DNA from: Rebecca billardiae RCC1528
Taxonomy: Eukaryota > Protista > Haptophyta
DNA length: 64,000 nt
NCBI GenBank assembly: GCA_965240325.2
Contig: OZ251226.1
Coordinates: 1,054,001-1,118,000, forward strand
Direction of reading: 5' to 3'
Below the pieces are notes generated by a model, which was not told the DNA's origin, did no database searches, and saw only the letters and a program-made list of their open reading frames with translations. The position numbers and the translations under genes are program-made. Below, in pieces: positions 1-64,000 of this stretch (position 1 is the first letter of the stretch; each line of letters begins with the position of its first letter).

Positions 1-1
1 C

Positions 2-421
2 ATGGCCCGCGGTGTTCTCGCCGCTATCTGCTGCCTTGCTGCCGTGCTTGAAGCGGCCAGCTTTGTGCCAACCTCGCGCCACGTGCCGCTCACCAACAGG
101 TTGACCTCGTCGAAGCGTTCACCAAGGATGCGCACGTGGGAAGACGACGAGGATGACATCTCCAGCAACATGCCGCTCGACGGCCCACTCGCGGAGCTAG
201 ACGGCACGGACACATACAGTCGTACGGGCGTCGAGAAGGACGTGCACGCAAAAGAGACCAGCTCGATGCGCTCCATCGCAAAAAGTATCAGCTCAGCGTG
301 GACGAACATTCTGATCGTCCTTCCTGTTCTCCTTCTCTTCGACGAGAAGTTCCACTTCTTGCCGCGCGACTTCCTTTCGAGCGGCGCAGGCGTAGCCAAC
401 CCTCATGATTTCTTTCTTTGA
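2..421 (+). CDS. Hypothetical protein with putative bipartite plastid-targeting leader and C-terminal hydrophobic helix
   Basis: Hydrophobic signal ending AAS|FVP (ASAFAP-like), then an S/R-rich transit-like stretch, and WTNILIVLPVLLLF near the C-terminus. At the window edge. Confidence 0.5.
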   Translation: MARGVLAAICCLAAVLEAASFVPTSRHVPLTNRLTSSKRSPRMRTWEDDEDDISSNMPLDGPLAELDGTDTYSRTGVEKDVHAKETSSMRSIAKSISSAWTNILIVLPVLLLFDEKFHFLPRDFLSSGAGVANPHDFFL

Positions 422-1060
422 CGGCAACTCGAGATCACAATCATTCTCGTGAGCGCGAGCATGGCTCTGACGATCGCATGGGCCGAGCATCGCGGTATCC
501 TACTCTAGTGTCGACACTCATTCCGCCGACTCAGCTAACTTCTGTAAAACGACCGGGCTGTTAGCGGTGACATTAGATTCGTTTGGACCTGGCTGACAGC
601 CTGGGCCGTCGGCGGACTACCGATTCGGCTCAGATACAGTAAGTTCATCTCAGTATTATAAATGACAGTGGGACCGACTAGCAGGGCGTCATTACATGTC
701 CGCGATCAGCTTATATATAATAATTCTGAACTCCAGGCCCGTACTAATTCTATGATTTAAAGACACAGGCACGAGGGCGCAGCTCTCCTGATTCGTCTGT
801 CGAAGTACTGATTGGAGACAGAGGGTGTGAGCGCGTTGGCCGCGGGTGAGGACCTAGTCGTCGCCGATGCCGGATCACACGGAGGCAGTAGGTGCCCAGG
901 GATGCCACTGAAGTATTTGCAGTCGTCGCCAGCCCTTGGTCATCATGTACTTGTACGCGTCGACGTTCCGAGGCCGTGTTCGAGTTGCGGATGCAGTGGT
1001 GCAGATAGTGGATGGGGTCGCCCTGGCCGGTGTGCGCGGCCTTGGTCTTGCCGAGTTGCG

Positions 1061-1159
1061 GAAGTAGTCGCCCTTGCCGTTGAGGAAGTCGTCGCCCTGG
1101 CCGTTGACGAGGAAGTCGTCGCCCTGGCCGTTGAGGAAGTCGTCGCCCTGGCCGCTGAG
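1061..1159. repeat. Minisatellite, 4 units of 24/27 bp
   Basis: GAAGTCGTCGCCCTGGCCGTTGAG repeated four times; the second unit carries an extra 3 bp. Confidence 0.9.
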
Positions 1160-1549
1160 GATGCCTGTACTACTAATTTATCGAACGCTGACGTTCCGGG
1201 TCAGTCCGTGCGGATCTACCTGCGTGCGGCAGTATTCCGGCAAGTTCGCCCGACCTCTCGGGCTTATAAATACACGTATGTACCTACTATTGAGTATGAC
1301 TGACGCCGCGATATGAAAACGGATGACTGCGATCTAGATAAAATTAATATTATCAGGAACATCGATCATCAGGTTATACTGAGGAATAATTTAAAATGCA
1401 CAGCCATATTATCTGATCGGACTCATCTGGTCGAGTCGTATACGAAGTCTGTAACACTCAGTACCGCGTGACGACACGTATTACATGATACTCGTAATGT
1501 TTTCAGTGCCGATGGCGATTACAGTGATCGGACGCTTTTAAACTAAAAC

Positions 1550-2271
1550 TATTGGGTAAACGCGAGCTCCGAGCGTCTCGAGCCCTGCTAAGAGCTCACC
1601 GGCACGTCCTCGGGCGCGTCGTCGGTGACGCCCACGAAGGCAATCTCGACCCTCGCTCCTCTGACGAGCGAAGCTAATCCTCCTGCCGCAACCAACTTTC
1701 GGTTGCGCAGGGTGACACGGCGTTTTGCGGCCCGGCTCGGGAATCTTGTAACCTTCCTGAGCCCCGCTTCCGTGCGTCCGCCAATCGCAGGCGTTACCGA
1801 CGCACCGCCGTAAGCTCATCTTTCCCCCAGGTACTCGGTAATGTCATCGGACCTGGGTAAGCTGCGCACGGACCCATGATCCCGGATTCTCGATTCTCAA
1901 AACTGAGAATCCGGGCGTCCATGAATGAAGTGATCGAGTCCGTTGTTCCTTGGACTCTTCCACGATGGCGCCCGCCTGTGCCGCCGGCGTGCCATCCGTG
2001 CCGCGCTGCGCCGGGCCGTACCGCCCGCGCACGCGCCGCGTCCGTGTCGCTCCGCGTCCGCGCTGCCGCGTCCGCGCTCCGCGTCCACGTCGCTCCGCGC
2101 CAGCGCTGCTGCGCTCGCGCTCCTGCCGCCGCGCGCGCCGCGCGCGCGCGCCGCCAGAGCCAGCCACTGCGTAGCTGATGCCGCCGGCCCGCCTGGTGCG
2201 GCGCCGGCCCTGACGTCCCAGCGGCGACGCCATCTGCTGAGATGCGCGCCCCAGGCTGCGTCAGCTCAACA
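1550..2271 (-). repeat. 3' LTR
   Basis: Direct repeat of 8207-8928; element-strand ends TGTTG...CAATA. Confidence 0.97.
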
Positions 2272-2280
2272 CCCCCCCTC
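2272..2280 (-). other. Polypurine tract
   Basis: GAGGGGGGG immediately before TGTTG of the 3' LTR on the minus strand. Confidence 0.85.
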
Positions 2281-2307
2281 GACAGCCATAGCCGCGAGCT
2301 GCGCCGC

Positions 2308-5300
2308 TTACCGCGCGCGCGTCGGGTGTCGGTCCACCATGATGGCGTCGACGTGCCGCTTGAACGTCGCACCGTCCGTCGCCTTCGTCATGATGTCAGA
2401 GTGGTTGAGTGAGGTGTGTACCTTGACCACCTTTACCTTGCCACCCTCCTGCGCGTCACGCACATAGTGATGCTTGATCTCGATGTGCTTCGAGCGCTTG
2501 TGGTGCACAGGATTCTCCACGAGGTCGATAGCCCCCTTGTTGTCCTCTCGCACCTCCGTCGCGTCCCGCGGCGGCTGCCGCATGGACTCGAGTATGCTCC
2601 GCAAGTAGCTCACCTCGCGGCAGCAATCGCTCAGCGCGACGTACTCCGCCTCCGTCGAGCTCAGCGAGACTGTACCTTGCAGCCCGCTGTGCCACGACAC
2701 CGGCGCCCCATTGTAGAACACAATGTATCCACCCGTCGACCTGCCCTTGGTCTCCACCGGATTGCTTGCCCAATCGGAGTCAGCGAAAGCAAGTAGGTCG
2801 GGGTGCTCGGAATCTGTTGCAAACTTGAACAAGATTCCCAATCGCGGGCATCCACGTAAGTAGCGCAGCACACGCTTCGCACTTACCAGATCCACCGCCC
2901 GCGGACATGACATGCGTCGCGTCAGCATGTTCACCGCGTGCGCGATGTCCGGCCGCGCCGTGACCATCGCAAACATGAGACATCCCACCATCGCCTGGTA
3001 GTTCTCAATCTCCGCGCGCTGCAGCAACGCCTCGTCGTCGTCGCTCAGCTGCGCCCGCGCCGCCGGCTCCGGCGTGCGCGCCGGCGTGCTCGCGTTCAAA
3101 CCGAACCGCTGAAGCACGCTCTCGACGTACGGCCCCAGATGCATCAGGATGCCGTCGTCATGAACTTCAAACACGGCGCCCAGGAACTTATCGAGCCGCT
3201 CACTCAGCTTGATCTCGTAGTGCTCCTTCAGGTCAGCCGCCAGCTTCTCCACTGCGCGCGCGTCGCGCGTCAGGTTGAGAAACAGCAAGTCGTCGACAAA
3301 GCCGCCCGCGATGATGAACTCGCCCGGCGCCGACTCCTTGACGTAGATGCACGGCGCACTCGGACACTCCGAGAAGCCGCGCGCGAGCAGCTGGGTGCGG
3401 TGCGTGCGATGCCACGCGCGCCCAGACTGGCGTAGGCCCGGATACGCCTTCAGGCTCCGGCCCACGACTTTGTACCCCGGCGGCGCCTGCGTGCTCGGCA
3501 CGTAGCCCGGCGGGAACGAGAAGAGAGGCCGCTCATCCGGCTTCAACTCCGAGTTGAGGTACGCGTCCTTGACGTCGCCCTTCGACAGTATGCCCAGCGC
3601 TGCAACCGACGCTGCACCCAAGTCGACTCTCGCGCCCGCCTGCTGAGCGGCGATCGCCACGAGTAGTCGCACTTGTTCCGGCCGGATCGTCGGAGCAAAG
3701 ACCTCCTGAAAGTCGATCCCCGGCCGCTGTAGGTTCCCCAGTAGCACCGACCGCGCCTTGAAGCGCGTCACCTCGCCCTCCGGGTTCGACTTCACGTCAA
3801 AGACCCACTGGCTCGGCAACACCCGCGTGCCCTCCGGAACCACCACCTCCTCCGAGGTGCCGAGCAACTTGTGACCTTCCAAGTGCTCGAGCATGGCGCC
3901 CTGCCACTGGGGCGCCTCCGCCGACCGCATCGCCTCGCGATAGTTCGTCGGCACCTTCACGTTGATCTTCTGGAACACCGACGCGGCGCTGACGACGGCA
4001 GTAAGCAGCTGCGGCCGTCGGCGCGACGTCCGATCCCTGCGAAGCGGATCGTGTCCCATATCCAGGCCGGGCGGCGGCGCGTCCTCGATCACGCCGTCGT
4101 CACCGTCTGCGCCGCGCGGCGGCCCGCCAGCATCTGCTGCGGCCCCGCGCCGTGATTCCGTCGGCGGTATCTGATCCTGCCGACCCGGCTGCGTCATCGA
4201 CGCGCCTGCCCCGCCACGCCCGCCCTGCGGCGTCGGCGTCGACGGCTGTGCGCCCGCGCTGCTGCACCCGCGTTGTCCCGCGTCCACGCTGCTGCGCCCG
4301 CGCCCCGACGTTGACGCATCTGCGTCGTCGTCGTACCCGACGTCGAACTCTGTCGCGTCGTCATTCCCGGCGTCGGCTGGCGTCTCGCCGCCATCGCCGT
4401 CCTCGTCCTCACCGTCGGCGTCACCGCCGACTGGACGATATCCGCCGCTTACCGCGGCGTCGTCACCATCACCCACGTACGCGCCACCGTCAGGTGCGCC
4501 CAGCGACGAGTGCCCCCCCTCGACCAGGTCGGTCTCGTCGATGCGTACGTCACGTGAGTGAACGAGACGTCCGTCGTCTAAACGACATACGTACCCAAGC
4601 ACGTAGCGCCATGTACCGCGCCACTGCACGCCGTGCCCACCCCAGAGATAGACACGTCCGGGTAGTGCGCGCTGCTTCAGCTGCCCCAATGCATTGCGCC
4701 GTGCGCCCAGCATCAGCACGCGGCAGCGCGCGCCAAACGCCACGTGATGCTTCCACGTCGGACGTTTGCCAAAGAACAGCTCATCCGGCGTGAGCCACTC
4801 AATGTCTCCATCGTCACGAACGATACCACGTGACGCCAGTCGATTGCGCGACGCGCATGCGTGCCACGCCGCGTAGTGCCAATCGACCCTCGAGACTCCA
4901 CGCGCAACGACCGTGGCGCGCAGTCTCGACTTCAGCGTGCGGATAGCGCGTTCCGCCACGCCATTCGAGCTCGGCGAGTCGGGCGCCGACGTGACCGTCG
5001 ACGAGAACCCAAGCTTCGCCAGCTCACCCTCGACGTACGTACTCAGTAACGTCGAGCCACCGTCGGTGTGAATATGGCGTCGCGCCATAGTACACCCAGA
5101 CGCCAGGACCCAATGCGACATGTGCATGGCCCCTGTTCCAAGCAACTGCGCGTACCAGCGGAATGCCCGACCAACCTCGGCGTCATCCAAGCTGCGTAGC
5201 GCGTACACTTGCCATCGACGTGAATGCCCATCGATGAATATGATCCCATGAGGATACCCTCCACGTGCGCCATCGGCCCCAACTGGTAAGTCGATGCGTG

Positions 5301-5586
5301 CCATAGAGAAGATGTCGACGTGCGTCACCTGCCCAGGGTAGTGCGCCGTCGGCATCGCGTCCGCGAACGACCGCCGCGTCATGCCCGCCGCCGACTGCTC
5401 GTCGAGCGACTCACGCCGCGCGTTCGCCCCCTCCATCCCCTCGGCCACGCGTCGCGTGCGCTCGAGTAGACGTTGGTCATTGGTGCCCGTTCGAACCGAC
5501 CAAGTGCGCAACCACGCCGGATCAGCGCCTCGCGCCGCCTCCGTAGTGTTTGTGGTTCGCACCTGCGCGGGTTCCGGGCTTAGGCG
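2308..5586 (-). CDS. pol: Pol (integrase, reverse transcriptase, RNase H), entered by predicted -1 frameshift
   Basis: IN DDE: HVD, HTDGG, NGVAERAIR. RT: WVFDVK...RFKARSV, DVKDAYL, PGLRQSGRAW, FVDD. RNase H: FADSDWA, STEAEY, EDNKGAI, DIMTK. The ORF-track N-terminus (5988-5587) is off-frame overlap with gag-PR. Confidence 0.95.
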   Translation of the reverse strand, partial: RLSPEPAQVRTTNTTEAARGADPAWLRTWSVRTGTNDQRLLERTRRVAEGMEGANARRESLDEQSAAGMTRRSFADAMPTAHYPGQVTHVDIFSMARIDLPVGADGARGGYPHGIIFIDGHSRRWQVYALRSLDDAEVGRAFRWYAQLLGTGAMHMSHWVLASGCTMARRHIHTDGGSTLLSTYVEGELAKLGFSSTVTSAPDSPSSNGVAERAIRTLKSRLRATVVARGVSRVDWHYAAWHACASRNRLASRGIVRDDGDIEWLTPDELFFGKRPTWKHHVAFGARCRVLMLGARRNALGQLKQRALPGRVYLWGGHGVQWRGTWRYVLGYVCRLDDGRLVHSRDVRIDETDLVEGGHSSLGAPDGGAYVGDGDDAAVSGGYRPVGGDADGEDEDGDGGETPADAGNDDATEFDVGYDDDADASTSGRGRSSVDAGQRGCSSAGAQPSTPTPQGGRGGAGASMTQPGRQDQIPPTESRRGAAADAGGPPRGADGDDGVIEDAPPPGLDMGHDPLRRDRTSRRRPQLLTAVVSAASVFQKINVKVPTNYREAMRSAEAPQWQGAMLEHLEGHKLLGTSEEVVVPEGTRVLPSQWVFDVKSNPEGEVTRFKARSVLLGNLQRPGIDFQEVFAPTIRPEQVRLLVAIAAQQAGARVDLGAASVAALGILSKGDVKDAYLNSELKPDERPLFSFPPGYVPSTQAPPGYKVVGRSLKAYPGLRQSGRAWHRTHRTQLLARGFSECPSAPCIYVKESAPGEFIIAGGFVDDLLFLNLTRDARAVEKLAADLKEHYEIKLSERLDKFLGAVFEVHDDGILMHLGPYVESVLQRFGLNASTPARTPEPAARAQLSDDDEALLQRAEIENYQAMVGCLMFAMVTARPDIAHAVNMLTRRMSCPRAVDLVSAKRVLRYLRGCPRLGILFKFATDSEHPDLLAFADSDWASNPVETKGRSTGGYIVFYNGAPVSWHSGLQGTVSLSSTEAEYVALSDCCREVSYLRSILESMRQPPRDATEVREDNKGAIDLVENPVHHKRSKHIEIKHHYVRDAQEGGKVKVVKVHTSLNHSDIMTKATDGATFKRHVDAIMVDRHPTRAR

Positions 5587-5592
5587 TTTGGG
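5485..5592 (-). promoter_or_regulatory. -1 programmed ribosomal frameshift cassette
   Basis: Heptamer C_CCA_AAC (5592-5586) in the gag frame, spacer GCCUAA, then a long stem-loop at 5579-5485. Confidence 0.85.
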
Positions 5593-8207
5593 GGCGGCGC
5601 AGCGCCAATGCGCCCCCGCCCCGCGCCCACGCGCCGCACTGGCGCCCTGCGCCGTGCGCGCGCCTCCGCCGGCGCATCGCCGACGTCTGGCCCCACCTGG
5701 CGCCGTACGATCTCGGCGCGCAGCGTGGAATCGCGCGGCAGCTGCACGACGCCGCCTCCCAGCGCCGTAAAGTCCGCAGTGTTGCCGCGCTGCGAGTAGT
5801 GGAACTCGATGCCTGCGTCCGCGCAGTGCTCGACCGACAGCAGCGGCGCCGTGACGCGCTGCGACGCCCACGCCTCGATCTCGAGCGTGAGGACCTTGTC
5901 GCTGTCGTCGTCCGCCGCAAGCTTGACCACCAGGGTCCCGCGGTGAGTGACCTGCTCCCGCGCACCGTTCCCCCACTCGATCTGGCATGCGCCGTGCACC
6001 GGGGTAAGGTTCGTCAAATCCTCGGTCATGGCGATGTTCTTCCGTGCGCCAGTGTCAAACACCAACGCCCGCGTGTTGTCCTCCGGCTGCGCCACGCGTG
6101 CCTCGGCCGCCCGCGCCGCGACGATCTCGATGTCCTCGTCGCGCTGCGCCCTGCCGCCGATAGCCGCGCCAATAGGCGCCAAGCCGAGTCCGGCGCCGGT
6201 GCCGCCGCCGTCTCCGGCGTCTGCGCCACCGTCGCCACCAACGGCGCCGTCGGGCTCGTCACCCTGCTCGGGAGCGAACGCGACCTGCGTGCGGACCGTG
6301 CCGCCGCCGTTGCCATTACCGACCACGGCGCGGGTGCTCCCCCCGCTGCCGCCGCCGCCACCGCTGCCGCCGCTCCGCAGTGAGCCACGGCTGCGATCCG
6401 ACCGCGTCGACGCCGCGTCATCGCCAGCGTTCGAGTCGCGATCAGCCTGCGTCACCTGCGGGCAGTAACGCTTGATGTGCCCCACGGCGCCGCACTTGTA
6501 GCAGCGCGGCCCGTGCGCGTCGTCGGAGTCGCCGTGGCCTCCGCGGCCGGTGCCGCGGCCAGCACCGCCGCCACCGCCGCCGCCGCGACCTCCGCCGCCG
6601 CCACCACGGCCAGCCGGCGACGTCGCGTCGCCGCCGCCGCCACCACCCGCCGACGCCGCCGCCGCCTGCGCCAGGCGGAGCCCGTCGATTGGGTGCGCGC
6701 GGGTAGCGCCGCCGCCTCCTGGCGTGCGGCCACCCGCCCCTGGGCGCCCAGGGCCGCCGCGGTCAACCCGCTTGCCCTTGGAGAAGTCCCAGTCCTCGAA
6801 CTTGCCGTTGAGCTCGTGCACGAGCTCCTGCACGTCGAAGTTCGTCACGGTCCTGTAGTCCTTCGACTCGTACCGCGTCCGCATCTCGATGCCCGCGCCC
6901 ACCGACGGAATGAACTCGATGAGCCGCGCAAGCATCTCCGCCGCTGGCGCTGCGTCACTCAGCTCCTGCAGCAGCACGTGGTTGTGCTGTAGCACCTGGA
7001 AGAGCTCGAGGGCGCCGACGCCGTCCTTGCCGCAGTCCGGCAGGACCGTCCGATGCCAGCGTGCCCGCACCGACATGTACTTCCGCATGTCGTCGGGCTT
7101 GCGCATGCGCAGGATCGTCTTCCACAGGTACAGAAACTCGCGCCCCGGCGTAAGTGCGCCCCGGCGCGCGCGCTCCTCCTGCACCTCCGGCTGCGTCTCC
7201 ATGAGGCGATTGATGTGCTGCCACGCAGCCTCCGTCACCCACGACCGCAGCTCGGTGCGTAAGAAAGCCGTCCCTTTCTCGTACTGCGCCCCGGCGTACT
7301 TGGCGGGGTCCGCCTCGTCGCCGTCCGGCGCTGCCTCCAACACGCTCTGTCGGAGCTTGATGTCCAGCATAGCATGCTCGCTCGCCTGCCGCTCATGCAT
7401 CTGCTCCTCGGTCTCGCGCTCGCGGCGGTAGAGCTCGCGCGCGCGCGGATCGAGCGTCACGGCAGCGCCACCCGTGGGCGCCGCGCCACCGATCCCGCCG
7501 GCGCCGCCCGTAGGCACCGCGCCGACGCCGGCACCGCCCATAGGCGTCGCGCCGTCAGTCCCAGCCGGCGCACCTGCAGCGCCGCCTGTGCCCACACCCG
7601 GACTGGGTGTGCCGGCCGCCGGACCCGGAGAAATTCCGGATCCGCCGCCCGCCGCCGGACCTGAACCCGGTCCGGTCGCCGTCGGGCCGCCCGGAGTGGC
7701 TAAACCACTCCCCGCGCCCGCCGAGGCAGCCTGCGCGTAGCTTGGCGCCTGCCTCGCCCCCGCCGCCGCCGCCGCCGCGCGTTCCGCCGCGGCCCGGCGC
7801 TCGGCGTGCTCGCGGCGCTCGTGCTCGTGGCGATGGTCGAGCAGCCGCTGCTGCAGCGCGTAGTTCTCACGCGCCAGGTCCATCCGCTCGGCACTGACCT
7901 TGATCATCTTCGCCGCGGATGGGTTGAATGTCTCCCACGTCGAGTTGTACTCCTCGAGCGTGTTGATGCGGTGCTCCGCGTTCGGGCCGTGCGTCACGAT
8001 GATGCCGTTCAGTGCGGACATCGTAGCACCTTGCCCCGCCGGAAGCGCCGCCAGCTTGCTCGCCGATTGTGCGAGCCAACGCTGCTGAATCCCCTTGTCG
8101 TTGAGGCTCCCAACGTCGACCGAGCCGTAGTACCGGCCGCTCGTGCCCATCGGCGCGATCGATGAGAAAGCGCCGCGCGTACGATCCCTCCCGATCGCTG
8201 CATGCAT
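5580..8207 (-). CDS. gag: Gag-protease polyprotein
   Basis: CCHC knuckle CYKCGAVGHIKRYC and aspartic protease LVFDTGA...IEWGNG...APLLSV in the same ORF. The true start may be the second Met (MGTSG). Confidence 0.93.
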   Translation of the reverse strand: MHAAIGRDRTRGAFSSIAPMGTSGRYYGSVDVGSLNDKGIQQRWLAQSASKLAALPAGQGATMSALNGIIVTHGPNAEHRINTLEEYNSTWETFNPSAAKMIKVSAERMDLARENYALQQRLLDHRHEHERREHAERRAAAERAAAAAAGARQAPSYAQAASAGAGSGLATPGGPTATGPGSGPAAGGGSGISPGPAAGTPSPGVGTGGAAGAPAGTDGATPMGGAGVGAVPTGGAGGIGGAAPTGGAAVTLDPRARELYRRERETEEQMHERQASEHAMLDIKLRQSVLEAAPDGDEADPAKYAGAQYEKGTAFLRTELRSWVTEAAWQHINRLMETQPEVQEERARRGALTPGREFLYLWKTILRMRKPDDMRKYMSVRARWHRTVLPDCGKDGVGALELFQVLQHNHVLLQELSDAAPAAEMLARLIEFIPSVGAGIEMRTRYESKDYRTVTNFDVQELVHELNGKFEDWDFSKGKRVDRGGPGRPGAGGRTPGGGGATRAHPIDGLRLAQAAAASAGGGGGGDATSPAGRGGGGGGRGGGGGGGAGRGTGRGGHGDSDDAHGPRCYKCGAVGHIKRYCPQVTQADRDSNAGDDAASTRSDRSRGSLRSGGSGGGGGSGGSTRAVVGNGNGGGTVRTQVAFAPEQGDEPDGAVGGDGGADAGDGGGTGAGLGLAPIGAAIGGRAQRDEDIEIVAARAAEARVAQPEDNTRALVFDTGARKNIAMTEDLTNLTPVHGACQIEWGNGAREQVTHRGTLVVKLAADDDSDKVLTLEIEAWASQRVTAPLLSVEHCADAGIEFHYSQRGNTADFTALGGGVVQLPRDSTLRAEIVRRQVGPDVGDAPAEARARRRAPVRRVGAGRGRIGAAPPPNA

Positions 8208-8928
8208 ATTGGGTAAACGCGAGCTCCGAGCGTCTCGAGCCCTGCTAAGAGCTCACCGGCACGTCCTCGGGCGCGTCGTCGGTGACGCCCACGAAGGCAA
8301 TCTCGACCCTCGCTCCTCTGACGAGCGAAGCTAATCCTCCTGCCGCAACCAACTTTCGGTTGCGCAGGGTGACACGGCGTTTTGCGGCCCGGCTCGGGAA
8401 TCTTGTAACCTTCCTGAGCCCCGCTTCCGTGCGTCCGCCAATCGCAGGCGTTACCGACGCACCGCCGTAAGCTCATCTTTCCCCCAGGTACTCGGTAATG
8501 TCATCGGACCTGGGTAAGCTGCGCACGGACCCATGATCCCGGATTCTCGATTCTCAAAACTGAGAATCCGGGCGTCCATGAATGAAGTGATCGAGTCCGT
8601 TGTTCCTTGGACTCTTCCACGATGGCGCCCGCCTGTGCCGCCGGCGTGCCATCCGTGCCGCGCTGCGCCGGGCCGTACCGCCCGCGCACGCGCCGCGTCC
8701 GTGTCGCTCCGCGTCCGCGCTGCCGCGTCCGCGCTCCGCGTCCACGTCGCTCCGCGCCAGCGCTGCTGCGCTCGCGCTCCTGCCGCCGCGCGCGCCGCGC
8801 GCGCGCGCCGCCAGAGCCAGCCACTGCGTAGCTGATGCCGCCGGCCCGCCTGGTGCGGCGCCGGCCCTGACGTCCCAGCGGCGACGCCATCTGCTGAGAT
8901 GCGCGCCCCAGGCTGCGTCAGCTCAACA
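8207..8928 (-). repeat. 5' LTR
   Basis: Direct repeat of 1550-2271; the ORF-track translations inside both copies are identical. Confidence 0.97.
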
Positions 8929-9554
8929 AAAACTTCAAAGTGGCGGATGACGGTAAGTACTATATATATATATATATATATATTATGATCGGCTACGCCG
9001 ATCTTCGGGTAGTAAACAACGAAGTTGAGGGCGCACGGCCCTGGTAGGCTCTGGCTGGTAGTTGCTGTCGCGTTGGCTTCACCGCCAATCACACGGCACG
9101 ATGCTACCAGTCAGCAAAGCGCGCGGACGAAAATCAGTCAGCTCCGAGTCCGAGAGGGCCCCGGGCCTGCGCGGGTCCGGCGGTCGCGGCGCCGGGCGCG
9201 GGGATGCTGTCAGCTTCCGAGCCCGTACAGCTCGTCGCGCGCGCTCGGGGTGCGCGAGGCGACGCGGTACGACGGTGGCGTGGACCACCACCTCACTCGC
9301 CTCGCTACGTCGTCAGCGTGTACAGCCCGCCGCTGCCACTAGCGCCAAGTGGCACTGCTCGGAACAGCTCGATGCGTCGCGCGTCGTCGTTTGCGTCGAC
9401 TAGTCGCTCGGCCGGAGGTGCAGCTGACGCGCTCGCCGAAGCAGCACCGCAGCCCCCGCTCGATGATGTGCGCGGCATGAAGTTCGCACCGAACGTCTTC
9501 TTGTCGCGGCCCGGTGCTGCCCGCACTCGCTGCGGAGCGACCACTCGAAGATAA

Positions 9555-10498
9555 ATCTACGGGTGGATACGATTCAGATGGCTCAATATGCGCCAAGTAA
9601 GGCTGCGTTCGCCTGTAGCGGTCTCGCCTGCAGTCCACCCTGTCGCTCATCACGCGCGTGCGCACTCGCCCGCTGATCAGTCGGATCCGATCGGCTTCCC
9701 TTGTCCGCAACGGGTGACGCGCATGGCTTTGAGACGCTGAGACGGTGCGCGAGCATAGTGAGAGATATAGGGGGGCGATCCGCTGTGGAACGTGGGCGAG
9801 CGTAGCTCTGATTACCACGCGATCATTCGCGCCAGTATGGGCCCACACGTCTGTGCAGAGAGCTGACGACCTGCATGATCACTTCTGCGGCCGATTCGGA
9901 ACCGGCGCGGACTGACAGGGCGCCGGGCTTGAGAGCGTGCACGCCTTTGGTGCGCGATGAATCTACGGATGGATACGCTTCGAGTGGCTCAATGCGTGCC
10001 AAGGAATGGCTGCATACACATGTAGTGGTCACGCCTGCAGTCCACAGTGTCGCTCGTCATTCAGATCGGCTGCTTCCGCCCTTGAGTCCGCAACGGTTGG
10101 CGCCTGGCTGCGCGCATGGCTTTGAGACGCTGAGACGTTGTCAATGAGGAGCGCGCGTGCGGCGAAGACAAGCGTAGTACTGTTCTGCAGCTCAAGCAGC
10201 CCCAACGCGCTCTCGCCAGTACGCGCCTGCGCGTCTGTGCAGACGGGCGAAAAGCCGTCGGACCGCCGGCTGAGAGAGGGAGCACGCAAGCCTTCGTGCC
10301 ACTGCAAGTGAATGCGTCGGCGGACTTCGGGGGGATACCCACCATGCGCCCACGAAGAGCTACATCCATCGACATGGCAGTCGCGACGCCGACTCACAGT
10401 GTCGCGCATCATGCGCGCGCACGCTCGCACCATACCGACACTCACGACCGGGCGGCGCGGGACCCGCGCGCACGGCTTCCAGACTCGGAGACGGTGTC
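9555..10498. repeat. Three degenerate copies of a ~190-bp unit about 400 bp apart
   Basis: Blocks ATCTACGG.TGGATACG, TGCAGTCCAC..TGTCGCTC.TCA and GCGCATGGCTTTGAGACGCTGAGACG at ~9555-9745 and ~9961-10137; a weaker copy at ~10330-10498. Confidence 0.7.
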
Positions 10499-11642
10499 AA
10501 GGAGGAGCACTTGCGGGGCAGGCTGAATCATAGTGCTGATCTGCCGCAGCCCAGGCAGCACACGCCCGCAGCAGGGCAACGGAGCGGCTGCACGACCTCA
10601 CGTGATGCGTGGCCCAGCCCCACCCCCCCCCCCCCCCGGGCGGAGCGAGTGCGAGCTCTACCCTCGCTTTCAGCTTGCTCGGAGAGGGGCGACCGCCCGC
10701 TTCCGATAAGCGCAGCTTTGCGAAAGTGACCGGGCCCCTTGGTTCTTCGTTCAGAGTGCAGATGATTGGATGCCGGGAGGGAGTGATAGCAAACGGCTGA
10801 CCAATCAGACAGCGCCGTTGCGTCTACCCGCATTACTTGCCTCGCAGGAATCTTGAGTAAATCGAATTGGCCCTTTTGATTGGTTGCCTCCGCATTATGT
10901 TTCTTTTTCGCATATGGCTGCTGACTTATGGAGATACCAGGGCAGACAGCTTGCTTTTCAAGTAGGAGAACCTCTTGAGATGCCACGAAGCCCCTGCGCC
11001 CTTTTTCAAGGTGAGTACTGATAGGGCGTCAATCTCGCCTGCCTGAGCTGTGTGCGTCTCTTATTCTTAGTAAACTGTAGCTCGATAGCCGTATGATATG
11101 AGAGCGCGCGGGAACGTCGGTTCGGACTACCCGCGCAATAACATCTCGCGTCGCTTGATGAATATGAGGAGTGAACGACTATATCAAAAGAATGTTCGAT
11201 ATCTCAGACCTTGTTTGCAATCTGTTCAACAGGCGAATCTTGACTATCAGAAAGGTAGCTAGAGATGTCTTTGTCCTATTCGAGTTCGATTTCTTCTATT
11301 ACTTACTATCCAAGGATTAAGGAGCAGTACAAACGCAATCATGAGCAGCGATATCGAGTCAAATGCGGATTTCACACCTAAATCCACCTACAAAAATCCC
11401 CCAAATCCTGCGCGCATCCTCTTTTTTGATTTTGCGGAGCACGTGCGCCGCCCCCCCCGGCTTTCGCTCACGCTCAGACCTTTCGGGGGGGCCGTGCGCC
11501 ATAATAATAACTATTCTCGTCGAATAGTGAGTTGTAACACTATTAATACAGTAGTTAAATTTAGACTATACTCATTGCTACTACAGACGGCGCGGTATTT
11601 AGCTCGTCAGTCCTACGTTCCAAATGCTCAGACTTGTCACTC

Positions 11643-14450
11643 CTACTCAGACTGCTCCTCCTGCTCCTGATCTGCGGCTTCCTGCACGATCGTGCTGAGC
11701 GCCTTCGGGCTGAGCGCCTCCGCCACCGTCGTGGGCCCCATCGACGAGACGGAGCCATCCATGCGACGCTCGCGATGCTCGCTGCCGGCGCTGAAGCTGC
11801 CGTGCGAGTTGTTGCCGGCCGCGATGGGCTCCATGAACGAGCGCAGCACGCGGCAGATGTACTCGGTGCCGGACGAGTCCTTCTCGATGCACGCGGTCAG
11901 CCCGGCCGCCTCGAACTCGGAGCGGTCGGGCGAGCCGATCGGGTCCCCGGTCATGCCGATGATGATCCCCTCGTACCCGCTCGCGCGCAGCAGGCGCACG
12001 GCGGTCGCGCCGTTCATGCGCGGCATCTGATTGTCCATCAGGATGAGGTCAAAGGGCGGCAGGCCCTGCGCGCCGCGCTCCTCGACCATCTCGATGGCGC
12101 GCTCGCCGTGCCCTGCAGTCTGCCAGTTGGCCCCGACCGTCTGGAAGGTGGTGAGCGGCAGCGTCATCTGGAGGAACGCGTCGTCCTGTGTCGCGCGCGG
12201 CGGCGGTGGGCGCGCACACCAAAGGGCGGCGGCGATGGCGCGCGCGTGAGCACGGATGGCGTGCGCACGGATGACAGCCACGCGCGCACGGCGCGCACGA
12301 GCGCGGGGCGCGCGCGTCTCACCTCCACGTGCAGGCAGCAGAAGTGCGGAGGTATCACGAGAGGTGTCGCGGCGACAGACGAGTCCTGCGACACCGCCTT
12401 CTGCAAGCGCTCCTCGTGCACGTCGTCGTGCGGCTTGCTGGCCCCATCCGGCGCCGTCCCGCCCTTCTCGACGAGCTCAGAGAGCCGCTCGCCGAGCGTG
12501 GCCGAGGTGGCCGAGTTGGCGACACGCTCGCGGCCGAGGTCCTGGCGCTTGCGGCCACGCGACATGTGCTCGTCCATCGCGCGCGTCGGCACGGGCTGCG
12601 TCGACGGCTGCAGGTACACCAGCATCTCGAAGGTCGAGCCCATCCCCTCGCCCGGCGAGGAGATGACAAGCTCGGAGGAGTCGTGCAGCTTGAGGATCTG
12701 CGGGGGCGCGCACGCGAGCGCGCGCGAGCGCGCGTGGCACGGAGGGCCGCGGGCGCGGGGCGAGGATGACGGGCGGGACGCGGGACGGACGCGCGGCTAG
12801 CGGGTGCGCTGTGTCGCGCGCACGGCCCGCCCGCACCGACTTGCTGATGGAGAGGCCGAGGCCGGTCCCGCCGCGGCCCTGGAGCTGCCCGGAGCCGACC
12901 TGCGTGAAGCACTCGCCCGTGTTGAGCTGCTCGAGCTGGTCCGGGCTCAGGCCGGTGCCGGTGTCCACGACGGCGATGTGCACGAGCGTGAGGCCGTCGT
13001 CCTGCTGCCGCTCGTCGTCCGAGCCCAGCCAGCAGCGCAGGTACACCGCGCCGCCGCGGTCGGTGAACTTGATCGCGTTGCTCACGCCGTTGTTGAGGCA
13101 CTGCAGCAGCCGCCACTTGTCGCCGTTCCACACGCTCTGGCCGAGCTGCGGGTCGATGGCCGCGGGCACGAGCACGACGCCCTTCTCCTGCGCGAGCCCC
13201 TCGAACGTCGCGTGCGACTCGTGCAGCAGCCGCTCGAGCGTGAACGGGTGGCGCACGAGCACGAGCCGGCCGCTGTCGATGCGCTCAAAGTCGAGGATGT
13301 CCGAGACGATGTTCTCCATGAGCGCGCAGCACGTGTCGAGCACGTCGAGCAGCTTCTCGCGCTCGACGGCGCAGATGGGGTGCTTCTTGTCGCCCTCGGG
13401 CATGCGCAGCAGCTTGGTCACGTTGAGCACCGAGAGCAGCGGGCTGCGCAGGTCGTGCATCACGACGCGGATCAGCCGAGCGCGCGCGAGCTTGCCCTCC
13501 TCGGCCCGCGACGCATCGGCCGAGAGCTTCTCGCGCGCGCGGAGCGCGTGGAGGCGCGAGGAGCGCGCGTGCTCGAAGCGGCGGTGCACGCGCTTGCGCT
13601 CTCGCTGGGCCAGGACGACCGTGCGGCGGAACGCCCACTCGCCGCGCGACGACTTGGAGAGGTGGTACCGGCAGACGGTGGTCGCAAACCCGAGCATGAC
13701 GAGCGCGCCCAGGTTGAACGGGCACCAGCCGGCCTCGTCGGGCTGGCGCAAGTCGAGGCCGGCGCCGATGGCGATCGAGGGGCCGCACACGAGGCCGAAC
13801 GCAGGCACCGTCAGCGGCACGTACGCGCTCACGAGTGCGACAAAGGCGCCGAGCCGCAGCATGAGCGCCGCGTTGGTCGTGCACGCCTCACTCGGCGTGA
13901 GGATTTGGTGGAAGCGCCAGAAGAGGGTGAGGCAGATGAGCGTCCCGATGGTGATCGCCTCCATCAGGGTCTGCGGCACGTTGCAGAACGACTCCGATCG
14001 GAAGAGGAAGCCGAGCTGCGTCAGGACACCGACCACGAGCACGTTGGCGCTCCAGCCGTGCCGCTCGACGCTCAACTCGGATGGAAGTTCCTTCGTGCTG
14101 AGCGCCACGAAGGAGAGGCTGTTGAACAGCGCCATGGCCCAGAGCACGTGCGACATGGAGCGCCCCAGGTTGGGATACAGGATCTCCATGCGATACGCGG
14201 CCTCCACGTCCTCGTCCGCGAACGCGCCGCGCCACGTGCGCCGCAGCTCGGCCATGTCCTCGACGTTCGCGTCAAAGTCGTGCGGGAGGGAGGGGTCGCG
14301 CGGGTTGGCGGTCCCGGGTGCGCCTTCGAGGTCTTCGGTTGAGACCTCGCCGGTGTACTCAGACGAGCTCAGAGTGCCCGTGTCAGCAATGGTGCGGATA
14401 TCCTTCATCTTGAGAAACGCCGCGATGGGTGCGGTAGAGGGTTGTGCCAT
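11643..14450 (-). CDS. Membrane hybrid histidine kinase (TM-HisKA-HATPase-REC), copy A; exons 14450-12837, 12697-12323, 12185-11643
   Basis: H-box VMHDLRSPL, N-box NNGVSNAIKFT, G1 DTGTGL, G2 GTGLGLSIS. GT-AG introns of 139 and 137 bp restore SKS|ILKLH and LHVE|DD. REC motif LILMDNQMPRMNG. Confidence 0.93.
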
Positions 14451-15456
14451 CCGAAGACGGTGCTGTCCGTGGGCTGTGGGGAGCAGTACTTTTTGTGCCG
14501 ATGAGCTTCTCAACGGGAAAGTCGCTTCTCCGTTGCTTACAAATGTTCATCATTGGTTTGGGGAGAACCGGGAAGAACATCATGTACTACTATGCATTCA
14601 TGACGCTTCTGACGAGATATGACCCAAGCACATATGCATGTCATCGATGATATTCGCCCAGTGTCATTGCGACGGAACTCTGAGGTAGTGAGGTATACTC
14701 ACACCATCTGAAGGTGGACTCACACCACTTGAGATATCAGGGGGAGATTGTGATGCTTGATCCCTCAATACTCATACTCAAAGTTCTATACGAAATTCGC
14801 ACCGACGAAGCACCTCTCGAAGGTTGCTGAAAGCCTGAAACGGCGCGTACACTTCGCATGATCGATAACGACCGTTCGTAACAACATAATTGCATGGACA
14901 CAGAGGTCGCGCTCGAGCGCATCCTCGACGGCGGCTTTGACATCTCGAGATCTCGACCGGGGTAGCGACTCTAGACTGAGCCTCGTCCCGTGGCTACAGT
15001 AGTGGCGTCCCGGTGCCAGGCTGCAGGCAGCGCGCTGACCGCGGTGTGGCCGTGCGCAGCCGGCTGAGGCGCGGCTCGGACTCAGGTTTGCGGACTTCGG
15101 ATGCCCCGAAACGGCGCGGGTACTTAGTCCGCCCTCGGGCGTTGTTGCGCACGGCTGGGTTCGAGAGGCGCATCATCTGGCTTGCCCACGGGCCATGACA
15201 CACGGCCAGGGGCTTCCAAGAGCACCCGGTTGGAGGTCGTGAGGCGGGCCGGCACTTGACTCGCCTGCGCGAGTGGCCCCGCCGGGCCCGGTGGCGGTCA
15301 GCCTGATGGCAGTGAGTGATGACCCAATCAGTACTCTCGGCGGACCGCGCACTGATTACTCGACAGGCGGCCTGGCATACCAGTCAGGCACTGGTCTGTC
15401 GGCAATTACAGTACTCGCCGCGTGTGTCTGGCATGCGCCTGACTCCTGGTGCCAAC

Positions 15457-16731
15457 TCAAGCAGCGGCGACTCGGGAAAACACTCGCACGCCATATGCTT
15501 TCACCTCGGGCCCGCCGTCAGCGCGGAGGCAGTACCGGCCGACGAGCGGTCCTGGCCGCCTGCGGTCGCCGTCATTAAGCTGTGTCAGCAGCGCGTGCCC
15601 ATGCCGTCGATGCGGCTCGCCAGCTGCAGCCGCGGCGCACCTGCACGCGCCCCCCGCGTCCGGCTCCGCGCCGGGCATCGCGTCGTCCACCCACCGCCCG
15701 TGCAGCTCGCACGCCGTGCGCGCGAAGAAGAGGCCGACGTCGCGGGTCATCGCGAGCGACTTGGCCAGCCCACCGGGCTTGAGAAAGTGGCGCTTGCCCT
15801 TGTGCACGCACAGCGTCGTGTTGGCGGCGCAGCCGGCGAATGTGAGGCAGCGCGCCGCCTTTCTGTCCAGCGTGAGCAGCGCCGCGCGTGGCGGGGCCCA
15901 TGCCAGCGGCGCGTGCGTCGCCGACGCCGACGAGGGCGCATGGCGCGCTGCACCGACCTGGCAGCCGTTCGCCACTGCCCACGCCTCCCACGCACCGCCC
16001 GCGCTCACGCACTTCTCGGACAGCTCAGACATCTGGCAGCAGCAGGCAGCTGCCGGCCCACGCTCGAGCTGCGCCTTGCAGCAGCCCTCGAACCGGACGA
16101 TGCCATCGTCCCGCGCGTGGTGCAGCATCACTGGCGTTGGCCGAGCGAGCGATGCGTTCAGGCGACCGTCCGGCAGCTCGCGAAGAAAGCGCGATGTGTA
16201 GCCCGCAGCCGTGGCCAGGCCAGCGAGAAGCGTCGAAGTGTGCGCAAGCGTGGTGGCGAAGAAGCCGCCGTTCGACCAGCCGAATGCGAGGATCGCCTCC
16301 GCGTTCAGCGTGTGGATGGTGTCGAGCGCGTGCGCCAGGGCGCGAGCGAGGTAGGACGAGTCGTCCCGCGCTCGATCGCGCGAGTCGCCGCAGCACTCGC
16401 CCGCGTTCCACGACTCATCGAGCTGCGTGCCTGCGAGGAGCGCGAAGCCAAATGCGTCCGCCACGTCGTAGAATGCCCGGGGCACGGTCTCGACCTTGCA
16501 GTGGAAGCATGCGAGCGTGAGGACGACGGGTGTGGCGCGAGGCGTGCGCGACGCGCACACGCTCGGCGGCAGGTGGACGTGATACGGCCGGTCCTCGGCG
16601 GCGAACGGGCGCTCGACCATGCGCCGCTGCACGACCGCGCACAGCTCCGCGGTGTCGTCCGCGCCGAGCGGCGCGAGCGGCACGAGCACCAGGAGCGCCA
16701 CCATGGATTGCCGGCCCAAAGCCGCCGCCAT
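15457..16731 (-). CDS. Secreted alpha/beta-hydrolase, LpqC/PHB-depolymerase-like esterase
   Basis: YHVHLP, WNAGECCG, DDSSYL, nucleophile GWSNGG, candidate Asp (RDDGIV) and His (KGKRH). Start is 16731 or 16704 (signal-like MVALLVLVPLAPLGA). Confidence 0.8.
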   Translation of the reverse strand: MAAALGRQSMVALLVLVPLAPLGADDTAELCAVVQRRMVERPFAAEDRPYHVHLPPSVCASRTPRATPVVLTLACFHCKVETVPRAFYDVADAFGFALLAGTQLDESWNAGECCGDSRDRARDDSSYLARALAHALDTIHTLNAEAILAFGWSNGGFFATTLAHTSTLLAGLATAAGYTSRFLRELPDGRLNASLARPTPVMLHHARDDGIVRFEGCCKAQLERGPAAACCCQMSELSEKCVSAGGAWEAWAVANGCQVGAARHAPSSASATHAPLAWAPPRAALLTLDRKAARCLTFAGCAANTTLCVHKGKRHFLKPGGLAKSLAMTRDVGLFFARTACELHGRWVDDAMPGAEPDAGGACRCAAAAAGEPHRRHGHALLTQLNDGDRRRPGPLVGRYCLRADGGPEVKAYGVRVFSRVAAA

Positions 16732-16831
16732 CCTCGTTTTGATGCGCTTTCTTGATGGTTCACGAATGAATTCGGCAATTCGCCAGCGAGTCCGGGCCGT
16801 CGTCGTTCCCCATCCCTCGTCCCGCATCGCG

Positions 16832-17239
16832 ATGGGCGTGCTCGGCGCGCTGCGCTTCTCGACGCGGCGGGCGCTGTCGACATCAGCGGAGAGCGTGCGC
16901 CGTGGCATTCTGTGCGTGAAGACCACGTTCAACAACACGATCGTCACACTCACGCGCGAGAACGGCGACGCGATCGCGTGGGCCTCGGGAGGCACTGTGG
17001 GCTTCAAGAAGTCGAAGCGCAAGTCCAGCCTCGCGGCAACGACAGCGCTTGACGTCATCATCGCACGCGCAAAGAGCCTGAGCATGGGCGCTCTCATCGT
17101 ACGGATGTCAGGCCCTGGCAGGGTTCACCGCGAGCTGCTCACTCGCTGCGCGGCGTCGGGGATCCGCATCGATGCCCTGCAAAACGTCACGCCTATTCCG
17201 CACAATGGCTGCAGGAGGCCAAAGGCAAGGCGTGTGTGA
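16832..17239 (+). CDS. rps11: Mitochondrial ribosomal protein uS11 (nucleus-encoded)
   Basis: TFNNTIVTLT, WASGGTVGFKKSKRKS, GPG, NVTPIPHNGCRRPKARRV; leader LRFSTRRALST is presequence-like. Confidence 0.92.
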   Translation: MGVLGALRFSTRRALSTSAESVRRGILCVKTTFNNTIVTLTRENGDAIAWASGGTVGFKKSKRKSSLAATTALDVIIARAKSLSMGALIVRMSGPGRVHRELLTRCAASGIRIDALQNVTPIPHNGCRRPKARRV

Positions 17240-17644
17240 GGACGAGGTGAGGTCAGCACGCTGCCGAGCAGCGCGACTGAGCGCACGTGTATCGGAACTC
17301 CAGAACGATCGAGTGCCAGAGACATCGACCGGCGCAACGATGCGCAGGCGATCGCAGGCCTCCGCGGGCTTCCGCGCTCGCACGGCGCTAATCGGCGTCG
17401 TGATCGCCAACCGTGCGTCGAGTCGTCGCCACGCGGCCCACTCAGCAGCACGCGCAACAGCGTGGCGTTTAGCGATGAGAAGTCTGGGCTGGCTACAGCC
17501 AATGCTTCATGCTGCAGTGCGTCCGCCACATGCACATGATCCTGCCACCCGATCAAGTGACACCTGCTGATTTACTAGCTAGCTTAGCTAAGCTACCGAG
17601 TTAGAGCTCCACAACTGCGTGCTTTCAGCTTTTTTTAAATAAGC

Positions 17645-18562
17645 ATGGCGAGCGCGATGGCGGCCGTTGCGAGCCCGCAAGAGGGGTGGGCAAAGCTTTG
17701 CCGCGGGTGCTACCTGAGCGCAGACTGGTCGCCGCCGGCGGTCACGGATGAGATCGGGGAGGCAATGCGCGACGCGCTCCGCCTCGACCCCACCCTGCCA
17801 CTGGCCAGCGTCCACCTCCTCCGCAAGCAGTATGCGCGTGAGGCGTGCGCCGCTGCGCTTGATGCACCGGAGGCAGACAAAACCGGGCGCCAGCGTAAGC
17901 TCGCGGCGGCGATGCGAAGCGTCGCGGTCGCGACGTCGCCCAACTTCAAAGACGTCCTGCGGGCGAAGGTGCTCTCCTCAGGCGAGCCCTACGCGCGCCT
18001 GCTCCACGCGTACCAGCGGCTCGTGCGCGAGCATGTGCTGCCGAGGCTTGCCGCCGCGCTTGGCGAACAGGAGTTCGCGGTGCAGCGCGAGCCTTCGATC
18101 CGGTTCAGCCTGCCCGACGCCTCCGCTCTCGGTGCGCGTGAGAATGACGAAGACGCTTGCATCGGCCTCCACACGGACGGTGACTACGACCACCAACCCG
18201 GCGAGCTCAACGTGATGTTAGCACTCTCGCGCGTGTTCGGCTCAAACGGCCTCTTTGTCGAGAGTGAGCCGATGCGGGGTGACTACCACTGCGTCGAGCT
18301 TGAGGCCGGCCGGCTCTTCACGTTCCACGGCGTCGCGTGTCGCCATTACAACCAGCGTAACGACACCGGCTGCACGCGCGTCTCGATTGACTTTCGGCTT
18401 ATTCCCATGAGCCGATATGACCACTCGCGGGATGACGTCAGCCGCAAGGCTAGCCGAGCCGGGCGCTTCACTCTGGGCGAGTACTTCGAATTGGTGCGCG
18501 CCGACTCTGAGGGGCTACTTCACACTGGTCGTCGCGGCGCGAATGCGAGTTGCACGAGCTGA
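17645..18562 (+). CDS. StrG-like / 2OG-Fe(II) oxygenase-fold protein
   Basis: Q.EPSIRF, HTDGDYDHQPGELN (HxD), SNGLFVESEP, HYNQRNDTGCTRVSIDFR (distal His and RxS). Confidence 0.75.
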   Translation: MASAMAAVASPQEGWAKLCRGCYLSADWSPPAVTDEIGEAMRDALRLDPTLPLASVHLLRKQYAREACAAALDAPEADKTGRQRKLAAAMRSVAVATSPNFKDVLRAKVLSSGEPYARLLHAYQRLVREHVLPRLAAALGEQEFAVQREPSIRFSLPDASALGARENDEDACIGLHTDGDYDHQPGELNVMLALSRVFGSNGLFVESEPMRGDYHCVELEAGRLFTFHGVACRHYNQRNDTGCTRVSIDFRLIPMSRYDHSRDDVSRKASRAGRFTLGEYFELVRADSEGLLHTGRRGANASCTS

Positions 18563-18885
18563 TAATCACGCTGGGACGTCCGTACTTGCCGGCGGACTCT
18601 CCGACTCTTGCACCGTCGCGCCGACCGTCGGCGGCGGCCGTCAGACAGACAGACTGCTAGTACAGAGAATTTACTTTAATAACTTATACATACACGACGA
18701 TCAACACTGTGAGTTACGACACTGTGTCACACTGTCACGACTGGTAACACTCGTCCGCCTATAATACAATATTACAGTAGTGGCAGAGTTAGTCCGCAGT
18801 CACACTCCCGCCGCGGGACCGCTGGAATCCCGGGAGGCGGATGACTACGACGACCGAGACGACGACAAACCGACAATAACTTAAA

Positions 18886-18932
<47 letters not shown>

Positions 18933-19789
18933 TTGGTGGCTGATGGCCGCACTGTGATTCGCCTCGTACGTAGACTAGCAGAGTATATAGCGCTTTAATT
19001 AGCAGTCGCCTGCTCACTGCTGCGCTGTGGCCTCAACTCATTCTATGATTTAACGACACAGGTGGGACGACGCTGCCACAGTGACGCACAATAATATATA
19101 CGTTATTAAGTACGACGTCAGCCGGTACAGCGTGCGCGAGTAGTACTCTGTGAACATCGTCGCGCATATTATCAGTGCGGTCGTCTTGATCTATCGAGAC
19201 TGCTCACTCACTCTGCTGCGTATGTCGAATATCATCACAGTACGACGAGTGCTGTGTCGTGTCGTGCCAACATATATATATAGTATGAACAGGACCTCGT
19301 CATAATGCCAACAGTTAAGTCGTCCTGACGACTCGGACCTAACTCCTAAGTCGTCGTAGGCAGTCGTAGCAGTATACGACGACTCAGTCAGGGGGACGCG
19401 AGCCCGCCAGGCGGCGCCTGCCAATGCTGACAACCATCGGCGGACCGTGTTACAGGCGGCAAACTACAGTACATGAAACTGAAAGTGACAGCAGACTGAC
19501 AGGGCGTCCGGTCTGCGCGGGCGACCGAACTGCGAATAAGTAGATGACCGCACTACAGCACTAGTTGAGCTCCGACGCAGACGGCACGCGAGGACTACGA
19601 CGACATCAGAATCATGGCGGCTCTGATTGGTCTGGCGCCGTCTGACGATGAGTCGTAACAACGCCGACGACACTCGACAGAGCGACGGTCCCGCGGACTG
19701 AAGTTCAGTGATCAGTCTCGCGGACCGAACGTCCCGTGCTAAGACTCGACGCTCCGCCGCGAGGTGACGAGCAGATGCGCACGCGTGCC

Positions 19790-21262
19790 CTACTCGTCGG
19801 GCCTGGGCGAGCGCGCGGCGGCCCGCATGACCTCGAGCCAGTAGTCCGTGGTCAGCTCGCGCGGCACGCCCACCAAGCCGCCGCTCGCCGCCGCAGCGGC
19901 TGACGAGGGCCTCATGTAGCCGGCGAGCTTCGGCACGAGCCGCCGCGCCCACGCGCTGAGGTTTGCCTCGTTGAGCTCGGCCGCGAAGTCGCGCACGATC
20001 ACGACGGGCAGCGTGCGGTGCAGCGCGTCGAGCACCGGGTGCGCCTGCACCACCGGCACCATGCCGAGCGCGAGCGCCTCCCACGTCCGGTACGTGTCGT
20101 CGCCGTGGCCGCGCGGGCTCAGATCGAAAAGGTGCCGCCCCTTGGCCGCCCACAGCTCGGAGCGGCGCATGCGCCGCGCGGGCGCGGCGACGTACGGCCG
20201 CTCGCGCAGCGCGGCCCACAGCCGCAGCCGCTCGGGGTTGTCCCGGTCGAACTGGAAGTCCGCCCAGGCGAGCGGCAGCTTGCGCTCGGGTGGAGGCAGC
20301 GCCGCGCGCAGCGCCAGCAGCTCAGCCTCCTGTGCAGCCGGCGGCCGCTGCGGCGTGAGCAGCGCCCAGGGGCGCAGCAGGTGGCGCGGCTTGAGCGCGC
20401 GCTGCAGCTGCGCGTGCAGCGCCAGGTCATCATAGTTCAGCCCGAGCGGCACCGGGCGCACCCGCGTGTCGAGCGCATTCGTCGACCACCAGCCAGCTAG
20501 CGCCGGGTGGCTCAGCAGCGCCTCCGCCACCGTCGGCCGCACCACCGCCCCCGGCACGCCCAGGTCGGTCTCGGGGTAGCCCCAGCTGACGAGGGAGAAG
20601 CGGGAGGAGGGCAAGAGCAGCCCGGACGAGGCGTTGAGCGCGGCCGAAGCGAACTCGGCGAGGTGCATCGTGCGCACCGCCACCACCTCGCCGCGGCCGA
20701 TCGGGCGGTCCGGGGCGCCGTACGCGCGAGCCACGCTCAGCGCGCCGCCACCGCCGCTGCTGGCGCACAAGTGAGGGAGGATCTGGCGGTCGGCGCGCGC
20801 GGCGAGCGCGAACATCCAGAGCAACCTCGTCGGCGGCTCCTCCCACGTCTCCGCGCATGCTGCCGCCCGGCTCATCACGAACGAGCCCTTGTAGGCGACG
20901 AGGGAGCGCACGCACAGCGCAGCCGCCGCCCAGAGTAGCACGCACGCACATGCGCACGCCCACCAGCAGGGGGATGGCGGAGCGCAGCGCGCGGGGCAGC
21001 CGCCACAGCGCGCTCCACCACGGCCCGCGCCGCAGGCCGCGCCCCACGAGCTGCACTGCGCGGAGCCGTGCGCCCGTTCCTGCTGCGCACTCCGTCCGAG
21101 GGCGAGGAGGTGTCTGCTCTCGGCATCAGCGAGCTCATCGTCCTCTCTGGGCGACGAGGGCGCGGCACGATCAGGGGACTGCACCGCAGCGCGCTGGGGT
21201 GCATCGCGGCGGCCATGTTCAGCCGTACAGAGCTGGATTGAGACGTGCTCCGTTGTGGGCAT
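19790..21262 (-). CDS. Type II membrane glycosyltransferase, exostosin/GT47-like
   Basis: N-terminal TM helix; PVPLGL; C-terminal FDLSPRGHGDDTYRTWEALALGMVPVV...LPVVIV. Start taken at MPTTEH. Confidence 0.78.
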   Translation of the reverse strand: MPTTEHVSIQLCTAEHGRRDAPQRAAVQSPDRAAPSSPREDDELADAESRHLLALGRSAQQERAHGSAQCSSWGAACGAGRGGARCGGCPARCAPPSPCWWACACACVLLWAAAALCVRSLVAYKGSFVMSRAAACAETWEEPPTRLLWMFALAARADRQILPHLCASSGGGGALSVARAYGAPDRPIGRGEVVAVRTMHLAEFASAALNASSGLLLPSSRFSLVSWGYPETDLGVPGAVVRPTVAEALLSHPALAGWWSTNALDTRVRPVPLGLNYDDLALHAQLQRALKPRHLLRPWALLTPQRPPAAQEAELLALRAALPPPERKLPLAWADFQFDRDNPERLRLWAALRERPYVAAPARRMRRSELWAAKGRHLFDLSPRGHGDDTYRTWEALALGMVPVVQAHPVLDALHRTLPVVIVRDFAAELNEANLSAWARRLVPKLAGYMRPSSAAAAASGGLVGVPRELTTDYWLEVMRAAARSPRPDE

Positions 21263-21408
21263 TGTTGCCGCCCTCGCCGCTTGGGCGCCAAACTGTAGAC
21301 ATGTGTGCGCCCGGGTCCGGTGTTTTGCAGTGTGTTTTGGAGAAAACCGGACTCTGGACCGATACCGCCGTATTCTTATTATTATATATATACTCTGACG
21401 CCTGCCCG

Positions 21409-21458
21409 TTGCATACCACGTCGTTAATATATATTGCATACCACGTCGTTAATATATA
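21409..21458. repeat. Perfect 25-bp tandem duplication
   Basis: TTGCATACCACGTCGTTAATATATA x2. Confidence 0.9.
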
Positions 21459-21488
21459 TAATATGGCGGGCTTATTATAATATATAAA

Positions 21489-23012
21489 ACTGTGCCCTGG
21501 CGGGCGGGGGGGTCGGCGGGCCGTGCCGGTGCTGTCGCAATGTTTCCTCTGCGGGTTCGCGTCTTTTCACATTCGCTCGTGGCCGTGGGTGACGGACAGT
21601 CCGACCGAGGGCGAGGACCAGTGACACCTGAAGTTCTCCCACGTGAGACGCGTCTGTACTCTGTGCGCATCAGCGAGGCCCATGCACCCACGAGGGAATG
21701 TGCAGCACGCGGGGCGGGGCGGGTAGCCCGTTGCTCCGCGCGAGCGCGGGTACGCGCTGTATGTGCCGCATCTCGACCGCGATGGCGTAATCGAGCGCCT
21801 CGCCGCCGACGAAGCCGCCAGAGTAGATCCGATGTGCATTTCCTCCTGCCGCCAGCCGAGAGCGGTCGTCGCGAGGATGCTTGCCGATGTCCGCTCCGGG
21901 CATGATGGGCCCGGCGCAGGTCGCGTTGACGTCGTACACGGCCACCACGCTGAGCACGAGCGCGTTGACGTTCACGCGGTCGTCGCTCTTCGCCTCTTCA
22001 ACAGGTCTGGCGCCTGCGTGTTCGGCGGCACGAGGAGCTGTTGGTTGTGCGCGCGCGCGCGCACAGCGACAGCGTGTGCCACTCGCGATCGAGAGTGGGC
22101 ACGAGCTGCTCACGCAGGCAAACGAATCGCAGCGCATCCGTCAGCGGCGTGACTACTTCCGCCTCGTCCCGCAGCGCCTGCGCCATGGCCGAGGATGGCG
22201 CGGCGATGTTGCATGCTCGACGTTTCATCTCTCTGCGGATGGCATCACGGGCTTGTCTGTGTCGCGCTGCGGCGAGGGTCGCCAACTCGCGAAGACGCGG
22301 TTGCTGCCACGGTGACAGACCCGGGAGGTGCGTCCGCTGCGCGTCGTACGCCGTTGGCGCTGCGCTTCCGTCGCATTGGTCACCGTCGACGCCATGCACG
22401 CCGGACGTGGGCTTCGGCTGAGGGGGCGCAAGCGATAGTCCGGTGCGCGGATTCCGGCGATCGAGTTCAGAAGGCCGCGCGCCAAATCTTGCGTCGCGTG
22501 CGATGGCGCTTCCCGCCCGCGAGACACCTCGTGATGAGGGCCTTTCCGCACCGAGCTCGACGCGCGGCGGTGGATCGCGCGAGGTGGTTGTCGAGCGCAG
22601 CGCTTGATATTATGACCCGTGCGAGCGTTCGACGTGCAAGTCGGGCGAGGACCGCCCCAGGTCGCACGATCGTGTCGACGCGCCAAGCGTACCGCTCCGA
22701 ACGCGTCGACTGTGGCCCCCGTTCGACCTGCACGCGAGACGACGAGGGCAGCAATCGCGAATCAGGCGAAAACCCCCCTCGGGAGTCCTCTCGTGATGTC
22801 CGCGCCGGCGTTGGATTGGGCGCGCGGCGCCCACGCGCTCCGCGCCATCCAGGAACCCTTTTTCGGCCGAGCGTCCCCAGTGGGAGCTGCGAGGGCGCCC
22901 GGTAGTGAGCGACGCGATTTTCTTTTCTTTGCGAGGCGATTTTCTTTCTTATTGTACTTTTTCTGATCTTTCCCCCTGGCCGACTACAAGGGGCGGACCT
23001 ACGGCCCGCCAT
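21489..23012 (-). mobile_element. Non-autonomous Helitron2-like element, family 1, copy 1
   Basis: Head-to-tail with 23040-24589. Terminal hairpin GGCGGACC-TAC-GGCCCGCC; asymmetric 10-bp inverted repeat (23001-23010 vs 21515-21524); no TSD seen. Confidence 0.6.
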
Positions 23013-23039
23013 AACTAACGGAATCCTAAGGGAATTTAT

Positions 23040-24589
23040 ACTGTGCCCGGCGGGCGGGGGGGTCGGCGGGCCGTGCCAGTGCTGTCGCAATGTATCCTTT
23101 GCGGGTTCGCGTCTTTCCACATTCGCTCGTGGCCGTGGGTGACGGACAGTCGAGTGCAAGGACCAGTGACACGTGAAGTTGGCTCCCCGACGTGATGTAC
23201 ACACGTTTCACAGTCTGTACTCTTAGAGTATTGTATGCGCGTCAGCGAGGCCCACACCCACGAGGGAATGTGCAGCACGCGGGGCGGGGCGGGTAGCCCG
23301 TTGCTCCGCGCGAGCGCGGGTACGCGCTGTATGTGCCGCATGTCGACCGCGATGGCGTAATCGAGCGCCTCGCCGCCGACGAAGCCGCCAGAGTAGATCA
23401 TGTGCATGTCCTCCTGCCGCCAGTCGAGAGCGGTCGTCGCGAGGATGCTTGTCGATGTCGGCTCCAGGCATGATGGGCTCGGCGCAGGTCGCGTTGACGT
23501 CGTACACGGCCACCGCGCTGAGCACGAGCGCGTTGACGTTCACGCGGTCGTCGCTCTTCGCATCTTCGACAGGTCTGGCGCTCGCGTGCTCGGCGGCACG
23601 AGGAGCTGTTGGTTGTGCGCGCGCGCGCGCACAGCGACAGCGTGTGCCACTCGCGATCGAGAGTGGGCAAGCGCTGCTCACGCGAGCACACGAATCGCAG
23701 CGCATCCGTCACCGGCGTGACTACTTCCGCCTCGTCCCGCAGCGCCTGCGCCATGGCCGAGGATATGGCGCGGCGATGTTGCATGCTCGACGTTTCATCT
23801 CTCTGCGGATGGCATCACGGGCTTGTCTGTGTCGCGCTGCGGCGAGGGTCGCCAACTCGCGATGACGCGGTTGCTGCCACGGCGACAGACCCGGGAGGTG
23901 CGTCCGCTGCGCGTCGTACGCCGTTGGCGCTGCGCTTCCGTCGCATTGGTCACCGTCGACGCCATGCAGGCCGGACGTGGGCTTCGGCTGAGGGACCGGA
24001 CCGCGAGCAATGACTGAGTCCGGTGCGCGGATTCCGGCGATCGAGTTCAGAAGCCGCGCTAAATCTTGCGTCGCGTGCGATGGCGCTTCCCGCCCGCGAG
24101 ACGCCTCGTGATGAGGGCTTTCTCGCACCGAGCCCGACGCGCGACGGTGGATCGCGCGAGGCGGTCATCGTGCGCAGCGCATGATGCTATGGCCGGTGCG
24201 AGCTTTCGACGTGCACGTCGGGCGAGGATCGCCCCAGGTCTCACGATCGTGTCGACGCGCCGAGCGTACCGCTCCACTGAATGCGTCGATTTAGCCCCCG
24301 TTCGACCTGCACGCGAGACGACGAGGGCAGCAATCGCGAATCAGGCGAAAACCCCCCTCGGGAGTCCTCTCACGATGTCCGCGCCGGCGTTGGATCTGGC
24401 GCGCGGCGCCCACGCGCTCCGCGCCATGGGCGAACCACTTTTCGGCCGAGCGTCCCCAGTGGGAGCTGCGAGGGCGCCCGGTAGTGAGCGAAGCGATTTT
24501 CTTTTTTCTGCGAGGCGATTTTCTTTTTTCCTTTTATTTTTCTTATCTTTTTCCCGGGCACTACAAGGGGCGGACCTACGGCCCGCCAT
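23040..24589 (-). mobile_element. Non-autonomous Helitron2-like element, family 1, copy 2
   Basis: Colinear diverged copy of 21489-23012 with the same end motifs. Confidence 0.6.
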
Positions 24590-24947
24590 TTAGTGGCTTG
24601 CCCGACCCTCGTTTACACTGATATTGTGGAATGTGGATACGGGTTATGTCACGGGCCAAGAATCGGGGTGCCGGTGCGGTAGCTAAAGAGTAAAGTTAAA
24701 CTCAAAACTGGGGCCGAGAGGCCCGGACCCGACTCAGTCTGCGCCACTCGGCCTCGCCGGGACTGGGAGCCGCGGAGGGCTAGTCCTGCTTGGAGCATCC
24801 GGGGGTCCGCCAAGGGGCGCCAGGGACGCGGACTTCAGGGGGTCCCTGGAGTTCCGCCGCAGCGCGCCGTTTCTGCGCTGCGGGCCCGTCGGCGTCTCGA
24901 CGCGCATGGCGGCCGAAATGGCATAATTTTATAGTCCACTATTTGCC

Positions 24948-25281
<334 letters not shown>

Positions 25282-26691
25282 CACTGGCTGAGGCATGGAA
25301 ATCGAGCTCAGAGAGACGCGCGCGGAGGAAACGCGTGTGCCGCGGCTCGGACGGTTGCTCTGGGACCTACCCACGCCAGCGCAACCGCGCCTTGCCTCGG
25401 AGTCCGACCCTTCCTGACTGACTGACGGTCCGCGCACGCGGTCTTGGCGCCTGCGGCTTGAAACTCCGCGCTGGCGAGTGGCGTTCGACCTTGTGCGCGG
25501 AACCGTCACGAAACAAGGCGAAGGCGGCGAGAAGCGCGACCTGGCGCGTGCGCAGACGACGTCCCACGACCAGGTGAGTTCAGCGAACATCGTGCGCCGT
25601 CGTGGCGACCCGCCAGTGGGCGCTCAGTGCTCCGGTTCGCCTCGGCACGAGCCCTCGCGGCCACTGAGGCCGCCGCCCGCTGAGTCGGTCCAGAATCAGA
25701 TAGCCCCTCGTCCTGTCTGCCCCTGTCAGTTACCAGTTAGCCCGTTTCCACCTGTACGGCGATCCCCCTTGGCCAAACCGGGCTGAAGCTCCACCGAGGC
25801 TCCATGCAGTATGGATACGGTTATTGCTTACTACATCAGATGACTGCTGTTCAGTGACCGGTAATTAAGTAGTGAACGCTCACCGATCTATTTGCCTCGG
25901 CGCTTGCGGTGCGACCGACCCGTCGGTGGCTGTCACCAGCGGAGTTGCTCACCCTGACTACCCTTGACTGTCCGAAGCTCGACGAGCGAGCGGATCGGGT
26001 CTGCCCCCCCTCTCCCGCTGTGCCGCTTTCGGCGCACGCACGGCTGGTGCTGCAGGCGACGCTTGCGACTCCCGGCGCCGCGCCGCGCCGGCGGGCGCCG
26101 CCCGTGCAGGTCGCGGCGCGTGCGTGTTGGCTGACTGGCACACGTCTCCTGGCGCACAAGTCGAATGGCCGCAGCTGGGATGCCCTTTCGCGCCGCAAGG
26201 ACGCGTGCGAGGCCGGCCGCCGCGGCCGAGCGGCGTGGCCGTGCCGCCTGCACGCTGGGCGCCCAGGCCGCCCGCATCCACCGCCGCGCTTTGCCGTTGG
26301 AAACATTTCTGATCGTTTCGTTTTTTGAAAGTACCTGTAATTTCGGTGGAGGCGTTCCCGCCTTCAAATCATGGGAATTCATCCGCCCAACGTTTCGTCG
26401 AGGCCCTTGTTTTCGTGGCGGTTCCTGGTTGAAGGACGGATGAGAACATCGATGACAAGCGCATCGGGTCATCGATTACCTACCAGAAGCGTCATCAATG
26501 TCCATAGCAATAATGACGTTCTCTCAAGTCCTTCTCCGAGCGGGTAGCCAGAAGGAGCAATGATTGGAGGAGCGAACACTCATCAAAGTAAGTGGTTGGG
26601 AGAGGTACCGCGCGAAGTGTGGCGAATCACCCGACCCGTACGTGCACGAGAATTGCCCGGCCACCCGGCGGCGAACCACCCTCACGAGCGG

Positions 26692-29493
26692 ATGGCACAA
26701 CCCTCTGCCGCACCCATCGCGGCGTTTCTCAAGATGAAGGAGATCATCACCATGGCTGACACGGGCACTCTGAGCTCGTCTGAGTACACCGGTGAAGACA
26801 CGACCGAAGACCTCGAAGGCGCACCCGGGACCGGGGCCGCCAACCCGCGCGACCCCTCCCTCCCGCACGACTTTGACACGAACGTCGAGGACCTGCCTGA
26901 GCTGCGGCGCACGTGGCGCGGCGCGTTCGCGGACGAGGACGTGGAGGCCGCGTATCGCATGGAGATCCTGTATCCCAACCTGGGGCGCTGCATGTCGCAC
27001 GTGCTCTGGGCCATGGCGCTGTTCAACAGCCTCTCCTTCGTGGCGCTCAGCACGAAGGAACTTCCATCCGAGTTGAGCGTCGAGCGGCACGGCTGGAGCG
27101 CGAACGTGCTCGTGGTCGGTGTCCTGACGCAGCTCGGCTTCCTCTTCCGATCGGAGTCGTTCTGCAACGTGCCGCAGACCCTGATGGAGGCGATCACCAT
27201 CGGGACGCTCATCTGCCTCACCCTCTTCTGGCGCTTCCACCAAATCCTCACGCCGAGTGAGGCGTGCACGACCAACGTGGCGCTCATGCTGCGGCTCGGC
27301 GCTTTTATCGCACTCGTGAGCGCGTACGTGCCGCTGACGGTGCCTGCGTTCGGCCTCGTGTGCGGCCCCTCGATCGCCATCGGCGCCACCCTCGACTACT
27401 ACCAGCCCGACGAGGCCGGCTGGTGCCCGTTCAACCTGGGCGCGCTCGTCATGCTCGGGTTTGCGACCACCGTCTGCCGGTACCACCTCTCCAAGTCGTC
27501 GCGCGGCGAGTGGGCGTTCCGCCGCACGGTCGTCCTGGCCCAGCGAGAGCGCAAGCGCGTGCACCGCCGCTTCGAGCACGCGCGCTCCTCGCGCCTCCAC
27601 GCGCTCCGCGCGCGCGAGAAGCTCTCGGCCGATGCGTCGCGGGCTGAGGAGGGCAAGCTCGCGCGCGCTCGGCTGATCCGCGTCGTGATGCACGACCTGC
27701 GCAGCCCGCTGCTCTCGGTGCTCAACGTGACCAAGCTGCTGCGCATGCCCGAGGACGACAAGAAGCACCCCATCTGCGCCGTCGAGCGCGAGAAGCTGCT
27801 CGACGTGCTCGACACGTGCTGCGCGCTCATGGAGAACATCGTCTCAGACATCCTCGACTTTGAGCGCATCGACAGCGGCCGGCTCGTGCTCGTGCGCCAC
27901 CCGTTCACGCTCGAGCGGCTGCTGCACGAGTCGCACGCGACGTTCGAGGGGCTCGCGCAGGAGAAGGGCGTCGTGCTCGTGCCCGCGGCCATCGACCCGC
28001 AGCTCGGCCAGAGCGTGTGGAACGGCGACAAGTGGCGGCTGCTGCAGTGCCTCAACAACGGCGTGAGCAACGCGATCAAGTTCACCGACCGCGGCGGCGC
28101 GGTGTACCTGCGCTGCTGGCTGGGCTCGGACGACGAGCGGCAGCAGGACGACGGCCTCACGCTCGTGCACATCGCCGTCGTGGACACCGGCACCGGCCTG
28201 AGCCCGGACCAGCTCGAGCAGCTCAACACGGGCGAGTGCTTCACGCAGGTCGGCTCCGGGCAGCTCCAGGGCCGCGGCGGGACCGGCCTCGGCCTCTCCA
28301 TCAGCAAGTCGGTGCGGGCGGGCCGTGCGCGCGACACAGCGCACCCGCTAGCCGCGCGTCCGTCCCGCGTCCCGCCCGTCATCCTCGCCCCGCGCCCGCG
28401 GCCCTCCGTGCCACGCGCGCTCGCGCGCGCTCGCGTGCGCGCCCCCGCAGATCCTCAAGCTGCACGACTCCTCCGAGCTTGTCATCTCCTCGCCGGGCGA
28501 GGGCATGGGCTCGACCTTCGAGATGCGGCTGTACCTGCAGCCGTCGACGCAGCCCGTGCCGACGCGCGCGATGGACGAGCACATGGCGCGCGGCCGCCAG
28601 CGCCAGGACCTCGGCCGCGAGCGTGTCGCCAACTCGGCCACCTCGGCCACGCTCGGCGAGCGGCTCTCTGAGCTCGTCGAGAAGGGCGGGACGGCGCCGG
28701 ATGGGGCCAGCAAGCCGCACGACGACGTGCACGAGGAGCGCTTGCAGAAGGCGGTGTCACAGGACTCGTCTGTCGCCGCGACACCTCTCGTGATACCTCC
28801 GCACTTCTGCTGCCTGCACGTGGAGGTGAGACGCGCGCGCCCCGCGCTCGTGCGCGCCGTGCGCGCGTGGCTGTCATCCGTGCGCGCGCCATCCGTGCTC
28901 ACGCGCGCGCCATCGCCGCCGCCCTTTGGTGTGCGCGCCCACCGCCGCCGCGCGCGACACAGGACGACGCGTTCCTCCAGATGACGCTGCCGCTCACCAC
29001 CTTCCAGACGGTCGGGGCCAACTGGCAGACTGCAGGGCACGGCGAGCGCGCCATCGAGATGGTCGAGGAGCGCGGCGCGCAGGGCCTGCCGCCCTTTGAC
29101 CTCATCCTGATGGACAATCAGATGCCGCGCATGAACGGCGCGACCGCCGTGCGCCTGCTGCGCGCGAGCGGGTACGAGGGGATCATCATCGGCATGACCG
29201 GGGACCCGATCGGCTCGCCCGACCGCTCCGAGTTCGAGGCGGCCGGGCTGACCGCGTGCATCGAGAAGGACTCGTCCGGCACCGAGTACATCTGCCGCGT
29301 GCTGCGCTCGTTCATGGAGCCCATCGCGGCCGGCAACAATTCGCAAGGCAGCTTCCGCGCCGGCAGCGAGCATCGCGAGCGTCGCATGGATGGCTCCGTC
29401 TCGTCGATGGGGCCCACGACGGTGGCGGAGGCGCTCAGCCAGAAGGCGCTCAGCACGATCGTGCAGGAAGCCGCAGAGCAGGAGCAGGAGTAG
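26692..29493 (+). CDS. Membrane hybrid histidine kinase, copy B; exons 26692-28311, 28451-28825, 28963-29493
   Basis: Inverted near-identical paralog of 11643-14450 with the same motifs and the same intron positions and lengths. Confidence 0.93.
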
Positions 29494-30678
29494 CTAGGAG
29501 TGACAACCGACAAGGCGGAGCATTTGGAACTTAGGACTGAGCGCGCGATTGTATTTAAGCTACCGCGCACTCGCGCAGTAGTAGCCAGTAGGTGACCCGC
29601 GGTGGAGTGCCAGTGAGGAGGACTGCCCCGGTGATGAGGCGCCCTTCGCGGCGCGGCCGCGGCGGAACGCGGAGTCAGAGTGAGCCGGGAGACGGTCGTC
29701 CGAGTCAGACCGTCTAGTACTCTTACACGGACACGGTCACGCGGACAGACCGACTCACGTCTGACCGTCAGCGGATTGGGATTCGCGCCGAGACGGAGAG
29801 TGACTCAGACTCACCCAGAGAAGTGCCGAGTCTGATAAGACTGACTGACAACCGCTTCGGACTGACGTGAGTCTTCACTTAAGTTAGTATACGCGCTACT
29901 GTCAGTAGTGGGCTTCAGTTAATTGTTAAAGATAAGAGCAGTGATCTGTGCCCCGATTCCGTAGTGCCGCTTCGTTCGGAGCCCCGTCGCTGAGTCCGCA
30001 GGCCGATTCATCTACTACTTTACTCTACGACTACCTCGGAGACTACTGATTAAAGTCGGCGGAATGCATGGCATTTTTGTAATAATAATAAACGCTGACT
30101 GCTATACTGGCTAAACAATCTGAACACACCGTCACCGCTGCAGTCGTACTTCAGTAGTCGTAGACGTAGTAGTAAGCTAGACAATACTACGGATTACGGT
30201 CAATATAGCGGACTGCAGTCTGCAGAGTGCAGCGGGGTTACTGCCGTTGTCGTTACACTGCAGTAGATAAGCCCCACTGTGCCAGGGTGTGTGGCCGACA
30301 AAATCCAACGTTCGTCGTAAGATGAGGTCTCTCCCGGCAAACTTCGGGATGTCATTGATTCATCAGTTACCAATATATATTCGCCTGAACAGGATTCAGG
30401 AAGGCGTGACCGGCAGGTGTCACGCTGTCGCTGACTGAAGTTTTGTGAAATAAGATTAAGAATGTCACGTGACTAGTTACTGATGGAGATATACGACCTC
30501 AATCTCGACGCGATCTCGGCAACACTAGTAGGGGAGACGAACGATACACGATCTTCAAGATGATCCTGCTATTTGCACCAGAATTGCACCGGCTAGATCA
30601 CATTATTTTAGCAGTCTGAACTTGGCACAGGCGGATTCTGCGCCGTACACCCTGGAATTCCGTCCGAAACAGCAGTCG

Positions 30679-30722
<44 letters not shown>

Positions 30723-31677
30723 CCGAGGAGATATTTCATATTTCGAGATTTCGGGAGATTGTGTCACTCGGAAGTGTAACGGTCGGAGCTCTGACCCCAC
30801 TAGAGTACCGTTACACCGATCGGCCACTCCGTCGTCCGTCGTAACGCCCGAGTGGCGCAGTGCCACTGCCAGTGGTCTGTGGTGCCATTCGGCATTCCGG
30901 GCAGCCGTACCGCAGTAGCCGCGCTCCGGGCCATGCGCGGTCGGACCGCACGCGCCGCGGGGCATCTCTGACCCGGATAACTGGCAAGCAGTCACTGCTC
31001 CACTGCTCCTGTAAACATCAGCAGAGCTACACAGACCTGCAGAGTACAGTACTGTATTCAGTACTCACACGACCTGTGAACCGGGCACAGAACGGTCGTG
31101 ACGTTCGGGCACGGCTACCCCCCCCCCCCCAACTCGCGCTGCTACGTTGGCTCTACGCCGGTAAAAGGGCAGCGCAAAACAAACAAGGTCCTAGGCTCCT
31201 AGCCTACCAATAGTATAGTCATAGGCGGCACTGGGGCCCTCTGGCCGTCAACGGCGTGGTGATGCGTCACTCGGGCCCGGCGTGAGCATGGAATTGGTAG
31301 TACTACTAATAAGTGACTGTTTCAGCCACAGGCACAGACACAGGCCCAGCCCGTATCGCCGACCTCGATGTGTCCGGCAGCATACGCACACGGCGTTCCC
31401 CTGCTTCAAACGACAGGACGCACGTCCGTCCCCGTTCGCCCTGGCAACCTGGGCGGCCGTTGGCGCACTGCCATGCTGTATCCACCGCACGTGATGAATT
31501 CGTCGCGGTTTTCGTCGGCGTTTGACGGTTTAACGACGGTTTAACACTTATGAGCAAAGCGAGCAGGAATTCGCCCGTTCGGCCGGATTCCGATATGGGC
31601 GATGAGCGGATTTATAATTGGCAATGCCTGGTGAATCGGTAGAAATCGCGCGCGCATTGGCCAGGGTAGGGCTGGAG

Positions 31678-34646
31678 GAGGCCACTCCACCGGCCGAAAT
31701 CGAGCCCGTCCAGGGCTTCGGCCGCCCACTGGCGTCCAGGGCTTAGCCCTGGACGCGCCGAGCGCGTCCAGGGCTCCGCTCGCCAGCGCGAGATAGTATT
31801 GAGCTCATAGGCGATGCCGCCGCGCCGCGTGCGCGCGCTCCGTCTCGCGCTGGCTGCGGCCGCGAGCGCGTGCGGCGAGCCGTCGCGTGCGGTCGCGCAC
31901 CGGCGCTGAGGTATGGCGTGCCCATCCGTGCCCTTGGCTCGTGCCCGCGCGCCCTCCTCCGCCGCTGCGGGGCGCGCGTGTGGTCGCGCCGCCTCGCTCG
32001 CTGGGCGCACCGAAAGCGCGAGCGCGCAACGAGTCACCTGTGGCGTGTCGGACCCAGCGCGTGCGCGCCTGGCGTGTGGTTTGTGTTTGACATGGCCCTG
32101 GTCACGCGCGGCGCCGGCCGTGCCCAGCGTCTGACCGCGCGCAACGCGCATAGTACTGGTGGTCCCGGCTAGGGTCGAGCTGACCCCTCGGGGCTCGGCG
32201 GCACCCAGCCACTCGTAGGCGGCCGCGATGGGTCGACGCGTCGGATGGGCGGCGGCTACACACCATGCTGGTCGCGCACTGCCGCGTGCAGGGCGGTTGC
32301 ACGGTGACAAGTGCCCCCGCGATCGTGCCGCGCTCGGGTACGAACAGGAGCGGTATGTTGCATGCGTGCCGCCGGCAGGTGGCGAGCTGGGGCGTGCTGG
32401 TCGGTGTGGCTGACGGGCGCGCTCGCGCGCGTGGCATGAGCGAGCGCGCCGCCGCCCAAGCGTGCCGCCCACGCCGCGCGCCGCGCGCCGCGCGCCGCGC
32501 GGCCTACGTCGCGTCGGCGCTCACGCGGCCGGCAGCTCCGGACGGCAGCGTGACTGGTCCGAGTGGCTGTCGTGTGCCAGCTGCAGAGCTGGTCCTTACT
32601 AGTACGCGAAATGGGCGGCGGGTGACGAGGTTGATAGCCACGGCCTTGCGTCTGTGGGCGTCCGCATGCCGCGTGTCTTCTCGTACCCTGAAGTACGTCA
32701 TTGCCAACGGATTCTGCGGTGATATCAGCACAGCGGGCTGACTGACGTCCGCGGCAAACCCTTGGCGCAGGCTCAGGTAGATGACTATGAAGATGGCCGG
32801 TCGCAAGACACGTGAACAGAAGGTATGCACACGCACCGAGGTGATACATCGCCCCTCCTCCCTTTGTGGTGGAGACCCAGAGGCTTACGGCAGCCTGCGC
32901 ATGCGCCAGAGTCGAGATGCGTAGCTCGGACGCTGCACGGGCTCGGTGGCGGCACTGCCTTCAATACTGTACTTCTGAGCGGCTGCAAGCGCACGCACGC
33001 CTCAAGCACCTGATGCTCGCCACGGCTGGTTTGAGCATGTAGCGCGGGCCCACGCCCTCAATGAAGTAGCATGGAGCCTAGAGTGGCGTCAGTTGTGGCG
33101 TTTCCGCCTGCCACGGCCACGTTGTCTGATGAACGACTGTGGGAATGATATTGTATGCAGTGCGTAACGAGCGATTCACTGGAGCGTCAGCTGACAGCAC
33201 TTTCACGACATAGTAGTTCATGGCGAGGCTTCTATTGCACACATTCGTGCCGACCTATCACTGTCGGTGGCTCACATCAACACTGGTCTAGTGGGTGCAC
33301 GCGAGGGTGCGCGCGTGGTGCGAGCAAGCTGCGCTGCTCATCATCCACACATCACAGCTGAACACGACGCTCAGCTCGCGGAGCTGCTCGGCAGCTACCA
33401 AGTACGGGATGCTAGCCAGTGACAAGGCTGAACCGCTGCTACAGTATGCGCGCGCTGATGGCTATGATAGGCTCGGTACCCGGTGGAGAAGTTCGCCAAC
33501 TCCCACCCTTCTACGGTGGCCGGCCTGAGCACAACACTGACTACAGTAAGAAGAAGAGACGCACACAGCCTGACAGACAGCTCAGGCAGGCGAGATTTGT
33601 CAGCTGAACACTTTCCGAATACCCCGTCACGGTCACGGAGCATGCAGACTGCTGAACTGCTGTGTATCCATCTCATCATGCGTGCTAGCTGTTTCCGTAT
33701 GCCAAGATGAGGGACGACTACTGCAGCTTGTTTGCCAGCCTTGAGCAGCATGGTGCCCGTGCCGCCTTCCGGCCACGCTGCCGTCCGGAGCTGCCGGCCG
33801 CGTGAGCGCCGACGCGACGTAGGCCGCGCGGCGCGCGGCGCGCGGCGCGCGGCGTGGGCGGCACGCTTGGGCGGCGGCGCGCTCGCTCATGCCACGCGCG
33901 CGAGCGCGCCCGTCAGCCACACCGACCAGCACGCCCCAGCTCGCCACCTGCCGGCGGCACGCATGCAACATACCGCTCCTGTTCGTACCCGAGCGCGGCA
34001 CGATCGCGGGGGCACTTGTCACCGTGCAACCGCCCTGCACGCGGCAGTGCGCGACCAGCATGGTGTGTAGCCGCCGCCCATCCGACGCGTCGACCCATCG
34101 CGGCCGCCTACGAGTGGCTGGGTGCCGCCGAGCCCCGAGGGGTCAGCTCGACCCCGTAGCCGGGACCACCAGTACTATGCGCGTTGCGCGCGGTCAGACG
34201 CTGGGCACGGCCGGCGCCGCGCGTGACCAGGGCCATGTCAAACACAAACCACACGCCAGGCGCGCACGCGCTGGGTCCGACACGCCACAGGTGACTCGTT
34301 GCGCGCTCGCGCTTCCGGTGCGCCCAGCGAGCGAGGCGGCGCGACCACACGCGCGCCCCGCAGCGGCGGAGGAGGGCGCGCGGGCACGAGCCAAGGGCAC
34401 GGATGGGCACGCCATACCTCAGCGCCGGTGCGCGACCGCACGCGACGGCTCGCCGCACGCGCTCGCGGCCGCAGCCAGCGCGAGACGGAGCGCGCGCACG
34501 CGGCGCGGCGGCATCGCCTATGAGCTCAATACTATCTCGCGCTGGCGAGCGGAGCCCTGGACGCGCTCGGCGCGTCCAGGGCTAAGCCCTGGACGCCAGT
34601 GGGCGGCCGAAGCCCTGGACGGGCTCGATTTCGGTGGAGTGGCCTC
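31678..34646. mobile_element. Foldback-type non-autonomous DNA element with ~875-bp inverted arms
   Basis: Arms 31678-32552 and 33774-34646; 1221-bp spacer; boundary direct repeat CTGGAGG at 31672-31678 and 34646-34652. Confidence 0.8.
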
Positions 34647-34856
34647 TGGAGGCTTCGGCCGCCAGTCTGATCACCCGGAGCCCGTTATAAAGGGGAATTT
34701 AAAAGCATTGTTATGTAAAATCTGATTACTATAGTACATTATGATTATCGTACCCCCATAATAAAACGAACCACGCGAACTGGCGCAGTCCTTGGGCGCG
34801 GGGGCCGCCCGGACTGCCCAGGTTTTGTTGGCCCTGGCGCCGCGCTTTGCCGAGGC

Positions 34857-35246
34857 ATGGCGAGACACCTGCGGCTCGTTCTCTGCGTCGCCGCGCTCGG
34901 CTTGGCGGCGGCAGAAGGGCCGCCACCATCGCCCGCCTCGACTACTGCCCAGAGCCCGCCCGCGACCCCGGCCACGACCCCGCCCGCGACCCCGCAAACG
35001 TCGCCTCCGCTGGTGCCGCTCCCCCCACCCTCCCCACCACCCGCTCCTCCGAGCTCGCCACCATCGCCGCCGCCATCGCCTCCACCCCCACCGTACCCGC
35101 CCGCGCCCCCACCATTCGAGACCCAGGTCGCGAATGCCCATATAATTGTGTGGTCGATCGGTGGCACAGTGCTTTTGATTGTTTGCGGCTGCACCATCTA
35201 CGGACAAGGACAGCGCCGCGCAAAGCGCCTCTCGTTCATCTGGTAG
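34857..35246 (+). CDS. Small proline-rich (SPPP) single-pass membrane glycoprotein
   Basis: Signal peptide, TPPA/SPPP tract, TM IIVWSIGGTVLLIVCGCTIY, basic tail. Confidence 0.75.
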   Translation: MARHLRLVLCVAALGLAAAEGPPPSPASTTAQSPPATPATTPPATPQTSPPLVPLPPPSPPPAPPSSPPSPPPSPPPPPYPPAPPPFETQVANAHIIVWSIGGTVLLIVCGCTIYGQGQRRAKRLSFIW

Positions 35247-36424
35247 CCTCTGGACGAGGGTATGGGCCTCTCGACCACGTCCTGGCTGACGATGGAAGGC
35301 AGCCTGCTCACCAGCCTCTCGACCATGCACTGGCTGAAGATGGAGAGCACACGCTGCTTCGGTTTGTGACACAGCTCGAGATCTCACTGACGCCGGCTCT
35401 CGCCAGCACATGCCGCAGTGCCGCTTGCCAGCTCGTCTGACGCGAATGTGCCGATGCGCACTGCGTCGCAAGGTGCTGGCAGCGACATGCCGCTTGCCAG
35501 GCACTGGCAGCGCGCTCACGTGACGACTTCATCGACGGCCGTACCCGGACCATGGGTAAGCTACGCAGTCCGGGCCGCACACGGGCTGCTTAGGCGGGCG
35601 GCACATCAAGCTGCCGGTCTGACAAACCTGCCACCTGGCCGCCGGCGGTCGGAAGCGGGCGCGGACGTACATACGACGTGTCTGCAGCGATCACTTGGCA
35701 GCCTGATGTCTCAGCGGCCAGTCGGACCGCGAGTGGCGCGAGTCCGCGCAGACCGGCCGGGACTCTTGGGAGGCGCGGCGGTGTGCCAGGACGGCGGGCG
35801 CCGCGGGGATAACGCCAACGGTGGATCGGTGGGCCCGGCTCACTGCAGTCACTGCGGCTGTCCCGTTCTGACTCGTCAGTCAGTCCGACGGTCCGTGGTC
35901 AAATCCGCGCGCTGTCCAATGTTATGCATGCAGGCCTCGGACTATGAAAATGATACTATACATATATTTTACAATATAAAGGTACCTATGATTAGTTAAC
36001 TGCTAGTACCTGCAGCGTGGTGCGCCGTGGACGTCTAGCCTGGGCGCCTCGCAGTCGCTGAGGCGCTGGCGGTCCGGCCTCCGGGCCCGCGGGCGGTCAC
36101 GGACGGGTGGTGCCGACAGCCGTCGTCTGAGCCGAGGGCGAGGCGGTACGGCTCAGTCTTGCAAACGGCGGAACCGCGCCGAAAGCTCCTGCCTGGCTGC
36201 TCGAAAGACGGAAGGCTGGCTGCCCCTCGACCTTCGGCATCTGCCCCGGCCCTCCAACTCTTGATTGATGACGATGTGATTGATGAGCGTGGTCCGCCGG
36301 GGACGGGAGAATCGATGAGTGCAGTAGTGGCAGCCCAGCGCACGCAGTTGACTGGCTCGCCTGGGTGGCCCGCCCGCCATCGACATCCGTCGCGACATCC
36401 TGCACAGGCGCCACGCTCGCTGCG

Positions 36425-37294
36425 CTACCCGCCGTGCCTGGCGAGGGCGTCCTTTACAGGCCCGAACGAGCGGCGGTGCTCCACGCACGGACCATGCTCG
36501 GCGAGCAGCGCGCGGTGCTTGGCGGTGGGGTAGCCCTTGTGCTGCGCAAACTGGAAGAGCGGGTATTTCCGGTCGAGGTCGAGCATGATGCGATCCCGCG
36601 TGACCTTGGCCACGATGCTCGCCGCCGAGATGGCGTACACGCGCGCGTCGCCCTTCACCACCACCTCACACGCTGCGCCCGCCGGCGGCCCGGCCGCCGC
36701 GCCGTACGGGTCCCGGTTGCCGTCGACCAGGATGTAGTCTGGCGGGCCCAGCTGCGCGCCCAGCTGCGCGACGCTCTCGCGCATGGCCTTGAGCGTGGCC
36801 TGCAGGATATTGACCTCGTCGATGACGCCGGGTGGCTGGACACTCACACCAAAGCGCACCTTCGGGTGCGCCTTGAGCGCCTCGAAGACGGCCTCGCGCT
36901 TCTCCTCCGTGAGCGCCTTGCTGTCGGCAACGCCCTCGATGTGGACGTCCGGGGGCACATAGCAAGCGGCGGCGACGACAGGGCCCGCTAGCGGTCCGCG
37001 ACCAGCTTCATCCACGCCAACGACGCACTTGAACCCACGCGCGTACAGCGCGCGCTCCATGGCTCGCATCTGCTGCGGCCCGTCCTCGCTTATGCTGTTG
37101 CTCGCCGCCTGCTTTTGTCCGCGCTTGCCCGGAGGCGACGATCGCGCGGCCGCCTTCGCAGCCGGCTTCTTAGCGATGCTGGTAGCGAGCGCCGCTTTCG
37201 GCTGGCTTGCGGTGCGAGGTGCACCCTTGGCGGCGGCGCGAGTCATCACCATGAGCACGAGCGGCCAGACCCTCCAGGACCGCGCCGTCGCCAT
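36425..37294 (-). CDS. rnhB: Ribonuclease HII, bacterial-type, with N-terminal extension (probably organelle-targeted)
   Basis: GVDEAGRGPLAGPVVAAA, DSK.L, ILVDGN, KGDA...ISAASIVAKVTRD, HKGYPT, HRRSF. Start uncertain. Confidence 0.93.
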   Translation of the reverse strand: MATARSWRVWPLVLMVMTRAAAKGAPRTASQPKAALATSIAKKPAAKAAARSSPPGKRGQKQAASNSISEDGPQQMRAMERALYARGFKCVVGVDEAGRGPLAGPVVAAACYVPPDVHIEGVADSKALTEEKREAVFEALKAHPKVRFGVSVQPPGVIDEVNILQATLKAMRESVAQLGAQLGPPDYILVDGNRDPYGAAAGPPAGAACEVVVKGDARVYAISAASIVAKVTRDRIMLDLDRKYPLFQFAQHKGYPTAKHRALLAEHGPCVEHRRSFGPVKDALARHGG

Positions 37295-37894
37295 AAGCAC
37301 CTGCCGCTTTGCTTTTCTCCCCAGCGGAACCGCGAGCCGAGCGAAGGGACGACCAGTCGTGCCGCTGCGCTGCGCTGGCAACCCGGCAGCCGTTCGCGGA
37401 CGCGAGTCTCCCGCTCGAGAAAAAAGGCCGGATTAAAAAAGCGCACGCGTCTGAACTGGTAGTTGTTTGGAGATGGCGACTGGTCGTCCCTTCGGTCGGC
37501 TCGCCACAAGGTGCACACCGCCCTCGCGCCGGCGACGCTCACGCGCGAGGGGAGTGCGCGCGGGGCTAGCGCGGGGCGGGGGGCGGGGCTACTCGACCCC
37601 GGCGACGCCTCCAACCCGCTCGTGGCGCGCGCCCGCCCCCCGCCGCCGCTCGCCAAGCCGCCAAACTTAGGCTCCAACAGGGGCCAAAAAGCGGCAGGTG
37701 CTTATGCGCCACTTGGTGGTGGTGGACCCGGACGTTTGCCGCCTGACCTGGAAAAAAAACCGCGAGTCTGATCAAGACTGGCACGTCAAAACATCTCGAT
37801 GACACTTTCGGACCATATCTTAGGAGGCTGCGCGACGTTATGCCAGCCCCTGACTCTTCAGTGACTCCGAGCACTGCTGGTGCTAACTGCTACC

Positions 37895-39517
37895 TCACTC
37901 GCCCGCCGGCTCGGGCTCATCAGCCTCCATAGGCACGGCTCCCGGGCCGGCCTCGGAACCCTCGCGCGAGCCGTCGTCGTGCGCCGAGCCGCCGCTGTCC
38001 GTCCCCGAGTCGTCCGACAGCTCGGCGCTGTCGTCCTCAAAGTCTGAATCGCCCTCGCTGTCCATGCCGATCGCGTGCTGGGCGGCGATGCCGAGCGCCT
38101 CCGCCAGCCCCGCCGGCAGCGCGCCGGCGGGCACTCCGCCGTCGGCGTTGAGCACGCCCGCCGGGATCGGGATCGGGATCGCGCCAATCTCAGCGGCGAG
38201 CGCGTTGAACGCGAGGACCGCGCCGAGCAGGCCGCCCGCGTCAGCCTCGGCACCATCGCCGACGGGGGCCGGACCGGCGGGGGCGTGGCCCTCGGCGGCC
38301 GGCGCGCCGGCCGCGCCGGCCGCCTCCGCCGCCTCCGAGCGCCGCCAGCTCGAGCGCAGCCAGCTGCGAAGCTGCGCCGCGTCCATTGGCGCCTCGACAG
38401 CGGCCACGCCGGCCGCTGGCTCGGCGCCGGCCGCGCTCGGGAGAGCTTGAGCGCCGCCGGGCTCGCACCGCTCGCCCTCGAACCACTGCGCGAGCCTGCT
38501 CAACCCGAAGACGAAGGGCTCGTGCCCAAAGTTGACGCGCACGGGCGTGTACGTGTCCAGCCCGATGCACGCGAACAGCGGCGCGTGCCCCAGGTGACCG
38601 AGCAGCATGCGCGGGTCTGGGAGCAGTGCGCCGTTCAGAGTGAAGAAGACCTGCCCGCACGGCGGCTTGGCGCCGGTGGCGTGGGTGCTGAGCATGCGCA
38701 CGCCGCAGCCGACGACGTCGCCCTCGCCGAACGGCGGGCCGTACCGCTCCCCGTACGACGAGTTCTGGAACTTGCACCCGTCGTCGCCGTGGTAGGCGAA
38801 CGAGTGTCGATCCCAACCGGGCATGCGGCCCATCAGCGGGAACCGTGCGGTGCACATGCCGACCGCGACGCACGGCCGGCCCTGCCACGCGCTCCCCGCG
38901 CCTCGGCCGGGCTGGTCGGCCGCGGCGGGCAGGATGGTCACCTCGAAGTAGTGGCACGCGTGCAACTCCGCGCTGAACGACGCGCTCACACCCGGCCGGC
39001 CGTCGTGCCCCGCGCTGCTCGGCGCCGTGGGCCGCGGCAGCGGCCGCAGCACTCCCACGGGCGCACCACCCATTGGCTCTGGAGCGCGCCCCGCGAGGAT
39101 AACGCCGGACGGGCTGCACGCCCACGGCGTGCTGGCACGCACCGTCTGGTTCCCGCCCAGAGCTGGTCCCGTGAAGCGCGCGCACGTCGGCGGCGCGCTC
39201 TGCACGCCGCCGCTCAACACGATGTGCGGTTGCTCCCTGTGCAGCCCGGTCGGCAGCGGCGCGAGGCGGAAGAACACGTCCCGCAGGTCGTAGCAGTCTG
39301 AATCAGGTGCCGCAATCTCCCGCGTGTCGATCGCCTGCACCACGCCGTCGTGCAGCTCGTGCCATCGGCGCGCGATCAGGCGGCGCCACAGCTCGGGCTC
39401 GTCCGCGATTCGACGCCACGTCGAGCAGACGCACGCGCAGCGTGAGAGGATGGCGGCGGCATTGACGAACTCGAAAGTGTTGATGAGCACCTCGCTAGGC
39501 ATGTCGGCCAGGTTCAT
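37895..39517 (-). CDS. F-box plus SPRY domain protein with acidic tail
   Basis: LADMPSEVLINTF...CACVCSTWRRIA.EPELW; YFEVTI, MPGWDRHSFAYHGDDGCKF, YGPPFGEGDVVGCG, VFFTLNG, VNFG.EPFVF. Confidence 0.92.
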   Translation of the reverse strand: MNLADMPSEVLINTFEFVNAAAILSRCACVCSTWRRIADEPELWRRLIARRWHELHDGVVQAIDTREIAAPDSDCYDLRDVFFRLAPLPTGLHREQPHIVLSGGVQSAPPTCARFTGPALGGNQTVRASTPWACSPSGVILAGRAPEPMGGAPVGVLRPLPRPTAPSSAGHDGRPGVSASFSAELHACHYFEVTILPAAADQPGRGAGSAWQGRPCVAVGMCTARFPLMGRMPGWDRHSFAYHGDDGCKFQNSSYGERYGPPFGEGDVVGCGVRMLSTHATGAKPPCGQVFFTLNGALLPDPRMLLGHLGHAPLFACIGLDTYTPVRVNFGHEPFVFGLSRLAQWFEGERCEPGGAQALPSAAGAEPAAGVAAVEAPMDAAQLRSWLRSSWRRSEAAEAAGAAGAPAAEGHAPAGPAPVGDGAEADAGGLLGAVLAFNALAAEIGAIPIPIPAGVLNADGGVPAGALPAGLAEALGIAAQHAIGMDSEGDSDFEDDSAELSDDSGTDSGGSAHDDGSREGSEAGPGAVPMEADEPEPAGE

Positions 39518-40839
39518 CGTGTCTTCCCCCCCGCGCGCGACAGCGCTTGCAACCGGCGCGACCCCTGCGCGGCCGAGCCGCGAGTTGCAAACCTGCGCGC
39601 GGGCGAGTTGGCCGCTGCGACCAAGGTCAAAGGGGGTTCAATCCGACCCGCAGCTTGGGACGTCAACCCCCGAGATCGGGCTCGCAGCAGCCCGGACACG
39701 ATGGCGCGCCCACGAGAGGCGCGCGTGCGCCCGCCTACCGGCGCTGCAGGCCGGCGCGGCTGATCGGCGCGGTCCGCAGGACACGTGGGCACCGCGCGCG
39801 CCTCTTTTCCTGTCCTCTCGCGCTCCTCGCCGCGCGCAGTAGCCCGCTGCCAAGCCATCAACGCCTGCCAAGCGAGCCGGCGCGCGCACCAAGCGCGCGC
39901 GCTCGGCGCGGATAGGGCCAATTAAGGTCGGGGCACGGCATGGGCGAGTGGGCACGCATGTTATACACCGCTCGGGCGCACGCGCCCGGCGTTCTGCGCG
40001 CGCCCTTGCCACTGGCAAGTGCTCGCGCACTGCGCGCGTAACTCACGAATGGTGCACCTCGCGGCAGCCCGCAGGGTATGCTCTGCATGGAGGCATCCTT
40101 CGCTTCCCAGCGGGCGAATCGGTGCCAGCCGCAGCCTGGGGGTCGTCTGTGAGTACCCCGGTCCAAGATGCCCCATGGGCACGCTGATACGGGCCGCCAT
40201 GTCGTCGATGCTGCCGAGGAGTGCCGAGCGGCCCTGCTCTGTGACGTCCCGGCACATGGGCCTTGTCGACTCTCGACCTTCCGCTCCGAGTTCATCACGC
40301 CAGACGCAGGCGATGCCGCTGTGGACGCTCGCGTTCGACCACTTCGTACCCACCAGACCGGCCCTTCTGTCTCTGTTGGCGTCGGTGGCGTGCGCGCGCG
40401 CGCGCGTGCCGCCTGCCACAGTACAGTAGTCGGTGCCGCGGACGCGTCACGCGGTGCCGCGTAGCGACCTGCTCGGATCTAGTCGTCGCTTTAAAATAAG
40501 ACTGCACACAGCCTGGTTGATTTACATATACATCGTCATAATCACTGCGCGATTTGCTGATGCATCAGTGTCATCAGCGCTCATCATCACATATACATTT
40601 ATCGGTACAGTAGTTTCAGCGGCGCGCCAAAGCGCACAGCACGCGCGCCGTGCAGAGGTGAGCTCGGGCACGACAGACGGTCCGCGCGCGTCTCCGTCTT
40701 GACCGAGAACTTCATCGCGGTGGCGATGGCGGACTCGTGCTTGGCCGCCGCCTGCCGTGGCATGATCTCGCTCGACGACGCACCCGGAGGCGGTGACGCG
40801 CACGGGCAGGCGCTGCTCGCATGCCCGTTCCTCACCCAC

Positions 40840-41586
40840 TCACAGATGCCGAGCGCGCGGCATGCGGTGCACTGTGCCAGCGCTGGCGCGGGGCACGCGC
40901 GCGCGCTCGCGCTGCCGCCATCGCCCGCGCCGGACTTCTTCGTCTTCTTCTAGGTGGGCGTCGAGCCCGTCGACGGCGGTTCCATCTCTCGCCGCTGCTG
41001 CCGTACCCGCGTGCTCTGCGGGCGCGGCCGCGGCCGGCGGCGCCGGCACCTCGAGACCAGACAAGAGGCGCGCCGCGGCCGCGACGAGCGCGCGCATCAG
41101 GTCGCCAGCCGTCACCTGGCCGTCGAGAGGCTTGAGCGCATCCTTGTGCGCCGCCGACAGCGCGCACACCGCAGGGCGTACGAGCAGCTGCCGCACGGCG
41201 CACACAGCTGTCGCGGGCTGCATCCACATCACATTTCGAAACACCCGCTTCCGCTCGGCGCCAGCGCCGCGCCACTCAACCGCGGTTTCGATCGAGCGGT
41301 ATTGGGCGGGCTCGCGGACGACCTCGAAGCCGACGATGAGGCCGAGCGCATCTGCGGCGCCGGGAAGCAGGAACCCGCCGGTGCCCTTGCAGTTGGCCGG
41401 TGCCGGGAACCAATCCACCACGCGCACAGCATGGAGCGCAATCGCTCCAGGAGCGGGCGCGCCTGCGAAGCGGAGGTCGCCCCCAGCACCGGCTGTGAAG
41501 CGGGCAGTGTACACGGACAGCGCGCCGTCCTCGCGCGCGAGGATCACGCCGTCTGGGAGGCCGTCAGTCAGATTGACGCGCGCCAT
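40840..41586 (-). CDS. Hypothetical protein (3' end and splicing uncertain)
   Basis: Protein-like composition from MARVNLTDGLPDG to ...EEDEE; no family recognised. Confidence 0.45.
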   Translation of the reverse strand: MARVNLTDGLPDGVILAREDGALSVYTARFTAGAGGDLRFAGAPAPGAIALHAVRVVDWFPAPANCKGTGGFLLPGAADALGLIVGFEVVREPAQYRSIETAVEWRGAGAERKRVFRNVMWMQPATAVCAVRQLLVRPAVCALSAAHKDALKPLDGQVTAGDLMRALVAAAARLLSGLEVPAPPAAAAPAEHAGTAAAARDGTAVDGLDAHLEEDEEVRRGRWRQRERARVPRASAGTVHRMPRARHL

Positions 41587-41672
41587 GCCCGCCGCAGCGG
41601 CGCAGCGCCTTGGCGACGGCGAGGCGCACGCCTGGCCTGACGTCGTTCGCAGCAGGCGGCGCGCCGGACTCA

Positions 41673-41719
41673 CCTCCCGGACGGCACCCCCCCCACTGGG
41701 GGGGGTGCCGTCCGGGAGG
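41673..41719. repeat. Perfect palindrome with 23-bp arms
   Basis: CCTCCCGGACGGCACCCCCCCCA-C-TGGGGGGGGTGCCGTCCGGGAGG. Confidence 0.95.
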
Positions 41720-41950
41720 CGCAATCGCTCCGGACTGGTTCGGGGGTTAACGCCCCAAGCCCGCAGTCCTTGGGGAGGCGCCGCCCACCAAACCGCGCGG
41801 AGTCCGGGCGGCCTTTTTCACTCCTCACTCCTCACAGTAATAAAGTGTTTTAGCCTCGCTGCATCATCGTCATCATCATTCATCAGCGGCTAAACCTGAG
41901 CCGATCGAGATCGCAACCTGCCGGCGCCCGGAAAGCGACCAGGGCGCGAG

Positions 41951-43954
41951 ATGCGACGCTCCTCGGCGCTCCTCTCGACACGGCTGCGAGCGTTCGCGCT
42001 CGCGTGCATGCCTGTGTTGCTGCTCGCCGCGCCTCTCGGTGCCGCCGCGCTCCCTGCCCACGAGGGGCTTGCGCGCGCGCACGCGCGCGCGCTCCTCGCC
42101 GAGTCCGAGACTGAGAACGCGACAGTGCCCACCGCATGCGAGGGCAGCGGCTGTGAGGCTGTGCTCGACGCGTCTGCGCGCGTCGAGGACGCGAGCGATG
42201 ACGTGCCCGCCACCGAGCCCGCGCTCGTGCCGGATGCGCCGGCCACCGGCGCCCCGAGCGCGAGTGCGCCCGCCTCAGACACGGCTGCCCCCGTCGCCGA
42301 CGGCACCGGCCCGGCCAAGCCCAGCGCCGAGAGCGTGCTCGCGGGCAGCGCGCTGGCGGGCGGCGCAGCGGACGGCGTGCTCGAGACCGCCGACGCAAAC
42401 CTCACGCGGGCGGCGACGAACAAGACGCTCGCGGCCAACGGGACCGTCCCGAGCGCGAGTGCGCCCGCCTCGGACACGGCTGCCCCCGTCGCCGACGGCA
42501 CCGGCCCGGCCAAGCCCAGCGCCGAGAGCGTGCTCGCGGGCAGCGCGCTGGCGGGCGGCGCAGCGGCCGGCGTGCTCGCGACCGCCGACGCAAACCTCAC
42601 GTGGGCGGCGGCCAACGAGACGCTCGCGGCCAACGGGACCAACGCGACCTCGAACGCGACTTTCGGTTATGTGCCGTCTGCGCCCCTCGGGATGGTGCTC
42701 ACGCCGCCGATGGAGAGCGCGCGGTGCCTCAAGTTCGAGCTGCGGCTCGACTGGCGCTGGCTCTACGCGCCCGACGGCCTCGGCGAGCAGATCGTGCGCA
42801 TCGTCTTCTTCGTCCTGCTCGGCATATTCGTGCTGCTACTCATATGGGTACTCGTCCGGAAGCCAGCTCGGGAGAAGCCGCTGAGCGCGCTCGCGATGCT
42901 CGGCGGCGCGCTGCTCGCGACGGCCGACGCGTGGACGGACATCATCCTCGCCACCGAGTGGCTGCGCTGCGGCCACACCGGCTGGGGCGCGCTCGGCTTC
43001 ACCTGCGTCGGCCTGAGCACGTTCTGCACGCTGCACTACGGCGCGGTCGGGCTCGAGGGCTCAGCGTTTGTCAGGGGCGGGCTGTACTGGTGCGAGCGCG
43101 CGCTGGCGACGGTCTCGAGCGCGCTGCAGCTCGGCGCGCTGCACGGCGCCGTCGCGCGCATCTGGCGCGGCTCGCACGCCCACCCGCACCAGGCGCGCGA
43201 GGTGCTCGGGCTGCGCCTCTTCCAGGCCGTGCTCGAGTCGGTGCCGCTCACGCTCGTACAGGCGTACGCGCTGCTGTGGATGGGCGTGCACCGCGTGCCG
43301 TGGCTGGCGTACGCGTCGCTCGCGCTCTCGCTGCTCAACCTGAGCCTCGTGCTCGGCGAGTGGCTCACCGACGACGACACGGGCGTCTCCCCGGAGCAAG
43401 TCGCAGCCGCCAAGAGGGGCGAGCCACCCGGCTCCAAGAAGATGCGCGGATGGTCTTACTGGGCGCAGCGCGCGCTCGCTCCGTGCGGCGCGGTGAGCCG
43501 CGCGCTGCCGATCGCGCTCTTCGCGTGCGCGTTCGGCCGGTGGCTCGCGCTGGCGCTGGCCCTCGGCTTCGTCGGCCTCGTCGTCCTCCTCCGCCTCCGC
43601 GAGTTCTTCGTCTTCGAGGGCATCTGCGACGAGCTGAGCGAGTGGTTCGAGTCTGTCGGTTACGCTCTTCTCTACTACTCGTTCGTCCCGCTGGTGATGA
43701 TGGACCGGAGCGTGCTCATCGGGAGCACCACGGCGGGCGAGGCGCGGGTCGTGCTGTGGGGCGCGCTTGTTGACCTAGTCCTCGTCGCCGTCGCGCTCTG
43801 CGTGCCGTCGGACTGGCTCGCCTCCCAGCTGCCGCCCGTGATTGCCGGGGCTGCGGGCACGTTCGGCGTGTTCCTAGTTGGCCGGCTCACGGCCGCCGCC
43901 GTCGTGCTGATGGCCAAGGCTCGCTTCCAGCGGGAGAAGCTGTCGCTCTTCTGA
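41951..43954 (+). CDS. XK-related (Xkr) multi-pass membrane protein with repetitive N-terminal ectodomain
   Basis: ADAWTDI TM motif and LRLFQAVLESVP..LVQAY resemble the XK motifs D..TD and ESAPQ..LQ; many TM helices; 195-bp internal duplication at 42254-42640. Confidence 0.65.
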   Translation: MRRSSALLSTRLRAFALACMPVLLLAAPLGAAALPAHEGLARAHARALLAESETENATVPTACEGSGCEAVLDASARVEDASDDVPATEPALVPDAPATGAPSASAPASDTAAPVADGTGPAKPSAESVLAGSALAGGAADGVLETADANLTRAATNKTLAANGTVPSASAPASDTAAPVADGTGPAKPSAESVLAGSALAGGAAAGVLATADANLTWAAANETLAANGTNATSNATFGYVPSAPLGMVLTPPMESARCLKFELRLDWRWLYAPDGLGEQIVRIVFFVLLGIFVLLLIWVLVRKPAREKPLSALAMLGGALLATADAWTDIILATEWLRCGHTGWGALGFTCVGLSTFCTLHYGAVGLEGSAFVRGGLYWCERALATVSSALQLGALHGAVARIWRGSHAHPHQAREVLGLRLFQAVLESVPLTLVQAYALLWMGVHRVPWLAYASLALSLLNLSLVLGEWLTDDDTGVSPEQVAAAKRGEPPGSKKMRGWSYWAQRALAPCGAVSRALPIALFACAFGRWLALALALGFVGLVVLLRLREFFVFEGICDELSEWFESVGYALLYYSFVPLVMMDRSVLIGSTTAGEARVVLWGALVDLVLVAVALCVPSDWLASQLPPVIAGAAGTFGVFLVGRLTAAAVVLMAKARFQREKLSLF

Positions 43955-44324
43955 TCCCCGAGCCCGAAGCCGCTGCGGGGCTCGCAGCAGGCACTCAGCA
44001 GGTCGTCGTCGTCAGGCCCGCGGACTACGACAGCAGCATCCAATCTAGTCATTCTGCCCCGGGGCCAGGTCACTGCTCTGGTCACTCGGAGCTCGGACAG
44101 ACACAGACAGTGAGTGAGTGACAGCTGCATAGACTGCTCAGTTATAAGAGTGTAGTGAATTTAATAACTATAGCTTACCGAGTCCGAGTCTGAAGCCTGG
44201 ACTACGCCAATAAGGGCGGTAGCTGAGAGAGAGAGAGAGATTCCAGCTGGCACTCGTCAGACGACGCGAGTTGCGGGAGACTGTCTGGCCGAGATCTGGA
44301 CCTGGGGCACCACCAGCTTGTCAG

Positions 44325-45917
44325 CTAGTGTGCCTCGTCAGCAGCGCACTGCGAGGCCCACGCATTGCAGTGGGGCTTGTGCGCCTTCCACGAGCTGCGC
44401 AGGTGCTCACGCGAGCAGAAGACCGCCACGTGGCACCGCTCGCACTTCTTCAGACCACTGCCTGTCCGTCCGCAGGCGATGCAGCACTGGGAGACCACGT
44501 CGCACTCTCCAGCGGCCTCGGCCAGTATCAGGCGTGCAAGGTCTCCGAGGGCTGGATCGAGCTCTTCGCCACGGCGCACCAGCCGCGCGCCCTCCTCCAC
44601 GTCACGCTGCACTCCTCTACCGCCCAGCGTCAGCTCTCCAAGCAGACCGTGCGCAAGTGCACTCCCTGCCTGAGCAGCCAGGCGGTACCACCGCACCGCC
44701 TCGCCCCAGTCCTGCGACACACCCTCGCCTTGTGCGTAATGCACGCCCAAGCTGAGCTGCGCCTGAGCGTCGCCCTGCTCGGCTGCCAGCCGATACCAGC
44801 GCAACGCCTCGCCCCAGTCCTGCGGCACGCCCTCGCCTCGTGCGTACAGCAGGCCCATGTTGCGCTGCGCTAGAGCTACGCCCTGCTCGCCTGCCAGCCG
44901 GTACCAGCGCACCGCCTCTGCCGTATCCTGCGGCACGCCCTCGCCTTTCGCGTTAAACTCGCCCATCCTGCACTGCGCAATAGCTTCGCCCTGCTCAGCC
45001 GCCAGCCGGTACCAGCGCACCGCCTCGCCCCAGTCCGGCGGCACGCCCTCGTCTTGTGCGTACCGCAAGCCCATCCAGCACTGCGCCAGAGCGACGCCCT
45101 GCTCGGCCGCCAGGCGGTACCAGCGCAACGCCTCGCCCGAGTCCTGCGGCACGCCCTCACCGTCTTCGTATCGCCCGCCCAGATTGAACTGCGCCTCAGC
45201 TTCGCCCTGCTCGGCCGCCAGCCGGTACCAGCGCACCGCCTCACCCCCGTCCAGCGGCACGCCCTCGCCTCGTGCGTAATGTGTGCCCAGATTGAACTGC
45301 GCCAGGGCGTGGCCCTGCTCGGCCGCCAGCCGGTACCAGCGCACCGCCTCGCCCCAGTCCAGCGGCACGCCCTCGCCTCGTGCGTAATGTGTGCCCAGAA
45401 TGAACTGCGCCTCAGCGTGGCCCTGCTCGGCCGCCAGCCGGTACCAGCGCACCGCCTCACCTCCGTCCAGCGGCATGCCCTCGCCTCGCGCGTAATGTAT
45501 GCCCAGAATGAACTGCGCCTGAGCTTCGCCCTGCTCGGCCGCCAGCCGGCACCAGCGCATCGCCTCGCCTGAGTCCTGCGGCACGCCCTCGCCTACGTGG
45601 TACTGCGCGCCCATGCCGAGCTGCGCCCCAGCGTGGCCCTGCTCGGCCGCCAGCCGGTACCAGCGCACCGCTGCCTCGAGGTCCTGGGGCTGTCCAAGCT
45701 CGCCCATCCGGTAGATGTCACCCATCCTCGCCTGCGCATCAGCAAAGCTGCGCTCAGCGGCGAGGGTGTACAGCCGAAGGGCTTCGCGATGGTCCTGTGC
45801 GATGCCGTCGCCATCCTCAGCCCGCCGCGCCAGAAGGAACGTCGCTCGAGCGTCCCCACGCCCCGACTTGCGCAAGAGGAGCCTCACCGCCGGGCTACCA
45901 CTGCCAGCATCCGCCAT
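44325..45917 (-). CDS. SEL1-like repeat protein (~12 repeats) with C-terminal MYND zinc finger
   Basis: 36-aa repeats AQF.LG..Y..GEGVP.D..EAVRWYRLAAEQG; CIAC...CERC...FCSREH...W..HK.HC. Confidence 0.93.
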   Translation of the reverse strand: MADAGSGSPAVRLLLRKSGRGDARATFLLARRAEDGDGIAQDHREALRLYTLAAERSFADAQARMGDIYRMGELGQPQDLEAAVRWYRLAAEQGHAGAQLGMGAQYHVGEGVPQDSGEAMRWCRLAAEQGEAQAQFILGIHYARGEGMPLDGGEAVRWYRLAAEQGHAEAQFILGTHYARGEGVPLDWGEAVRWYRLAAEQGHALAQFNLGTHYARGEGVPLDGGEAVRWYRLAAEQGEAEAQFNLGGRYEDGEGVPQDSGEALRWYRLAAEQGVALAQCWMGLRYAQDEGVPPDWGEAVRWYRLAAEQGEAIAQCRMGEFNAKGEGVPQDTAEAVRWYRLAGEQGVALAQRNMGLLYARGEGVPQDWGEALRWYRLAAEQGDAQAQLSLGVHYAQGEGVSQDWGEAVRWYRLAAQAGSALAHGLLGELTLGGRGVQRDVEEGARLVRRGEELDPALGDLARLILAEAAGECDVVSQCCIACGRTGSGLKKCERCHVAVFCSREHLRSSWKAHKPHCNAWASQCAADEAH

Positions 45918-45986
45918 CCTTGCTGGATTGCTGGACCAAGCGCCGCCCGCATTCCCGCAAGCGGATTACCTGCTGGTAGCGGAAGG

Positions 45987-48422
45987 ATGATCGACTTTCA
46001 AAGGATGGCTGCGTCGGGCGAGCTGCCGTCGTCGGAGGTGGTGTGCGTCGAGTACCCAGGCTTCGTGCGGGACGCGTCCAAGGCGCTGGGCACCCTCGGC
46101 GGCATCGACGCCATCGCGCAGGCGCAGCAGAGGCACACCTTCCTGCAGCTCCGCCTCCGTCCGTCCGATCCATACTCGCACCCGCTGTACGCGGAGCGCT
46201 CGGATGTGCCGGCGCTTCTGCTCCGCGTGCGCCGGCCGCGGGCGGGGCAGGGCGCGGCTGCCGAGCCGCCGCCTCTGCAGGCCGAGATCGTCTCGCGCGT
46301 CGCGACCACCTTCCGCTTCCGCGGGATGGCCGACTTCCAGTACATCGTGCAAGGCCATGCGCACTCGCTCGCAGAGGAGGTTCAGCGCGGCCTCGATGCG
46401 CGCACGCAGCCCACGAGCGCCGAGGCGCTGCGTACCGAGCCGCTCGACATCGTGCCGCCGCTCTTCTCACCCACGGACATCCCGCAGAAGGCGTACGTGC
46501 AAACCTGGGTCGGGCGCAAGCTGATCACGCCGCGGTCGAACGGCACGGACAACGCGACGGCCGTTGGCAAGGGCGGGGTCCGCCGGCCCAGCCCGCCGCC
46601 TGTGAAGCTGCAGCGCCTCGCGTTCTCGCCCACCGGCCCGGTGCCCGTCCGCCCGACCGCCGCGCTGCCCGAGCACGTCTCCCGCGCGCACGCGCACCTG
46701 CTCTCCCAGCTCGAGCAGCTCTTTGCGCAGCGGCCCATCTGGACCAAGGTTGCGATCGAGGGCCGGCTGGGGCGCACGCGCTCAGACGCGCTCAAGCTGC
46801 TGCTGCCCTCCGTGGCGTACTTCTTCACGACGGGGCCGTGGTCGAGGTGCTACGTGCGCTTCGGGTACGACCCGCGCGCCTCGCCCGACTCGCGCATCTA
46901 CCAGGTGATGGACGTGCGCGTGCGCGGGCCGCGCGTGCGCGCGCTGCCGCCGGGCCGCGATCGCGGCCCGCGCGCCGGCAGCGCGCTCGCCGGGGGCGTG
47001 GGTGGCGCAGGCGAGCACACCGTGCCGCTGAAGCGCACCATCGCCAAGATCTCTGCGCCACACCGGCTGCGCCAGTGCGGCGGCGCCGCGAAGAGCCAGC
47101 GCGTGCACGCAGACGGCTCTGCGGACGCAGGCCAGTGCGCCGCGGCCGCGCCGACGGGTGCCGGGGACGCCCTCAGCGGCGATGGCGCGGGCGCCGACGG
47201 AGGCGGCGGCCTCAGCGGTCAGCAGATGCTCAACCAGCGGCAGCTATGGTGCGCGCACGCGCGCGCGCGCGGCGCTTACGCGTGCGCACGCGCGCGAGCG
47301 CCGCGCCGCGCCGCGCCGCGTGGTACTCAGCGCGCCCCGGCCACCACCCGCGCTCCCGCTCCCCTCCGCCGCAGCATCCAGCTGTGCGACATTCGCGACA
47401 CCAAACTGCATGCCACGATTCACGACCCGCCGAGCGGTGTGCCGGTCTGCGACCCCAAGTCCGGATGGTACCCTGAGCTCGCGTTCGACCTGCTGCGCCG
47501 GCAGATGAAGACGGGCCTCATGCCCGCCGCGGCCGCTACGGCCAATGCCGCGGCCGCAGCCCGCGTGGCCGGTGGCCCTGGCGCGCCGCGTGGCGGGCGC
47601 GGTCGAGGCCGTGGCGCCTCGGCACCGCGCAGCGGTGGCGGCGCCACCGCAGCCGCTGCTGGCGCGAGCGCCGACCCAATGGCCGCTTTCCCCGCGCTCA
47701 GCGCTCCGTTTGCGCTCCCCGTGCCCGATGACAGCGGGCCGCCCGTGGGCTCCCTCGGGCCCGTCATTGACGCGCAGCTGGCGCCGCTCACGCTGGCTGC
47801 CCCCGCCCCGGGCAATGCGCCGCGTGCGGGGGGAGCACTCGGCCCACGCGGCGGCGGCGGCGGCCCGAGCGCGCACGGCTCGCGCCGTGCGCCCGTGCCG
47901 CCCGTGCGGCCGAGTCGGCAGGGGCTGCTGGGAGCGCCACGAGCGCGTGCCGGCCTCATGGCACAACTCACGCTGCGTGGGCCCACGGCGGGTGGCGGCG
48001 CTGCGCCCTCTGCCACGGACGACGCCGACGAGGCGGAGCCGGAAGCGGCGAAGGAGGCCGAGGCGGACGAGGCCGAAGACGACGAGGGGGATGAGGGTGG
48101 CGGAGAGGAGATGGGAGGCGAGGATGAGGAGGACGAGGGTGAGGACGACGACGACGACGAGGGCGGCGACTTGGCGCCCGCACGTGAGGGTGGTCACGGC
48201 GCCGAGGAGGACGACGACGGTGAGGACGAGGAGAGCAGTGGTGCCGACGCAGACGACGGCCGCGCCGTGCCCGCGCCTCCGCCGCAGCAGACGGAGCAGA
48301 TGGCAGCCATGCTGGCCTTGCTGCACCAGCGCCAAGAGAGTGGCGGCGAGCTGTTCACCGATGCGGTCAACTTTGGGGACGACGAGGATGACGACGACGA
48401 ATTCGATGACGACGTGTTCTAG
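45987..48422 (+). CDS. GTF3C5: TFIIIC subunit tau95/Sfc1; predicted in-frame intron 47249-47374
   Basis: VEYPGFV...KALGTLGG, LRP.DPYSHP, FRFRGMADFQY, LF.QRPIW, YFFTTGPW.RCYVRFGYDPR, QLCDI, acidic tail. Confidence 0.9.
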   Translation: MIDFQRMAASGELPSSEVVCVEYPGFVRDASKALGTLGGIDAIAQAQQRHTFLQLRLRPSDPYSHPLYAERSDVPALLLRVRRPRAGQGAAAEPPPLQAEIVSRVATTFRFRGMADFQYIVQGHAHSLAEEVQRGLDARTQPTSAEALRTEPLDIVPPLFSPTDIPQKAYVQTWVGRKLITPRSNGTDNATAVGKGGVRRPSPPPVKLQRLAFSPTGPVPVRPTAALPEHVSRAHAHLLSQLEQLFAQRPIWTKVAIEGRLGRTRSDALKLLLPSVAYFFTTGPWSRCYVRFGYDPRASPDSRIYQVMDVRVRGPRVRALPPGRDRGPRAGSALAGGVGGAGEHTVPLKRTIAKISAPHRLRQCGGAAKSQRVHADGSADAGQCAAAAPTGAGDALSGDGAGADGGGGLSGQQMLNQRQLWCAHARARGAYACARARAPRRAAPRGTQRAPATTRAPAPLRRSIQLCDIRDTKLHATIHDPPSGVPVCDPKSGWYPELAFDLLRRQMKTGLMPAAAATANAAAAARVAGGPGAPRGGRGRGRGASAPRSGGGATAAAAGASADPMAAFPALSAPFALPVPDDSGPPVGSLGPVIDAQLAPLTLAAPAPGNAPRAGGALGPRGGGGGPSAHGSRRAPVPPVRPSRQGLLGAPRARAGLMAQLTLRGPTAGGGAAPSATDDADEAEPEAAKEAEADEAEDDEGDEGGGEEMGGEDEEDEGEDDDDDEGGDLAPAREGGHGAEEDDDGEDEESSGADADDGRAVPAPPPQQTEQMAAMLALLHQRQESGGELFTDAVNFGDDEDDDDEFDDDVF

Positions 48423-48551
48423 CGTCATCAGCGAGCTGCTAGTATGCCATCTGACGATGCGCTGATTGAGCAGCGAAGCAGATACGTGATGCGAACTGAT
48501 GCTAGCTAGCGATTTTGCTGTAGCTAGTCCGTCCGAGTGAGTATATACTAC

Positions 48552-50183
48552 TGGCCCGCGGTGCAGGGCGGAGCGCGCAGCGTGGAGCCCGCACCAGCGG
48601 GCCCGAACCACGTTTCAAAAAGATCTTTGATCAAGAAAAAAGGGACGGGGGCGATTTTTAGGGCTGGCGGAGACCGAGTTTCGAGTTTTTGAGATCGCAT
48701 AGAGAGGTCTATTAGGCCGAAAATAAGCGCGTCCAGCTCATTCCCTTAAGTAAAGTGCGATCTGGACGTCAGCTGGACGTGACATTAACGTAACGGTTCG
48801 TTACGAGCGCGATTTTGTGGGTAGACTCTCGTTCATGTGTGATAGTTTGCCTCCGCCTTGATGAATATGAACTTGGCTTCGCGGCGGTTGGTATCTAGAG
48901 TCTAAAACCCGCAAGCCTTATTGAAAATACCCGCGCAGCTATTCGTTGCCAGCCCATTCCATAGTCACTGACTTACCGAGCTGGCGAGCTCAAAACCTGC
49001 CGTCGTCGCAAGGACGACGTGCTGTGCAGGTTTCTTCTGCTGGGGTGGCGAGCGAGCCTCGACGACTCTTGGTTGGTCCGCAAGGGGGCGCTCGATGGGC
49101 AGGTGCGCGTGGCAAGTGCCGAGTGGCGCCTGGAGCGCGCGTCTGCGGCGGGTCCCGACGGCCGTCGACATCGCGTTCGTGCCCGCTCACTAGTCACTCC
49201 GCACGCCCCTGCCGCGCCCTGTCGATGCCTGCGCGGCCGGCCGGCGCGCGGCCGCGCCGCCGCCGCCGCAGCCGCCGCCCTGTGTTCGGGCTCTCGCAAG
49301 CTCGGGGGCAGCGGCGCATGATGCCGGACTGATCGATCTCGGAGTCTCCGACTTCACCACACGCCCCCCTTGCCATGCCTCTCCGCCAGGGTCTCCCAGA
49401 ACTCTTCTTCAGAGCAGGCGCAAGTCGAACTCGGAACTGGCCGCGGCCCCGCGCGCCGTCGGCTCCCCGTGGCTGTCAGCTCCGCGTGGCCTGGGCGCCT
49501 GGCGTGCCCAGAGCTGGCCGTGCCTCTGCGACGCGTGCCGAGCCTGACCGAGGTGTGTCACCCCGTGCACGCGCGGCGCGCGCAAGCACCGGTGCTGCAT
49601 GGCTGCTCGCACCGTGCTCCCTGGCTCGCGGTCAGTCAGCTCGGCCGCGTGGTGCCTACTGCCTGGTGTGCACGTAGACGACGTAGAGTCGCGCTCATGC
49701 GTCGCTCACGCCTCGCGCCCGCCTGTCGGCCGTCGCGCAGGCGCGCAGGTCGAACCCTACTGACCTGCAGATCATCTACTCCTGCGCTGCTGGCGTCGCG
49801 GCGACGACGGTCAGCGGCAGGCCCGAACGAACGGTCGAATCCGCGCGGTCCCGCGCCGTCCGGCTCCCTGGCTGTCAGTCAGCTCCGCCGGTGGCCTGGC
49901 GTGCAAGAGTCGCGCTCGTGCGTCGATCACGCCGAGTCGCATCCGCCTGTCGGCCGTCGCGCACGCGCAGGGGGTCAGGTAAGGGCCGTCTGTGATGAGG
50001 GCAGCTCGGCCGACGACCGACATCCACACTCGGCGCACGCCGGCGGCGGCGCGGCGCTGGGGCGGCGCGCCGCTGGATGGAGTCTAGTTACACGTGTACG
50101 GGACGACTGCGACGGAGGGTGCACCGCCACCGCGGGCCCCGAACTACGTTCGTTCTACGGAAAAGGACCGCGGAACGCGGTCA
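48552..50183 (+). mobile_element. Non-autonomous Helitron2-like element, family 2, copy 1
   Basis: First ~265 bp and last ~55 bp shared with 57265-58999; 5' hairpin, asymmetric inverted repeat, 3' hairpin GACCGCG-GAA-CGCGGTC. Confidence 0.7.
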
Positions 50184-51833
50184 TATATATATGTTGTAGA
50201 CGATATATATACACATATATATGCGACGCAACTATAATATTATTACTATATATATATATATATATCACTCAGTGCTAAGCCAGATGACTATCACACTAAG
50301 CTAACTCACTTCACACTTGACTGCTGCAATACTCCAATAATAATATAGGCGGCGGACAAACATACGCGATTCTTCAGAGTTGAGCCGCAGTATATATATG
50401 TGGGATTATTCTGGAAACCCACGAGAACAAAGGCACGACTTCACGCTGGGGACCAGCCCGTCGCAGGCCTTTTTTTGACGCCCCGGCTCACCACCGGCCC
50501 AGTCGCCGGGTCACATAAGCGGAATTCGCGTACCCACTTACGCGCTCGATAGGACAAAAGCCGCTCGTCGTTCGGTCAAAAGCCGCTCGTCGTTCGGCGT
50601 TTTGCGTACTCACATTCGCGCGAATCGCATCGGCCCATTCGTCATGTCGCGAGTTCACAGTTCACACTTCACATTCACACGATCCGTCACTTTCTCGCTA
50701 GACATTTCACGAGCAGAGGGGCGCGCTGATATTGGCACGCGGGTATCATCTTGCATTGGACTACGAGCATCGGAGCAACCGCGCCTCGCATCGACGACGT
50801 CCCGTGAAGGACGACAAGGCGGAGAGCTATAGCCCACGCCATTCCAAGGGTCGCCCTTGCGATTGACGTCTCGTTCGGTCGCGCGACGAGCGGCTCGCGT
50901 GCGGCGCCAAGCGAGAGACGCGGGGCGCGCGGCGGGCGCACGCGCGAGGCTGCCCACCACGCGCACGCGCGCGACCCCGCCGGCTCGGGCGACACGCCGC
51001 CGCCTCAGCTCGAGCACGAGCGCGAGGCGTGGCGCCGGCTCGGTGGGCGGCGGACGGCTCGACCTGCACTGCGGTGCCAGCGGATGAAGCGGCAAGCCCG
51101 GCGGGCGCATACGCGCAGGTCCGCCCTCCACGCGCGAGCGCGCGACTGCGTGTTCCACGAGCTGCAGCAGGCGGCCGCGGGCTGGTCGGCGGCCGGCGAG
51201 GTCGGCGGAGTGCCGCCCGGCCCGCGTTCTCGCTTGGGCGCGGGCCACACTCTCACTCACAGCGCGGGGCGTGGTGCTGCGGACGGGCCAGTCATTGCAG
51301 CGCGCACTCCGTGGTCAGACGTGCACACGCGCGCGCGTCGTCAGCCCCGCCGCTGCGCCCCTGTGGCGCCGTTGGCAGCGTCGGAATTCCGAGCTCGGGC
51401 TACCGGCCCGGCGTGCCATCATGCGTTTCAGAAACAGGTTTCCAGCCCAAGTTGACGCGCAGCGCCAACCCATATTGGTTCTCGTCGACGGCGAGCGGCA
51501 TGCCCACCGCATCTGCTGCCGCTCGCCAAGGCATGAGGACACGTAAATTCCACTGAGTAGGAACACACGCAGCCGCCTCGGCATCAACATGCCAGGCGTG
51601 CCCACCTTCTGCCGGCTGCGCCTGTCACATCATCAGCGTTTGGCGGCCGGCGTTCCGACGAAAGGACGGCTATAAGAATAAGATCGACAGAGACTAGCTC
51701 TCGTCTCTGCTATATATATATAGTAGCGCGCGACGATAGATTGATCATCGTCGATCGACTCACGACTGTCATAGCTATATCGCGGTCGACGAAGCGGAAG
51801 AACGACTCTGTCTGCTCTGCAACAGTCGTCTGC

Positions 51834-54800
51834 TCACCTTAGCAGCTTCTTGATGAACACGATGAGCCGCTCGCCGAGGGGCATCTGGCTGTACTCCTCG
51901 CCGATATCCTCGTCGATGCTCTTGACGGCGCATCGGCCGATGGCCTCAATGAACTCGATGTAGATCAGCTCGGCATCGCTGTTCTCGACGGGATCGCCGA
52001 GCAACGCCGCTGCTTCGCTCGGGGCGATGTCCGCGGCCGACTGCGCCAGATAGAAGGCCTCTATCGCCTCGTGCATCTTGAGGCTCTCCTCGAGCTCGCC
52101 GTAGTCTACGAGCTCCTTCGTCTTGAGCATCGCGGCGAACTCCTTGAGGTTCATCGTGCGGTCATCACCGCCCTGGTCAACGGTCTTCCACCTGTCGAAC
52201 ACGGACTGCGGCCCGGCGGCGCGCGGCGGGGCGCAGGCAGTGGCGAGCGCCGCCGCGCGCGCGCGTGAGCGGTCCCGCGCCGCGCGCAGTGCCAGCATCA
52301 CAGCGCACATCTGCGCGGCGCGGCAGCCCCTGGCGCACCTTGAGCGGGTACCAGTACGGCTCGAGCTTGCGCTGCACGTCCTGCGCCCAGAACTCCCGGC
52401 GGAACTGGTCGGAGTCCTCCTTCTGCCCGAACGCGAGCACGTGCTGCTTGAGCAGCTGCTCAAACGTCTTTGCGACGGTCGGTCGCGGCTCGGCGCCCGT
52501 GCGCTGCCGCCTCAGCATCGCCAACCGGACGAGACCGTGGAGCCAGTCGGCGAAGCCCATGCTCACCCCCGCCTGCGCGGTGTGTCGGCGCGGGCGGCGG
52601 CGGCGGCGGCGAGGGCGCCATGCGCGCGGCGTGGGTCGTGTGCGCGCCGCGCGGGGTCGGCAGCGGCCGCCGGGGCAGCCGGCAGCCGAGGCGGCCGCAG
52701 CGCGCGCGGGAGGCGACGGCGCGCGCGGGCAGCGCGCGCGCCGTGCAAACGCGCGCAGCAGGCGCGCCCGAGACGCCGCCCTCCGCCGCGGGCGCACTCC
52801 CCACGCCACCGCGCAGCGCCGCCCCACCGGCGGCGCGGCGGCACACACACCCCGCGCGCCGCGCCCGTCCCGCCGCGCACCTCGTCGAGTTGGTGCGCGG
52901 GCGCGTGCTGCACAAATAGTCGGTCGATCTCTGAGAGGTGGTGGGTGGCGCCGTCGGCGAGCTTGCAAACCTTGCAGAAGTGCCACAGCTCCTTGAGGCT
53001 GAGCTCGAGGGCGCGCGGGTCGAAGAGCTGCTCCTCGGCCTGCCCCGCCTCGCGCTCCTCGGAGGAGGCGTAGAAGCTGCGCTCGGCAGCGGGAGGGGGA
53101 TGGCCCCCAGGCGAGGCGAATGCGCGTGCGCGGTCGAGGCAGCGTGCGGATCGCGGGCGGGGCGGGTGAGTCAGGGCCGCTCACCGCGCCGTGTACGCGC
53201 GCGCCGCCGGGCACGGAGCGGGCCCGAGGGAGGGCCCGCGCCAGGCGTCCGAGCGCACAGCCGCCCCACCGCCCCCCCGCCCCAGCCCGCCCTGCGCGCG
53301 CCCGCGGCCGCGCGCACCGGAAGACCGCGCGCAGCTTGACGTAATTGTTCCACGCGTGCGCGCGCACGGCCGCGAGCTCGAGCTGCGCCTGCGTGCTGTC
53401 CGGCTCGGCGCCGCTGCCGAGCTCGTCGCCGAGCTCGGCGAGGAGCTCGGCCTCGAGCTGTCCCCACACCTCGCCCAGCTCGACCTCGAGCGGGTTCGCC
53501 ACCGCCAGCGCCCCCTGCCCCACGTCCATCTCGGTGAGGAACACCCGGACTTTCTCGTCCTCTGGCAGGTAGGGCTCGAGCGCGTCGCCGAGCCGCGCGC
53601 TGATCTCCTTCTTCTCGCGGCCGGAGAGCAGGCTCCAGACGGCGTCCCAGTTCTTCGGGTCGACGCAGCGGCGGAAGAGGATGACGACGGCGTCGGCGCG
53701 CTGCTGGTACGTGAACAGCCCCACCAGCTGCCGCGCCTGCTCGCACGTGAAGTAGTGCGCGATCGCGGCCGTTCGCAGGTGCACGAGTCTCTCCTGATCG
53801 TTCAGGTGCGAGGTCGCCATCTCGTGGTGGAACGAGCGGAAGACCTGGTCGCGCTGCGCGCGGGCGTCCTTGGGCACGCGCTTGCCCGAGACGTAGTCGT
53901 ACGTGAGCACCCCCTCCGGCGGCAGCGGCCAGTCCTGGATGTCCTTCCCCTCGCCGAACTCGACAGGCTTGCCGTTGAGCGCCACGCTCAAAAAGTTGTC
54001 GATACCCGACGCCTCGTCCTGCCGGTCGAGCTCGAGGTGCGCCTCGACGATCCGTCGCTCGAAGGGCTTGGCGAGGTCGATGGTGAAGCGGCCGGTCGGG
54101 TTGTGCGGGTCGAAGAGCTGCACGCCCGAGCGCTCGAGGCACACGCCGTGCAGCCCGAGGTCGCGCACCGTGCAGTGCACGCCCACCGCCTGCACCAAGT
54201 AGCCCACGCCCGTGTCCTTGAGCGGGTTCCCGTTGAGCTGCAGCGAGCGCAGCGTCTCGTTGGCGCGGATGCCGTCGGCGAGGCTGAGCGCGCCGTCCTC
54301 GCCGACGTTGTTCTTCGAGATGTCGAGGAACTGCAGCTCGCGGTTATCCGCCAGCGCGTCCGCCAGCGTCTTCGCGCCGCGGTCGCCGATCCCGTTCCAC
54401 GCGAGGTTCAGCCGCTCGACGCGAGACGAGCGCAGCGCGTCGGTGAGCGCGAGCGCGCCGGTGAGCCGGATCGAGTTCCACGAGAAGTCGGCGTAGCGCA
54501 GCTGCTCGCAGTTCGTGAGCAGCTGCGCGAGCGCGAGCGAGCCCGCCTCGTCGATGTTGTTGTCCGACACGTCGAGGCGGGTGACCGACTTGTTCACGCC
54601 GAGCGCCTCGGCGAACGCGAGCGCGCCGAGATCGCCCATGTTGTTGCCGCGGAGCGAGAGCTCGGCGATCGAGGTGTTGAGCGAGAGCGGGCTGGCGAGT
54701 ACGGCGCAGCCGCGCGACGACAGGTTGTTGAACGAGAGGTCGAGCAGCGTGAGCACCTTGTTCGAGGCGATCGCGTCGCAGATGTGGTCCAAGCCGCCCG

Positions 54801-55164
54801 CATCCACGTCGACGCCGAGGCCGAGCTGGTTGTCCTCGAGGTCGAGCGACTGGATGCACTGGTTGACCTTGATGCACTCGAACAGCGCCGCCCCGCCTGC
54901 CGGGCCGATCCCGCGGTGCTTGAGCGACACCGCCTCGCGGTTCATCATCGCGATGAACTGCTGCACCGGGATGATGCCCAGCCGCTCGCACGCCTGGATG
55001 TACGTGCGCACGCCCGTGGTCTGCACAAAGTCAGGCGAGAAGACGCCATCGGCGTTCTCGTCCTCGTCGCTCTCGGGCTCCGACTCCAGAGGGTCGGGCT
55101 CGGCAGCGAACGTGTCCTCCACGTCCTCTTCCGTGAACCCAGGCACCGGCGCCGCCTCCGCCAT
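51834..55164 (-). CDS. RI-type LRR protein (LRRC74/NLRC3-like) with DUF4476-like region and EF-hand-like C-terminus; exons 55164-53318, 53076-52881, 52572-52339, 52205-51834
   Basis: 28-aa LRRs (L.LS.N.I...GA..LA..L), FTCEQARQLV...VD..N, MNLKEFAAML, LIYIEFIEAIGRCA; three GT-AG introns keep the frame. Confidence 0.85.
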
Positions 55165-55248
55165 CCTGGACCGTCGTCGACTCTGCTCGCCGTTACTTGG
55201 ACGCCGGCCCGGCCGGGCGGCCCCGCGCGCGGAAAAGGGCAGCAGCGG

Positions 55249-56353
55249 CAAGGGAGGTCCGGGCCGGGAGCTCCCAGCGAGCGGCCAGCGCGACATCACC
55301 TCAAGGTTTTTCCTGAGCGCCGGGCGGCAGCGGCGGCGAGGGCGGTGCTCCGCTGGCGGGGCGCGCACGGGGCACGGCGCTGCGGGCGCGGATGTGTCCG
55401 CAGAGCCGGCGCGTGCGGACGGGCTGTTGCGGGAGAGCATCTGGCGCCCTCCTGCGCCGCGCGCATTGCGCCACGCCTCTTTCGCCTTGACTCAGGGCAG
55501 CGCGCACATGCGCGCTGCGTCAAGGCCAGCCTTGCCGCGCCGCAGCCGACCGCACGCGCGCCGTGCGCGGCGTGGTCGGGAAGGAACGGGCGCGGCTGCC
55601 GGGCGAGATGGCGACATCACGTGCGCACGCCATGTCGTCCCGCGGCGCCGCGAAAGGGCGCGATAACGGATCCGCACAGCTGTTGACGAGTGCTGATTTC
55701 TTGCCGTGCCTGAAGCCAGACCTGAGCTCGAAAAAGATGATGAAAGTGCATCAGCGCGAGGAAAGCGTCGCACCCAGCACTTCTACATGGCCACGTGGTG
55801 ATGGACATTCATGTAAGAGTAGTCCGCGTGCCCGTCTGGCACTGTTCTGTGTCTCAATGATCGTCCCGACAAGGGTCGCGACCGCGAGGCCGTGCAGACC
55901 ATTTGAGACAACTCGAAGAGGCGTGCAAACGGACCGGCGACACGCTCGTCAAGGCGTGGCGGGGCGGCATGGCGTGCGCACGTGATGTCGCCATCTCGCC
56001 CGGCAGCCACGCCCGTTCCTTCCCGACCACGCCGCGCACGGCGCGCGCGCGGTCGGCTGCGGCGCGGCAAGGCTGGCCTTGACGCGGCGCGCATGTGCGC
56101 GCTGCCCTGAGTCAAGGCGAAAGAGGCGTGGCGCAATGCGCGCGGCGCAGGAGGGCGCCAGATGCTCTCCCGCAACAGCCCGTCCGCACGCGCCGGCTCT
56201 GCGGGCACATCCGCGCCCGCAGCGCCGTGCCCCGTGCGCGCCCCGCCAGCGGAGCACCGCCCTCGCCGCCGCTGCCGCCCGGCGCTCAGGAAAAACCTTG
56301 AGGTGATGTCGCGCTGGCCGCTCGCTGGGAGCTCCCGGCCCGGACCTCCCTTG
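55249..56353. mobile_element. Non-autonomous long-TIR element, P/Galileo-like
   Basis: 395-bp arms 55249-55643 and 55959-56353, termini CAAGG...CCTTG, 7-bp TSD GCAGCGG at 55242-55248 and 56354-56360. Confidence 0.85.
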
Positions 56354-56417
56354 GCAGCGGGCTTTCGCGCGGCGCACAAAAATCTCCGACCGAAAAATCC
56401 CTCGCGCGAGGACGACG

Positions 56418-56874
56418 ATGGTTGGCATCACGAGCGCGTGGCCAATCGCGTCAACATGGAGCCGGCTGTTGCGCGCGCCGCTGCAGATGGCAGTGCGAGG
56501 GTATCGCACGCGCACGTTCACTCCGAAGATGGGCCGTAATCACTACAAAGGCTACGGTGCAAGAACGTTCGGCCGGAAGACGACAAAGGGTATGCCGCGC
56601 TGCTGCACTGCGCGCTCCGCGCACCGGCGCTGCTCATTGCCTCGCTCCCTTTCCCTGCCCGGGCAGGTGCATTCCGCCTGCTCAGGCGGCCGCAGTACCA
56701 CGTGGCGGATCTCAGCGACTTCAAAGTGCGCGCTTGCGCCCTGACCAAGCACATCATCTCCTTGCTCACCGCAGCACCCCCACCCTGCGACTGCGCCCGC
56801 GCGATGTGACGCAGTTGAAGCCCTACGTGTCGCACGGTACATGGAGCGGATGGGCGAAGCGCAAGGACGACTAG
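56418..56874 (+). CDS. MRPL41: Mitochondrial ribosomal protein mL41; exons 56418-56589, 56667-56725, 56815-56874
   Basis: TPKMGRNHYKGYGARTFGRKTTKG|GAF...YHVADLSDFK|LKPYVS after removing two GT-AG introns. Confidence 0.9.
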
Positions 56875-57264
56875 ATCGCGTGTTCATGCATCGTGCCTTC
56901 CCTGATCATGTCATTCATCGTGCCTTGTGACATCGGTCATCAGCAGACGTCAGACGTGACCGGCCGGCCGAAATGACCGTGATCGTGCCGACAGTGGACT
57001 CGGCAACGCGCTGTAAATTATCTGTCACAGCTTGTCACAGTGCCACGTTGGCCCCCCGAACTGCTGAGAGGGCCGCCGACGGATAGAACGTTGTGACGTT
57101 CATCGTGTTGACAGTTGACGATTGATGAGCGCGGTCTTCCCGATCGATCGCCGCGATCGTCCGCCCGGGTCCGGGAATCGTCGGCTTGTCCGCCCGCTTG
57201 TCGCGCGCCCGCGGCGGTGCCGGCGCGGGCGCCGGCTGCGGCCGTGCCGCCCGCGGTCACTTAT

Positions 57265-58999
57265 TGGCCCGCGGTGCAGGGCGGAGCGCGCAGCGTGGAG
57301 CCCGCACCAGCGGGCCCGAACCACGTTTCAAAAAGATCTTTGATCAAGAAAAAAGGGACGGGGGGCGATTTTTAGGGCTGGCGGAGACCGAGTTTCGAGT
57401 TTTTGAGATCGCATAGAGAGGTCTATTAGGCCGAAAAAAAGCGCGTCCAGCTGATTCCCTTAAGTAAAGTGCGATCTGGACGTCAGCTGGACGTGGCAAC
57501 ATTAGTGTAACGGTTCGTTACGAGCGCGATTTTAAGTATGAGATTGCCGCCAACCGCCAACCGATAAAAACGGCAAGGCAAGGGCTCGGGAAACTTGATC
57601 ACTTCTAAATGTGAATAGTAAAATGCTCTCCCCGAGCGCGCCTGTCGCCTCGCAGGCCGCAGTATGAGATTGCCGCCAACCGCCAACCGATAAAAACGGC
57701 AAGGCAAGGGCTCGGGAAATTTGATCACTTCTAAATGTGAATAGTAAAATGCTCTCCCCGAGCGCGCCTGTCGCCTCGCAGGCCGCGCGTCTCAGCGCCC
57801 TCTCGCTCCGCTCTCCCCGAGGCTGAGCTCGCGGCCCGCCTGTCACCTCGCAGGCGCGCGCCACGGACACATGCGCGACGAGATCGCGGCGGGGGCGGCG
57901 AGATCGCGGCGGGGGCGACGGGCAACAACCTGCCCGCGGGCGCGTTCGTCACTCGAGGAGCAGCGCGCAAGGGCGAGCCGAGTGGCGAGTCCGGAGCACG
58001 CGAGCTCGTCGCTCGCCGACCGGAGCAGAGCGCGCCGCCCGCCGCCGCCGAGCGAGCGGCGCGGCAGAGCTGATGAGCCGGATGCGCCCCGGAGCTCGCG
58101 CGGCTGAAGGGCGAGCACGAGCACGCGAGCTCGCGCCTCGACGCCGAGCGCGAGCTCCTCCTCAACTCGGGGCGACGGCGGCGCGGAGGTCCGGCAGCAG
58201 CGTGAGGACTCACAGACAGTGTGAGTGAGCCGCGCGCAGCTCAGCCTGCCGCTGGCAGCCGCCGTCTTCGAGGCCGACGCGGCGGAGGAGGCGGCGGGCG
58301 AGCACGGCGGCGCGGTGGAGCAGGCGCGCACGCGCGGCGGCAGGCGCGACGCGCCGCTCGCCTCGTTCCACCGCCCCGAGCTCCGCTCGGTCGGTCTCGG
58401 TGCGCGGCTGCGCAGCCGGCAGGCCGGCGGGCCAGCAGTCTGCAGTGGCGCGCGCTCTCGCTCTGCCGGCACGAGGCGTGCCGGCTGAGCGACCAGCGGC
58501 CCGTCGTCGAGCGCATGGCGCAGGGCGAGTACCTCAAGCAGGTGCGCCCGCTCGCGCGCACGCGCCGGCTCGCGACCAGCGGCCCTTCGTCGAGCGCATG
58601 GCGCAGCGCGAGCACCTTGCAAGCTGAAGCAGGTGCGCCCGCACGCGCGCACGCGCCGGCCCGGCGCCGCGCGGCGCCTCTCGCCCTCTCGCCCTCTCGC
58701 CCTGCGCGCGCCGCCGCCCCGCTTCCCCGCGCGGCCCGTCCGCGCCTCTCGCCCTGCGAGCGCGCCGCCCCGCTTCCCCGCGCGGCCCGTCCGCTGGTGT
58801 CCCATGCCACCCTTGGCCGTGCGCGCCCGCATACTCGCGCCGAGTCCGAGACTCGGTCTCGGGTCTGACTCTCCCTCTCAGAGTGGCTGAACTGTCTTTC
58901 TGACTCGGACTGACTGACTCGTCAGTCTCATTCTCAACCACTGCGCCGCGGGCCCCGAACTGCGTTGGTTCTACGGAAAAGGACCGCGGAACGCGGTCA
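57265..58999 (+). mobile_element. Non-autonomous Helitron2-like element, family 2, copy 2
   Basis: Same termini as 48552-50183 with a largely different interior. Confidence 0.7.
57535..57786. repeat. 126-bp tandem duplication
   Basis: AGTATGAGATTGCC...GCAGGCCGC at 57535 and 57661. Confidence 0.95.
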
Positions 59000-59119
59000 T
59001 GATATATTGATGCGGGATCAACTAGCAGCGACCGGCGAATTATTCGGAATTGCCATTTACCCACTGTGTAACTTTGTTTCCTACTACAGCATGCGCCGCG
59101 CCGTCTTACGCGACGCTAA

Positions 59120-62014
59120 CTACATGTCATATAAATGACGGTGCGCGCGCGCGTTGTGACTGCTGAATTCTGCACGAGGAGCCCCGTAGAGGCCGTAGAC
59201 GACGAAGGGCGCCCAGTGGCGCACCTTGAAGGGCCGGGGTGCGTCGCGCGACTGGCTGGTGGCAGCGCTGCCATCTGCTGTGTCGGCGGGCACCGCGACG
59301 CCTGCTTGATGTCGGCTCAGAAGGGTGCACATCGTCTTGCGCATCGCGGCTGCGACATCGATGGTGCCGTCGTTCGAGCCGCCAGCGCCCGCGTCGGTGC
59401 CGCCCGGCAGCCGCCGCAGCTGTGAGCCGAGCTCCCCCGTATACAGCTCGTTCATGAGTCGCTCGGTCTGCCCGTCGTGGAGCGGCCACAGCGAGGCGAC
59501 CAGCGTCTGGCAGCCAGCCGCGAGGAAGGCGCGCGAGATGCCGTGCAGGCCCTCCGCGCTCAGCCGGCCGCGGAATGTGTCGCACGCGCTGAGCACCACG
59601 AGCCGCGTGCCGCGCAGGTCGAGATTGTGCACGTCGAGCACGCTAAGCAGCGCATCCGCCTCGCTGCCGCCGTGCAGCACGAGGCCACCCGGTGAGCCGT
59701 GCACAGCCAGGTGCGCCAGGTGCGCACCGCGCAGCTCGCGCAGCACCTCCGCCTTGGTCGCGGCCGCGCCCTCCAAGTGCATCATCACGTCCACGGCGTC
59801 CGTATTCTGCAGCGCGATGTCCACTCGCCGCGCCTCGATCTCCGCGCACTCCAGATTGCTCAGCGCCTCGCCCACCACGTCGCCCACCGCCAGCTGCTCG
59901 GCGACGTTTGTGCGCGCGGCGCGGCGCAGCCCGTCCAACTGTCTGCGCGTGCCACCGTCGATCGCGCTCGCCTCCACCCACCTGCACGGCGAGCCGCCTC
60001 TCGAGGCGCGCACGGCCCTGCGCGCCTCGTTGACCTCCTCTTCAGTCAGCAGCTTCCACGGCAGCGCGCGTGCAGAGTAGTCTCGCACGCCCGCGACCAG
60101 CGCGCGCAGTTGCGCAGCATCCCTCGTCTGCGCCCCCTCATCGCCGAGCGGCGGCCGCGGCCGACCCTCGAGCTGCAGCAGCGCGCCCACGGACGGAGCG
60201 AGGCACAGCGGATGGCGCTGGATCAGGTACTGCCCGTGCGCGTCGCGCAGCGCTGCGAAGGGCAGCGCGTACAGGTGGCTGTCCGGCAGCACAATCAGCG
60301 TCTCCCCGTGCCCGAGGGCGTCCTCAAAGGGCTCGACCAGCAGCTGATGGCACTGCCGGAGCAGCTCGGCGGCGGCAGCGTCGGCGTCTGACTGTGCGTC
60401 TAGCTCATACGCATCGCGCGGGCGCTTGCCCGCGCGCTGCGCACCCAGCCGCACGGAGGCCCCCAGCCGCACGGACGCCCGCACGCACTCGTCCGGCACA
60501 TAGGTAGAGTCCTCATCGCACGACTCGCCCCGCGTCCCGAGTGCGGCCGCGGGGGGGCCGGCCGGCTGCACACCCTTGGCCTGAGCGCCGCGCGGTGCGC
60601 CGGTTGCCCTGCCTGCGGGCCGTATCCCGGCCACCGCGTCGCGAGTATCCTGCACCAGCGCTTCGAGCGAGTGCTCGCCAGGCAAAGCGAGGTCACGGAA
60701 GAGAGGCTCGGCGTCCGGCATTGGCCGCACCAGCCACGCGAACACGCGCCTGTCGCTCACCTCCGAGAAGACGAGCAGGTGCACGCGCTGCCGTTCAGCG
60801 TACTCACGCATCCGCTGCCACGTTTTTGCTGGCCGATGATCAAGGCTGCGCCATGTGGGCTCGCCATAGCGTGCGGCCTGCTCCCAACTCCGCCTTCCAT
60901 TCCTTTGCTGCTGCTCGCCATGGTGCTTGCCGTGGTGCTCCTCGAGGAGGCCCTCAAGCGATCGCGCTCTGCTACGCTCTGCCTCCTCGAGAGCCTCGAG
61001 CTCCCGGCCCAGTGCGACGAGCTCTCGCTGCAGCAGCAGCACGCACGCGCCTCGGGGTAGTCCGCGCTCGCCGAGCGTGATGCGCCACTCGTCTGAGCCC
61101 AGCTTGTGCCGGATGCGGTCATGGACGCGCAAGGCTTCGCGGCAAAACTCCAACGCGCGATGGTGCTCGCCATGCGCGGCACACGCCATCCCGAGCAGAC
61201 TCAGCGCCGTGTGCTCGCCTGCATCGTACTTGATCTCGCGGCTGATCTCAAGTGCCTGCTCAAAGCACGGGATGGCGTCTGCCGGCAGCGGCTGCTCTAG
61301 CTCGAGGTATGCGATGCCGAGGGCACACAGGGCCCCGCCCTCTCCGTGCCGGTCACTGATCTCGCGGGTCGTGGCGAGGTGCAGCTCGCACTCGCCCAGA
61401 CTGCGCGTGTGGCCGCGCGCTACGTCCACCTTGAGCTGCGTGATCGCCTGTTCGCGCCGGCTCCCGAGCTCGTGACTCACACGGAGCGCACGCTCGAGAT
61501 GGGGGAGGCCATCCGCGCGCCGGCCGCAAAACAAACATGCAGTGCCCATGCAGTCGAGGATGCTCCACAGCCTCTTCTCGGAGCTGCCGTACGTCTGACA
61601 GTAACTGAGTGCAGACGTGCACGCCTCGATGGCCGACTCGTACTCGCCAAGCTGGCTGTAGATGCTGCCGAGGGTGTGCTTGGCGCTGATCACGGTGGTG
61701 GGGTCGGCGCAGCCGCTGCCGCTGGACAAGCATGCGATCGCGTCAATGGCACGTTCGGCTTCATTGATGGCGCCTTCTTCCATGCCTTCCTGGAATAGAG
61801 CGATGCTGAGGCCTGCACCTGCACGGGCCTCGTCCACCGACGTCGACGCCTTACCCTGTGCATAATCGTAGCACGCCGCTGCTGCCATGTACTGTCCCTT
61901 TTCAAGGTGCACCTCGCCGAGGCGCATGTACTCGTCGTACGTGCACTCGTCGTGTTTTAACAACAGGCCCGCATACTCAGGGAGGTCCGCATCATGGTGA
62001 TGGTGAGCAGACAT
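59120..62014 (-). CDS. TPR-CHAT caspase-like protease (TTC28-like architecture)
   Basis: N-terminal TPRs, EALEEAERSRARSL, LPDSHLYALPFAAL, HLAVHG, LVVLSACDT, AFLAAG...VASLW, WAPFVVYG. Start taken at MSAHHHH. Confidence 0.92.
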   Translation of the reverse strand: MSAHHHHDADLPEYAGLLLKHDECTYDEYMRLGEVHLEKGQYMAAAACYDYAQGKASTSVDEARAGAGLSIALFQEGMEEGAINEAERAIDAIACLSSGSGCADPTTVISAKHTLGSIYSQLGEYESAIEACTSALSYCQTYGSSEKRLWSILDCMGTACLFCGRRADGLPHLERALRVSHELGSRREQAITQLKVDVARGHTRSLGECELHLATTREISDRHGEGGALCALGIAYLELEQPLPADAIPCFEQALEISREIKYDAGEHTALSLLGMACAAHGEHHRALEFCREALRVHDRIRHKLGSDEWRITLGERGLPRGACVLLLQRELVALGRELEALEEAERSRARSLEGLLEEHHGKHHGEQQQRNGRRSWEQAARYGEPTWRSLDHRPAKTWQRMREYAERQRVHLLVFSEVSDRRVFAWLVRPMPDAEPLFRDLALPGEHSLEALVQDTRDAVAGIRPAGRATGAPRGAQAKGVQPAGPPAAALGTRGESCDEDSTYVPDECVRASVRLGASVRLGAQRAGKRPRDAYELDAQSDADAAAAELLRQCHQLLVEPFEDALGHGETLIVLPDSHLYALPFAALRDAHGQYLIQRHPLCLAPSVGALLQLEGRPRPPLGDEGAQTRDAAQLRALVAGVRDYSARALPWKLLTEEEVNEARRAVRASRGGSPCRWVEASAIDGGTRRQLDGLRRAARTNVAEQLAVGDVVGEALSNLECAEIEARRVDIALQNTDAVDVMMHLEGAAATKAEVLRELRGAHLAHLAVHGSPGGLVLHGGSEADALLSVLDVHNLDLRGTRLVVLSACDTFRGRLSAEGLHGISRAFLAAGCQTLVASLWPLHDGQTERLMNELYTGELGSQLRRLPGGTDAGAGGSNDGTIDVAAAMRKTMCTLLSRHQAGVAVPADTADGSAATSQSRDAPRPFKVRHWAPFVVYGLYGAPRAEFSSHNARAHRHLYDM

Positions 62015-63154
62015 GGCAGCCGCGTCGAAGTGGTGCGAGCGCAGCGATGACGAAGCCAATAGACACTGCGCCAGAAGGGGGGGGTCCAAAATTGTCCCCG
62101 CCGACGGCTCGATGGCTGCCGCACGTGCGTGCCCCGCGTGCCTTGCGCGTGTACGTGCACGGTAGGGCGTCCCGACAGCGAGGGCGGGGTGGCGTAGATG
62201 GTCTCATGGGAGGTGTGCCCGTGTGCCGGAGACGCTTCGACACCTTGGTGGCGTGCCCACACCTCTCCTTGCCGCCGCTTGCCTGCTGCGTGCTCGGCCA
62301 GCCGTGTTGAGAGCACGCCTGCGCGTGCATGGCCAATGTCAGGCGGATCGAGCCGTAGTGAGTGCGCGTGCGGGTACTCCTACCCGATGCGTCTCTCTAC
62401 CACTGTCGCAAGCCCTCGTGCGCGTCGTGAAGCCTGTCGAATCCAGTCGGACACATGCCCAACATGCTCGCGAACAATGGCCGAGGAATGGCGTCAAATG
62501 CGCTATTTGAAAATAAAACTGGCCATCAGCATGTCGCATACCACCATGATAACGTTGACACGTCGTGGGTTCGAGTGTCACACGGCTTAGGGTTGACTTA
62601 CAAGAGCTACTGCATCGCGACCATCCGAAACACGGCCCTTGCATCAAATACATCAAATCGCGCGGCCGCATAAGACGGCAAGTACTGTAGTGCTGCGGCG
62701 AATCATCGCGAGGCAAAGGACGAGGCAATGGTACTCACTGCGGCGTCGCTCACAGCGCAGGCAGGTGTTTGGCGCGGCTGCACTCTCGAGGTGGCTGGGA
62801 TACAACATCCAGGTGCAGCACCCTCCCCGTGTGGTGTCAGAGCGCGCTCCCGAGCGCGTGCCTCCGAGCGCGGGGCGGCCGCTTGCTGCAATGGCCGCCT
62901 CGATGAGGTGCGGCAACGCGCCCCTCACCTGCCTGCGCCGGTCTGTTTTGTGGCGGTGTCTTTGTGCAGTGTTGGATGGCGTCAATCACGCCTTAACCAA
63001 GTGTGCACGTTAAAACATAGTAAACTGTAGACAGAGTGTAGTGCCCAAGCACGGACTGCACGGAGTGCCATCAGACTGTTACTTACAGCCGAGCCATCCG
63101 CCAACTCACTCAACAGGCCAGTTGGCAGACTGTGCCGGATGAGTGCGGCACTCC

Positions 63155-63934
63155 TCAGCTCTCGATGGCCTCGTCGTGTCGCATCAGGAACGCGTTGTGC
63201 GACATCTGCCGCATCCCCACGGACGGCCTGATGGGAGGCGGCTTTGCCGACGAGCGCCGGCGCCCGAGGCGCCCGTATGGTTCAGCGGCTGGGCCCATCG
63301 GCATGCCTGCGGTGGCGGCGAGGCGCTGGGTGGGCGCGAGCTCCGATTGGCCGACCGGCGTGTTGGACAGGCGCCGTTGCTGCGCCGCTGCAAGCTCCGC
63401 CTGGCTCACCACCGGGGCGTTGGACAGGCGCCGTTGCTGCGCCGCGAGCTCGGCCTGGCCGACGACGGCGGCGTTGGACATGCGGCGTTGGGCCGCCGCG
63501 AGTTCCGCCTGGTGGCTCATGGCGTTGGACATCCGGCGCTCCGCCGGGCCCATGGCATTGGACATGCGGCGCTGCACCTCGGGGCTACCCGCCATGCGCG
63601 CCATGGCCGCTCCGGGCCCGAGCGAGAGCGGGGGCGGACCACCCGCGCCCGCGCCCGCGCCGTTGGCAAAGCCAGCATTCGACGCGCGCCGCAGCGCCGC
63701 GAGCGGCGGAGACCCGGAGGCGCCGCCATCGCCGATGGGTGCGAGCGCGCGGAGCGGCGGCGAGTTCTGCACCGCCGCGGCGGTGGCGGCGGCGGCGGCG
63801 GCGCCGCCCACGCCCGTCATCGGGCGCAGGCCTCGCAGCCTGTCCGCGGCCGCGCCGTGGCCGGCCGTGCCCGGCGCGCGCATCCACGCGGGCTGCGCGG
63901 TGCGCGCCTGCCACTCGGCTCCGCTGTAGCTCAT
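63155..63934 (-). CDS. Low-complexity protein (or last exon) with repeated RRxS motifs
   Basis: AEL.AAQ.RR(M/L)SN(A/T) repeats; may begin beyond the window. Confidence 0.55.
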   Translation of the reverse strand: MSYSGAEWQARTAQPAWMRAPGTAGHGAAADRLRGLRPMTGVGGAAAAAATAAAVQNSPPLRALAPIGDGGASGSPPLAALRRASNAGFANGAGAGAGGPPPLSLGPGAAMARMAGSPEVQRRMSNAMGPAERRMSNAMSHQAELAAAQRRMSNAAVVGQAELAAQQRRLSNAPVVSQAELAAAQQRRLSNTPVGQSELAPTQRLAATAGMPMGPAAEPYGRLGRRRSSAKPPPIRPSVGMRQMSHNAFLMRHDEAIES

Positions 63935-64000
63935 GGCACTCTGCCGCAGGGGCTGGAGCGGCGTGCGGGGCGCGGCGGAGATCGACTCGCGCCGCGGCGC

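Follow-up and report, generated by a model that had tools for sequence, protein, structure and literature searches.

Predicted programmed -1 frameshifting at the protease/integrase boundary in a clade of Ty1/copia retrotransposons

Introduction

How does an LTR retrotransposon express its integrase (IN), its reverse transcriptase (RT) and its RNase H (RH) when the frame encoding Gag and protease (PR) closes ahead of them? This question is raised by a complete element in the window, a stretch of 64,000 nucleotides of GC-rich eukaryotic DNA from Rebecca billardiae RCC1528. Control of the ratio of Gag to Pol is a core constraint on retroelements. According to excerpts of two sources, copia elements reach an excess of Gag by a +1 shift between gag and PR (Ty1), a stop codon that separates gag from pol (Tca2), splicing (copia, EVD, BARE1) or degradation of Pol (Ty5) (PMC5580714, PMC2194720). 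In Drosophila copia, an excerpted source describes a short spliced RNA giving an abundant product of Gag and PR, which processes itself (PMC11835246). Layouts with two ORFs are known from the plant lineages Bianca (copia) and Ogre (gypsy), whose first ORF encodes GAG or GAG-PROT; the ORFs are separated by spacers of ~172 and 274 bp, respectively, the latter being spliced out (sections of PMC6317226). Diatom copia elements are said to separate gag from pol by at most one stop or frameshift (excerpt of PMC2806351). The survey of Gao et al. (2003), as summarised in part of PMC5009743, reports -1 pol frames in animal elements, copia and gypsy not being split. Retroviruses use -1 shifts between gag and pol and between pro and pol (passages of PMC12789967).

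An earlier note on this DNA, made from the sequence alone, had proposed a -1 ribosomal frameshift between PR and IN. In this study, we follow this proposal through the element, its sister copies and its relatives.

Results

A recently inserted copia element with a single break between frames

The element occupies positions 1550-8928 on the minus strand (7379 nt of sense strand; Table 1). It is a Ty1/copia LTR retrotransposon that is intact and recently inserted; the recent insertion follows from the identity of the LTRs and the presence of a flanking 5-bp target-site duplication and a polypurine tract. These features are shared with Ty1/copia, as are the zinc knuckle in Gag, the domain order PR-IN-RT-RH and an RVT_2-type reverse transcriptase. 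The element differs from Ty1/copia in that its break is a -1 break located after PR, and in two features typical of the group without defining it: its LTRs end in TG...TA instead of TG...CA, and its IN has no HHCC zinc site. Alpharetroviruses have an env gene and the order RT-RH-IN; here only ~35 nt separate the pol stop from the 3' LTR, and IN precedes RT. No primer-binding site was identified in the element, nor any self-priming match of at least 8 nt to the LTR, and the window contains neither a tRNA gene nor a second copy of the element. Short palindromes are present at 8170-8213, in the region examined for the primer-binding site.

Table 1. Features of the retrotransposon and of its frame junction, in window coordinates
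Feature	Position	Strand	Remarks
5-bp target-site duplication, upstream copy	8929..8933	-	same 5 bases at both element ends
5' LTR	8207..8928	-	722 bp; termini TG...TA; 100% identical to 3' LTR
Gag-PR ORF	5580..8150	-	856 aa from ATG 8150; 875 aa from ATG 8207; ends ...PPPNA-stop
Gag CCHC zinc knuckle	6456..6506	-	Pfam PF00098, E 1.2e-4
Aspartic protease domain, gag frame	5733..6098	-	catalytic Asp (DTG) codon 6056-6054
Possible 134-nt GT-AG intron (rival reading)	5563..5696	-	best-looking among 18 GT-AG pairs with a fitting length
Slippery heptamer C_CCA_AAC	5586..5592	-	correctly phased; unchanged in X1 and X2 contigs
6-nt spacer	5580..5585	-	last gag codon and UAA stop
Predicted 95-nt stimulatory stem-loop	5485..5579	-	apical loop tolerates 30-nt in-frame insertion in sister copies
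pol (IN-RT-RH), -1 frame	2308..5586	-	1092 codons past slip site; frame open from 6054
First IN N-terminal motif W-x-x-x-W-S-x-R-x-G-T	5482..5514	-	conserved in alignments
Copia-type reverse transcriptase	3070..3846	-	Pfam RVT_2 PF07727, E 3e-33
Polypurine tract	2272..2280	-	adjoins 3' LTR; seen in sequence
3' LTR	1550..2271	-	722 bp
5-bp target-site duplication, downstream copy	1545..1549	-	matches upstream copy

From stop to stop, the frame-0 ORF extends over 8252..5580 and its 3' end reads CCG CCC CCA AAC GCC TAA. The DTG protease that the earlier note placed in this frame is borne out: the structure model (pLDDT 87.8) shows a retropepsin fold, its best Foldseek matches are retroviral proteases (XMRV PR, E 5e-4, TM ~0.5), and the catalytic Asp is invariant in 23 of 23 alignment rows. 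The domain also aligns with the protease region in a single-ORF copia protein. Its match to Pfam PF22936 is weak (E 0.15), and zinc knuckles were the sole matches in a sequence search of the PDB. The proposed fusion of ~1966 aa holds if translation starts at ATG 8207, which overlaps the end of the LTR. A start at ATG 8150, giving a fusion of 1947 aa, is at least as likely, since indels at 8184-8213 shift the frame in one sister contig.

Likewise, IN-RT-RH are encoded in the -1 frame as predicted (pol ORF 6054..2308). The element has a single break between frames, and across 5600-5450 third-position GC switches over from gag's frame to that of pol. The integrase core gives a weak match in the element itself (rve_3, E 0.024) and a better one in a pol homologue (P0006; rve, E 3e-5); RNase H, assigned from sequence motifs, is presumably present in pol.

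The slippery heptamer and the predicted stem-loop

The signal described in the earlier note was located in full, with C_CCA_AAC one codon ahead of the stop in the gag frame ending AAC GCC TAA, and all four named helices of the stem-loop found 6 nt past the heptamer. On the sense strand of the element this heptamer is the sole strict XXXYYYZ (Y = A/U, Z not G), while the window holds 58 such heptamers over both strands (0.45 per kb). The stem-loop is predicted at -53 kcal/mol (z -4.0), and none of 200 shuffled sequences folded as low. It is strong, not unique, because it ranks second among the 116 windows of 100 nt along the element. Four of these windows fall below a z of -4; the three others lie on the minus strand at 3080-2981 (RT-RH) and, two of them, within 7380-7181 (gag). 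No pseudoknot helix stood out in the element's own hairpin. Three parts of a canonical -1 signal are present together, namely a phased heptamer inside an ORF overlap, a predicted 3' structure at 6 nt and conservation in relatives.

Sister copies retain the break

A sister copy with one continuous ORF would point to a damaged sequence in the window. Contigs of the runs X1 and X2, from two studies, span the junction free of gaps and retain the break. In both, a 30-nt (10-codon) in-frame insertion is confined to the apical loop of the hairpin; X1 also has the form seen in the window. Among the X2 substitutions listed, two fall in the hairpin, in a bulge and the apical helix, and both are synonymous in pol; the change at 5542 breaks one pair of the small apical helix. 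Among the listed X1 sites, 15 differences are synonymous and 8 are not in pol, with 7 and 8, respectively, in gag. These counts cover 38 of 40 listed sites (two adjacent ones left out, 32 further sites outside the count) and are uninformative within the ORF overlap. In the runs X3 and X4, coverage was limited to a low-complexity patch.

Distant relatives at the DNA level

Two copia contigs, L101 and L106, assigned to a marine bacterial metagenome-assembled genome (MAG; G002), cross the junction, and in both of them pol lies in the -1 frame and the gag and pol ORFs overlap, as in the window element. In L101 (33% identity in IN), the Gag-PR stop is 5 codons past a phased G_GGA_AAC. A hairpin (z -3.1) follows 5-6 nt past the heptamer, and its loop could pair with a downstream 6-mer in a possible 6-bp pseudoknot helix. 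L106 (36% identity in IN) has no canonical heptamer and carries G_GGG_GAA instead; 6 nt past it is a perfect 12-bp hairpin (z -6.3), of which the gag UAA forms the 3-nt loop. A second strong hairpin is found just 5' of the candidate slip site of L106 (610-690, minus strand). For an analysis of stem covariation the sister copies are too close, and the hairpins of L101 and L106 are unrelated in sequence and unalignable as RNA.

Seven more distant loci, in which IN shares its frame with PR or the zinc knuckle, served as single-ORF controls. When metagenomes were scanned with pol, the 80 distant loci returned (25-39% identity) included none of this clade that spans the junction. Scans of viral contigs found nothing, and 301 and 401 prokaryote genomes gave no contaminating copies beyond three loci of G002. 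Eukaryotic copia contigs in bacterial MAGs (C75, C83, C92, C93 and C97 in G002; C75 and C188 in G001) apparently reflect contaminated bins; an actinobacterial MAG is the named source of one deposited pol homologue.

Most homologous Gag-PR proteins end in slippery-compatible tripeptides

A HMMER scan with the protease over 1.84 billion representatives (50%-identity clusters) gave 18 matches, unlike word-based protein searches with Gag-PR, which gave none. No full polyprotein is among the 18, the longest having 981 aa. In 12 of them a slippery-compatible tripeptide takes the last or second-last position, with 6.3% expected from composition. These proteins end in QGN (4), PGN (2), PKN-x or AKN-x (4) and PGK or QGK (2), and slippery heptamers probably underlie the tripeptides at the DNA level. 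The nominal P, 5e-11, is too favourable, since the rule was set after the ends were known and the rows are related (median identity 26%, four pairs above 50%). As a control, 1 of 7 pol C-termini passes the same rule. The six proteins off the strict rule comprise ends in QGE, QRN and APR, two that seem frameshift-broken and one gene model joined into pol. QGE, a 13th end, is the reading of the L106 site. From the catalytic Asp to the stop, the linker varies between 141 and 225 residues while the end motif is kept, as selection on a slippery site beside the stop would give. The seven close pol homologues (41-57% identity) all stand alone, with lengths of 1045-1171 aa, in a search that extended to 1910 aa. 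Among the homologues looked up, the sole eukaryote-named one is from the haptophyte Diacronema lutheri. It is a gene model (P0053, KAG8456909.1) in which the protease is joined to mid-integrase.

The split layout and the integrase N-terminus

An IN tree was built from 22 rows. A branch sets off the 10 split rows among them (89/94, not starred; 88% of bootstrap trees), and a further branch, at 100/99, unites these rows with the single-ORF locus L107. Rooted at its midpoint, the tree groups the split rows with L107 as sister, and thus suggests that the split layout arose by one gain from a single-ORF ancestor. In the N-terminal domain of IN (window 5514-5400, minus strand; P0001-P0007, L101, L106, L107) the copia spacing WHxRLGH...CxxC is kept, and all four zinc ligands of the HHCC site (H, H, C, C) are replaced across the clade and in L107. 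Because both the clade and its single-ORF sister are without HHCC, loss of the zinc ligands likely preceded the split of the ORFs.

Discussion

In the proposed mechanism, translation would mostly end at the UAA and yield Gag-PR, a product that would process itself and form the particle. In a minority of ribosomes, held up by the hairpin while tRNA-Pro and tRNA-Asn occupy CCA AAC, these tRNAs would re-pair on CCC AAA in the -1 frame, so that translation would enter pol. A Gag-PR-Pol fusion of 1947-1966 aa would be the minor product; PR would be made 1:1 with Gag, and IN, RT and RH would be scarce. Slippage itself, its rate and the resulting products are here inferred from the sequence. Three alternatives have to be weighed against this mechanism.

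Splicing is the main rival, since an intron of 134 nt in the right phase can be drawn across the junction. A minor splice would join Gag-PR to pol, as in Ogre, the heptamer and the hairpin being incidental or aids to splicing. The candidate sites, CAG|GT at 5696 and GCAG|G at 5563, are fair ones and spare PR and the IN motif, and the D. lutheri model likewise joins PR to pol. However, this stretch offers 90 GT/GC-AG pairs with a suitable length, among which one good pair is to be expected. The D. lutheri model enters IN past the region of the first catalytic Asp and would therefore yield no whole integrase; gene prediction has probably placed an intron over a frameshift junction there. Moreover, splicing offers no reason why 12 of 18 divergent Gag-PR proteins should have slippery-compatible ends, or why a hairpin should follow 5-6 nt past the site in three unrelated sequences. 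We regard this explanation as improbable.

Alternatively, Pol could arise in a translation of its own, through re-initiation past the gag stop, internal entry or an internal promoter. The stop abuts the hairpin or sits inside it in all three cases known at the DNA level, as might suit re-initiation, and a weak junction promoter is described for Tca2 in an excerpt of PMC2194720. Against this, the 3' arm of the hairpin encodes the first IN motif, which is upstream of the first post-stop ATG in the pol frame (5436), and in L101 and L106 no pol-frame AUG at all precedes that conserved motif. Re-initiation is disfavoured by this lack of AUGs. In addition, free Pol would have no Gag tether for packaging. 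Separate translation of pol thus appears more improbable still than splicing.

Least probable, and largely refuted, is a dead or non-autonomous family in which a 1-nt lesion or an assembly error split a single ORF: defective copies with identical LTRs are common, but independent contigs retain the break, relatives at 33-36% identity are broken at the same domain boundary and in the same frame, and fused proteins number 0 of 18 among the PR homologues and 0 of 7 among the close pol homologues.

We therefore prefer a programmed -1 shift of ribosomes where protease meets integrase, and consider it a strategy of the whole clade with a probability of roughly 0.88, because the sister copies, L101 and L106 and 12 of the 18 homologue ends keep the break together with a slippery-compatible site. 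A broader reading, to which we lean with distinctly less assurance, is that an undescribed deep copia clade in aquatic protists, haptophytes included, may have independently invented the Gag-PR / -1 / Pol plan of alpharetroviruses, with interchangeable heptamers including G_GGG_GAA and a working integrase free of the zinc finger.

The proposed layout would combine features of several known systems. In Rous sarcoma virus (RSV), PR is encoded in the gag frame. The -1 shifts between gag and pol or between pro and pol in retroviruses (RSV; MMTV, HTLV, MPMV) are alike in mechanism and presumably convergent; the window element belongs to another family, with no env, IN ahead of RT and a copia-type RT. 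Bianca and Ogre have a non-coding spacer, whereas the ORFs of the window element overlap and the stop has a slippery site beside it. The 1:1 yield of PR and Gag put forward in the earlier note would not be a novelty among copia elements, since the short spliced RNA of Drosophila copia carries Gag and PR together (excerpt of PMC11835246). That element has one ORF from which IN-RT-RH is spliced out; in the window element, with its two frames, the long product would need ribosomal slippage. The earlier note had called a -1 shift at this place unfamiliar in copia, and our full-text literature search, largely outside subscription journals, agrees: none of the texts and excerpts it covered describes a copia element that shifts to -1 from PR to IN, which is not proof of novelty.

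If true, a clade-wide -1 shift after the protease would be an addition to the known expression routes of copia and a case of convergence with retroviruses. With at least four heptamers and three 3' structures unrelated to each other, the clade would also allow frameshift rules to be examined on a series of natural -1 signals in algae and protists, in which recoding is little studied. It further carries a warning for annotation, as such elements appear broken or receive false introns, which seemingly happened to the D. lutheri model.

Elsewhere in the window, a near-identical pair of genes is found on the minus strand at 12477-14546 and 26548-28671, with ORFs downstream. Judged by their motifs, the genes would be histidine-kinase-like and the ORFs receiver-like. 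The two copies, ~14 kb apart, represent a recent duplication.
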